Part shown: one piece after another, positions 1 to 32,000 of the stretch
Layout: every line of letters starts with the position of its first letter
Position numbering within the stretch: the stretch's first letter is position 1
Assembly: GCA_964373795.1 (NCBI GenBank)
Contig: CAYJVY010000009.1
Coordinates: forward strand, 1 to 32,000
Origin: an uncultured archaeon
GTDB taxonomy: Archaea > Iainarchaeota > Iainarchaeia > Iainarchaeales > DATDZZ01
DNA length: 32,000 nucleotides
Direction of reading: 5' to 3'
Notes under the pieces: generated by a model
The model's database searches: none
What the model saw: the letters and a program-made list of their open reading frames with translations, nothing else
What the model was told of the DNA's origin: nothing
Position numbers and translations under genes: made by a program

Positions 1-1045
1 CTTCCTTCATTTTTTGTTTATATAAATTTAATTCAGTTGTACAAGCATCAAAAATATTTTGATCAACAGGCTTTCCATATTTATCATTTCCTGTTTCACA
101 ATTATTTAGTTCTTCAGAAGTTGCTTCTCCATTAATTCCATTACTATCTTTATCACAATATTTTTCGTAAACACATTTTCTAAATTCAACTAGCTTTCCT
201 TGCTCGCCTGCAGCAAAGAAATTCATTGGAAGTTTTTCTAAATCCTTTTCAGATTCAACACCATTGGCTAAAATTAAGTTTCCTGTAACTGTTGGAAAGT
301 AACTATACTCAAATTCAATTTTTTTATCAAATTTAAATTGAAGTTTTTCTAATTCAACAGAATTTTTAATTGATTTAACATAGTATGGGTCATCAAATAA
401 TATTACGTTAATTTTTCCTTTTTCATCTTTGCATGTTGGATCAGGGTTTTCTAAGAACAATTTTTTATGAGGAATATTATCTGAATTAAATTCTGGAACA
501 AAATATTGTCCATTTTTCTTTTTAAAAAATTGATTTAATTCATCTACTACTCCTTTAAATGTATTATTTACTGCTGCAAAAGGCTTGACTGAATTAACAT
601 CTACTAGTACAGTTGGAAGAAATTGCACATTAAAATCTTTAGCTAGTTTTTTTCCTTCTTCTGAGTCTACATCTATTTCTTGTCTTTCAAAATTCATGTC
701 TTTTGAAGCAAATGTAAGAAATATAGTGTTGAATTCTCCTCCTAAATCTTTGAATTTGTTTGAAACGAATTCTTTTGTTTGAATTTTAAATTCAGGTAAA
801 ACTTCTTTTACGATTATCTCGGGGTTTTCTTTGATTATTACTGTTTGTCCTTCTGATGGCCGAATTTGTAAATCAACAGCAAATCCAATTACAACTCCTA
901 ATACAAGTAATAAAACTCCTATATAAATCGGTATTTGCATCCAAGAATCTTCTTTTTTAGGCGAATAACGCCCTATTTCTTTTTCTTCTGAAAGCTTGAA
1001 AACAGATTCTATCTTTTCTTCTTGTTGATTTAATTCTTTTGACAT
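1..1045 (-). CDS. Hypothetical membrane-anchored protein, 3' end outside window (at least 348 aa)
   Basis: Absent from the ORF track because it runs off the window edge. The reverse-strand ATG at 1045..1043 reads MSKELNQQEEKIESVFKLSEEKEIGRYSPKKEDSWMQIPIYIGVLLLVLGVVIGFAV, which includes one TM helix. I checked every in-frame triplet down to base 2 and found no stop. The C-terminal part seen here is Cys-containing (CVYEKYC, NNCETG, DAC). Confidence 0.65.
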   Translation of the reverse strand, partial: MSKELNQQEEKIESVFKLSEEKEIGRYSPKKEDSWMQIPIYIGVLLLVLGVVIGFAVDLQIRPSEGQTVIIKENPEIIVKEVLPEFKIQTKEFVSNKFKDLGGEFNTIFLTFASKDMNFERQEIDVDSEEGKKLAKDFNVQFLPTVLVDVNSVKPFAAVNNTFKGVVDELNQFFKKKNGQYFVPEFNSDNIPHKKLFLENPDPTCKDEKGKINVILFDDPYYVKSIKNSVELEKLQFKFDKKIEFEYSYFPTVTGNLILANGVESEKDLEKLPMNFFAAGEQGKLVEFRKCVYEKYCDKDSNGINGEATSEELNNCETGNDKYGKPVDQNIFDACTTELNLYKQKMKE

Positions 1046-1147
1046 AAATTCACTTTAATTCAATTAATAAGAAAACTTTAAAAAATCTATTAATAAAAAT
1101 GTAAAAATATAATTTAATTTAAGTAACCATTGTTTTTTAATACTTTT

Positions 1148-1891
1148 ATGTTAGCAGATGTTCATTGTCATTTTAATGAATTAGAGTATCCTGAAAGAAT
1201 GTTAAAAAAAGCGGTTAAAGCAAATGTTAAAAAAATTTATTCTAATTCAGTTGACTTTAATTCAATGAAACAAAATCTTGCCTTGGCAGAAAAATTTTCC
1301 AAAGTAAAACCTTGTCTTGGATTGCATCCAATGAATTTGCTTTCAATGACTGAAAAACAAATCATTGAAGAAATGAATTTTTTGAAACAAAACCTTTCAA
1401 ATGCAGATGCAATTGGTGAAACCGGATTAGATTTTAAATTCGCTGAAACAATTGAACAAAAGCTTTTACAAGAAAAAATCTTTAAAGAATTAATTTTTCT
1501 TTCAATTGAAAATAAAAAAGCTATTTGCATTCATTCCAGAAGAGCTGCTAAGCGAGTTTTAGAGTTATTAGAAGAAAATCTTCCTGAAAAAGTTTTATTG
1601 CATTGGTTTGTTGGAAACTCAAAATTATTAAAAAAAGCTTTACAATTACATTGCTTTATTTCAATTGGGCCTACGATTTTGTTTGACAAATCACTTGAAA
1701 GTTTTGTTAAAAAGATTCCATTAGAAAAACTTGTATTTGAAACTGACTGTCCGGTGCAATTTAATGGTGTGTCCTCAGATCCGGCTTGGATTAAGGAAAT
1801 TAATTTTAAGGCAGCAAAGATTTTAGAATTAAACCCTGAAAAACTTGAAGAAAAAGTTTTAGAAAATGTTTTAAATTTATTTGGCAAATAA
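1148..1891 (+). CDS. tatD: TatD-family metal-dependent hydrolase/DNase
   Basis: Carries the TatD motifs DVHCHF, ETGLDF, IHSRRA, LHWF and ETDCP. The track starts at TTG 1130, but ATG 1148 (MLADVHCH) matches the usual TatD N-terminus. Confidence 0.85.
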   Translation: MLADVHCHFNELEYPERMLKKAVKANVKKIYSNSVDFNSMKQNLALAEKFSKVKPCLGLHPMNLLSMTEKQIIEEMNFLKQNLSNADAIGETGLDFKFAETIEQKLLQEKIFKELIFLSIENKKAICIHSRRAAKRVLELLEENLPEKVLLHWFVGNSKLLKKALQLHCFISIGPTILFDKSLESFVKKIPLEKLVFETDCPVQFNGVSSDPAWIKEINFKAAKILELNPEKLEEKVLENVLNLFGK

Positions 1892-1926
1892 GCAATCTTA
1901 TTAAATTTTTCTAACATAATTGTATT

Positions 1927-2394
1927 ATGTCATTGCTTTCAGTTTTTTTAGTTTTGATAATCCTTGCCTTAGTTATTGGAAATGGTTTTCTTTATTTAAC
2001 AAAGCAAAGACATAAACCAATGCAAGAATTAGTTCAAGAAGACAGTTCATTTGAAAGTCATTTTTCAGCTGAGTCAATTGATTCAAAGCTTTACTCTCTT
2101 CAATCAAATTTAAAAGCCTTAAATGAATTAATAAAAATGGCTCATGGAAGACTTTTAGATGTAGAAGAAAAAGTAAAAGCAAAAAAATTCCAAGATCCAA
2201 CAGAGTTAATTGAAAAATTAAATGAAATAAATGAAAAATTAAAAAAGTTAGAAAACTTTAAAGAAAACACTAAAGTTGATTTGAAGGGAATGAAAGAAAT
2301 CGTTCTTGAAATGAAAGAATTTTTACAAAACAATTTAAATAATTCTTTTCAAAACAAAGATTCAATTTCAATTGAAGGAAACGAGAAAATTTAA
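1927..2394 (+). CDS. Hypothetical N-terminally anchored coiled-coil protein
   Basis: ATG start and an N-terminal TM segment (LLSVFLVLIILALVIGNGFLYL). The rest is K/E/L-rich and heptad-like. Confidence 0.55.
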   Translation: MSLLSVFLVLIILALVIGNGFLYLTKQRHKPMQELVQEDSSFESHFSAESIDSKLYSLQSNLKALNELIKMAHGRLLDVEEKVKAKKFQDPTELIEKLNEINEKLKKLENFKENTKVDLKGMKEIVLEMKEFLQNNLNNSFQNKDSISIEGNEKI

Positions 2395-2401
2395 GACTTT
2401 A

Positions 2402-3088
2402 TTATTTTTTCTTTACATTCCAGGTTTTTCTATATTTTTCATCTTTTGATTCATTTCTAAAATGCTTTGCAACAATTGAAGCGCTTCCAATTACCGGATC
2501 TAAATCATCTCCTTTTACAATGAATTTAACCTCTTTTACTACGTCGTTTATTGGATTTCCATCTACTTTAATTAATGCTTTTGATTCAAATTTTTTAATT
2601 AATTCACTTGAAGAATTAATTACCTCTTTTTCAATTTCATTTAAAGTAAAACCTTTTTGTCTTAACAAATCAATGAATTCAGAGTTAAATGAATAAATAA
2701 ATTGAACTAAACTGTTTCTGGAAACAATTTCAAATTTTCCTTTAATGTCACTAGATTTTTTACTATCTCTTAATTCTCTTAACTCATTTGTTTCCCCTAA
2801 AACTCCTGCAATAACAAATGGCCCTGTTATTTCACTTCTGCCTGTTTCATCTAATCCAAAAACAAGCTTGCTTTTCAAATTCAATGCCTGCATTATTCTA
2901 TCTCTAACGGTTTCCGCTTTTTCTCCTTGAATTGAAAGCTTTCCACTAGAATAAAGAGTTACAGTGCAAGAATCAATTTTCGCCCTTAATTCTTCAAAAT
3001 CAGTTTTTGTTTCAACTACTTCAAATTTCTCTAAAACTTTTTTTACTTGGTTTTTTTGAGTAATTCCAAAATTTAATACAACTGTCAT
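2402..3088 (-). CDS. Compact RNase HIII-like ribonuclease (RNase HII/HIII superfamily)
   Basis: The N-terminal CTVTLYSSGKLSIQGEKAE resembles the RNase HIII N-terminal domain (CTITAYQSGKVLFQGK in Bacillus). The catalytic-type motifs GLDETGRSEITGPFVIAGV, RDSKK and GDDLDPVIGSASIVAKHFR are present. At 228 aa it is shorter than typical RNase HIII. Confidence 0.55.
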   Translation of the reverse strand: MTVVLNFGITQKNQVKKVLEKFEVVETKTDFEELRAKIDSCTVTLYSSGKLSIQGEKAETVRDRIMQALNLKSKLVFGLDETGRSEITGPFVIAGVLGETNELRELRDSKKSSDIKGKFEIVSRNSLVQFIYSFNSEFIDLLRQKGFTLNEIEKEVINSSSELIKKFESKALIKVDGNPINDVVKEVKFIVKGDDLDPVIGSASIVAKHFRNESKDEKYRKTWNVKKK

Positions 3089-3157
3089 GAAAGACTTACT
3101 TCACAGTTAAATAAATAATTTTCCATTCTTTTTATAGTGTGTCTTTTAGGTTTTGTT

Positions 3158-3829
3158 TTACTTTTTTCTTTTTCTCCATCTTTGAAGAAGTTTTTTTCCA
3201 CCAATTAAAATTAATGGCAATCCAATTACAAGTGCATCAAATAGAGCAACATCTTTTACAACCTGAGTTTTAACTCTCATCCATTCATTTCTAACCTCTG
3301 CTTTGTGATCAGTGTTTTTAGGGCCTTTCAATGCCTGTAGTTCTGACTCTAATTCTTTTACTCTTTGTACATTTTTTCTAACCTCGGCAAACTCAGAAGC
3401 GTTTTCAATTATTTTTTCCGCAATTCTTTTAGTAATTGCATTTACTTCAGGGTAAAGATCAAAACCATATTTTTTGAATGTCTGAATTGCATTAAATTTC
3501 ATCTGATCTGGAACAGTTTTTAAAAAATCAACGTCTTGTGGGGCAAATCTTTCTGCTTGAACCTGAAATTTACTTCCTAATTTACTAGTAACAAATTCTT
3601 TCACTTTTTTTATATCTGTTTCTCTTTTGCCTACTTCTTCTTGTCTTGCTTTAATTTTTGATTCAATTTTTATAAGTCTTCTATGCCCTTTTCCTCTTAA
3701 ACCATAAGAAATTCCTATTGCTAGTGGTTGCAAAGCTAAAGCCGCTCCAACAGCTATTTTTCCTTTATGTCTTTCATAAAAAGATTTATTGAAACTTCCT
3801 GGAATTCTTCGAACAAAACCTGGCCTCAT
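3158..3829 (-). CDS. Hypothetical membrane protein
   Basis: ATG start. Hydrophobic segments lie near the N-terminus (IAVGAALALQPLAIGISYGL) and C-terminus (ALFDALVIGLPLILIGG), followed by a basic tail. No family recognised. Confidence 0.55.
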   Translation of the reverse strand: MRPGFVRRIPGSFNKSFYERHKGKIAVGAALALQPLAIGISYGLRGKGHRRLIKIESKIKARQEEVGKRETDIKKVKEFVTSKLGSKFQVQAERFAPQDVDFLKTVPDQMKFNAIQTFKKYGFDLYPEVNAITKRIAEKIIENASEFAEVRKNVQRVKELESELQALKGPKNTDHKAEVRNEWMRVKTQVVKDVALFDALVIGLPLILIGGKKLLQRWRKRKK

Positions 3830-4059
3830 AAAATATTTAGCTTAAAAGAACTATTTAAATAACTCGCCTAATGAGGGGAAGCAATTCGTATCCAATAATT
3901 TATTTTTTAATTAAAAAGTGTCAGTTCGATCCAGTTTCATCACTCTTCAGAAACAACTCTAATCATCATTCAATAAATATTGTTTTCCAAAACATTTTTC
4001 TATTTATTTGAACCTAAATTTTATGAAAAGCTTTTTTTATACTTAAAATTGGGTTTTGA

Positions 4060-4650
4060 ATGACTAGAAAAATTGAGTTTTTAAGAGAATTAATTCATTT
4101 ACTTTTAGGAATAATTTTAATTGCATTAATTTATTTTCTTGAAATGAATCTTGCAATGATTTTGATTGGATTGCTTTTCTTGATTGGAGGATTAATTTCT
4201 GTTTTAATTAAATTTAGAGTAAGACTTCCATTAATTCAATTTGTTTTAGATTGGGCGGAAAAAATAATTCATTTAGTTGAACGCTCTAAAGAGAAAAAAA
4301 TTCCCGGAGAATCTGCATTAATTTTTGTTTTAGGAATTTTTTTAACTGTATTAATTTTTCAATCAAAGACAGTTATTTTTGGTGCATTAATTGTAATGGT
4401 TTTAGGAGACGGGTTTTCAACTCTTTTTGGAGAAAAATTTGGTCGAATTCGAACTTTTGGAAACAGGTCTCTTGAAGGAACTGTTATAGGAATTCTTGTT
4501 TCATTTGCTTTTCTTGCAACTTTTCTGCCATTTAAAATTGCAATTATTGCTGCAATTATTGGAATGCTTTCAGAATACTTGCCATTAAACGACAACCTTG
4601 TAATTCCTTTAATTACTGGTTTGACTTTGAAATTCTTGCTTGGAATGTAA
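4060..4650 (+). CDS. Polytopic membrane protein, dolichol/polyprenol kinase-like (CdsA/CTP-transferase superfamily)
   Basis: Multiple TM helices. The motif GDGFSTLFGEKFGR...GNRSLEGT resembles the CdsA/dolichol-kinase signature (G-D-x-x-A/S...G-K...K-S-x-E-G). Confidence 0.55.
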   Translation: MTRKIEFLRELIHLLLGIILIALIYFLEMNLAMILIGLLFLIGGLISVLIKFRVRLPLIQFVLDWAEKIIHLVERSKEKKIPGESALIFVLGIFLTVLIFQSKTVIFGALIVMVLGDGFSTLFGEKFGRIRTFGNRSLEGTVIGILVSFAFLATFLPFKIAIIAAIIGMLSEYLPLNDNLVIPLITGLTLKFLLGM

Positions 4651-4684
4651 AACTTAAATATTCTTGCGAGATAAATTTAATTAA

Positions 4685-4760
4685 GGGCCGGTAGCTCAGC
4701 TTGGATAGAGCAGCACTCTCCTAAGGTGAAGGTTCGTGGGTTCAAATCCCACCCGGCTCG
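4685..4760 (+). tRNA. tRNA-Arg (anticodon CCU), no encoded CCA
   Basis: Hand-folded cloverleaf. Acceptor stem is GGGCCGG/CCGGCUC. D arm is GCUC-AGCUUGGAUA-GAGC. The anticodon loop is CUCCUAA, with U33 and A37. T arm is GUGGG-UUCAAAU-CCCAC. The discriminator G is followed by TTT. The region stands out as GC-rich. Confidence 0.9.
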
Positions 4761-4807
4761 TTTCAGCAAACTTTTTTATTCTAGTTAAACTTATTACTAT
4801 TGATTTT

Positions 4808-5428
4808 ATGCCTTTGCTTGATGTAAAAGATTCTCAGAAACTAGTTGAAAAATATGGAATTCAATTTGTGAAAAGCGTTTCAGTTTCAACTGAAAAAGAA
4901 TTAATTGAAAAACTTTCGAGCTTTCAAGGAAGAATTGCAATGAAAATTTTGTCTGATGAAATTGTTCACAAAACAGAAGTGGGGGGAGTAAAGTTAAATA
5001 TTTCTTCAAAAGAAGAAGCGGTTAAAGCTTTTCATGACTTGCAAAAATTGGTTGGATTTAATGGAGTGCTTGTACAGGAAATGATTAAAGGAACTGAATT
5101 AATTATTGGAGGAAAACAAGATCCTCAATTTGGACCAATAGTATTATTTGGTTTGGGAGGAATTTTTGTTGAAGTATTAAAAGATGTTTCAATAAGGATT
5201 TGCCCAATTGAAAGAAAAGATGCAAGGGAAATGATTCAAGAAATAAAAGGGCAAGCAATATTAAAAGGAGTTAGAGGACAAAAACCCATTAATTTTCAAT
5301 TGCTTGAAGACTATTTATTGAGTGTTTCAAAGCTAATGTTGAATGAAAAAATTCAAGAACTGGACTTAAATCCTTTAATTGCAACTGAAAACTCAATTAA
5401 AGCAATTGATGCAAGAGTAATTAGATGA
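4808..5428 (+). CDS. ATP-grasp domain protein, ADP-forming acetyl-CoA synthetase beta-subunit-like
   Basis: LLDVKDSQKLVEKYGIQF...EIVHKTEVGGVKLNI...LVQEM...ELDLNPL resembles the ACD beta / ATP-grasp_5 domain. The start is trimmed to ATG 4808 because the track start at 4736 lies inside the tRNA. Confidence 0.7.
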   Translation: MPLLDVKDSQKLVEKYGIQFVKSVSVSTEKELIEKLSSFQGRIAMKILSDEIVHKTEVGGVKLNISSKEEAVKAFHDLQKLVGFNGVLVQEMIKGTELIIGGKQDPQFGPIVLFGLGGIFVEVLKDVSIRICPIERKDAREMIQEIKGQAILKGVRGQKPINFQLLEDYLLSVSKLMLNEKIQELDLNPLIATENSIKAIDARVIR

Positions 5429-5909
5429 CTGTTTTTGTTTGAATTAAAACAAAAAAGTCTTTTTCTTCTTTACCTATTACTCCTTCAGCTAGAATGTTTT
5501 CAGATTTAAATGGAACTAGTTTTTCTTTTAATCTACTTGGAAGAGAAATTAAAATTATTCCACTTGGTTTTGCAAGTTTCATTAAATTATAATTTTTAAG
5601 TAAATGCAAAGAATCAAAACAAATAATTAAATCAAACTTTTCTTTTGAATTGAACTTTTTACTTAAAATGTATTTAATGTTTGACTTTTTTGGAGTAACT
5701 GCGTTTTCAGAAATATCTACTCCAATTATTTTTTTAAATTTAAAGCCTTTCTCTGAAAGAAATTCTTCAATCCATGCTTTTCCAATTCCTAAATCTAATA
5801 CTCTGTGTTCATTTGAAAGAAACGGTTTTAAAATAGGAAACAATTGTTCATATTTTTGTAACTGTTTTTCTTTCCAAGAATCGTAAATTTTTGTAGAAAA
5901 TTTAGTCAT
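5421..5909 (-). CDS. Class I SAM-dependent methyltransferase
   Basis: Motif I VLDLGIGKAW and a post-I acidic residue (GVDISE). At 162 aa. It overlaps the convergent upstream gene by 8 nt. Confidence 0.7.
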   Translation of the reverse strand: MTKFSTKIYDSWKEKQLQKYEQLFPILKPFLSNEHRVLDLGIGKAWIEEFLSEKGFKFKKIIGVDISENAVTPKKSNIKYILSKKFNSKEKFDLIICFDSLHLLKNYNLMKLAKPSGIILISLPSRLKEKLVPFKSENILAEGVIGKEEKDFFVLIQTKTVI

Positions 5910-5941
5910 TAGCTTCCCTAAAAAAAAGAAAGAAAAACGAT

Positions 5942-6229
5942 TTATGAAAATAAATCGTTTGTTACAACTTCTTCATTTAACTCTGAATCGTCTAAACCGT
6001 TTTCACTGCTTGCACTTAAGTCTTCAACATCGGTTACACTTGATTCGAATTCATCTAATTCAGTTGTTCCAGTGCTAGAAGAACTTGAAGCTAGTTTTTC
6101 AGTTGCGTCAACAGTTTTAGTAGTTGTTGAATCTGTTTTCTTTGTTGTATCTGAATCTTTTTTTTCTCCGCCAATGCATCCTAAAAGCAATAGCATTACA
6201 ATTAACAAAATTGTAATTAATTTTTTCAT
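5942..6229 (-). CDS. Small acidic Ser/Thr/Asp/Glu-rich putative lipoprotein
   Basis: Signal peptide with a lipobox (MKKLITILLIVMLLLLGC). SD site GAGGTGG lies upstream. Its ATG overlaps the upstream gene's stop as ATGA. Confidence 0.65.
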   Translation of the reverse strand: MKKLITILLIVMLLLLGCIGGEKKDSDTTKKTDSTTTKTVDATEKLASSSSSTGTTELDEFESSVTDVEDLSASSENGLDDSELNEEVVTNDLFS

Positions 6230-7830
6230 TGAACCACCTCATTATTTGAATCAGTTGATTCTGTTGAATTTTCAGACTCATTTGTTGTTTCACTAGTTTC
6301 CTTATTTGCATCTACTTCATTTGTTTCAGTTACAGGAATATCTGTTACTGGTTCAACCTGAATTTCAGTTGGCTGTTCATTTGATTGTAATGCTTTTGCA
6401 TGTTTTGCTGCTTGTTTTGCTAATTGAAAGGAATGTTGTAATCTTTTATGGACTCTTTTAACGAAGTTAAATGCATCTCTTGTTTTTCCTTCTTTGAGTT
6501 TTTCTTTTACTTTTTCAAATGCTTCTTTTGCTTTTGAAACATCTTCTTTAAACGCAGTTAAAGCTAGTTCTAATTTAGTCGTATCTTTTCCTTCAGCTTT
6601 TAATTTAGTTGACAATTCAGTTAATTTATTGAACTGATTTTCTGCATGTTTAATTGCTGCTTCTAACCTGTTTTCTAATGCTTTTCCAACTGTAACTTTT
6701 GCTTTTCTTTTTGCATCTTTATGCAAATCCTTTAATTTTTTTGCAACATCTTTAACTTGTTCTACATTTAAGTCTTCTGCACTTAATGTTTGCTTTAATT
6801 CTTCCAATTGAGTTATTAGTTTTGCAACGTTTTCAGGAGCAGATTCTTTTTCTTTTAATGCATTTAATTGTTCTAGTAATGCATTAATTTTTTCAGTTAA
6901 AACTTCGCCAGCTTTTTCTTTTAATTCTTCTTTCACTTCTTCTTTTTCTTCTTTGCTAGCTTGCTTGAATTTTTCTCTAACTGCCTTTAATTCTTCTTTC
7001 GTTTCTTTAAAGTTTTCTTTTGCTTCTTTGAATTTTTCTCTAAATTTTTCAAATTTTTCTTTTACATCTAAAAAACGCTTTTTTTGAGCGCTAAGTTTTG
7101 GAAGTTTTTCAGCTAATTTTTTTAACCCTGTTTTATCAAGTTTTTCAACTTCTTGTAGTTCTGCTTCTGAAAAGTTTTCAAGTCTCTCCCCTACTGTTTG
7201 AACTTCTTCCTCGCTTAACTCACTTGAAACCTCTGTTACTAATTTAAAGTTTTTAAGTTTTGCAAGCCTTTCAAGATTAGTTGTTCTAATACTTGAAAGT
7301 TTTTCCAATTGTTTTTCATCTAATTCGGCTATTTTTTCAAGATTTGCTTTAGATAAGTTACTAATTCTTTCAAGTCTTTCTTTTTTTAGTGAAGTTAGTT
7401 TTTCCAGTTTTTCTTTCTGTAATGCTCCAAGTTTTTCAAGGTTTTCTTTTCTTAACTCAGTTATATTATCTAAATGTTCTTTTTTTAAATCAGTTAATTT
7501 TTCAACAAATTCTTTATTTATTTTTGAAACTTTTTTAACCTTTCTTTCCTCTAAATTATTTAATTTCTCAAGTTTTTCAGTATTTAATCCTTCAAGTCTT
7601 TTCCTTGTTTGCATATCGCGCTTGTTTTTTAATTTTTCATTGTTTGCTTCAACAACTTTGTCTTTTGAAGGCTTGTCTCCTTCTTTAACTCCCACTTTAT
7701 TTGGGTTGCTTTTATTCACTCCGTCTTTGTTCACTCTTTCAGATGTATTATCTTTTTGAGCAAAAACAGATGAAGAAAATAAGCTAACCAAAAATATTGT
7801 CAATACAGCTAATACAAATAATTTCTTCAT
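6226..7830 (-). CDS. Secreted K/E-rich coiled-coil protein with hendecad repeats
   Basis: SD site AGGAGGG and a signal peptide (MKKLFVLAVLTIFLVSLFSSSVFA). At 534 aa, almost entirely predicted helical, with an acidic T/E/S/N-rich C-terminus. Confidence 0.8.
   Translation of the reverse strand: MKKLFVLAVLTIFLVSLFSSSVFAQKDNTSERVNKDGVNKSNPNKVGVKEGDKPSKDKVVEANNEKLKNKRDMQTRKRLEGLNTEKLEKLNNLEERKVKKVSKINKEFVEKLTDLKKEHLDNITELRKENLEKLGALQKEKLEKLTSLKKERLERISNLSKANLEKIAELDEKQLEKLSSIRTTNLERLAKLKNFKLVTEVSSELSEEEVQTVGERLENFSEAELQEVEKLDKTGLKKLAEKLPKLSAQKKRFLDVKEKFEKFREKFKEAKENFKETKEELKAVREKFKQASKEEKEEVKEELKEKAGEVLTEKINALLEQLNALKEKESAPENVAKLITQLEELKQTLSAEDLNVEQVKDVAKKLKDLHKDAKRKAKVTVGKALENRLEAAIKHAENQFNKLTELSTKLKAEGKDTTKLELALTAFKEDVSKAKEAFEKVKEKLKEGKTRDAFNFVKRVHKRLQHSFQLAKQAAKHAKALQSNEQPTEIQVEPVTDIPVTETNEVDANKETSETTNESENSTESTDSNNEVVQ
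7246..7599 (-). repeat. Eleven tandem 11-residue repeats (L-x-x-E-x-L-E-K-L-x-x) inside the 534-aa protein
   Basis: Hand-parsed units: LNTEKLEKLNN LEERKVKKVSK INKEFVEKLTD LKKEHLDNITE LRKENLEKLGA LQKEKLEKLTS LKKERLERISN LSKANLEKIAE LDEKQLEKLSS IRTTNLERLAK LKNFKLVTEVS. Nucleotide coordinates are derived from residues about 78-195. Confidence 0.7.
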
Positions 7831-7998
7831 GAATTCCCTCCTGAATTAATTTAACTATAAATCTTGCTTGGTAAACCTTTTTTAAAGATATCCAATTACA
7901 AAGTACTGTTATTAAAGCCTTTTAAAAAAGAATTCTACTTAAAGGTTTTATTACTTTTTTTTAGGTAGCATAACATTTTTAAGTAATTACTATTAAAC

Positions 7999-8646
7999 TT
8001 GTATTACATGGTTAGGGATTTAGATCTTCTTTTATTTTTTGCTGATTTTGGATTGTATCAAAAATGCAGGGTTTCAACAATTGAAATTGCTTTAAGGCTT
8101 GGAGTGTCTCAGCAAACCGTTTCAAGGAAGTTAATGGAGTTAGAGAAAGAAAAACTTATTTCAAGAACTCATAAACATAGAGGGATTGAAATTTCTTTAA
8201 CTGAAAAAGCAATAACTCAATTAAAAGAACATTTCTTGAATTTGAAAAACGTTTTTGAAAAACAACCTAAAAGAGTTGAAGGATTTGTTAGTAATGGAGT
8301 TGGAGAGGGCGCTTATTATATTCAGAAATATAATTCTTTTTTGAAAAAAAAACTTGGATTCAAAGCATTTCCTGGAACATTGAACTTGAAAGTGGATGAA
8401 ATTAAGGTAAAAAATTTTCTTAATCAATTAAACCCTGTTTACATTAAAGAATTTAAAGCAACGAATAGAACCTTTGGGGGAATTACTTGTTATAAGGTTA
8501 AAATTAATTCAGTTAAAGGAGCAATAGTTGTTCCGGATAGAACTCGTTACAGTGCAAATGTATTGGAATTAATTGCTCCACTTTCTTTGAGAAAAAAATT
8601 CGACTTAAATGAAGGATCAAAAATAAATGTTAGCACAATTAAATGA
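7999..8646 (+). CDS. ribK: RbkR-type bifunctional regulator / CTP-dependent archaeal riboflavin kinase
   Basis: N-terminal winged HTH (IEIALRLGVSQQTVSRKLMELEKEKLISR) joined to an MJ0056-type kinase domain (FPGTLNLKVDE, GITCYKVKI, PDRTRY). The track start is TTG 7999; ATG 8008 is an alternative. Confidence 0.85.
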   Translation: MYYMVRDLDLLLFFADFGLYQKCRVSTIEIALRLGVSQQTVSRKLMELEKEKLISRTHKHRGIEISLTEKAITQLKEHFLNLKNVFEKQPKRVEGFVSNGVGEGAYYIQKYNSFLKKKLGFKAFPGTLNLKVDEIKVKNFLNQLNPVYIKEFKATNRTFGGITCYKVKINSVKGAIVVPDRTRYSANVLELIAPLSLRKKFDLNEGSKINVSTIK

Positions 8647-8655
8647 GGAAGAAAA

Positions 8656-9555
8656 ATGAAAATCGGAATAGCTGACACAATGTTCAGCAGAATTGACTTA
8701 ACGGAATTTGCTTTGCAGGCATTGAAAGGAAAATTCAAAGGCAGAATAGAAAGATATACTGTTCCTGGAATAAAGGATTTGCCTGTTGCATGTAAAAAAC
8801 TTTTCGAAGAACTGAGCTGTGACATTGTTCTTGCGCTTGGCTTTGTAGGCAAAGCTTCAATTGACAAGCAATGCGCACACGAAGCAACACAAGGAGTCCA
8901 ACAACTAATGTTGCAAACAGGAAAACACATTTTGGAAGTATTCATTCATTCAAACGAAACCTATACTGAAAAAAAATTATTAAAAATAGCCGAAAACAGA
9001 GTGAAAAAACATGCATTGAATGCAGTTGAATTGCTGAAAGGCGGAAAAGCTTTGCAGAAAAAAGCTGGAACAGGAGAAAGACAAGGCTTTCAAAATGAAG
9101 GAAGAATTTCTTTTCAAAACGCGGACAACCGCAAGCCGAGAATTGGAATTGTTGTTTCAAAAGTTTACCCAGAAATAACTGAAGAAATGCTGAAAATTTC
9201 TCAAATGCGAGCAAAAGAAAGAAAGGCTGAAGTGAAATTCGTTTTACGTGTAGGGGGAAGCTTTGACACTCCTTTAGCAGTAAAACGTTTAATTGAGCGC
9301 ACAGACATTGACGGAGTAATTGTTTTAGGAGCAGTAATTAAAGGCGAAACAAGCCATGATGAAATAGTGGCAGGAAATGCTGCAAGAAAAATTGCAGATT
9401 TGAGTGTAGAATATTCTAAACCAATTGGTTTAGGAATTTCTGGGCCTGGAATGACTAGAAAGCAAGCAATTCAAAGAATTGAAAAATTTGCATCAGATTC
9501 AGTTGACGCTGTTTTAAATTCCTTAGAAGAATTGAAAAAATTGGAGGCAGAATAA
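8656..9555 (+). CDS. ribC/ribH: Fusion of archaeal-type riboflavin synthase (N) and 6,7-dimethyl-8-ribityllumazine synthase (C)
   Basis: Residues 1-150 match the MJ1184 type (MKIGIADTMFSR, TVPGIKDLPVACKKL, CAHEA, GERQGFQNEG). Residues about 160-299 match the MJ0303 RibH type (GSFDTPLAVKRL, VLGAVIKGETSHDEIVAGNAARKIADLSVEYSKPIGLGISGPGMTRKQA). It is one uninterrupted 299-codon frame. Confidence 0.85.
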   Translation: MKIGIADTMFSRIDLTEFALQALKGKFKGRIERYTVPGIKDLPVACKKLFEELSCDIVLALGFVGKASIDKQCAHEATQGVQQLMLQTGKHILEVFIHSNETYTEKKLLKIAENRVKKHALNAVELLKGGKALQKKAGTGERQGFQNEGRISFQNADNRKPRIGIVVSKVYPEITEEMLKISQMRAKERKAEVKFVLRVGGSFDTPLAVKRLIERTDIDGVIVLGAVIKGETSHDEIVAGNAARKIADLSVEYSKPIGLGISGPGMTRKQAIQRIEKFASDSVDAVLNSLEELKKLEAE

Positions 9556-9959
9556 TGAAGAAAACTCTCCTTAATCCAAAAAATTTTACTAAAGCTTTGG
9601 GAAGTTATTCTCATGGATTAAAAATTGAGTTAACTGATTCAAGTTTTATTTTTGTTACAGGACAAATAGCAATGAATGCTGAAGGAAAACTTGTTTCAGA
9701 AAACGTTGAAGATCAAACAGAATTTGTTTTCCAGAACTTGCAAAAAATCTTGCAAGAAGGGGGAGCAAGCCTGGATGACGTTGTAAAAGCAACAATTTTT
9801 GTAACAGATTTAAAAGATTTTCCAAAAATTTCTGCAATAAGAAATAGATATTTTGCAAAAGCAAAACCTGTTTCAACTTTAGTTGAAATAAGTAATACTG
9901 TAAAAAAGGGTTGCAAGGTTGAAATTGAAGTAATTGCAGTATGCAAGAAAGGGATTTAA
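9555..9959 (+). CDS. ridA: RidA/YjgF/TdcF family enamine/imine deaminase
   Basis: Typical RidA layout (YSHG..., FVTGQIAMN, ATIFVTDLKDF, VEIEVIA). SD site GGAGG. Its ATG overlaps the previous stop by 1 nt. Confidence 0.85.
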   Translation: MKKTLLNPKNFTKALGSYSHGLKIELTDSSFIFVTGQIAMNAEGKLVSENVEDQTEFVFQNLQKILQEGGASLDDVVKATIFVTDLKDFPKISAIRNRYFAKAKPVSTLVEISNTVKKGCKVEIEVIAVCKKGI

Positions 9960-11165
9960 ATGACTGAAGGATTTGATTCAATTGAAACTGCTTTAAAAGA
10001 TTTTTTGAAAGGCAAGCCATTAATTGTAGTGGACGATGAAAACAGGGAAAACGAGGGAGACTTAATTGTTGCAGGAGAAAAGTGTTCGCCTGAAGTAATT
10101 AATTTCATGATAAAAGAAGGAAAAGGGTTGGTGTGCGTGCCTTTAACTGAAGAAAAAGCAAGGCAATTGAATTTAAATTTAATGATTTCAGGGAATAAAG
10201 AGTTACATAAATGTAATTTTACTGTTTCAATTGATGCATTAAAAGATTCTTCTACTGGGATTTCGGCTTTTGATCGCGCTAAAACAGTTCAAGAAATTGT
10301 TCGCGATAATTCAACTGAAAAAGATTTCACTAAACCTGGACATATTTTTCCTTTAATTGCAAGAAAAGGAGGATTGTTTGAAAGACAAGGGCATACAGAA
10401 GCTTCAATAGAGTTATGCAAGTTAACTGGCTTGAAAGAAGTTGCAGTAATTTGTGAAATAATTAAAGAAAATGGGGAAATGGCTAGAGTTTCTGATTTAA
10501 TTAAATTCAAGGAAAAACATGGATTGAAATTGATTTCAATAGTTGACTTAATTAGGTATTTAATTGAAAAAACAAAAATAATTAAGAAAGAAGTTGAAAC
10601 AAAGCTTCCAACCAAATTTGGGGAATTTAAATTAATTGCTTTCCAGTCTTTGATTAATGATTTTGAGCATTTGGTTTTAGTGAAAGGAGAAATTACTGGA
10701 AAAGAAAATGTTTTGATTAGAATTCATTCAGAGTGCTTAACCGGAGACTTATTTTCTTCAATGAGGTGTGATTGTCAAAACCAATTGCATTACTCAATGC
10801 AAAAAATTCAAGAAAAAGGAGAAGGATTAATTCTTTATTTAAGGCAAGAGGGAAGAGGCATTGGTTTGTTAAACAAGTTAAAGGCTTATGCATTGCAAGA
10901 TCAAGGCTTGGATACAGTTGAAGCAAACTTGCAGTTAGGGTTTAGAGCAGATGAAAGAAATTATTTAATTGCCGCAAAAATGTTGAAGGAATTGCAAGTT
11001 AAATCAATTGAGTTAATGACTAATAATCCTTCAAAGATATTTGAATTAGAAAAATTCGGAATAAAAGTTGTTCAAAGACATTCAATTCATTCAGAGAAAA
11101 ACAAATTCAATGAACCTTATTTGAAAACAAAAAAAGACAAGTTAGGGCATTTAATTGAAAAATAA
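9960..11165 (+). CDS. ribBA: Bifunctional 3,4-dihydroxy-2-butanone-4-phosphate synthase / GTP cyclohydrolase II
   Basis: RibB motifs (VVDDENRENEGDLI, GHTEAS) and the RibA zinc motif (IHSECLTGDLFSSMRCDCQNQL, YLRQEGRGIGL). Confidence 0.9.
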   Translation: MTEGFDSIETALKDFLKGKPLIVVDDENRENEGDLIVAGEKCSPEVINFMIKEGKGLVCVPLTEEKARQLNLNLMISGNKELHKCNFTVSIDALKDSSTGISAFDRAKTVQEIVRDNSTEKDFTKPGHIFPLIARKGGLFERQGHTEASIELCKLTGLKEVAVICEIIKENGEMARVSDLIKFKEKHGLKLISIVDLIRYLIEKTKIIKKEVETKLPTKFGEFKLIAFQSLINDFEHLVLVKGEITGKENVLIRIHSECLTGDLFSSMRCDCQNQLHYSMQKIQEKGEGLILYLRQEGRGIGLLNKLKAYALQDQGLDTVEANLQLGFRADERNYLIAAKMLKELQVKSIELMTNNPSKIFELEKFGIKVVQRHSIHSEKNKFNEPYLKTKKDKLGHLIEK

Positions 11166-11181
11166 TTTTTGAGGCGCTTGC

Positions 11182-12252
11182 TTGAATTCCTTCATGAAAA
11201 AAGCATTTGAATTGGCTAAAAAAGGGAAAGGAAAAACTTATCCAAATCCAACAGTTGGATGTGTTATTGTTAGAAAAGGAAAAATTGTTGGACAAGGATT
11301 TACTCAACCTGCAGGACAAAATCATGCAGAAATTGAAGCATTGAATTCATGCAAGCAAAGCCTTGAAAAAGCGGAAATGTATTCAACTTTAGAGCCTTGC
11401 AGTCATTTTGGGAAAACCCCTCCATGCACTAAAGCAATAATTAAATCAGGAATTTCAAGGGTTGTAATTGGTTCAATTGACTCAAATCCATTAGTTAATG
11501 GAAAAGGAGTTCAAGAATTACTTGAAGCAGGAATTAAAGTTGAAATCCAAGAAAATGAAGAAATTAAAAAATTAAATGAAGATTTTTTTAAATTCATTTT
11601 AACTAAAAAGCCTTTCATAATTTTAAAGGCTGCAATCTCCTTGGATGGAAAAATTTGCTCTGAAACAGGAGACAGTAAATGGATTTCAGGCGAGGATTCA
11701 AGGAAAAAAGTTCATAAAATGAGAAGCGAATGCAATGCAATTCTTGTAGGCATTAAAACAGTTTTAAAAGACAATCCGCAATTGACTGCAAGAATTCCTG
11801 AAGGCAGAAACCCTTTAAGAATAATTCTTGATTCAAGTTTAAAAATTCCTTTGCAGGCAAATGTTTTAAGCGATTCAAATGTTTTAATTATTTGCAGTAA
11901 AAAAGTTCAAGAAAAAAAATTAAAAAAATTAAAAAGAAAAGAGATTCAAGTAATGCAAGTAAATGAATTGAATGGAAAACTTGATTTAAATGAATTATTA
12001 AAAGTTTTAGGCGAAAAGGGGATAGTGAGTTTACTAGTTGAAGGAGGTTCAGAGGTTTTCAGTTCATTCATTGCGGAAAAATTAGTGGATAAAATAGTGT
12101 TATTCGTTGCTCCAAAAATTATTGGAGGAAAAAATTCGAAAAGCTTTGTAGAAGGAAAAGGAATTCAAAAAATTTCTGAAGCATTAACTGTTCAGGAAAT
12201 GAGTGTTGAAAAAAGTGGAGAAGATTTATTAATTCAAGGATATTTAAAATGA
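11182..12252 (+). CDS. ribD: Bifunctional diaminohydroxyphosphoribosylaminopyrimidine deaminase / 5-amino-6-(5-phosphoribosylamino)uracil reductase
   Basis: CMP/dCMP deaminase zinc motifs (HAEIEAL, EPCSHFGKTPPC) plus a C-terminal RibD reductase domain (KAAISLDGKI, LLVEGG). TTG 11182 lies 8 nt after GAGG; ATG 11194 is an alternative. Confidence 0.9.
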   Translation: MNSFMKKAFELAKKGKGKTYPNPTVGCVIVRKGKIVGQGFTQPAGQNHAEIEALNSCKQSLEKAEMYSTLEPCSHFGKTPPCTKAIIKSGISRVVIGSIDSNPLVNGKGVQELLEAGIKVEIQENEEIKKLNEDFFKFILTKKPFIILKAAISLDGKICSETGDSKWISGEDSRKKVHKMRSECNAILVGIKTVLKDNPQLTARIPEGRNPLRIILDSSLKIPLQANVLSDSNVLIICSKKVQEKKLKKLKRKEIQVMQVNELNGKLDLNELLKVLGEKGIVSLLVEGGSEVFSSFIAEKLVDKIVLFVAPKIIGGKNSKSFVEGKGIQKISEALTVQEMSVEKSGEDLLIQGYLK

Positions 12253-12270
12253 TTTTTTAAAGTGATTTAA

Positions 12271-12681
12271 TTGAAGTACAGTTTTTACGTTGATTCAAAG
12301 CCTGAAAGAATTCCAAGAGATACAACTGAAATTCATTTAACTAGGCCAGTGAAAGAAATTCTTTTAAAAAAAGTTTTCAAGAGATGTGAAAATCTTTCAA
12401 TAATTTCTTTAAGTGATAGTTGCTTTAAACGTTTAAGTGTAACAGTAAAGCAATTCCTTGCAAGAAAAAAAATTGAGTTGAGAATTCAAAAATCTAAAGG
12501 CAGGCCAATTTCAATTGATTTAGAGAAAATGCTTAGAATAATTGAATTAAAAAAAGATTATAGAAGCTATAATGAGATTTCTCAAATACTTGAAATTCCT
12601 AGATCTACAGCGCATTACTTGATTAAATATGCTGATAGAACTAAAATAAAGCAAGGCAATGAAACAATTCACTTACAATAA
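12271..12681 (+). CDS. Hypothetical protein with C-terminal helix-turn-helix
   Basis: TTG start. The C-terminal SYNEISQILEIPRSTAHYLIKYA is resolvase/Hin-like HTH. No catalytic domain is visible. Confidence 0.5.
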   Translation: MKYSFYVDSKPERIPRDTTEIHLTRPVKEILLKKVFKRCENLSIISLSDSCFKRLSVTVKQFLARKKIELRIQKSKGRPISIDLEKMLRIIELKKDYRSYNEISQILEIPRSTAHYLIKYADRTKIKQGNETIHLQ

Positions 12682-12797
12682 AAATTACAACGGCGTTAAA
12701 CGAATTTTAAATGGCTGATTGACGAAAGGTTTTTATATTTGTTTAAGTTATTTGATTATAGTTTTGGTAGGTTTCTAGTTAAAAGGAATCGGGTTAA

Positions 12798-13157
12798 ATG
12801 AATCATTTTAGAATTGAAGGAAACACTGTTTTTCTGGGTTGGATTAGTTTTCCAATCACGCATTTAAAGGAATTTATTAATGCTTTAACTGAATGGAAGA
12901 AATTGAAATTTTTGCCCAAGACTTGGATTGGCTCTAAAGAAAACGGAATACTAGTTTATTCTTACGATCCTTTAAAGGATAAAGAAAATGAATTGGTTTT
13001 CGTTGAAAACAATCCAAAATATGATTCATTCATTGTAATTGAAAAACCTTCATTAAATTTAAAGGACTTGCCAAACAAAATAATTTTTAATTTAGCTGAC
13101 ACAATTGAATGGATTAAAGAATTAACTAAAATGCAGGCTTTTTTTCCTCAATACTAG
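12798..13157 (+). CDS. Hypothetical protein (119 aa)
   Basis: ATG start in a clean frame. No recognisable motif. Confidence 0.45.
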   Translation: MNHFRIEGNTVFLGWISFPITHLKEFINALTEWKKLKFLPKTWIGSKENGILVYSYDPLKDKENELVFVENNPKYDSFIVIEKPSLNLKDLPNKIIFNLADTIEWIKELTKMQAFFPQY

Positions 13158-13290
13158 AAACAATGTTTTATTTGATTTTTTTAATTCCTGTAATAACAAT
13201 AGCTTTATAAATATCAAAATCTACAATTAATTTACTTTAGTTTAATTAATTTATTAACGTAAACATGTAAATTTTGTGAGGAGAAAAAAT

Positions 13291-14904
13291 ATGCCTGAGA
13301 GACGTTTGGAAAGATTTAAAGCAAGAGCAAAAGAAGCTGTTAGAAAAGTTGCAGGAGTAAGAGAACCTGCTAGAAACGCTTTTTTTAGAGTTACAAGTTT
13401 TTTATCAAGGCTTCCAAGAGACTTTAAAGTACTTAAGGAAAGCTTTAGGGCAACTGTTTTAAAAGAAAACGGTAAGCCAGTTGCAGCAGTAAAAGTAGTT
13501 GGAAGAATTAAAGGAAAAGCATTATTATTAGTTGTTCCAGCGCTTGCAGGTTGTATGACTGTGCAATCACAAGGCGGAAAAGAAACTCGTTTAAAATTAT
13601 TACCTCCTCCAGTGAAAACTGCTCCAAGCACAGCTCCAACTGAAGCAAGAGTTGCTCCTTTTGGAGGATTGCCTGGAATAGTTGAAAGAGCTAGAGCTGC
13701 TGGGCCAACAACAACTGCTTCTACTCCTGGAGTAAGACTTTTAAGATTATATGAAAGAGGTGGTTCTGAAGAAAGAGTTACTGTAAGAAAAGAGCCATTC
13801 ATTATAGGAGTAGACAGAGATGTTGAAACAAGTCTTGCACAAAGAGGGGGAAGAGATTTAAATTCATTAACTTTTGATGCTGGAAGAGTAGCTAACTTAA
13901 GAGATGCTGAAGTAAGTGCTTTTCTTGAAACTGAAAACTTTTTTTCAGGGCCAAGAGGAGGAATAACTGAAAAAGTTCCTCATGCAGGCACTGGTTCAGG
14001 AGATGTTACAACTCGCACTCCAATAAATTTAAGAGAGTCACTGCATTTAAGCAGGTTTGGAGTAGGAGTTGGAAAAGATTTAACTGGTTTGCTTAGAAAA
14101 GGAAATATTTCCCTTGGTTTTAGCAATGCAAGGCTTGTTAAAGGAAGTGAGAGATACGGAGTTAATGGGTTTCATTTAGGGGGAAGACTTGAAGCAGCTC
14201 CAATTCCAGGAGTTCAAAATGTTCAAGCAGTTGTAGAAGGATTTATGGAAAGAGTTGGAAGCATTAGTAATGATAGATTAAGAGCAGAACTTAGAGGAAC
14301 AATTCCTTTAACTAGAGAGGGACAAGCAGTTGCTCATGTTCCAAGAGAATTAAGTACTGCAGAAAAAACAGCTGCAGCAGCTGCAGGAGCAAAAATTGAA
14401 GCAACTCCTACAGGTTATGACTTGATTTGGGATTTAGGTTTAACTCATACTCAAATATCTAAAGGAATAGATGAATTAGAAGGGCAAGCAGGAATTGGAC
14501 TTGTAAGAAAAGGAAAACGTGGAAGTGAAACAGGTTTAAGAGCATTTTTGGTATTTAACCCTGCAACAAGAGAAGGACAAGCAGAACTACATTTTGGAAG
14601 AAGTATGGGTGTAGGAGCTCAAGGATGGTGGACTGTTCGTCCTGGTTGGCCAACAGTTGTTGCAGACATTGAATACAGAGGTTCAGGAGAAATGTCAGCT
14701 TCTTTAGGAATTGATATTAAAAGCCTTTTAGGTGGTGAAGGGAAAAAGAAACCATCTCCTGCTGCAGAACCAATTCCAGAGAAAGACAGGGAAAGAATGA
14801 GATATTACTATGCTCCGCCTGCAGGTAGACCAGGAGAGCATTATGCTTCTACTAGTTATAGGCCTCAAAAAACAACTCCTAGAAGCGGGAAAAGAAGTAG
14901 ATAG
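13291..14904 (+). CDS. Orphan Arg/Gly/Ala/Thr-rich exported or membrane-anchored protein (537 aa)
   Basis: ATG 13291 lies 7 nt after GAGGAG (the track GTG 13276 lies within or before that RBS). There is an internal signal-like h-region plus lipobox (KALLLVVPALAGC, Cys codon 13552-13554). The 1.6-kb frame is long and open with AT-ending codons (AGA, GGA, GCA, GTT). A hairpin plus T-tract follows directly after the stop. Confidence 0.75.
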   Translation: MPERRLERFKARAKEAVRKVAGVREPARNAFFRVTSFLSRLPRDFKVLKESFRATVLKENGKPVAAVKVVGRIKGKALLLVVPALAGCMTVQSQGGKETRLKLLPPPVKTAPSTAPTEARVAPFGGLPGIVERARAAGPTTTASTPGVRLLRLYERGGSEERVTVRKEPFIIGVDRDVETSLAQRGGRDLNSLTFDAGRVANLRDAEVSAFLETENFFSGPRGGITEKVPHAGTGSGDVTTRTPINLRESLHLSRFGVGVGKDLTGLLRKGNISLGFSNARLVKGSERYGVNGFHLGGRLEAAPIPGVQNVQAVVEGFMERVGSISNDRLRAELRGTIPLTREGQAVAHVPRELSTAEKTAAAAAGAKIEATPTGYDLIWDLGLTHTQISKGIDELEGQAGIGLVRKGKRGSETGLRAFLVFNPATREGQAELHFGRSMGVGAQGWWTVRPGWPTVVADIEYRGSGEMSASLGIDIKSLLGGEGKKKPSPAAEPIPEKDRERMRYYYAPPAGRPGEHYASTSYRPQKTTPRSGKRSR

Positions 14905-14942
14905 GTTTAACTTCTTTAAACCTTTCTCTTTTTATTTTTTTT
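14903..14942 (+). terminator. Hairpin plus T-tract after the 537-aa ORF
   Basis: AGGTTTAA-CTTCT-TTAAACCT forms a perfect 8-bp stem (14903-14923), followed by TTCTCTTTTTATTTTTTTT. Confidence 0.55.
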
Positions 14943-15015
14943 CATATATATTATGTTAATTAAATTCAATGAATACTAAATTAATATTGTAAAACTCTTA
15001 TTTTATTTGATTAAA

Positions 15016-15675
15016 ATGGCTAAAAAAAAACAACCTAAAGCAAAAAAACCTGTTTTAAAAGCTAAAAAAAAGCCTGTTAAAGCTAAAACTGTTAAAAAGC
15101 GTGTTTTAAAGCATAAGTTAGGTAAGAAAGCTCTTAAAGCGAAAAAAACAGCTAAAAAAGGAGTTAAAGAAGTTAAAGGCAGTAAAACTGGTGGAAAACT
15201 AAGTGAAGCCTTTTTAAGAGATGTTGAAAAATATTTAAACGATAGAAGAGAAGAGTATTTTTTAACTGATGAATTAATTTCTTCTTATTTGGATGCTGTT
15301 AAAAGCGTTTTAAATCAAACCAATAATGTTAATGATGTTTTAGAGAAATTTGTTTCAAGATTTCCTGATAGAAAAAAGGGTTATAACGATGAAAATTTTA
15401 ATAAAAGGATTTACACTGATTTAGCTTGCCTTGTTGTTTCAAAAGAAAAAGTGAATGAAAAACTTGTACTTAAATTAATTGAAGAATTAATTAATGTTTT
15501 AGAATTCGAGTCAAAAATTCCTTGCTTTGATGAAATGGATTACGATGCCAAACACGAGCAAATGGGTAGACAAGTAAGAAATCTTAGAACATTAAACAAA
15601 AACGAATTAGTTGAAGAAATGCTTAAAAAATTCACTTTCCTTAAATTTTTTTGGGATCACGAAAAAACTCTTTAA
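15016..15675 (+). CDS. Hypothetical protein with histone-H1-like Lys/Ala/Pro-rich N-terminal tail
   Basis: MAKKKQPKAKKPVLKAKKKPVKAKTVKKRVLKHKLGKKALKAKKTAKKGVKEVKG is followed by an unrecognised domain of about 155 aa. The track start TTG 15007 is an alternative. Confidence 0.6.
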   Translation: MAKKKQPKAKKPVLKAKKKPVKAKTVKKRVLKHKLGKKALKAKKTAKKGVKEVKGSKTGGKLSEAFLRDVEKYLNDRREEYFLTDELISSYLDAVKSVLNQTNNVNDVLEKFVSRFPDRKKGYNDENFNKRIYTDLACLVVSKEKVNEKLVLKLIEELINVLEFESKIPCFDEMDYDAKHEQMGRQVRNLRTLNKNELVEEMLKKFTFLKFFWDHEKTL

Positions 15676-15679
15676 AGAT

Positions 15680-15871
15680 TTATTTCCTTTCTTCTAATGC
15701 TTTAATTATTTTCTTTACTGATTTTTTTTCATTGCAAAGAGTTCTAAATTCTTCTCGAGTTAAAGGTTTTGCCTTCATTGAGATTTCTGCAAACACATCA
15801 ACTAAAGCATAATAAGATTTTTGAACAAATTCAAAAGAAACTTCGCTGTTCAAAGGATTTTCAATTATCAA
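15680..15871 (-). CDS. Small hypothetical protein (63 aa, TTG start)
   Basis: Only a TTG start is available. The frame stays open upstream through the GC-rich element without any start codon. Confidence 0.35.
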   Translation of the reverse strand: MIIENPLNSEVSFEFVQKSYYALVDVFAEISMKAKPLTREEFRTLCNEKKSVKKIIKALEERK

Positions 15872-15912
15872 GGCGCGAGACCTTGCGCGCTCGTCGCGCG
15901 CGTCAGCGAAGG
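15871..15912. other. 42-nt GC-rich (31/42 G+C) hairpin-forming element in a divergent intergenic region
   Basis: Sequence AGGCGCGAGACCTTGCGCGCTCGTCGCGCGCGTCAGCGAAGG. Alternative stems are GCGCG/CGCGC, GCGCGC-TCGTC-GCGCGC, and CCTT...AAGG. It shares the 9-mer GCGCGAGAC with the structured element at 26604-26612. Confidence 0.4.
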
Positions 15913-15958
15913 AAAGACTTATTAATTTGAATGAGTTTTTATTTACAAAGGAATTTAA

Positions 15959-16306
15959 ATGAATGATTTTGAAAAATATGTAATTGAATTAACTCGAAAA
16001 GGAGCTGTAGATCAAGTAGCGTTTTTAAAAAAATTGGATAGAATGGTTAGGCCAAGCCAGAGAAAAAAGATTCAGCAAAACGATAAAAGTGTTTTAAAAG
16101 AATTAGTTTTTCCTAGTTGGCTTAAATGGGATTTGCTTTATTTATGGGCAATGAATAGAGCTGAAACAGACGGCAAGCAAGCCTGTGTTTTTTGCTCTGA
16201 AGTAACTCAAGGTGGAACAAATTTTAAAGGAAAATTCATTTGCCATGACTGTTATAATGATTTTAAAACAGTTCAAGGACTAGCAAACAACAGAATTGAA
16301 TCCTAA
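15959..16306 (+). CDS. Hypothetical zinc-ribbon protein
   Basis: ATG start. CVFC-x15-CHDC forms a four-Cys knuckle pair near the C-terminus. Confidence 0.55.
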   Translation: MNDFEKYVIELTRKGAVDQVAFLKKLDRMVRPSQRKKIQQNDKSVLKELVFPSWLKWDLLYLWAMNRAETDGKQACVFCSEVTQGGTNFKGKFICHDCYNDFKTVQGLANNRIES

Positions 16307-16309
16307 AAA

Positions 16310-17746
16310 TTAATTGTTTTGTTTTGGTATGAACTCTCCTTTTTCTTTGTTTGCCAAATAATTAAATTCAGATCCTTTAATTGAAATTTTCTTTAAGGCT
16401 TCCACAAGTTTGTCAATGTCTTCAACTGAATTATAAACTCCAATGCTTGCTCTAACTAGTCCAGGCAAGAAAAGCATGTTTCCTTTTTCAATTTCATGAA
16501 AAGCTTTTTTTTCCTGAGAATAACTTAAGCCAATCATTTTTCTAACAATTTCATAAGTGCAAAAACTGCCATTTCTTACTCCTACTCCAAATTCTCTTCC
16601 TAAAATTGCGGCAGTTAACGCGTGATGCATTCCATGAACATTAAAAGGAATTACTCCACCTCTATCTATTTGATTATTTTTAACATCTAGATATAACTCA
16701 ATTCCTTTAATTTTTGAAATTTTTTTCAAAGCATATTCAGTTAAATTTCTTTCATATTCTATAACTTTGTTCATTCCGATTTTATTTAAAATATTAATTG
16801 ATTCAGCTAAAGCAATTGCTCCAACTGCATTAGGAGTTCCAGGTTCATGTTTTTCAGCAAAACTTTGTCTCAAGATTTCTCCTTGAGTTGAAATATACTT
16901 AACTGTTCCGCCTCCATCCATGAAAGGATTTAAAGATTCAAAAAAACTTTTAGGGCCAATTAACACCCCTAACCCGTAAGGAGCATACATTTTGTGTGCA
17001 GAAAAAGCAATGAAATCAACATGTCTTGAATCTTCATGACTAAGTAAATCAATTTTTCTATGTGGCGCGAGTTGAGAAGCATCAACAAAAATTTTTGCTC
17101 CATACTTGTGTGCAAGTTCTGCAAGCAAATAAATATTTGGAATATGTCCATTAACATTTGAAGCTCCAACAACTGCTAAGACCTTGATTTCGCCTAAATT
17201 GCTTTTCAATGCATTTTCTATTTTATTGAAATTAAAAGTTGTATCAGCATTAGTTTTAAACAATATTACTTCATTAAAGTTTTTCCAAGACAAAAAATTA
17301 GCTGAATGCTCTATATCAGATACAAGGACTTTTCCCGGCAACTGAGAAAACAAATAGCTTGCTTGATTAATTGCAGAAGTAGTATTAGAAGAAAAAACAA
17401 TTAAATCTTTTTCTAAGTCAGCTCCAAAATGATTCAAAATTATTTCTCTAGTGGACTCGTATTTTTGCGTAGAGAGCAAAGCTTTTTCTCCAGCTCCTCT
17501 GTGAACAGAGCCATAAGAAACCATAAAGTTTTGAACAGTTTTTTCAACCGCGGCAAAAGGGCTTGTCGTAGCTGCATTATCTAAATTAATATATCTAATT
17601 GTTTTGCCATTTAATAATTTTGTTTTATAATTTGCAGCTTCTTTTCTTAATAATTTACTTAAATTTTTTTTATAAAATTCTGAAAGTTTTTTTCTTAATT
17701 TTTTTTCATTCATAAATACTTTTCTGTAAATCTTTCTATTAATCAT
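16310..17746 (-). CDS. Class V aminotransferase / cysteine desulfurase family protein
   Basis: PLP fold-type I motifs: NLDNAATT, HSANF, DASQLAPH, and SAHKMYAPYGLGVL with the PLP lysine. An alternative start is MNEKK at 17713. Confidence 0.85.
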   Translation of the reverse strand: MINRKIYRKVFMNEKKLRKKLSEFYKKNLSKLLRKEAANYKTKLLNGKTIRYINLDNAATTSPFAAVEKTVQNFMVSYGSVHRGAGEKALLSTQKYESTREIILNHFGADLEKDLIVFSSNTTSAINQASYLFSQLPGKVLVSDIEHSANFLSWKNFNEVILFKTNADTTFNFNKIENALKSNLGEIKVLAVVGASNVNGHIPNIYLLAELAHKYGAKIFVDASQLAPHRKIDLLSHEDSRHVDFIAFSAHKMYAPYGLGVLIGPKSFFESLNPFMDGGGTVKYISTQGEILRQSFAEKHEPGTPNAVGAIALAESINILNKIGMNKVIEYERNLTEYALKKISKIKGIELYLDVKNNQIDRGGVIPFNVHGMHHALTAAILGREFGVGVRNGSFCTYEIVRKMIGLSYSQEKKAFHEIEKGNMLFLPGLVRASIGVYNSVEDIDKLVEALKKISIKGSEFNYLANKEKGEFIPKQNN

Positions 17747-17808
17747 TTGTTATAAAAAAATTTATAACAAAAGCAAGGTTTTTATATTTCATTGTTTAAT
17801 ATTTTTCT

Positions 17809-18546
17809 ATGTTTGATGATGAGTTAATTGAATTAGGTTTAAGCAAAAACGAGGCAAAACTTTATTTAGCTTTATTGAGGTTAGGGCAAACAAGTACAGG
17901 GCCTTTAATTAAATCAAGCGGTTTGTATAGAGTAATTGTTTACGATTCCTTGCAAGGCCTTCTTGAAAAAGGATTAGCAAGTTACTCTGTTAAAAAAAGT
18001 ATTAAGCAGTTCAAAGCAGAGCCGCCACAACAATTACTTGAATTAGTTAAAAATAGGGAATTAGTTGCAAAACGTCTTGTAAAAAAACTTGAAAGCTTGA
18101 GAACAGAAAAGCCTTTAGAAGAAGGTGCTTTTGCTTATGAAGGGTGGAAAGGAATTAAAGCAGCTCAAGAAAATTATTTTGCAGAAATGCTGAAAAAAGA
18201 TAAAGAAGAATATTTAATGGTGGGAGCTTCTCAAGCATTGCATGAAAGACTTGACGCGTATTTTAATTACTTTCATGAACGCAGAAGCAAATTGCATGTT
18301 AAAGCAAAACTATTATTTAATGAAAACAATAAAGAATTTGGTGAACTTAAAAAGAAATTCAAGCCAGTTGAAGTTAGATATATGCCTAAAAAAATTGTTA
18401 CTCCGTCATGGATTTCTACCTTCAAGGATTGTGTTTTGATTGGAAATTCTATTGGCACTCCGATGGCTTTTTTTATTAAAAACAAAGCAATTTCTGAAAG
18501 CTATAAAGCTTATTTTTATTTTATGTGGCAGCAAAGCAAACCCTAA
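17809..18546 (+). CDS. TrmB-family transcriptional regulator
   Basis: LGLSKNEAKLYLALLRLGQTSTGPLIKSSGLYRVIVYDSLQGLLEKGL is the typical TrmB N-terminal wHTH. Confidence 0.8.
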   Translation: MFDDELIELGLSKNEAKLYLALLRLGQTSTGPLIKSSGLYRVIVYDSLQGLLEKGLASYSVKKSIKQFKAEPPQQLLELVKNRELVAKRLVKKLESLRTEKPLEEGAFAYEGWKGIKAAQENYFAEMLKKDKEEYLMVGASQALHERLDAYFNYFHERRSKLHVKAKLLFNENNKEFGELKKKFKPVEVRYMPKKIVTPSWISTFKDCVLIGNSIGTPMAFFIKNKAISESYKAYFYFMWQQSKP

Positions 18547-18588
18547 GCTTTTTTAGCGTGTTTTGAATTGCAAAACACTAAAAAGCTT
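18545..18588. terminator. 44-bp imperfect palindrome (about 18 bp of stem) overlapping the trmB-like stop
   Basis: AAGCTTTTT(T)AG(CG)TGTTTTG-AATTG-CAAAACA-CT-AAAAAGCTT, paired by hand. It could act as a bidirectional terminator or an operator. Confidence 0.45.
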
Positions 18589-18633
18589 GCAAAAATTGCT
18601 AAGTAATAAAAATTTTTCTTTGTAGTTTTGTGT

Positions 18634-19158
18634 ATGATTTACGAGTTTGAAGGAAAAAAACCTAGAATTGCAAAAAATGTTTTCATTGCAGATTCAGCTG
18701 AAGTTCTTGGAGATGTAGATATTGGTGAAAATTCTAGTATTTGGTTTGGAGCAGTTGTAAGAGGAGATCAGAATTTTATTAAAATTGGAAGAAACTCTAA
18801 TGTTCAAGACAATTCAGTTGTGCATGTAAATGAAGATCATTGTGTTGAAATTGGCGATAGGGTAGTTATTGGTCATAAAGCAATTATTCATGGAACCAAA
18901 ATTAAAGGAAATTGCATTATTGGAATGGGTTCAATTTTATTGAATGGATCTGAAGTTGGAGAGAATTGCATTATTGGAGCAGGAGCTGTTATAGTCGAAG
19001 ATCAAAAAATTCCTTCAAATTCAATTGCTGTTGGCATTCCAGCAAAAGTAGTGAAACAAGTTTCAGCAGAGCATTTAAAGCGTATTGAAATAAATTGGCA
19101 AGAATACGTTGAATTAAATTCAAATTATTTGAAATGGCAAAAAACAAGAACAAAATAA
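18634..19158 (+). CDS. Gamma-class carbonic anhydrase-like / hexapeptide-repeat (LbH) protein
   Basis: IADSAEVLGDVDIGENSSIWFGAVVRGD...IGRNSNVQDNSVVH...IGHKAIIHG matches the YrdA/PaaY type. ATG 18634 is preferred over the track TTG 18628. Confidence 0.85.
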   Translation: MIYEFEGKKPRIAKNVFIADSAEVLGDVDIGENSSIWFGAVVRGDQNFIKIGRNSNVQDNSVVHVNEDHCVEIGDRVVIGHKAIIHGTKIKGNCIIGMGSILLNGSEVGENCIIGAGAVIVEDQKIPSNSIAVGIPAKVVKQVSAEHLKRIEINWQEYVELNSNYLKWQKTRTK

Positions 19159-19160
19159 TT

Positions 19161-19721
19161 TTACCTTGGAATTGGTTTTCTAGGCTTTGGTTCAAGAGGC
19201 TTTCTTGAAAGAACTCTGGCTTTTCTGGCTGCAATTCTTTTTGCTTGAATTTTTTTAATTCTTTTTCGAAGTGTTTGAGATGGAGTTGAAACAATTATTT
19301 TACATTCACATAACTTTTTACTTTGATCTTTGAGTATTTCAACTGGGAAACGAATTTCATCTCTTAATCTAGTCATTGCTTTTTGTCCTTCGGCAGTGAA
19401 ATCGCCTTCAATTATTGGCTTACCTTCTTTTTCAGCCATTTCATAAATTTTTAACACCATGTCAACATAATGAGCTTTTTTTGGATCGCGTGACTTAATA
19501 TAGTAAATACTCCATTTTTTTCTATTTACTTTTGTAAATTCAATTCCTGCAACTGGTTTGCCATTCTTGAAGATAATGAAAAAGCTGTCTCCACTTAAAG
19601 GCATGTCTAATTCTTTTGCAGCAGTTGATAATTTGTTTAATATAGCAATTGCTCTAGCGTCTCTGCTGTGAAGTTTTTCAAAGTCATAGTATTTGGTTTC
19701 ATAACGAATATTTTCAGGCAT
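19161..19721 (-). CDS. Hypothetical protein with strongly basic C-terminal tail
   Basis: ATG start. The tail is RKRIKKIQAKRIAARKARVLSRKPLEPKPRKPIPR. Only 2 nt separate it from the convergent gene. Confidence 0.5.
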   Translation of the reverse strand: MPENIRYETKYYDFEKLHSRDARAIAILNKLSTAAKELDMPLSGDSFFIIFKNGKPVAGIEFTKVNRKKWSIYYIKSRDPKKAHYVDMVLKIYEMAEKEGKPIIEGDFTAEGQKAMTRLRDEIRFPVEILKDQSKKLCECKIIVSTPSQTLRKRIKKIQAKRIAARKARVLSRKPLEPKPRKPIPR

Positions 19722-19821
19722 TTTTTCACCAATGCTTTTTCTTTAGAGTCACTAAATATGTTCATATTTAATGAATATTTAAGGCTGCGCTTTTTTTTTG
19801 GTTTTAATTTGGTAAATATTT

Positions 19822-19922
19822 CCTAGTGCCTAAAACGTTGAGCAGCCCGTGGGACTGAAAACTGGTGCCTAAAACCTTAGTCAATTTTCCCTCTAAAAAA
19901 TTCAATTCCTGGTGCCTAAAAG
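19822..19922. repeat. Three direct copies of GTGCCTAAAA(C/G) in an intergenic region
   Basis: Copies lie at 19826-19836, 19865-19875 and 19912-19922, spaced 39 and 47 nt. The extended form is (C/A)CT(A/G)GTGCCTAAAA. Confidence 0.55.
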
Positions 19923-19928
19923 TTTCTT

Positions 19929-20954
19929 TTAATCAGTATATTCTTTTACTTCTAAATTTGGGTTTTTTTGTTTTAAGAATTCAATTGTTAAATCAAAGCA
20001 TTTTTGTAAAACTTGTTCAGTTGAGGAATGTTTTCCAGTAAATCCTGCTGCTCCGGGATGTCCTCCTCCATGTCCTTGAAAGTAGTTTGAAAGTTTTTGC
20101 ATTACATCTCTAGTTAAATTAAATGAAGCTGTTTTAATGAATTCATTTGAAGCCCTTCCTGAAACTCTTATTGTTTCTTCTTCTGAACTACCAGCAAAAG
20201 CCAAGTCAGCTCCTAATTTGATTAAAGAAAAAGCTGAAATGGATTCAAATGCTCCTACATTTGTTAAGCATATAATGAATTCTCCTGCTTTAAATATTTG
20301 AATTCTTTTAGCTGCTTTTAATTGAGCAATTTTTTCACTGAAATCTGTTTTCAATTTAATTATTGAAAGAATATCTGCAATTGAATTGTTTGATTTTTTC
20401 AAAAGTTCAGACATTGTTGAAAGAGTTTCAAAGTTTGCAATGTATAATCCTGCTGAATCAATTAATACCCCGCTTGCAAGCAGTGAAGCAATTTTTTTAT
20501 TCAACTTAATTTTTTGTTCTTTAAATAAATTAACCACTAATTCACATGTTGAAAGAGTTTTTCCTTTTTTTGAAGTCAAAGAATTTGTTGTAATTCTTTC
20601 TTTTGATTTAATATGATGATCAATTAAATAAATTGGTTTTTTTGAATTCTGGAATTCAATTGCTTCTTTTTCTAATGATCCAATTCGATTCAAAGAATTC
20701 AAGTCAACAAAAATTAATCCATCAAATTCTTTAAGGCATGGATTGATTGAATATTTAATTGAAAATTTTTCAGCTAAATTTTTTGCAATTGAATTAATAT
20801 GATCAGGGATTCCAATTAAGGCTTTAAATCCTTTTTTATTTAACAGGAATTGCATTGCAGCTGCAGCTGAAATAGAGTCTATATCTGAGTTTACATGAGT
20901 TAAAATTAATACGCTTTTTCCTTTAAGGGAAGAAAGAAAAGAAGAAAAACTCAT
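19929..20954 (-). CDS. DHH/DHHA1-family phosphoesterase (NrnA/RecJ-like)
   Basis: Motifs THVNSDIDS, FVDLN, DHH (LIDHHIK) and DHHA1 GGGHPGAAGF. Confidence 0.85.
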   Translation of the reverse strand: MSFSSFLSSLKGKSVLILTHVNSDIDSISAAAAMQFLLNKKGFKALIGIPDHINSIAKNLAEKFSIKYSINPCLKEFDGLIFVDLNSLNRIGSLEKEAIEFQNSKKPIYLIDHHIKSKERITTNSLTSKKGKTLSTCELVVNLFKEQKIKLNKKIASLLASGVLIDSAGLYIANFETLSTMSELLKKSNNSIADILSIIKLKTDFSEKIAQLKAAKRIQIFKAGEFIICLTNVGAFESISAFSLIKLGADLAFAGSSEEETIRVSGRASNEFIKTASFNLTRDVMQKLSNYFQGHGGGHPGAAGFTGKHSSTEQVLQKCFDLTIEFLKQKNPNLEVKEYTD

Positions 20955-20966
20955 TAAATCACTTTT

Positions 20967-21329
20967 TTATTCATTTGAAGTTTTTTCTTCACTTTTTTCT
21001 TGATTTTTAGTGGCAGTTTCTATTTTTGATTTTAATGAATTTAATTTTTCTATTAATGCGTCTTCTTGTTTTTGCAAAGTTTTCACTCTTAATTCAAGTG
21101 ACTCGTTTTGTTCTTCTAATTCTTTTTTTACATCATTTGTATCACTTAAAATCAAAATGTTTCCAACAGCTTTATACACCTTTTTTTCCTTTGTTTTTTT
21201 TAATTCATCCAAAGCTTTTTGGATTGTTTGATTTTGGAATTGCATTTGTTGTTTTTGACTTGAAACATTAACTAACTGATCATTGTTTTTTTTAAATTCA
21301 AATAAATCTTGTTGAATTTGTTGATCCAA
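20967..21329 (-). CDS. pfdB: Prefoldin beta subunit
   Basis: Two coiled-coil arms flank the beta-hairpin region (KVYKAVGNILILSD). TTG start lies directly after the Pcc1 stop. The position is typical for the superoperon. Confidence 0.8.
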   Translation of the reverse strand: MDQQIQQDLFEFKKNNDQLVNVSSQKQQMQFQNQTIQKALDELKKTKEKKVYKAVGNILILSDTNDVKKELEEQNESLELRVKTLQKQEDALIEKLNSLKSKIETATKNQEKSEEKTSNE

Positions 21330-21587
21330 TTAATTCCCTCCTTGTGTTATTTTATATAACTTTGTAATAAGCAAAACTAATTTAAAGTAATTATTAAAGG
21401 ATGCTCTTAATGCAGTTGAATCTGATGCATTAATTTTCATAATTAAATCATTTTTATTTACCTCAATTGTGGTTTTAGATCTTTTTTCAAATTCTTTATC
21501 TAATTCCGTATTTAAAACTTTTTTAATTATTTTTGGATTTAAGACTTCATTGAAAAATATTTTTAATGTAAGAGAATAATTATTCAA
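21330..21587 (-). CDS. pcc1: KEOPS subunit Pcc1-like protein
   Basis: At 85 aa, with INASDSTALRASFNNYFKLV matching the Pcc1 A-x-D...LRA...N-x-x-x-x-L signature. TTG start, 8-nt overlap with Brix. Confidence 0.6.
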   Translation of the reverse strand: MNNYSLTLKIFFNEVLNPKIIKKVLNTELDKEFEKRSKTTIEVNKNDLIMKINASDSTALRASFNNYFKLVLLITKLYKITQGGN

Positions 21588-22059
21588 GATTTATTTCCTC
21601 CACTTTAAATTTTGGCCCAATTTCTTTTCTTTTAAAGAAAAAACTTAAAACCTTTTTTTCTTCTTTTAAGCTAAACTCTTCTTCGAATGAGTTTAATTCA
21701 TTGGAAATTAAAAATGAAACTAATTTCAGTATTTTTGGGTTTTGGATTTTTATTTTAACGGAATTAATTTTTTTACTGGATTTGCTTAATTCTTTTCTTG
21801 ATTTTAATGGTTTTACAATAAAATTAAATGAATACTTGAATTTGTTGTTTGAAAGATTTATTCCTTGAATTTTTAATTTATTTTTTTTTTCTTCAATTAC
21901 TAGTACGAGGTTTTTTCCTTTAAACTCTGCCTCTTCAAATATTTTTTTTAAAGCTTTTTTCCCTCTTGAAGAATAACTTGTAAGTGGGAGGCTTTTACTT
22001 AAATCTCTTGCAAATTGCTTTGTCTTAATTGAAGGGTTTCTTGAAGTAGTTACGATCAC
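21580..22059 (-). CDS. Brix-domain (Imp4-like) ribosome biogenesis protein
   Basis: N-terminal (M)IVTTSRNPSIKTKQFARDL is typical of archaeal Brix proteins. GTG start. Confidence 0.75.
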   Translation of the reverse strand: MIVTTSRNPSIKTKQFARDLSKSLPLTSYSSRGKKALKKIFEEAEFKGKNLVLVIEEKKNKLKIQGINLSNNKFKYSFNFIVKPLKSRKELSKSSKKINSVKIKIQNPKILKLVSFLISNELNSFEEEFSLKEEKKVLSFFFKRKEIGPKFKVEEINLE

Positions 22060-22067
22060 TTTATCCC

Positions 22068-22199
22068 TTATTCTGCTTTAATTGTTTTAACAACTGGTTG
22101 TCTTAGTTTGTAGAAAACTTTATTTGCACAATTAGCGCATCTAATTAATGCAGTTGGAGTTTGATTAACTATTTCTCCACATTTAATGCATTTATACAT
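22068..22199 (-). CDS. rpoP: DNA-directed RNA polymerase subunit P (Rpo12)
   Basis: Missing from the ORF track (43 aa). Hand translation gives MYKCIKCGEIVNQTPTALIRCANCANKVFYKLRQPVVKTIKAE, with a CxxC...CxxC zinc ribbon and the RC-x-x-C-x-x-x-V/I-x-x-K-x-R pattern. It overlaps the L37Ae stop by 8 nt. Confidence 0.8.
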   Translation of the reverse strand: MYKCIKCGEIVNQTPTALIRCANCANKVFYKLRQPVVKTIKAE

Positions 22200-22647
22200 C
22201 TTTCATCTCTCCTGCTTCTTCATTTAATTCTGTTTCTTCTTTTACTTCTTTTTCCTCTTTTTGTTTTACTTTTTTCTCTTTCTTTTTTTTCTTTTCAGTT
22301 TTAGCTTGTGTTTCTTCTGTTTTTTCTTCTGGTGTTTCTAAAGCCATTTGAGGTTTGGTACTTGTTAGTTCTCCTAGTGCTGGAAGGAATGATTTTTGTG
22401 TAACCATTTTTCGAATAATGTTTCCAGTCATTGTAATAGGAATATATGCTCCTCCGGCAAACTTTAATTCGCATTTTTTGCAATAGTAAACTCCTTTTGA
22501 TATTCTTTTAACTTTATCAAAACAGCATTCCGGGCAAGAAAATTTTTCTTTTTGTTTTACTTCTACTTTTAATAGTTTTTTTCTTATTCCTACTCCGTAT
22601 CTGCTTCCAAATCTTCCTGTTGTGAAAACTTTTGTTGTATTGCTCAT
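22192..22647 (-). CDS. rpl37ae: Ribosomal protein L37Ae (eL43) with about 60-aa K/E-rich C-terminal extension
   Basis: GRFGSRYGVGIRKKLLKVE...CPEC...YYCKKCELKFAGGAY is canonical. Residues after about 90 are an extra low-complexity tail (TEKKKKKEKKVKQKEEKEVKEE). Confidence 0.9.
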   Translation of the reverse strand: MSNTTKVFTTGRFGSRYGVGIRKKLLKVEVKQKEKFSCPECCFDKVKRISKGVYYCKKCELKFAGGAYIPITMTGNIIRKMVTQKSFLPALGELTSTKPQMALETPEEKTEETQAKTEKKKKKEKKVKQKEEKEVKEETELNEEAGEMKDV

Positions 22648-22701
22648 AAAATCACTTTAATGTATACATTTTTGTAATGCAAAGGTTTAAATTTTTTGTT
22701 T

Positions 22702-23487
22702 TTATTTTAACATTTTTCTTATTTGTTTTGAGGTTTTTATTGCTGTTTCAGTGCATGTTTCTAGTTCTTGTTCTTTAAAGGATCCTGTTCCGCTTTTTTG
22801 GAATGCATTAAGTAAATCTCCTTCTGTTACTGATACATGAAAGTTTGCATTTGAAGCTTTTTCTTCTGCAAGAGTTGGATCTAATAATATTTTGTTTTCA
22901 ATTTTTGCAAAACTTAATAGAATTGGGATTTTGTTTATTTTAAGTTTTTCATTAGTGTATTCTTTTCTTACAATTTTGTCGTCTTCTACTTTTGGAATTT
23001 TTGTATTAAGTAATGCGCTTACTGCTGCAATGCATCCTGCATCAAATAAGTTTCCATCATGGTTTAAAGAGTATAAATCTAGGAATGCTATCCAAACTTT
23101 TTCTCCTTCTTTAAAGCAAAGGGATTTAAAGTCAAGGCAGTTTCCTTCTCTTATTGCTCTGTCTATTACTCTGCTTATTTCAACTGATTCAATGTTTGGG
23201 GGGCCGGAAGAATATTCTGGAGAAGATAAAGGCAATAACTCTATTCCAGTGCTAATGCTTCCTTCGTCTGGAGAATCTGGGTAGGGAACATCTAATTCCA
23301 TTTTTATTCCGCAAATTACGTCTGTTTTTCCTAGTTGAACTCTTGCAGATCCGTCTGCGCTTTCACTTACTTTTTGTTGAATTTTTATTTCTCTTAATTC
23401 GTCTACTTTTCTTCCATCAAGTCTTTTTTCTTCTCTTAACAAGTTTACTACTTTATCTGAATTTAAATACCATAATATTTCGCTCAT
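22702..23487 (-). CDS. rrp42: Exosome complex component Rrp42
   Basis: RNase PH-like protein (RLDGRKVDELREIKIQ, ADGSARVQLGKTDVICGIK). It sits downstream of rrp41. Confidence 0.9.
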   Translation of the reverse strand: MSEILWYLNSDKVVNLLREEKRLDGRKVDELREIKIQQKVSESADGSARVQLGKTDVICGIKMELDVPYPDSPDEGSISTGIELLPLSSPEYSSGPPNIESVEISRVIDRAIREGNCLDFKSLCFKEGEKVWIAFLDLYSLNHDGNLFDAGCIAAVSALLNTKIPKVEDDKIVRKEYTNEKLKINKIPILLSFAKIENKILLDPTLAEEKASNANFHVSVTEGDLLNAFQKSGTGSFKEQELETCTETAIKTSKQIRKMLK

Positions 23488-24222
23488 TTATTCACCTTTT
23501 AAATAATTTTCTTTTAATGCTTCTTTTTGTTTTTCGTAAATTACTTTTGCACTATTTAACCCTAATTTTATTAATTTTTTCCAATCCTCATTTGAAATCA
23601 TTCCATCCATTTGAAGTAATACTATTTCTTCTGAATTTGGAAGGAAACCCATTGCAATGTCAACTGCATCTGGAGCGTCTTCTTCTTCTTTGTTTAAGTC
23701 TACAATTAAGTGTCCGCCTGCTCTTCCAACTGATACAGCTGTAACTAGGTCTCTCATTGGAATTCCTGCATCTGCTAGTGCACAAGAAGCAGCTGTTAAT
23801 GCTGCGACCCTTGTTCCTGCATTTGAGTCAAGTATTTCCACAAATACATCTATTGTTGTGTTTGGATATGTTTCAGTTAAGCAAGCTCTTTGAAGTGCTT
23901 CAGCTGAAACCTTTGAAATTTCTAACTCTCTTCTTGCAGGTTTTGGGTTTTTTCTTTCAGGAACACTGAATGAAGCCATTCTATAAGTGTAATTAATTGT
24001 TGCTTGATATGGGTCTGCTAAGTGTTTTGGCAAGTATTCTCTTGGCCCGTGAACTGCGACAATTACTTTGTTTTGACCCCATTCTAAGTAACAAGATCCG
24101 TCTGCTGAAGGAATTACTCCTACTTTTATTTGAATTTCTCTTAATTCGTCTACCTTTCTTCCATCTAATCTTTTGCCATTTTTTACATATTCATTTTCTT
24201 CTTCTTTTTTCATTTGAATCAT
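23488..24222 (-). CDS. rrp41: Exosome complex exonuclease Rrp41 (RNase PH domain)
   Basis: RLDGRKVDELREIQIKVGV, ADGSCYLEWGQNKVIVAVHGPRE, and DSNAGTRVAALTAASCALADAGIPM. Confidence 0.9.
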   Translation of the reverse strand: MIQMKKEEENEYVKNGKRLDGRKVDELREIQIKVGVIPSADGSCYLEWGQNKVIVAVHGPREYLPKHLADPYQATINYTYRMASFSVPERKNPKPARRELEISKVSAEALQRACLTETYPNTTIDVFVEILDSNAGTRVAALTAASCALADAGIPMRDLVTAVSVGRAGGHLIVDLNKEEEDAPDAVDIAMGFLPNSEEIVLLQMDGMISNEDWKKLIKLGLNSAKVIYEKQKEALKENYLKGE

Positions 24223-24225
24223 TCC

Positions 24226-24960
24226 TTATTTTTTTTCCTTATTTAAAAATTCAATTATTGAATTAGTTAGATTGCTTAAATGCGCGTTTTGTTCAATTTT
24301 TTTAATTGTTTTAATTGCTAGTTCAGTGTTTCCGCCTTTAATCCAAATATATCCATTTCTTCCAACTAGTAAATGGCTTCCAGTTCCTTCTTTTATTGCA
24401 TTTAGCATTGAACCATTTTTTCCAATTAGTCTTGGAATTTTTACTGGACTAATTAAAACAATTTCTCCTTTATCAAATACTCTTGGATCGGATAATTCTA
24501 CATCATTTAATTCGTTTACATAGTTTACTCTTGCAGAAATAATTGTTCCGCGTTTTAATTCATATCTAATATATTCTTTTGAAATGAATGAGTCTTTAAA
24601 TGAATTTATATCCAAAATATATCCATTAAATGTTTGATTAATTACTATTCCTACAATGATGTCGTTTATTCTTGGCAAGTATTTTCCTTCCAAAGGAATA
24701 ACTGATATGAAGTCGTTTGACTCTGTTAATAATCCTAGTGAAGTGGAATAAATTTTTCCTTCTCTTAAAAAAACGTTTGATCCGACTTTTTTTCTTTGAT
24801 CTGTTATTAGTTCTCCTGGAATAACTATTTTTTTAGTTGCTTCAGGTAATTCTTCTTTTTCAACTGATTTGATTACTTGAATATCTTCTTTTTCTACTTC
24901 TAATTGTTCTTCTAATTCTTCTAGTTTTGGTTCTTCTTTTTTTTCTTTTGCTTTATTCAA
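24226..24960 (-). CDS. rrp4: Exosome RNA-binding subunit Rrp4 (S1 + KH)
   Basis: VIPGELI, S1 domain (NDIIVGIVI...GYILDI), KH domain (RLIGKNGSMLNAIKEGTG). TTG start, 5 nt after AGGTGA. Confidence 0.9.
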   Translation of the reverse strand: MNKAKEKKEEPKLEELEEQLEVEKEDIQVIKSVEKEELPEATKKIVIPGELITDQRKKVGSNVFLREGKIYSTSLGLLTESNDFISVIPLEGKYLPRINDIIVGIVINQTFNGYILDINSFKDSFISKEYIRYELKRGTIISARVNYVNELNDVELSDPRVFDKGEIVLISPVKIPRLIGKNGSMLNAIKEGTGSHLLVGRNGYIWIKGGNTELAIKTIKKIEQNAHLSNLTNSIIEFLNKEKK

Positions 24961-24972
24961 TTATTTCACCTT

Positions 24973-25674
24973 TTAATTTGATTTAACTATTTTTGATTCT
25001 ACTTCTCCGTGAGTAATTTTGCTTAATTCTCCTAATAATTCTTGTTTTAATCCTGCAGGCAATTCAATTAATGCAATTAAGCTTCCATCTGATTGCCATT
25101 CTTCTTTTAAAATTTTATAACTTCTATGCAGCATTGAAGCAGCTTTTCCTGCATGCATTGAAGGAATTCTTACTGCAATGCTTAGTTTTTCCATTGAAAT
25201 TGGAATTAATTTTCTTATTTCTGGAATGATTTTGTTTACTTGTTCTGCAACTGATTTCATTGGATCAATTGTAATTTTTGCTTCATTTAATGCATTGTCA
25301 ATTCTTTGAGGTGGATGAGGAGCATTTGCTTGAGGGTTAACTGCATTTCTTGAAATAAAGTCAATTATTTCTTTTCTTTTTTGTTCAACAAATTTTTTTC
25401 TTTGATCTGTTGTTAATTGAACTTCTCCTTTTAAAATAATTTTTTTTGTAATTTCTTGAACATCTGTTGTTCCAAAAGATTTTGTTAAAGATTCTGGAGA
25501 CGCTTCATTTCCTTTATGTGCATCCTTGAATACTGTGTCAGCTGCAAGCAATTCATTGAATGAAACTTGTTCTCCTTGTTTTAACTTAAAAGCTAAATCT
25601 GGGTCTACAAGTACTTCAAATTTTTCTCCACTAAATTCAAATCTAGCAACAACTGCTTTTTCTAATTTAACCAT
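24973..25674 (-). CDS. sdo1: SBDS-family ribosome maturation protein (Sdo1)
   Basis: AVVARFEFSGEKFEVLVDPDLAFKLKQG plus a conserved central domain. Its superoperon position is between psmA and rrp4. Confidence 0.9.
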   Translation of the reverse strand: MVKLEKAVVARFEFSGEKFEVLVDPDLAFKLKQGEQVSFNELLAADTVFKDAHKGNEASPESLTKSFGTTDVQEITKKIILKGEVQLTTDQRKKFVEQKRKEIIDFISRNAVNPQANAPHPPQRIDNALNEAKITIDPMKSVAEQVNKIIPEIRKLIPISMEKLSIAVRIPSMHAGKAASMLHRSYKILKEEWQSDGSLIALIELPAGLKQELLGELSKITHGEVESKIVKSN

Positions 25675-25713
25675 TTAAAACCATTTAAAGGATTTAATTC
25701 TCTGAAATTTAAT

Positions 25714-26442
25714 TCATTTTTTGCTTAAATAAGATTTAAGTTTTTCAGGTTGAATCCAGTTAAACATTGTTTCTCTATCAATATAAGCAAAATCTAATCT
25801 ATTTAAGTCAAGTTTTTCTTTTTCCTCTAATCCTTGCTCTAATGCTTCAAGCATTAAAGCAATTCCTTCCTCTAAAGTTAATCCTTCCTTGAATTTTGTT
25901 TCAAAGACTTTCATTGCTTCTTTTTTCTTTTGACCAATTGCTATTGCCTTGTATTCAGCTAATGCTCCTGAAGGCTCTGTTTCAAACAATCTAAACCCAG
26001 TATCATCTACTCCTCCAATAATTAATGACACTCCAAAAGGTCTAGTTCCTCCGTATTGAGTATGAGCTTGCTTTATTGAAGAAACCTCTTTTACAAGTGT
26101 TTCAACATGAATTGATTGATCGTAATACATTTCATTTTGCTGAGCTTCTTGCCTTGCTAGTTGAACTAATCTTCTTGCATCTCCAACTAATCCGCTTGAA
26201 ACAGCTGCTACATGGTCAGAGATTTTAAACAATTTTTCAATTGACTTTGGAATTAATAAATTTGATAAAACCTTTTTATCAGTTCCAAACAAAACTCCTT
26301 TATTGTAAACCAATCCACACCCCAAAGTTCCTTGTGCAACAATCTTTGAAGCATATTCTACTTGATAAAGTCTTCCATCAGGGGAAAACATTGTTGCAAC
26401 CTTATCATATGCAACTGCTTTTCCGCCACCCATTGGATACAA
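25714..26442 (-). CDS. psmA: Proteasome alpha subunit
   Basis: AYDKVATMFSPDGRLYQVEYA, GLVGDARRLV, and YGGTRPFGVSLIIGG. The track start is TTG 26442; ATG 26433 (MGGGKAVAYD) is an alternative. Confidence 0.92.
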   Translation of the reverse strand: MYPMGGGKAVAYDKVATMFSPDGRLYQVEYASKIVAQGTLGCGLVYNKGVLFGTDKKVLSNLLIPKSIEKLFKISDHVAAVSSGLVGDARRLVQLARQEAQQNEMYYDQSIHVETLVKEVSSIKQAHTQYGGTRPFGVSLIIGGVDDTGFRLFETEPSGALAEYKAIAIGQKKKEAMKVFETKFKEGLTLEEGIALMLEALEQGLEEKEKLDLNRLDFAYIDRETMFNWIQPEKLKSYLSKK

Positions 26443-26533
26443 TTAGCACCACTCCATTAAACTCTCTTTAAACATTTTATTTTCTCTCTCAAAACTATTG
26501 AATATAATAAGATAAAATATATAAACTCTTCTC

Positions 26534-26662
26534 TCAAGGTTCAGTCCTTGAAGCGCCGAGCAGCCGGCGAGGCTGAGTGTTCGTATGGGCATTGCGCTTG
26601 CCGCGCGAGACGGCAACTAAAGGCCAGTGTCAGCCTTGCATCCACCTGGTGTGATGGCGCTT
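26534..26662 (-). ncRNA. Unassigned GC-rich structured RNA candidate (112-nt multi-hairpin core plus flanking hairpin)
   Basis: The core 26551-26662 has 70/112 G+C. The closing helix is AAGCGCC/GGCGCTT. The internal hairpins lie at 26561-26575, 26598-26616 and 26620-26637, and a flanking hairpin lies at 26534-26551. The strand call is tentative: on the minus strand the flanking hairpin is followed by a T-rich run. No known family was recognised by eye. Confidence 0.5.
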
Positions 26663-27003
26663 TACTCAGTTCCTTTAATTGTTCCGCTTACAGTTAAAAT
26701 GAATGGAATTACTGTTATTCCTTTAACTTCTTTCAAGAAAAGCAAGCCTGCTTTTACTTGTTCCACTTCTTCTAATGCACAGCGTAAAACGCCTTGGTTT
26801 TTCTCTGAATCAAATTTCACTAACCAAATTTTTTGTTTTGCAGTTCCAAGTTCTCCAAATAATTGTAGAAACTGTTTCCATAAAGCAATTGAAACATCTC
26901 TTTCGATTAATTTTTCTTTGCAAATTAATTCAAATTTAATGTAACGCTTTTTTCCTCTCAAGGAAAGCGGAATCGGATTTAATGAAATTTTTTCATTAGC
27001 CAT
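26662..27003 (-). CDS. rnp2: RNase P protein component 2 (Pop5 homologue)
   Basis: At 113 aa, with KKRYIKFELI...ALWKQFLQLFGELG typical of archaeal Pop5. Its position is directly upstream of psmA. Confidence 0.75.
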   Translation of the reverse strand: MANEKISLNPIPLSLRGKKRYIKFELICKEKLIERDVSIALWKQFLQLFGELGTAKQKIWLVKFDSEKNQGVLRCALEEVEQVKAGLLFLKEVKGITVIPFILTVSGTIKGTE

Positions 27004-27015
27004 AAAATCATTTCA

Positions 27016-27813
27016 CTACAAATTCTTTTTAATAAAATGTATTACTGAATCAATTAATTCTTTGAAGAAAGGTTGTTCGAAAAACAAGTGATCTCCGCCT
27101 TCAATTAACTTTAACTCTTTATTGCATTCAAGTAATTCAAACAATTTCTTTGAATGATTTACTGAAACTATTTCATCCTTTGTTCCATGAATAATTAATG
27201 TATTTGCTTTAATTTTTTTCGCGTTTCCGTAAACAAGGTCATTCTTTACTCCATCTTCCAGAAAAGAGTAATTAATTTTGAATTTATTTCCTTTCTTGTC
27301 CTCAACAAATGCATATCCTGTTTTCTTCCACTCTTCAATTGATCTGTCCAAAATTTTTCTAATAACGTATTCCTTGAAATTGCTTAAAGCAGCTACAAGA
27401 ATTAATACTTTCACTTTTTTAGGGTTTTGAATGCAGTAAAGCAGTGAATCAAATCCTCCTAAACTTGATCCAATTAATGCAATTCTTTTTGCATTCAATC
27501 TTGGATGGCTTTTAACAAACTCAATTAATGCTTGTAATTCTTTTACTTGCTGTGAAGCAATTGTTTCCTCAAACCTTCCATTGGATTCTCCGTGCCCTGA
27601 AAAATCAAACCTTAAACAAGCAATTCCTTGCTTTGGAAGTTTTGAACTTAATTCTACTGCTTTTTTAGAGTTTTTCCCGCTCACAAATCCATGAACAAAT
27701 AACACTACTGGAAATTTTTCCTTGCTTTTCATTTCAGGCAAATGCAAAACACAAGAGAGTTTTTCATTTTTGTTATTCAAAATAGTTAGCTTTTCTTGCA
27801 ATTTACTCGCCAA
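27016..27813 (-). CDS. Alpha/beta-fold hydrolase
   Basis: HGFVSGK oxyanion region, nucleophile elbow GSSLGG, and C-terminal GGDHLF (catalytic His). TTG start, 11-nt overlap with coaD. Confidence 0.8.
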   Translation of the reverse strand: MASKLQEKLTILNNKNEKLSCVLHLPEMKSKEKFPVVLFVHGFVSGKNSKKAVELSSKLPKQGIACLRFDFSGHGESNGRFEETIASQQVKELQALIEFVKSHPRLNAKRIALIGSSLGGFDSLLYCIQNPKKVKVLILVAALSNFKEYVIRKILDRSIEEWKKTGYAFVEDKKGNKFKINYSFLEDGVKNDLVYGNAKKIKANTLIIHGTKDEIVSVNHSKKLFELLECNKELKLIEGGDHLFFEQPFFKELIDSVIHFIKKNL

Positions 27814-28294
27814 ATTTTTGTTTTAATTTTTTTTCCACGCATTCCGGAACAAATTCAGAAACACTTCCCTTCAAAGAAGCAATTTCTCTTACAATATTTG
27901 AACTTAAAAATAAGTATTTAGTTGAAGTCATAATAAAAATAGTGTCAACCTCTGGATTCAAGGTTCTATTAGTTAAATCATATTGTAATTCGTAATCAAA
28001 ATCTGATACTGCTCTTAAACCTCTAATAATTATTTTTGAATTATTTTCTTTAACAAATTCTACTAACAAGTTTGAAAAAGATTTTACTTCAACATTTTTT
28101 AATCCAATTTCTTTAATTGCTTCTTTAACTAACTGCATTCTTTCCTCTAACGAAAACAATGGTTTTTTGTTTCTATTATCTGATTTAGCTACTCCCACAA
28201 TTACTTTGTCAAATAAATTTAATGATCTTTGCAGTATATCTAAATGTCCATTAGTAATTGGATCAAATGTTCCAGGATAAACAGCTGTTTTCAT
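27803..28294 (-). CDS. coaD: Phosphopantetheine adenylyltransferase, bacterial type
   Basis: AVYPGTFDPITNGHLDI (T/HxGH) and RGLRAVSDFDYE closely match bacterial CoaD. ATGA overlap with coaE. Confidence 0.9.
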   Translation of the reverse strand: MKTAVYPGTFDPITNGHLDILQRSLNLFDKVIVGVAKSDNRNKKPLFSLEERMQLVKEAIKEIGLKNVEVKSFSNLLVEFVKENNSKIIIRGLRAVSDFDYELQYDLTNRTLNPEVDTIFIMTSTKYLFLSSNIVREIASLKGSVSEFVPECVEKKLKQKFGE

Positions 28295-28857
28295 TTATTT
28301 AACTCCTTTAAAAAATTATTAATTAAAATAACTTGTTTTGCAGTTGACTTAATTAATCCATCGTTATACACTATGATGTCTGCATTTTTTAGTTTTTTTT
28401 GTAAAGGAATTTGAGCCTTAATTCTTTTAAGCACTTCTTTTTTAGTCAAACCTTTTTTTAACAATCTTTTTAATTGATTTTTTTTACTGCATTTCACTAC
28501 AATTATTGAATCAAACAAATTCGCGCACTGAGTTTCAAACAATAAAGGAATATCTACAATCAATGTCTTGTTTTGCTTTCTGTGAATTGAAATAATTTTT
28601 TTTAACTTCATTAAAACAATTGGGTGAACAATTGCATTCAATTTTTTTAAAGCATTTTTTGATGAAAAAACTTTTTCGCTTAATTGTTTTGAATTCAGAG
28701 TTCCAAATTCTTTTAAAACCTGTTTTTTAATTTCTTTTTTTTTCATTACTTTTTTTGCAAGTTTATCGATGTCTAGTGTTTCGTTTTCAAGGTGTTTGAA
28801 TATATTTGTAACAGTTGTTTTTCCGCACCCAATTGAAGAAGTTATTGCAATAATCAT
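28291..28857 (-). CDS. coaE: Dephospho-CoA kinase, bacterial type
   Basis: P-loop ITSSIGCGKTTV and DIPLLFET. The size and layout are those of CoaE. Confidence 0.8.
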   Translation of the reverse strand: MIIAITSSIGCGKTTVTNIFKHLENETLDIDKLAKKVMKKKEIKKQVLKEFGTLNSKQLSEKVFSSKNALKKLNAIVHPIVLMKLKKIISIHRKQNKTLIVDIPLLFETQCANLFDSIIVVKCSKKNQLKRLLKKGLTKKEVLKRIKAQIPLQKKLKNADIIVYNDGLIKSTAKQVILINNFLKELNK

Positions 28858-28866
28858 TTTTTTTCC

Positions 28867-29592
28867 TCAAAAATTTTTGTCTTCTAATATGAAATAAATT
28901 CTTTTATTATTTGTTCCTTTGTTTTTTGTTTTAGTGATTTTTATTTTACCAATTTCTGAAGTGTTTTTTACATGTGTTCCTCCGTCTGCTTGAACATCAA
29001 AATCTCCTATTGAAACAATTCTAAAAACTTGAATATCTTTTGGCATGACATCTTTTAATTTGAATAAAGCGGGATTTTTTAGTGCTTCTGTTCTTGGCAA
29101 AAATTGAATTGATGAATCTAAGTTTCTGGAAATAACTTCATTAGTTTTTTCTTCAAACACTTTAACCATTTCAGGATTAAAGTTTTCAATATTGAAATCC
29201 ATTTTGGATTCATCTAAATCTATTTGGTTTCCAGTGGTTAAAGCACTTGTTTCTTTGAAAATAACTTCAGACAAAACATGCAAAGCAGTGTGCATTTTCA
29301 TCAATTGATATCTCCTTTCCCAGTCAATTATGCCTTTAACTTTTTCTCCTACTTTTAGTTCGGATGCGTTTTCAACTTCGTGTGAAACGGTTTCACCAAA
29401 TTGTTTTACGAAAACGACTTTGAATTCTTTTCCATTTACAAGAATTTTTCCTGTATCGTGTGGTTGTCCTCCGCTTACTGGATAAAAAGCAGTTTTATCT
29501 AATTCAACAAATTTTCCTTCCTTGATCTCCAAAACTTTTGCATTGAATTCTTTTAAATAAGAATCTTTTAAATACATTTTTTCGGTTTCCAT
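28867..29592 (-). CDS. alaX: Alanyl-tRNA editing protein AlaX-M
   Basis: FYPVSGGQPHDTG, zinc motif HTALHVL, and ADGGTHV. Confidence 0.85.
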   Translation of the reverse strand: METEKMYLKDSYLKEFNAKVLEIKEGKFVELDKTAFYPVSGGQPHDTGKILVNGKEFKVVFVKQFGETVSHEVENASELKVGEKVKGIIDWERRYQLMKMHTALHVLSEVIFKETSALTTGNQIDLDESKMDFNIENFNPEMVKVFEEKTNEVISRNLDSSIQFLPRTEALKNPALFKLKDVMPKDIQVFRIVSIGDFDVQADGGTHVKNTSEIGKIKITKTKNKGTNNKRIYFILEDKNF

Positions 29593-29604
29593 TTATTTTT
29601 CAAC

Positions 29605-30222
29605 TCATGAATGTAAAATGAATTTTTTTCCTTGTTCTAATGAGAATCCAAGCATTACTGCAAAAGAACTTAAATCTTTTAATGATCTTAATTCAATTAC
29701 TTCTTTTGCGCCGGAAAAAAACAATGGCTCTACTTTAAATCTTTTTAATAATTTAATTACAAATAAAGTGTTTTTTAGCAGTAATGATTTTTGCAGGCCT
29801 TGTACTGAATTAAATTCTTTGAATAAAAAAACTATTTTCACATTGTTTTCTTTTGCTAACCTAGCAATTGCTGTATCAAATTCTAGTTTTCCAGAGCCAA
29901 ATGGTTGAAGTAAAAAATCAATGTTTTTTTGAGAAACTGCAAATTTGTTTAATGAAATGCTTTTTCCTTGAACTGCAATAAAATTAACTAATTGTCTGAA
30001 TTCTTTTAATTCATTTGGGTTTGCTTTTTCTAGTACTTGACAGAATTGAAAATTTTTTTCTGGAAAGTTTTTTTCCACAAATTGCTTTAATTCTTTTAAC
30101 TCGTTTTTAGAGAAATTTTTTGCAAGAATTAATTGCATGGTGCCTAAAACCTTTGCTGTTTCCAAAAATTCCTTTAAATCACTTTTTCTTTCAAAAAAAA
30201 CCAAATCAGTTGTTTTAGTCAT
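29605..30222 (-). CDS. rnp3: RNase P protein component 3 (Rpp30 homologue)
   Basis: The pattern FDTAIARLAKENNVKIVFLF...FFSGAKEVIELRSLKDLSSFAVMLGF parallels archaeal Rpp30 (PH1877-like D..LA..N.VA..F...F.SSGA...R.P.DL.S....LG). Its superoperon position fits. Confidence 0.65.
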   Translation of the reverse strand: MTKTTDLVFFERKSDLKEFLETAKVLGTMQLILAKNFSKNELKELKQFVEKNFPEKNFQFCQVLEKANPNELKEFRQLVNFIAVQGKSISLNKFAVSQKNIDFLLQPFGSGKLEFDTAIARLAKENNVKIVFLFKEFNSVQGLQKSLLLKNTLFVIKLLKRFKVEPLFFSGAKEVIELRSLKDLSSFAVMLGFSLEQGKKFILHS

Positions 30223-30334
30223 TATGTTATTTACTTTAATTAACTTATTAAAAATAGTGTAGTGATTAAGACATTAATTATTTTTCTTCTAATTTTTTGT
30301 GGTGGAAACTTTTATATTAAAGTAAGCGCTAATA

Positions 30335-30928
30335 ATGCTCATGAAATTAAATTCAATTCAAGTTTTAGTTTTAATCTTAATAGTGTTTGTTTTAGCTAGT
30401 GGGTGTGTTTTAAATCAATCTGCCTCAAAATTAACTGATTCAACAGCTGGGCAACCAAAGCTTGGAACAAAAACAGAGCTTAAACTAACTAGCTCAGCAT
30501 TTAATGATGGCGAATTCATTCCATTCAAGTATAGTTGTGAAGGAGGAAACAATAGTCCTCCATTAGAAATTACTGGCTTGCCTCAAGAGACTAAGAGTTT
30601 GGTTTTAATAATGGACGATCCAGATGCAGTTGAAGTTGTTGGATTTATTTTTAATCATTGGACTGTATTTAACATTGATCCTTCTACTACTTCAATTAAA
30701 GAAAATCAAAAATTTGGAACTCTGGGAACTACTGGGGCGAACGAAAAAGCTTATTTAGGGCCTTGTCCTCCGCCTCCTAGAACTCATACTTATTCTTTTA
30801 AGTTGTATGCTCTTGGTTCAACTTTGAGTGTTTTTGAAGGCGTAACGAGAGATGAAGTTGTAAAAGCAATGCAGGGAAAAATTCTTGCACAAACAGAGTT
30901 AAAAGGTAAATATAAGAGTTCTGGGTAA
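30335..30928 (+). CDS. PEBP (YbhB/YbcL, Raf-kinase-inhibitor-like) family lipoprotein
   Basis: Signal peptide with lipobox VLASGC. PEBP motifs LIMDDPDA, HWTVFNI and GPCPPPPRTHTYSFKLYAL. Confidence 0.85.
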   Translation: MLMKLNSIQVLVLILIVFVLASGCVLNQSASKLTDSTAGQPKLGTKTELKLTSSAFNDGEFIPFKYSCEGGNNSPPLEITGLPQETKSLVLIMDDPDAVEVVGFIFNHWTVFNIDPSTTSIKENQKFGTLGTTGANEKAYLGPCPPPPRTHTYSFKLYALGSTLSVFEGVTRDEVVKAMQGKILAQTELKGKYKSSG

Positions 30929-30952
30929 ATGGCAAAAATAGTGAAAAAGATT

Positions 30953-31564
30953 TTATTTTGCATGCCTGTTATGAGCTCTTAATGAAGGCCTGTTCTTGGA
31001 TCTTTTTCTTTTAGATTTGTCTTTTAATCCTCTGGATTTTTTTTGAGCTGAAGTTAAACCTCTTAAAGCTCTTTTAGTATGTTGTCTTTCAAAAACCCAG
31101 TTTAATTCTTTATCTGATCTAACTGTTGGAGCCCAAGGATCAACTAATATTACTTCAAAGTAATGATTTTTCCCATCTTCTCCAATGTAGTAAGAATTTA
31201 ATACTTCCATGTTTGGATATTTTTTTTGAACTCTTTGTTCAGCTATTCCTTGAATTGACATTCTTCTAGTTAACTTGTTTACTCCCATTCTTTTAGGTCT
31301 TCGTCCCCATCTAGGTCTTCTAAATAATCCTGTTCCTTTTCTGATTCTAATTCTTGCAACAATTATTCCTTGTTTTGCTTTATAGCCAAGTTGTCTTGCT
31401 CTAGGCAAATTAGTTGGATGCTCGACTCTTACAATTGCGTTTTTTTCTTTTCGAAACCCAATTAATCTTTGCCTGTAAATTTCGGCATAATCGTATTCCT
31501 TGTCTTCAACTCCTTTAAACTCTTTTTGAAAAGTTTCTTTAATGAGTTGAGTTGCAGTATTCAT
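30953..31564 (-). CDS. rpl15e: Ribosomal protein L15e
   Basis: RARQLGYKAKQGIIVARIRIRKG, RRPKRMG, and YFEVILVDP are canonical for eL15. Confidence 0.92.
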   Translation of the reverse strand: MNTATQLIKETFQKEFKGVEDKEYDYAEIYRQRLIGFRKEKNAIVRVEHPTNLPRARQLGYKAKQGIIVARIRIRKGTGLFRRPRWGRRPKRMGVNKLTRRMSIQGIAEQRVQKKYPNMEVLNSYYIGEDGKNHYFEVILVDPWAPTVRSDKELNWVFERQHTKRALRGLTSAQKKSRGLKDKSKRKRSKNRPSLRAHNRHAK

Positions 31565-31698
31565 TCAAAATTCACTCCAAAAAATCGAACAATAAATCTG
31601 GTTACATTTTAACATTTAATTAATAATTATTTGTTGAAAGCAATACTTTAAAAGCCTTGTTTCAAAAGCAATTTCTACATAATTTTTTTAATTCATTT

Positions 31699-32000
31699 TT
31701 ATTTTTTTAATAATACTTTTAATGAAAATATGTGTAAGAGAATTGATAATGGCACGGCAAAAGCTGGAACCATTACAAGTGGAAAAGCTGTAACTAATTT
31801 GTTTTGGTTATTTAACGCCAAGACTTGAATTGCGCTTGGACTAGTTAAAATTCCTAAAGTTAAAGCCAATAACAAGTCTGCTATTCCAAGATAATTCCAT
31901 GCAATTGCAATTTCTCTTGCAAATATTTTTTTCTTTAAATACATGAATGCAATTATTGGAGCTGTAAATCCCACAATTATATCTCCAACCCCTGTAGGAA
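31699..32000 (-). CDS. Hypothetical integral membrane protein, 5' end outside window
   Basis: The frame stays open upstream of the track GTG (31974) to the window edge (…PTGVGDIIVGFTAP…). The sequence is hydrophobic throughout. Confidence 0.5.
   Translation of the reverse strand, partial: PTGVGDIIVGFTAPIIAFMYLKKKIFAREIAIAWNYLGIADLLLALTLGILTSPSAIQVLALNNQNKLVTAFPLVMVPAFAVPLSILLHIFSLKVLLKK

Follow-up and report, generated by a model that had tools for sequence, protein, structure and literature searches.

A lineage-restricted, arginine- and glycine-rich archaeal protein with an internal lipobox as a candidate envelope lipoprotein

The DNA analysed here is a stretch of 32,000 nucleotides from an uncultured archaeon of the Iainarchaeota (contig CAYJVY010000009.1, positions 1 to 32,000), to which we refer as the window. 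On its forward strand, in a core chromosomal segment with riboflavin genes on one side and a cysteine desulfurase on the other, lies a gene for a protein of 537 amino acids, the immediate neighbours of which are small genes of unknown function. The mechanical ORF call starts with a GTG at 13276, and the ATG lies at 13291. The locus has the following features:

13191-13213, forward strand: promoter, read from the sequence, in which a BRE-like block ATAACAATAGCTT precedes the TATA box at 13204-13213, TTTATAAATA
13214-13290, forward strand: conserved, unstructured 5′ leader with a Shine-Dalgarno-like GAGGAG at 13278-13283, placed 7 nt ahead of the start codon
13291-14904, forward strand: coding sequence with ATG start, 537 amino acids, net charge +30, a single Cys
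13291-13515, forward strand: basic segment at the N-terminus (residues 1-75), which carries a net charge of about +16 and includes the invariant motif PVAAV
13516-13554, forward strand: hydrophobic h-region and lipobox KALLLVVPALAGC, the sole hydrophobic segment, with the codon for Cys88 at 13552-13554
13555-13785, forward strand: residues 89-165 behind the Cys, variable and rich in Pro/Thr/Ala/Ser, which presumably serve as a tether
13786-14745, forward strand: conserved Gly/Arg-rich core, residues 166-485, defined by alignments
14746-14901, forward strand: basic Pro/Tyr/Arg-rich C-terminal tail, residues 486-537
14903-14947, forward strand: terminator, an 8-bp hairpin AGGTTTAA/TTAAACCT at 14903-14923 followed by a T-tract

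According to the original prediction, the gene is framed like a strongly expressed monocistron, and the TATA box, the ribosome-binding site and the hairpin with its T-tract were indeed all found. The hairpin has a folding energy of -10.3 kcal/mol (z = -4.0), and 0 of 200 shuffled sequences folded as well. The leader gave no stable fold over 13214-13290 (z = +0.98) and no match in an Rfam search, such that a riboswitch or other structured RNA was rejected here. A sequence block of the form ATAAC[AC]ATA[GA]CTT..T[AT]TAAATATCAA occurs once in the window, and it is also present upstream of a distant homologue (L001:141-170). In comparison to a related strain (locus L003), 90 of the 93 positions from 13191 to 13283 are identical, whereas this holds for only 57 of 90 in codons 1-30. 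Judged by these sequence signals, the product is probably abundant or highly expressed. The combination of a strong TATA box, a Shine-Dalgarno site, a terminator and an unstructured leader would also be in line with a protein of the cell envelope.

The protein stands out in its window by composition. It contains 55 Arg and 30 Lys, exactly as counted by hand beforehand, and its residue shares (R 10.2, K 5.6, G 12.1, A 9.9 and P 6.5%) deviate from those of the other 37 ORFs with z-scores of +3.0 for Gly, +2.6 for Pro, +2.5 for Arg, +2.3 for Ala and -2.1 for Lys. The ratio R/(R+K) of 0.65 is the maximum of the window, followed by ribosomal protein L15e with 0.54. The expectation of an Arg/Gly/Ala-rich protein with raised local G+C was thus borne out, the latter being 0.37-0.40 at the gene versus approximately 0.30 for the window. 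GC1, GC2 and GC3 of the ORF are 0.54, 0.52 and 0.13, such that GC3 is near the low end, whereas GC2 lies far above the 0.17-0.40 of the 37 neighbouring genes. Synonymous codon usage, as had likewise been proposed, cannot be distinguished from that of the other genes (e.g., AGA 0.80 versus 0.79). The codon choice therefore is native, and the anomaly resides in the amino-acid composition.

An exhaustive HMMER search in 1.84 billion representative proteins retrieved only two relatives. One of them, P0003, has 512 amino acids and is homologous over the full length with 32% identity; the other, P0002, is a fragment with 74% identity, and the architecture is kept in both. A third HMMER match, P0004, was discarded as a spurious repeat protein. 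A word-indexed search in 5.8 billion proteins returned the query sequences alone, and no further relatives turned up when genome, viral and metagenome contigs were scanned with patterns and by tblastn. Scans of the 537-aa protein and of P0003 with Pfam, NCBIfam, PHROGs and PADLOC gave no match, and searches of the PDB sequences, whether started from the single protein or from profiles, found a weak match to Drosophila eL18 and nothing else. That no family could be recognised by eye thus agrees with the databases, and on these searches the protein represents a genuine, lineage-restricted orphan family, which is confined to a few samples. The strong codon periodicity in GC1/GC2/GC3, a dN/dS below 1 and the full-length homology of P0003 argue that the gene is real, conserved and under purifying selection. 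In comparison to L003, the overall dN/dS was 0.52 (Fisher p = 0.002), and within codons 126-175 it was 0.24. An antisense ORF of 182 amino acids, which had been regarded as a shadow of the coding sequence, is present at 13254-13802; it lacks conservation at related loci and therefore is a shadow ORF.

With R/K/G at 10.2/5.5/12.3% and a GC3 of 0.08, P0003 is nearly equal in composition to the 537-aa protein, even though it is encoded on an AT-rich contig. By this comparison, the aberrant composition is a family trait that has been selected rather than imported. The two proteins share only 32% identity and yet have kept nearly the same fractions of Arg, Lys and Gly at a GC3 of 0.08-0.13, which suggests that arginine has been strongly selected over lysine in a proteome dominated by lysine. 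A foreign origin was rejected on the grounds of the native codons, and because the exhaustive search found only two relatives, of which P0003 lies on an AT-rich contig. RibD, used as a taxonomic marker against GTDB genomes, gave nothing but distant bacterial hits. It could still be argued that the gene derives from a virus or a mobile element and encodes a structural protein, for instance a capsid-like protein with basic arms, that has become chromosomal. The protein has a basic arm at its N-terminus and a basic tail at its C-terminus, the orphan family is narrowly distributed and evolves fast, and the flanking genes are small and of unknown function. However, neither PHROGs nor IMG/VR contigs gave a match, and tblastn against 50,697 phage records and against plasmids gave none either; integrase genes, repeats and tRNA genes are absent at the borders of the gene; codon usage is fully native; and the position between riboflavin genes and cysteine desulfurase is that of a core chromosomal segment. 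We regard a viral derivation as highly improbable.

P0003 also is the relative with informative flanking DNA. Its gene lies directly upstream of one for a Ser/Thr/Asn-rich surface protein with Ig domains (>1151 aa) that carries a signal peptide, a neighbourhood that would fit a protein of the envelope.

The centre of the protein's architecture is its hydrophobic segment. Cys88, the sole Cys of the 537 residues, is found within LLLVVPALAGC, and both full-length members of the family have one Cys apiece, located in the conserved lipobox. The sequence is LLLVVPALAGC in our protein (P0001) and in P0005, ALLVLPLLAGC in P0003 and, after frame correction, LLLFVPFAAGC in L003, such that the endings across the family are LAGC, LAGC and AAGC. 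As a lipobox we accepted either [LVI][ASTVI][GAS]C or the core of the PS51257 pattern, {DERK}(6)-[LIVMFWSTAG](2)-[LIVMFYSTAGCQ]-[AGS]-C; all family members match this core, and GRIKGK, GKRGGR or GRSKGR precede 11-12 uncharged residues, as expected of a basic n-region. Residues 76-91, with 56% identity to P0003, are the best-conserved block of the family. A lipobox at Cys88 had been noticed in the first reading of the DNA, and because it is kept in three lineages, holds the only Cys and lies in this block, it goes beyond what chance would produce.

The position of the lipobox is unusual. In canonical lipoprotein signals, the Cys is found at about residue 15-35. Here it is residue 88, and residue 82 in P0003, far outside this range, which speaks against a lipoprotein. 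The remark that no alternative start codon precedes the hydrophobic stretch proved correct, as there is no in-frame ATG, GTG or TTG between about codon 40 and the h-region. Also speaking against a lipoprotein, the segment, 11-15 residues long with a Pro at its centre, falls short of the two bona fide signals of the same window in both length and hydrophobicity, and in L003 it carries a frameshift, which could reflect a pseudogene or an assembly error. A Tat signal, which requires S/T-R-R-x-F-L-K immediately ahead of the h-region, was rejected, since the protein has a single RR; this lies at residues 4-5, 70 amino acids before the h-region, and lacks conservation in L003, where the sequence is PKPRMLR. 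Also rejected was a class III signal of the type IV pilin or archaellin kind, in which a short leader and a [KR]-G cleavage site are followed by about 20 hydrophobic residues, because here the leader would be 75 amino acids long and the hydrophobic run only 11-15 residues. According to a published report (PMC12462473), Euryarchaeota and DPANN are groups in which lipobox proteins and AliA are prevalent. In the window, a PEBP-family protein at 30335-30928 has a canonical N-terminal signal ending in LASGC with Cys24, and by this signal the organism encodes at least one canonical lipobox protein. A literature search for N-extended lipobox signals yielded no relevant precedent, and we know of no archaeal precedent for a conserved extension of 75 amino acids ahead of a lipobox.

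This extension is itself conserved. Residues 1-75 are 39% identical to P0003, which is above the protein average, and the segment's conservation at the protein level means that it is translated. The two strain-level SNPs, at codons 3 and 14, fall into this segment, which AlphaFold2 draws as helices with low confidence. Such a segment raises the question whether the protein crosses the membrane once, as an uncleaved type II (N-in) protein, whose basic N-terminus of about 75 residues would be the functional module in the cytoplasm and would bind DNA, RNA or a partner protein; the C-terminal 450 amino acids would then be an extracytoplasmic sensor or binding domain, and LAGC would mark the outer boundary of the membrane. 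The net charge of about +16, the predicted helices, the conservation on a par with the rest of the protein including the invariant PVAAV and the flanking charges, which favour N-in, are all compatible with this, and the better conservation of promoter and leader than of the coding sequence could fit autoregulation. However, a stable membrane span would normally be longer than these 11-15 residues with their central Pro, the single Cys in a perfect lipobox in three lineages is left unexplained, no DNA-binding family was detected, and a regulator would not usually have such strong expression signals. We therefore consider a type II protein an unlikely solution.

Downstream of the Cys, residues 89-165 are the least conserved region of the protein, with 21% identity to P0003 and a dN of 0.335 relative to L003 for codons 91-125. 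The core that follows contains the motifs GR[DE][LV]NxLxFDxG, GIGL, AFLxF and GWWT, and HMMER matched residues 327-483 best. The motif TREGQA does occur twice, as had been pointed out (residues 341 and 426; 14311-14328 and 14566-14583). This is a local similarity of 16 residues only (hhalign E = 0.27), and neither self BLASTP nor self hhalign detected an internal domain repeat, such that a domain duplication was rejected. The family has 143 invariant positions, of which 35 are Gly; Gly, Leu and Arg dominate among them, whereas His and Tyr are invariant nowhere and Asn only once. The basic Pro/Tyr/Arg tail that had been described is present at residues 486-537, but it is largely missing from P0003 and thus lacks conservation in the 512-aa relative.

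A beta-rich fold, possibly a barrel or a sandwich, had been suggested in the first reading. AlphaFold2 gave a pLDDT of 35 with one-sequence and with three-sequence input alike, and neither Chou-Fasman nor hydrophobic-moment scans discriminated between beta and alpha structure. Foldseek with this model found no match at E <= 0.001, which is to be expected, because a model with a pLDDT of 35 is unusable. The protein ends in ...SGKRSR and thus has a non-aromatic C-terminus, and no outer membrane protein family of Pfam or NCBIfam was matched.

A charge of +30 and a composition rich in Arg and Gly are more typical of nucleic-acid-binding proteins, which again speaks against a lipoprotein. The protein might be a cytoplasmic one that binds nucleic acids or associates with ribosomes or other RNPs, its composition serving the binding of RNA or DNA and its hydrophobic stretch being a buried strand-turn-strand element instead of a membrane signal. 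In keeping with this, the protein has a net charge of +30 or +24 and contains three RGG tripeptides, the R/(R+K) ratio is the highest of the window with a ribosomal protein coming nearest, glycosylation sequons are few, and AlphaFold2 draws residues 62-103 as strands, again with low confidence. Furthermore, a profile of the N-terminal region matches residues 49-112 of Drosophila eL18 (E = 0.027). However, only the Drosophila protein was matched, with human, yeast and archaeal L18 absent even at E <= 10, and a profile-profile comparison with a hand-assembled eL18/L18e alignment yielded a probability of 0.15%. As Pfam found no match either, membership in eL18/L18e was rejected. Nor was any RNA-binding family detected; the extremely narrow distribution is unlike that of core RNP components; and the lipobox with the only Cys, followed by a variable Pro/Thr-rich stretch, would be left without explanation. 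In our view, a cytoplasmic protein is quite improbable.

The reading that we tentatively prefer, and which we hold to be possible rather than probable, is that of a native, lineage-restricted, probably abundant, membrane-tethered and lipoprotein-like envelope protein with an N-extended signal. From the sequence we infer its export, topology, lipidation, cleavage, abundance and function. The strongly basic, conserved N-terminal segment of about 75 amino acids would remain in the cytoplasm, and ALLLVVPALAG would act as an internal, N-extended lipoprotein-type signal that inserts with N-in/C-out orientation. Archaeol would be thioether-linked to Cys88 of the LAGC by archaeal machinery of the AliA/AliB type, with or without cleavage before the Cys. 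A Gly/Arg-rich ectodomain of about 450 amino acids (net charge about +14) would then be attached to the outer membrane face by a Pro/Thr/Ala-rich tether, and its positive charge may there bind anionic parts of the envelope, for instance the head groups of lipids, the underside of a surface layer or a partner cell. The role of the ectodomain would be structural or adhesive and not enzymatic, because Gly, Leu and Arg dominate the invariant residues. Two further properties speak against the lipoprotein reading: the other exported proteins of these organisms are rich in Lys or in Ser/Thr/Asn and contain very little Arg, and the 537 residues hold only one N-X-S/T sequon.

A bolder variant, which we hold to be very unlikely, is that the 87 conserved, Arg-rich residues ahead of Cys88 form a bifunctional N-extended signal whose cleavage would yield an envelope scaffold and a cytoplasmic peptide. 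The first product would be an archaeol-anchored, highly basic scaffold, for example a membrane-side partner of the surface layer, and the second a free basic peptide with an activity of its own, which might for example bind nucleic acid or the conserved leader of its own mRNA. To our knowledge, bifunctional lipoprotein signals of this type have not been described in archaea.

If the lipobox is functional, lipoprotein signals of archaea can be situated behind a long conserved cytoplasmic segment. Proteins of this kind would be missed by current predictors, because these require the Cys within approximately 35 residues of the start. Furthermore, the family would constitute an unusual test substrate for the newly discovered AliA/AliB pathway.

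Among known systems, eL18/L18e proteins are likewise Arg-rich and share a local resemblance (...VVGxxxxxAxLLVVPxLxxC...) to the strand-turn-strand of Drosophila eL18, but our protein is four to five times longer. The signal peptide of MMTV Rem/Env, a eukaryotic virus, is long (98 aa) and bifunctional, and purely by analogy the protein resembles it in having a long basic extension before the hydrophobic core of the signal; the two belong to different domains of life, use other machineries and have no sequence relationship. As the extension is conserved, it probably has its own function. With type II signal-anchor proteins, such as ToxR/CadC-like regulators and anti-sigma factors, the protein has in common a basic N-domain of about 75 residues, one hydrophobic segment and a large C-domain; unlike them, it has a segment too short for a typical span, carries a lipobox and strong expression signals, and shows no detectable homology to ToxR/CadC-like or anti-sigma systems. 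Compared to prokaryotic lipobox lipoproteins of the PS51257 type, including the archaeal substrates of AliA/AliB (PMC12462473), it differs in that the signal is internal, with the Cys at 88 or 82 instead of 15-35, and preceded by some 75 conserved, Arg-rich residues, and in that the mature part is highly basic and falls into no known lipoprotein family. What it shares with these lipoproteins is a basic stretch, behind which a hydrophobic region, short and uncharged, leads to [LA]-A-G-C, an invariant Cys with a variable Pro/Thr/Ala-rich tether behind it, and a canonical lipobox protein encoded in the same window.

The reading frame of the 537-aa Arg/Gly-rich protein (P0001) has the predicted limits, an ATG at 13291 and a stop at 14904. 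A hand count of its basic residues turned out to be exact (55 Arg, 30 Lys). Its R/(R+K) of 0.65 is the highest among the 38 ORFs of the window, its GC1 and GC2 are 0.54 and 0.52 (GC2 ranges from 0.17 to 0.40 in the other window ORFs), and its GC3 of 0.13 is among the lowest. Measured against these other ORFs, the z-scores are +3.0 for G, +2.6 for P, +2.5 for R, +2.3 for A and -2.1 for K. The raised local G+C was reproduced (0.37-0.40 versus a background of ~0.30), and synonymous choice is indeed that of the other genes (AGA 0.80 versus 0.79; GCA+GCT 0.98 versus 0.90). Hence, the anomaly lies in amino-acid composition and does not reflect foreign DNA. The 182-aa antisense ORF opposite the gene is also present; it is broken or absent at related loci, and was rejected as a gene in favor of a shadow ORF.

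Codon-position G+C is strongly periodic, and comparison with the homologue on L003, a contig from a related strain, gave a dN/dS of 0.52 overall (Fisher p = 0.002) and of 0.24 in codons 126-175. The N-terminus resembles that of the full-length relative P0003 from the first residues (MPERRL.R and MPRPERRL.R, respectively), which supports the annotated start. Periodicity, dN/dS and the conserved N-terminus provide sequence-based evidence that P0001 is a functional protein.

No family had been recognized for this protein, and family libraries and PDB sequence searches did not recognize it either. Across 1.84 billion cluster representatives, an exhaustive HMMER search turned up two true relatives and no more; scans of genome, viral and metagenome contigs, of phage records and of plasmids added none. 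P0003 (512 aa), encoded on the AT-rich contigs L001 and L002, aligns end to end with P0001 at 32% identity and shows the same bias in composition (R 10.2, K 5.5, G 12.3%; gene GC1/2/3 of 0.50/0.47/0.08). P0002 corresponds to the beginning of a gene on L003 (698 bp); this contig also carries the upstream gene of the P0001 locus. Once a frameshift in the hydrophobic stretch is corrected, the L003 product is 74% identical to P0001 over 175 aa. Owing to this frameshift, a 2-nt deletion at L003:396-420, the gene reads as a 96-aa N-terminal product followed by an ORF that begins again at a Met shortly after the lipobox; a pseudogene, strain variation and an assembly error are the candidate explanations. 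The family is a genuine and very narrow orphan family, and the atypical composition is a selected one.

The predicted expression signals were all located: a TATA box (13204-13213), GAGGAG upstream of the ATG (13278-13283), and a 3' hairpin with T-tract (14903-14923, -10.3 kcal/mol, z = -4.0). The leader has no stable fold (z = +0.98). Promoter and leader (13191-13283) match L003 at 90 of 93 positions, but the first 30 codons match at just 57 of 90. A BRE/TATA block, ATAAC[AC]ATA[GA]CTT..T[AT]TAAATATCAA, which occurs once in the window, is common to this promoter and the distant P0003 locus (L001:141-170). Together with the conserved promoter and leader, it suggests family-specific cis-regulation. 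Over 6206 nt, the window differs from L006, a Logan contig of a near-identical strain (99.97% nucleotide identity; same sample as L001), by only two SNPs, both nonsynonymous and both in the P0001 gene:

13297-13299, codon 3: E3K, N-terminal tip
13330-13332, codon 14: K14R, N-terminal tip

Taken together, the promoter, leader and SNP findings point to tightly conserved expression control beside a fast-changing N-terminal tip.

Just upstream of the P0003 promoter lies a tandem array of a 14-nt unit, AAAAGAATGTTAAC (7.4 copies, L001:8-110, TRF score 127). It looks like an iteron or transcription-factor-site array, and the window contains no array of this kind.

The window belongs to the core chromosome of an archaeon. 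Its genes include those for ribosomal proteins L15e and L37ae, exosome subunits, proteasome alpha, SBDS and prefoldin, together with a regulator of the TrmB family and a protein with DUF1699. The neighbours of the P0001 gene are small genes with no assigned function, with ribD to one side and a cysteine desulfurase to the other. Features of this region are:

6226-7830, - strand: second orphan exported protein, 534 aa, 18% Lys, classic Sec signal MKKLFVLAVLTIFLVSLFSSSVFA
7999-11165, + strand: riboflavin cluster, first gene a fused HTH/CTP-dependent riboflavin kinase (RbkR-like regulator)
15007-15675, + strand: downstream neighbour, 222 aa, 20% Lys overall, no family match

The 534-aa protein has no match in Pfam or NCBIfam, and the first ~60 residues of the downstream neighbour form a histone-H1-like Lys/Ala/Pro-rich tract. 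The riboflavin cluster includes RidA and a protein of 299 aa in which two stretches resemble DMRL synthase; fused RibBA and RibD in it are of bacterial type, in an archaeon. Scanning GTDB genomes with RibD gave distant bacterial matches only. Apart from weak sub-threshold matches of the DUF1699 gene, no viral or defence family matches were found near the P0001 gene, no integrase domain was found among the flanking genes scanned, and the only tRNA gene found is 8.5 kb away. A viral origin finds no support in the family, phage and codon-use evidence.

The protein can be divided as follows:

residues 1-75: basic segment, charge about +16, invariant PVAAV motif, 39% identity to P0003
residues 76-88: the only hydrophobic segment, ending in the lipobox LAGC
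residues 89-165: Pro/Thr/Ala/Ser-rich region, least conserved (21% identity, dN 0.335)
residues 166-485: conserved core with motifs GR[DE][LV]NxLxFDxG, GIGL, AFLxF and GWWT

The hydrophobic/lipobox block is the best-conserved part of the family (56% identity). The proposed lipobox holds up, as the core of the PROSITE pattern PS51257 is matched in P0001, P0003 (PLLAGC) and L003 (PFAAGC), and its Cys is the sole Cys of both full-length proteins. Two other described features stood in part: the basic C-terminal tail exists but is not conserved, and TREGQA does occur twice, with local similarity only. Gly occupies 35 of the 143 invariant positions of the whole alignment, and none of the 143 is His or Tyr, which argues against an enzyme role. 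AlphaFold2 reached a pLDDT of 35 with one sequence and the same with three, Foldseek with this model gave no meaningful match, and simple propensity scans were uninformative on fold; none of these results speaks for or against the suggested beta-rich barrel or sandwich.

We favor the reading that P0001 may be a lipoprotein-like protein of the envelope, tethered to the membrane and carrying an internal, N-extended signal, with a basic ectodomain that would have a structural or adhesive role. This reading draws on the lipoprotein-like arrangement, on a lipobox protein in the window, and on a report that lipobox proteins and the lipidation enzymes AliA/AliB are common across Euryarchaeota and DPANN (PMC12462473). 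Two predicted exported proteins are of note here:

30335-30928, + strand: PEBP/YbhB-family protein, textbook lipoprotein signal MLMKLNSIQVLVLILIVFVLASGC, LASGC, Cys24
L001:1957-5409: surface protein downstream of the P0003 gene, >1151 aa, signal peptide, Big_13/Big_7 Ig-like domains

The former has a Ser/Thr/Gln-rich linker after its canonical signal, and indicates that the organism probably uses lipobox signals. The latter, a giant Ser/Thr/Asn-rich protein directly downstream of the P0003 gene (14% Ser, 14% Thr, 9% Asn, many N-X-S/T sequons), is probably a major glycoprotein of surface or S-layer type; its gene's location is compatible with an envelope role for P0001, but proves nothing.

Several points count against the tethered, lipoprotein-like reading: the unusual position of the Cys, a hydrophobic stretch weaker than the native signals in the window, and the small number of glycosylation sequons. 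In addition, known exported proteins here are Arg-poor, whereas the charge and composition of P0001 are those of a nucleic-acid binder. It is plausible that P0001 is an uncleaved type II membrane protein whose basic domain functions in the cytoplasm. The composition also suggests a cytoplasmic RNA- or DNA-binding protein. A weak profile match to Drosophila eL18 (E = 0.027) points the same way, but no other L18 orthologue was matched, and hhalign against a hand-entered eL18/L18e alignment gave a probability of 0.15%. The eL18 kinship is therefore regarded as a chance match.

Returning to the tethered, lipoprotein-like reading, P0001 is laid out like a lipoprotein precursor: basic residues come first, then a short stretch free of charges around a central Pro, then a canonical lipobox with the sole Cys, and last a variable tether. 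It differs from such precursors in the 65-75 conserved residues ahead of the signal. Judged from its sequence, it appears lipoprotein-like in behaviour, but its signal does not lie where that of a canonical lipoprotein would be expected.

Follow-up and report, generated by a model that had tools for sequence, protein, structure and literature searches.

In a 32,000-nucleotide stretch of DNA from an uncultured and probably DPANN archaeon (hereafter, the window), a short GC-rich element with several hairpins separates the gene for the RNase P subunit Pop5 from psmA, which encodes the proteasome alpha subunit. We tentatively favor the reading, held at somewhat less than even confidence, that this element is a lineage-specific, MITE-like insertion of small, non-coding, GC-rich palindromic DNA. 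A direct repeat on either side of the element, an inverted repeat at its ends and a Pop5 stop codon that lies within it together point to an insertion event. An earlier note had proposed that the island might be a new stable small RNA, or else a very divergent or reduced form of a known one, and we weigh these and other readings as the evidence that bears on them is presented.

A GC-rich island between Pop5 and psmA

The GC-rich core occupies positions 26551..26662 and holds 70 G or C bases in its 112 nt, a G+C fraction of 0.625 as against 0.30 for the 32-kb window. The highest value for any 112-nt interval is 0.634, at 26549, and intervals of this length reach at least 0.55 only at the core; the region of the tRNA-Arg gene, the only tRNA gene in the window, lies at about 0.52-0.59. 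Pop5/Rpp14 (rnp2; 26662..27003, minus strand; PF01900, E = 3.8e-17) has homologues that we could find, and psmA (25714..26442, minus strand) carries PF00227 and PF10584. The psmA TATA box at 26518..26525 reads TTTATATA on the minus strand and TATATAAA on the plus strand. In these respects the earlier description was accurate: the G+C contrast (62.5% vs about 30%) and the positions of the closing helix, the three hairpins and the flanking hairpin are as it gave them, the core does start on the last base of the Pop5 stop codon (the TAA ends at 26662), and its remark that the classical superoperon has no RNA gene at this junction is supported. The Pop5 locus has already accepted other insertions, as a hydrolase gene (27016-27813) is missing from between the CTP-transferase-like gene and Pop5 in two relatives (L011 and L013).

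Hairpins and predicted folding

The core is bounded by an inverted repeat whose left arm, AAGCGCC (26551..26557), is also complementary to an internal GCGCTT (26594-99) and whose right arm, GGCGCTT (26656..26662), ends on the final base of the Pop5 stop codon; the repeat is 7 bp and perfect, or 8 bp with a 2-nt gap. Inside it are three perfect hairpins, CAGCC-GGCGA-GGCTG (26561..26575), TTGCCG-CGCGAGA-CGGCAA (26598..26616), whose loop can close to a GCGA tetraloop on the plus strand, and AAGGC-CAGTGTCA-GCCTT (26620..26637), and a flanking hairpin, TCAAGG-TTCAGT-CCTTGA (26534..26551), is confirmed in the sequence. In the model of the earlier note, the 23 bp of the closing helix and the three hairpins include no G-U pair, and the pattern of perfect palindromes is equal on both strands. 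The cleanness of pairing stressed in that note does exceed chance: the island has four perfect Watson-Crick hairpins (stem of at least 5, loop of 3-8), where dinucleotide shuffles have 0.85 on average and reach four or more in 1.1% of cases (P = 0.011), and a perfect terminal helix of at least 7 bp arises in 1.9% of shuffles of the island (P = 0.019).

The folding energy is not exceptional. Relative to shuffles, the minimum free energy of the 112-nt core has z = -1.42 on the plus strand and -0.22 on the minus strand, and with flanks included the values are -1.65 and -0.61; the tRNA-Arg control reaches -2.31. Nor does the multi-hairpin fold that was proposed agree with the predicted one on either strand. 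The five-helix model has an energy of -32.9 kcal/mol vs a minimum of -49.0 on the plus strand and of -30.8 vs -39.1 on the minus strand, and the pair probabilities of the three hairpins, in order of position, are 0.00, 0.14 and 0.00 in the plus-strand ensemble and 0.20, 0.84 and 0.20 in the minus-strand ensemble. The closing helix AAGCGCC/GGCGCUU has a probability of 0.93 on the plus strand.

These results bear on the possible but rather unlikely alternative that the element is a novel, lineage-specific gene for a small structured RNA. Such an RNA would more likely be read from the plus strand, antisense to the operon, with transcription starting from the back of the psmA TATA box, which is nearly palindromic, and it would have AAGCGCC/GGCGCUU as its closing helix. 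Several observations suit it: the G+C contrast is at least that of the tRNA, perfect hairpins are enriched, the plus-strand fold is more stable than the minus-strand one by 10 kcal/mol and retains the closing helix, and a GCGA loop (GNRA type) occurs in two hairpin loops on the plus strand and in none on the minus strand. In addition, the plus-strand TATA sequence ends 25 nt before 26551, nearly the 24 nt that separate the tRNA-Arg TATA box from the tRNA start. On the other side, the z scores, at -1.4 to -1.65, fall short of significance, composition accounts for about half of the energy difference between strands, the predicted plus-strand fold abolishes the proposed hairpins, and the plus strand has no oligo-T terminator after the element. 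The TATA box serves psmA in any case, and its spacing is weak evidence because the only zone in which an insertion is tolerated lies 10-30 nt from it. An RNA gene of this kind must further be squared with our having found no homologue and with its absence from all relatives examined. For the stable small RNA of the earlier note we found no sign of function or stability; relatives lack the element, and the folding energy is no better than that of shuffles (z from -0.2 to -1.65).

Known RNA families and motifs

The element has no Rfam match at gathering thresholds in a search of the whole window, nor any at E ≤ 10 in a search of the 401 nt from 26400 to 26800, so that the impression of the earlier note that it fits no known RNA is borne out. 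A tRNA, including one with an intron, is effectively ruled out by this result, by the missing GTTCRA T-loop and by ARAGORN, which finds no tRNA in the element with default settings or with introns allowed and returns only incoherent, low-scoring calls at lowered thresholds (50-80%) or in its mitochondrial and tmRNA modes; the note had likewise said that this is not a tRNA. 5S rRNA (RF00001) is effectively ruled out by the lack of a match at E ≤ 10, the absence of a GAAGUUAAGC-type motif and the placement of the string CCCAUACGAAC, which on the minus strand resembles 5S loop C but falls around nt 74-84 and not around 35-45, in the wrong place as had been noted. RNase P RNA and SRP RNA are effectively ruled out by the lack of an Rfam match, by the absence of CR-I and CR-V and by an island that is far too short; a motif check together with Rfam confirmed that the signatures of both are missing.

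We therefore regard a highly divergent or rearranged known RNA, whether 5S rRNA, a tRNA that is permuted or holds an intron, or RNase P or SRP RNA in reduced form, as very improbable, and the corresponding proposal of the earlier note is effectively excluded by Rfam, ARAGORN and the motif checks. The length of about 112-120 nt, the 7-bp terminal helix and the loop-C-like CCCAUACGAAC recall 5S rRNA, but the element branches differently, with one short arm and a two-hairpin domain instead of the three-way junction of 5S, it lies away from rRNA genes, and no Rfam family matches the 401 nt at E ≤ 10. ARAGORN with introns and lowered thresholds yields junk only, and the 5S motif, T-loop, CR-I and CR-V are all absent. 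As background, 203 out of a set of 208 complete Nanobdellota genomes have a 5S rRNA that the Rfam 5S model detects, as a rule beside the rRNA operon (bioRxiv 10.64898/2026.05.13.725050).

Other structured classes fare no better. For box C/D sRNAs, RUGAUGA is on neither strand, and the order of boxes on the plus strand is wrong, with CUGA (26573) upstream of UGAUG (26652). For box H/ACA sRNAs, ACA occurs on the minus strand at 26652-50, 26630-28 and 26580-78; judged by eye, none of the three follows an unbranched, pocket-bearing hairpin, and the archaeal H/ACA families in Rfam give no match. A scripted scan of both strands for bulge-helix-bulge introns yielded only weak candidates, with 2-bp flanking helices, wobble pairs and positions off the boundaries. 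A scan for intrinsic terminators (stem-loop plus oligo-T) on both strands of 26300-27100 found none, and its sigma-70 promoter part yielded nothing useful.

The junction in relatives

None of the relatives that we retrieved has the element at its Pop5-psmA junction. In five syntenic ones (L010, L011, L013, L039 and L040) the gap between the two genes is AT-rich, with measured lengths of 65-150 nt as against 219 nt here, and the TATA box follows the Pop5 stop at a distance of 8-40 nt. These relatives are only distantly related (Pop5 identity of at most 61%), so the exact empty site is not alignable base by base, and a psmA-based search of GTDB genomes brought only distant relatives at 38-47% identity, none with the element. 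Sequence and covariance-model searches of about 118 kb of related loci gave no match; the covariance model, built from the single sequence and the structure of the earlier note, matched only itself. GC-rich islands in three related loci were considered and rejected, being Gly-rich coding sequence in L004 and L005 and Rrp41 coding sequence in L008. A covariation test is impossible because the element is absent from relatives, and such absence, which the earlier note had said would argue against a functional RNA, is what its proposed comparison returned.

The comparison also bears on a reading that we consider quite improbable, in which the element acts in cis within the minus-strand Pop5 RNA, either as a 3'-UTR stabilizer or terminator or as a tRNA-like substrate of RNase P. 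In the latter variant, cleavage by RNase P would set the 3' end of the Pop5 mRNA and feed back on RNase P expression. It is attractive in that the element starts exactly at the Pop5 stop codon, its closing helix has the 7 bp of an acceptor stem, a hairpin and then a T-rich stretch follow it, and the host gene encodes an RNase P subunit, with an unrelated cluster of GC-rich hairpins inside the Pop5 gene of another archaeon (L034, see below). Yet the element lacks a T-loop and does not score as tRNA-like, its minus-strand fold has a z score of -0.2, the terminator scan is empty, relatives manage without the element, and the L034 insert has no significant similarity to it. The T-rich run, which the earlier note took as a sign of a 3' end on the minus strand, is the psmA promoter: a psmA-type TATA box also follows Pop5 in relatives that lack the element (L010, L011, L012 and L039).

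Traces of an insertion

One feature that suggests an insertion is a pair of direct repeats that adjoin both ends of a 116-nt segment (26550..26665), whose boundaries we infer from these repeats and whose ends form the inverted repeat GAAGCGCC ... GGCGCTT(TA)C. The copy on the psmA side (26541..26549; TCAG-TCCTT on the plus strand, AAGGA-CTGA on the minus strand) is a candidate target-site duplication of the copy on the Pop5 side (26666..26675; TCAGTTCCTT on the plus strand, AAGGAACTGA on the minus strand), which lies within the last Pop5 codons. The copies agree in 9 of 10 bases with one gap, and the empirical P for this geometry is 0.036. On the minus strand the segment begins with GTAAAGCGCC, and the TAA at which Pop5 now ends thus belongs to it. 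Deleting 26550-26665 and one repeat copy restores ...ATT AAA GGA ACT GAA CCT TGA, that is, an in-frame TGA that precedes the TATA box by 8 nt, an arrangement also seen in L010, and a Pop5 C-terminus whose length after 'VSG' equals that of P0002, P0007 and P0008. The expected empty-site junction would read ...AAAGGAACTGA joined directly to ACCTTGAGAG...

A simple series of events could account for this arrangement. About 116 bp with a 7-8-bp inverted repeat would have been inserted into the last codons of Pop5, and about 10 bp of target (AAGGAACTGA) would have been duplicated in the process. The TAA carried by the insert would leave Pop5 short of its last residue only (...GTEP* to ...GTE*), and both the former stop (TGA) and the psmA promoter would have been displaced about 125 nt downstream; the model also requires a later 1-nt deletion in one repeat copy. 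The flanking hairpin at 26534..26551 would then be a composite of the element end, a repeat copy and the former Pop5 stop (TGA, minus strand, 26536-26534). If transcribed as the Pop5 3' UTR, the element would fold into stable hairpins a short way upstream of where psmA has its promoter, and these might act as a barrier at transcript ends or as an insulator, any such effect being presumably incidental. On this reading the flanking repeat would be a target-site duplication, and the element would be mobile now or have been so formerly.

Copies, homologues and coding capacity

We found no second copy within the 32-kb window. An exact 20-mer (CGCGGCAAGCGCAATGCCCA) has 18 matches in metagenomes, all of them chance matches in high-GC bacteria with dissimilar flanks; four scans of viral contigs gave one chance match only, and blastn against plasmids and phages gave no homologue. 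No transposase or integrase domain was detected among the open reading frames of at least 110 aa in the window. Two reading frames are open through the element. The +0 frame has two marginal, multi-stretch HMMER matches among 1.84 billion representatives, provisionally judged to be driven by composition, and the minus-strand frame has none in a word-index search, although this index is weak (it missed P0011 when queried with the peptide from P0011's own insert). On this sequence evidence the element is non-coding, with no meaningful protein homologue for either open frame.

Neither of two short-read assemblies, made independently from one and the same population, spans 26565..26585: L014 (ERR4904391) ends at 26586 and L037 (ERR4904390) starts at 26564. 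That both break inside the element is expected of a repeated or polymorphic segment, and as a sign of multiple copies it is only suggestive.

A further, unlikely reading is that the element is non-mobile filler DNA, a GC-rich fragment of foreign or own origin (e.g., part of a structured RNA gene) that was captured once during repair at the 3' end of Pop5 and has no function. The element is apparently single-copy, without homologues and without a transposase nearby, its composition is foreign to the genome, and the short flanking homology would equally suit a microhomology-mediated insertion. A random fragment, however, would not be expected to show palindrome enrichment and a terminal inverted repeat, and the searches turned up no donor sequence, with neither an Rfam match at E ≤ 10 (to rRNA, tRNA or any other family) nor a meaningful protein match from either open frame.

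A second GC-rich hairpin cluster lies in frame inside the Pop5 gene of another archaeon (L034, GCA_964365115.1; 4085-4213). Its alignment with the element scores 35, which is not significant against shuffles (mean 26 ± 4.6, maximum 42), and a bulge-helix-bulge scan of this insert gave nothing convincing. A C-terminal extension of Pop5 in L033 (P0012) was set aside because by eye the sequence past the Pop5 end resembles a methyltransferase-like gene, unrelated and oppositely oriented, on a contig that is probably chimeric or overlapping. We judge it distinctly unlikely that the element is a new lineage-restricted structured RNA that is mobile or recently acquired (perhaps a plus-strand sRNA driven by the psmA TATA box read in reverse), or that it belongs to a class, as yet undescribed, of GC-rich multi-hairpin elements in DPANN-type archaea that recurs in or beside Pop5.

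Discussion

The MITE-like reading that we favor draws on several likenesses to MITE-type elements, which include a length of about 100-150 bp, hairpin formation, a terminal inverted repeat with a candidate target-site duplication, and a position at a gene end beside a promoter. Small size, a lack of coding capacity and an empty orthologous site in relatives likewise characterize both. The differences are that the element is known in one copy only, that its inverted repeat is very short (7-8 bp), that its G+C content is far above that of the host genome and that no cognate transposase was found in the 32-kb window. The direct repeat is also imperfect and marginally significant, and a resident MITE would not usually have 62% G+C where the genome has 30%, a contrast typical of structured RNA genes. 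Of the multi-copy property that defines MITEs we saw no sign within the 32-kb window, and the other searches revealed no homologues.

Rickettsia palindromic elements (RPE) and yeast mitochondrial GC clusters are selfish palindromes of AT-rich genomes that also enter coding sequences, and both form families of many dispersed copies with recognizable similarity. The element resembles them as a GC-rich, palindromic island in an AT-rich genome whose insertion is tolerated within or at the end of an open reading frame; those inserts add codons, and here the insert adds a stop codon. The in-frame insert in L034 Pop5 is a further likeness to RPE. Unlike these families, the element has no dispersed copies in the 32-kb window, and its host is an archaeon.

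The other natural comparison is with non-coding RNAs found by composition. Klein, Misulovin and Eddy reportedly used GC-content screens in 2002 to find ncRNA islands in AT-rich archaeal genomes. Screens of GC-rich intergenic regions in bacteria are described in PMC6429828 and PMC11109978. The element shares with such RNAs a sharp intergenic GC island, the size of a small RNA and a TATA box at a plausible distance. Those RNAs, in contrast, were validated by expression and/or conservation, whereas the element comes without a homologue in our searches, without covariation and without a significant folding signal.

As a single, unconserved locus, the element has limited general significance under either reading, pending further copies, relatives or transcripts. 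Should it prove to be expressed as RNA, it would represent a lineage-specific small RNA without known relatives, situated beside RNase P and exosome genes. If a recurrent class of elements does target Pop5, a functional link to RNase P would follow, e.g., as a substrate mimic or an autoregulator. If, as we tentatively favor, it is a selfish palindromic insert, it would offer a concrete, small example of how such elements reshape gene ends, having replaced a stop codon and set a neighbor's promoter apart within a highly conserved archaeal gene cluster, in a genome-reduced archaeon of a kind thought to be poor in mobile DNA.

Genomic setting

The element lies in an archaeal RNase P/proteasome/exosome superoperon with the gene order L15e, Rpp30, AlaX-like, CoaE, cytidylyltransferase-like, alpha/beta hydrolase, Pop5 (26662-27003, minus strand), the element and psmA (25714-26442, minus strand), continuing beyond psmA with SBDS, Rrp4, Rrp41, Rrp42, L37ae and prefoldin beta. 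Nearly all genes are on the minus strand, a PEBP gene being on the plus strand. The whole window has a G+C content of 30%, and the best genome-level relatives of psmA, from uncultured Nanoarchaeia/Woesearchaeota MAGs and Methanobrevibacter, are only 38-47% identical, so it is an uncultured, AT-rich archaeon with no near relative sequenced so far, and presumably a DPANN-like one.

The L15e-Rpp30-Pop5 part of the superoperon contains several non-classical genes (27803-30928), encoding an AlaX-like editing domain protein (28867-29592), a bacterial-type CoaE (28291-28857), a CoaD-like cytidylyltransferase (27803-28294) and, on the opposite (plus) strand, a PEBP-family protein (30335-30928). Upstream of Pop5, the window shares its CoaE and CoaD-like genes with two related loci (L011 and L013) and the contig of the Pop5 homologue P0009. 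An alpha/beta-hydrolase gene (Hydrolase_4/Abhydrolase_1; 27016-27813, minus strand) sits between the cytidylyltransferase-like gene, which it overlaps by 11 nt, and Pop5. In L011 and L013 the latter two genes directly adjoin each other, with the hydrolase absent between them, so the hydrolase adds a second lineage-specific insertion to the stretch that holds the element.

Elsewhere in the window, this small-genome-type archaeon carries a riboflavin gene cluster (7999-12252, plus strand) comprising an HTH-fused CTP-dependent riboflavin kinase, a lumazine synthase of 299 aa with an N-terminal extension, RidA (L-PSP), a fused RibBA and RibD. The GTG start of the longest ATP-grasp ORF (4736-5428, plus strand) falls within the gene for tRNA-Arg (4685-4760), the only tRNA in the window, and the true start is presumably further downstream.

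Composition and base pairing of the element

As an earlier note on this sequence had reported, the GC-rich core spans 26551-26662 (112 nt, 62.5% G+C) and its endpoint, 26662, is the final base of the Pop5 TAA stop codon, and all of the helices described there are present in the sequence where it had placed them. The peak G+C over all 112-nt windows is 0.634, at the element; no other such window in the 32 kb, including that of tRNA-Arg, reaches at least 55%.

Pairing was tested both by hairpin and helix counts in dinucleotide shuffles of the island and by folding thermodynamics. A perfect terminal helix of at least 7 bp occurs in 1.9% of the shuffles, and four perfect short hairpins are observed versus a shuffle mean of 0.85 (at least four in 1.1% of shuffles). 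The minimum free energy (MFE) of the core is unremarkable (z = -1.42 on the plus strand and -0.22 on the minus; -1.65 and -0.61 with flanks), the tRNA-Arg control giving z = -2.31. The multi-hairpin RNA fold proposed earlier differs from the prediction for either strand: compared with the respective MFE structures, this five-helix model is less stable by 16 kcal/mol (plus) and 8 kcal/mol (minus), and its hairpins have ensemble probabilities of 0.00-0.14 on the plus strand. As the hairpin counts exceed those of shuffles but the MFE is unremarkable, the unusual part of the element is its cluster of strictly Watson-Crick local palindromes together with the terminal inverted repeat. This combination is a property of the DNA, present on both strands, rather than a well-defined RNA fold.

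Through an internal direct repeat, ATTGCGCTT / ATGGCGCTT (26591-26599 and 26654-26662), the 5' arm AAGCGC(C) has two alternative pairing partners, 26594-99 or 26656-62. It could form either of two closing helices, one excluding the other, or be built from two sub-units (49 + 63 nt).

Search for known RNAs

At the gathering threshold, Rfam 15 matched only the tRNA in the whole window and left the element unmatched, and the Rfam check proposed in the earlier note, run on 26400-26800 alone, gave no family match even at E<=10. ARAGORN found no tRNA in the element, even with introns allowed, and made only incoherent calls at 50-80% thresholds; a scripted scan for the bulge-helix-bulge (BHB) intron motif turned up nothing credible at the element boundaries. 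The earlier exclusion of tRNA and RNase P RNA holds, with no T-loop and no CR-I or CR-V. A box C/D sRNA was rejected, as there is no RUGAUGA C box and UGAUG and CUGA are in the wrong order on the plus strand. So was 5S rRNA: the GAAGUUAAGC motif is absent, and CCCAUACGAAC (minus), the one suggestive string among the known-RNA motifs checked, is misplaced for 5S loop C, as had been claimed. In a recent survey of 208 complete Nanobdellota genomes (bioRxiv 10.64898/2026.05.13.725050), the same Rfam model detected 5S in 203, so an undetectable 5S at this odd location is unlikely. Covariance models, as far as they reach, exclude a known RNA; a divergent one is very improbable.

The Pop5-psmA junction in relatives

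Pop5 homologues were retrieved and their contigs fetched, the best non-self match being 61% identical. In five related loci (L010, L011, L013, L039 and L040), an AT-rich spacer without a GC island separates Pop5 from the psmA that follows it; the gap is 65-150 nt in the first four, L040 being left out of this range, versus 219 nt in the window. No counterpart of the element was found by blastn, nhmmer or a covariance model of the earlier note's structure in ~118 kb of related loci, and the element is therefore specific to this lineage at this site. A functional RNA is unsupported, and is weakened by this absence, which the earlier note had itself named as an argument against one.

Two other loci carry an extra ORF between Pop5 and psmA (L012 3348-3950, 200 aa; L034 4520-5011, 163 aa), neither with a Pfam match. 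Gene gain thus recurs at this junction.

The relatives have a TATA box 8-40 nt past the Pop5 stop, which reads CTTTATATA or TTTATAAA in L010, L011, L012 and L039, and TTTATATA in the window (minus, 26518-26525) is the same promoter. What had been taken for the T-rich run of a 3' end is thus the promoter of psmA.

The main rival to an insertion is a genuine lineage-specific small RNA gene, which we regard as possible but doubtful. The GC contrast of the element would fit such a gene, as would a plus-strand fold 10 kcal/mol more stable than the minus and GCGA loops on the plus strand only. In addition, the near-palindromic TATA box, read on the plus strand as TATATAAA (26518-25), stops 25 nt short of the closing helix, near the 24-nt gap of the tRNA-Arg promoter in the same window. 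But the box serves psmA anyway, and the spacing is weak evidence because the tolerated insertion zone is only ~20 nt wide; there is also no oligo-T terminator downstream on the plus strand, and no conservation.

Signs of a probable insertion at the Pop5 3' end

The minus strand reads ...ATT AAA GGA ACT GAG TAA AGCGCC ... GGCGCTT C AAGGACTGA ACC TTG AGAGAAGAG TTTATATA, the core being bounded by AAGCGCC/GGCGCTT or, one base longer, by G(TA)AAGCGCC ... GGCGCTTC. Either side carries one copy of a flanking repeat, AAGGAACTGA within the final codons of Pop5 and AAGGA-CTGA immediately beyond the element; with 16-nt flanks in the same geometry, a repeat of this quality is seen at 3.6% of positions drawn at random from the window. 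With this repeat treated as a target-site duplication, excising 26550-26665 and one repeat copy yields ...ATT AAA GGA ACT GAA CCT TGA. The reconstructed in-frame stop is 8 nt upstream of the TATA box, a spacing identical to that in L010, and the restored C-terminus, VSG-TIKGTEP, equals in length after VSG those of the closest homologues (-SVKGAKN, -SVKGAKK, -SVKGAKS). The current TAA stop sits within the inserted segment, and the 'flanking hairpin' of the earlier note would be a composite of element end, repeat copy and old stop codon. The model also requires that the repeat copy which no longer codes has lost 1 nt, and no single one of these points is strong; combined with the empty sites in relatives, they make insertion into the Pop5 3' end the most economical history.

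Assembly behavior and likely nature of the element

Independent Logan short-read assemblies of two runs, from the same population, reproduce the locus at 99.95-100% identity, and both end within the element: L014 (ERR4904391) comes from the Pop5 side and ends at 26586, L037 (ERR4904390) from the psmA side and ends at 26564. Since each contig spans one element-flank junction, both junctions are independently confirmed and an assembly chimera is ruled out. The 21 nt at 26565-26585 are covered by neither. In contigs 2-3 kb long, two breaks at most 22 nt apart are unlikely to be of random origin, and they suggest that the segment is polymorphic or repeated, or that coverage drops locally.

We tentatively regard the element as a small, non-autonomous, palindromic insertion element, similar to MITEs or Rickettsia palindromic elements (RPEs). 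This reading has weaknesses: there is no second copy within 32 kb, in a class defined by multiple copies; the window encodes no transposase; the element's inverted repeat is short; and 62% G+C would not be expected of an element at home in a 30% genome. That a GC-rich DNA fragment was captured is an unlikely alternative.

Wider searches for the element were negative too. Scanned for an exact 20-mer, JGI metagenomes gave 18 matches, all by chance, on contigs of 54-68% G+C with unrelated flanks, four scans of viral contigs gave one chance match only, and blastn against plasmids and phages gave none. Protein searches with two stop-free translations of the element returned nothing meaningful, and their word-index part is weak for such short, low-complexity queries, since it missed a positive control (the Pop5 homologue P0011, queried with its own 54-residue insert peptide).

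An insert in the Pop5 of another archaeon

P0011, from an uncultured archaeon (L034-L036, GCA_964365115.1; locus G+C 49%), has an in-frame insertion at about L034 4085-4213 (~129 nt, 65-75% G+C). It encodes 42-44 low-complexity residues after 'LVC', absent from nine other Pop5 sequences, and contains four perfect or near-perfect 6-bp hairpins (CCCTGC/GCAGGG, CGCCGC/GCGGCG, GCGAAC/GTTCGC and CAGTGC/GCACTG). The same protein occurs on 11 contigs, and three retrieved loci agree exactly in the insert. The insert matches nothing in Rfam, lacks a BHB motif and occurs only once in 8.5 kb, and its alignment to the window element is not significant (score 35; shuffle mean 26 +/- 4.6, maximum 42). It resembles the RPE-like pattern of 'selfish DNA in a gene'.

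A further Pop5 homologue (P0012, on the 599-nt ENA scaffold L033) ends in a C-terminal 'extension' of 60 residues, probably not an element: by eye, it looks like an unrelated methyltransferase-like gene read from its reverse strand, in a contig of 56% G+C. As an assembly, L033 is probably chimeric or overlapping.

The P0011 insert shows that the window is not alone in having a GC-rich multi-hairpin insert in or at Pop5. For this reason we retain as speculation, and as a rather improbable one, the novel scenario of a recurrent class of such inserts with a link to RNase P; it rests on two dissimilar examples, one of them the ascertained case. A cis-acting Pop5 3'-UTR or RNase P substrate-like structure is improbable. 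The best-supported account is that a palindromic GC-rich element was recently inserted at the stop codon of Pop5, an event that would have given Pop5 a new stop codon and put a stable hairpin cluster between the end of the Pop5 transcript and the psmA promoter, both as incidental effects.
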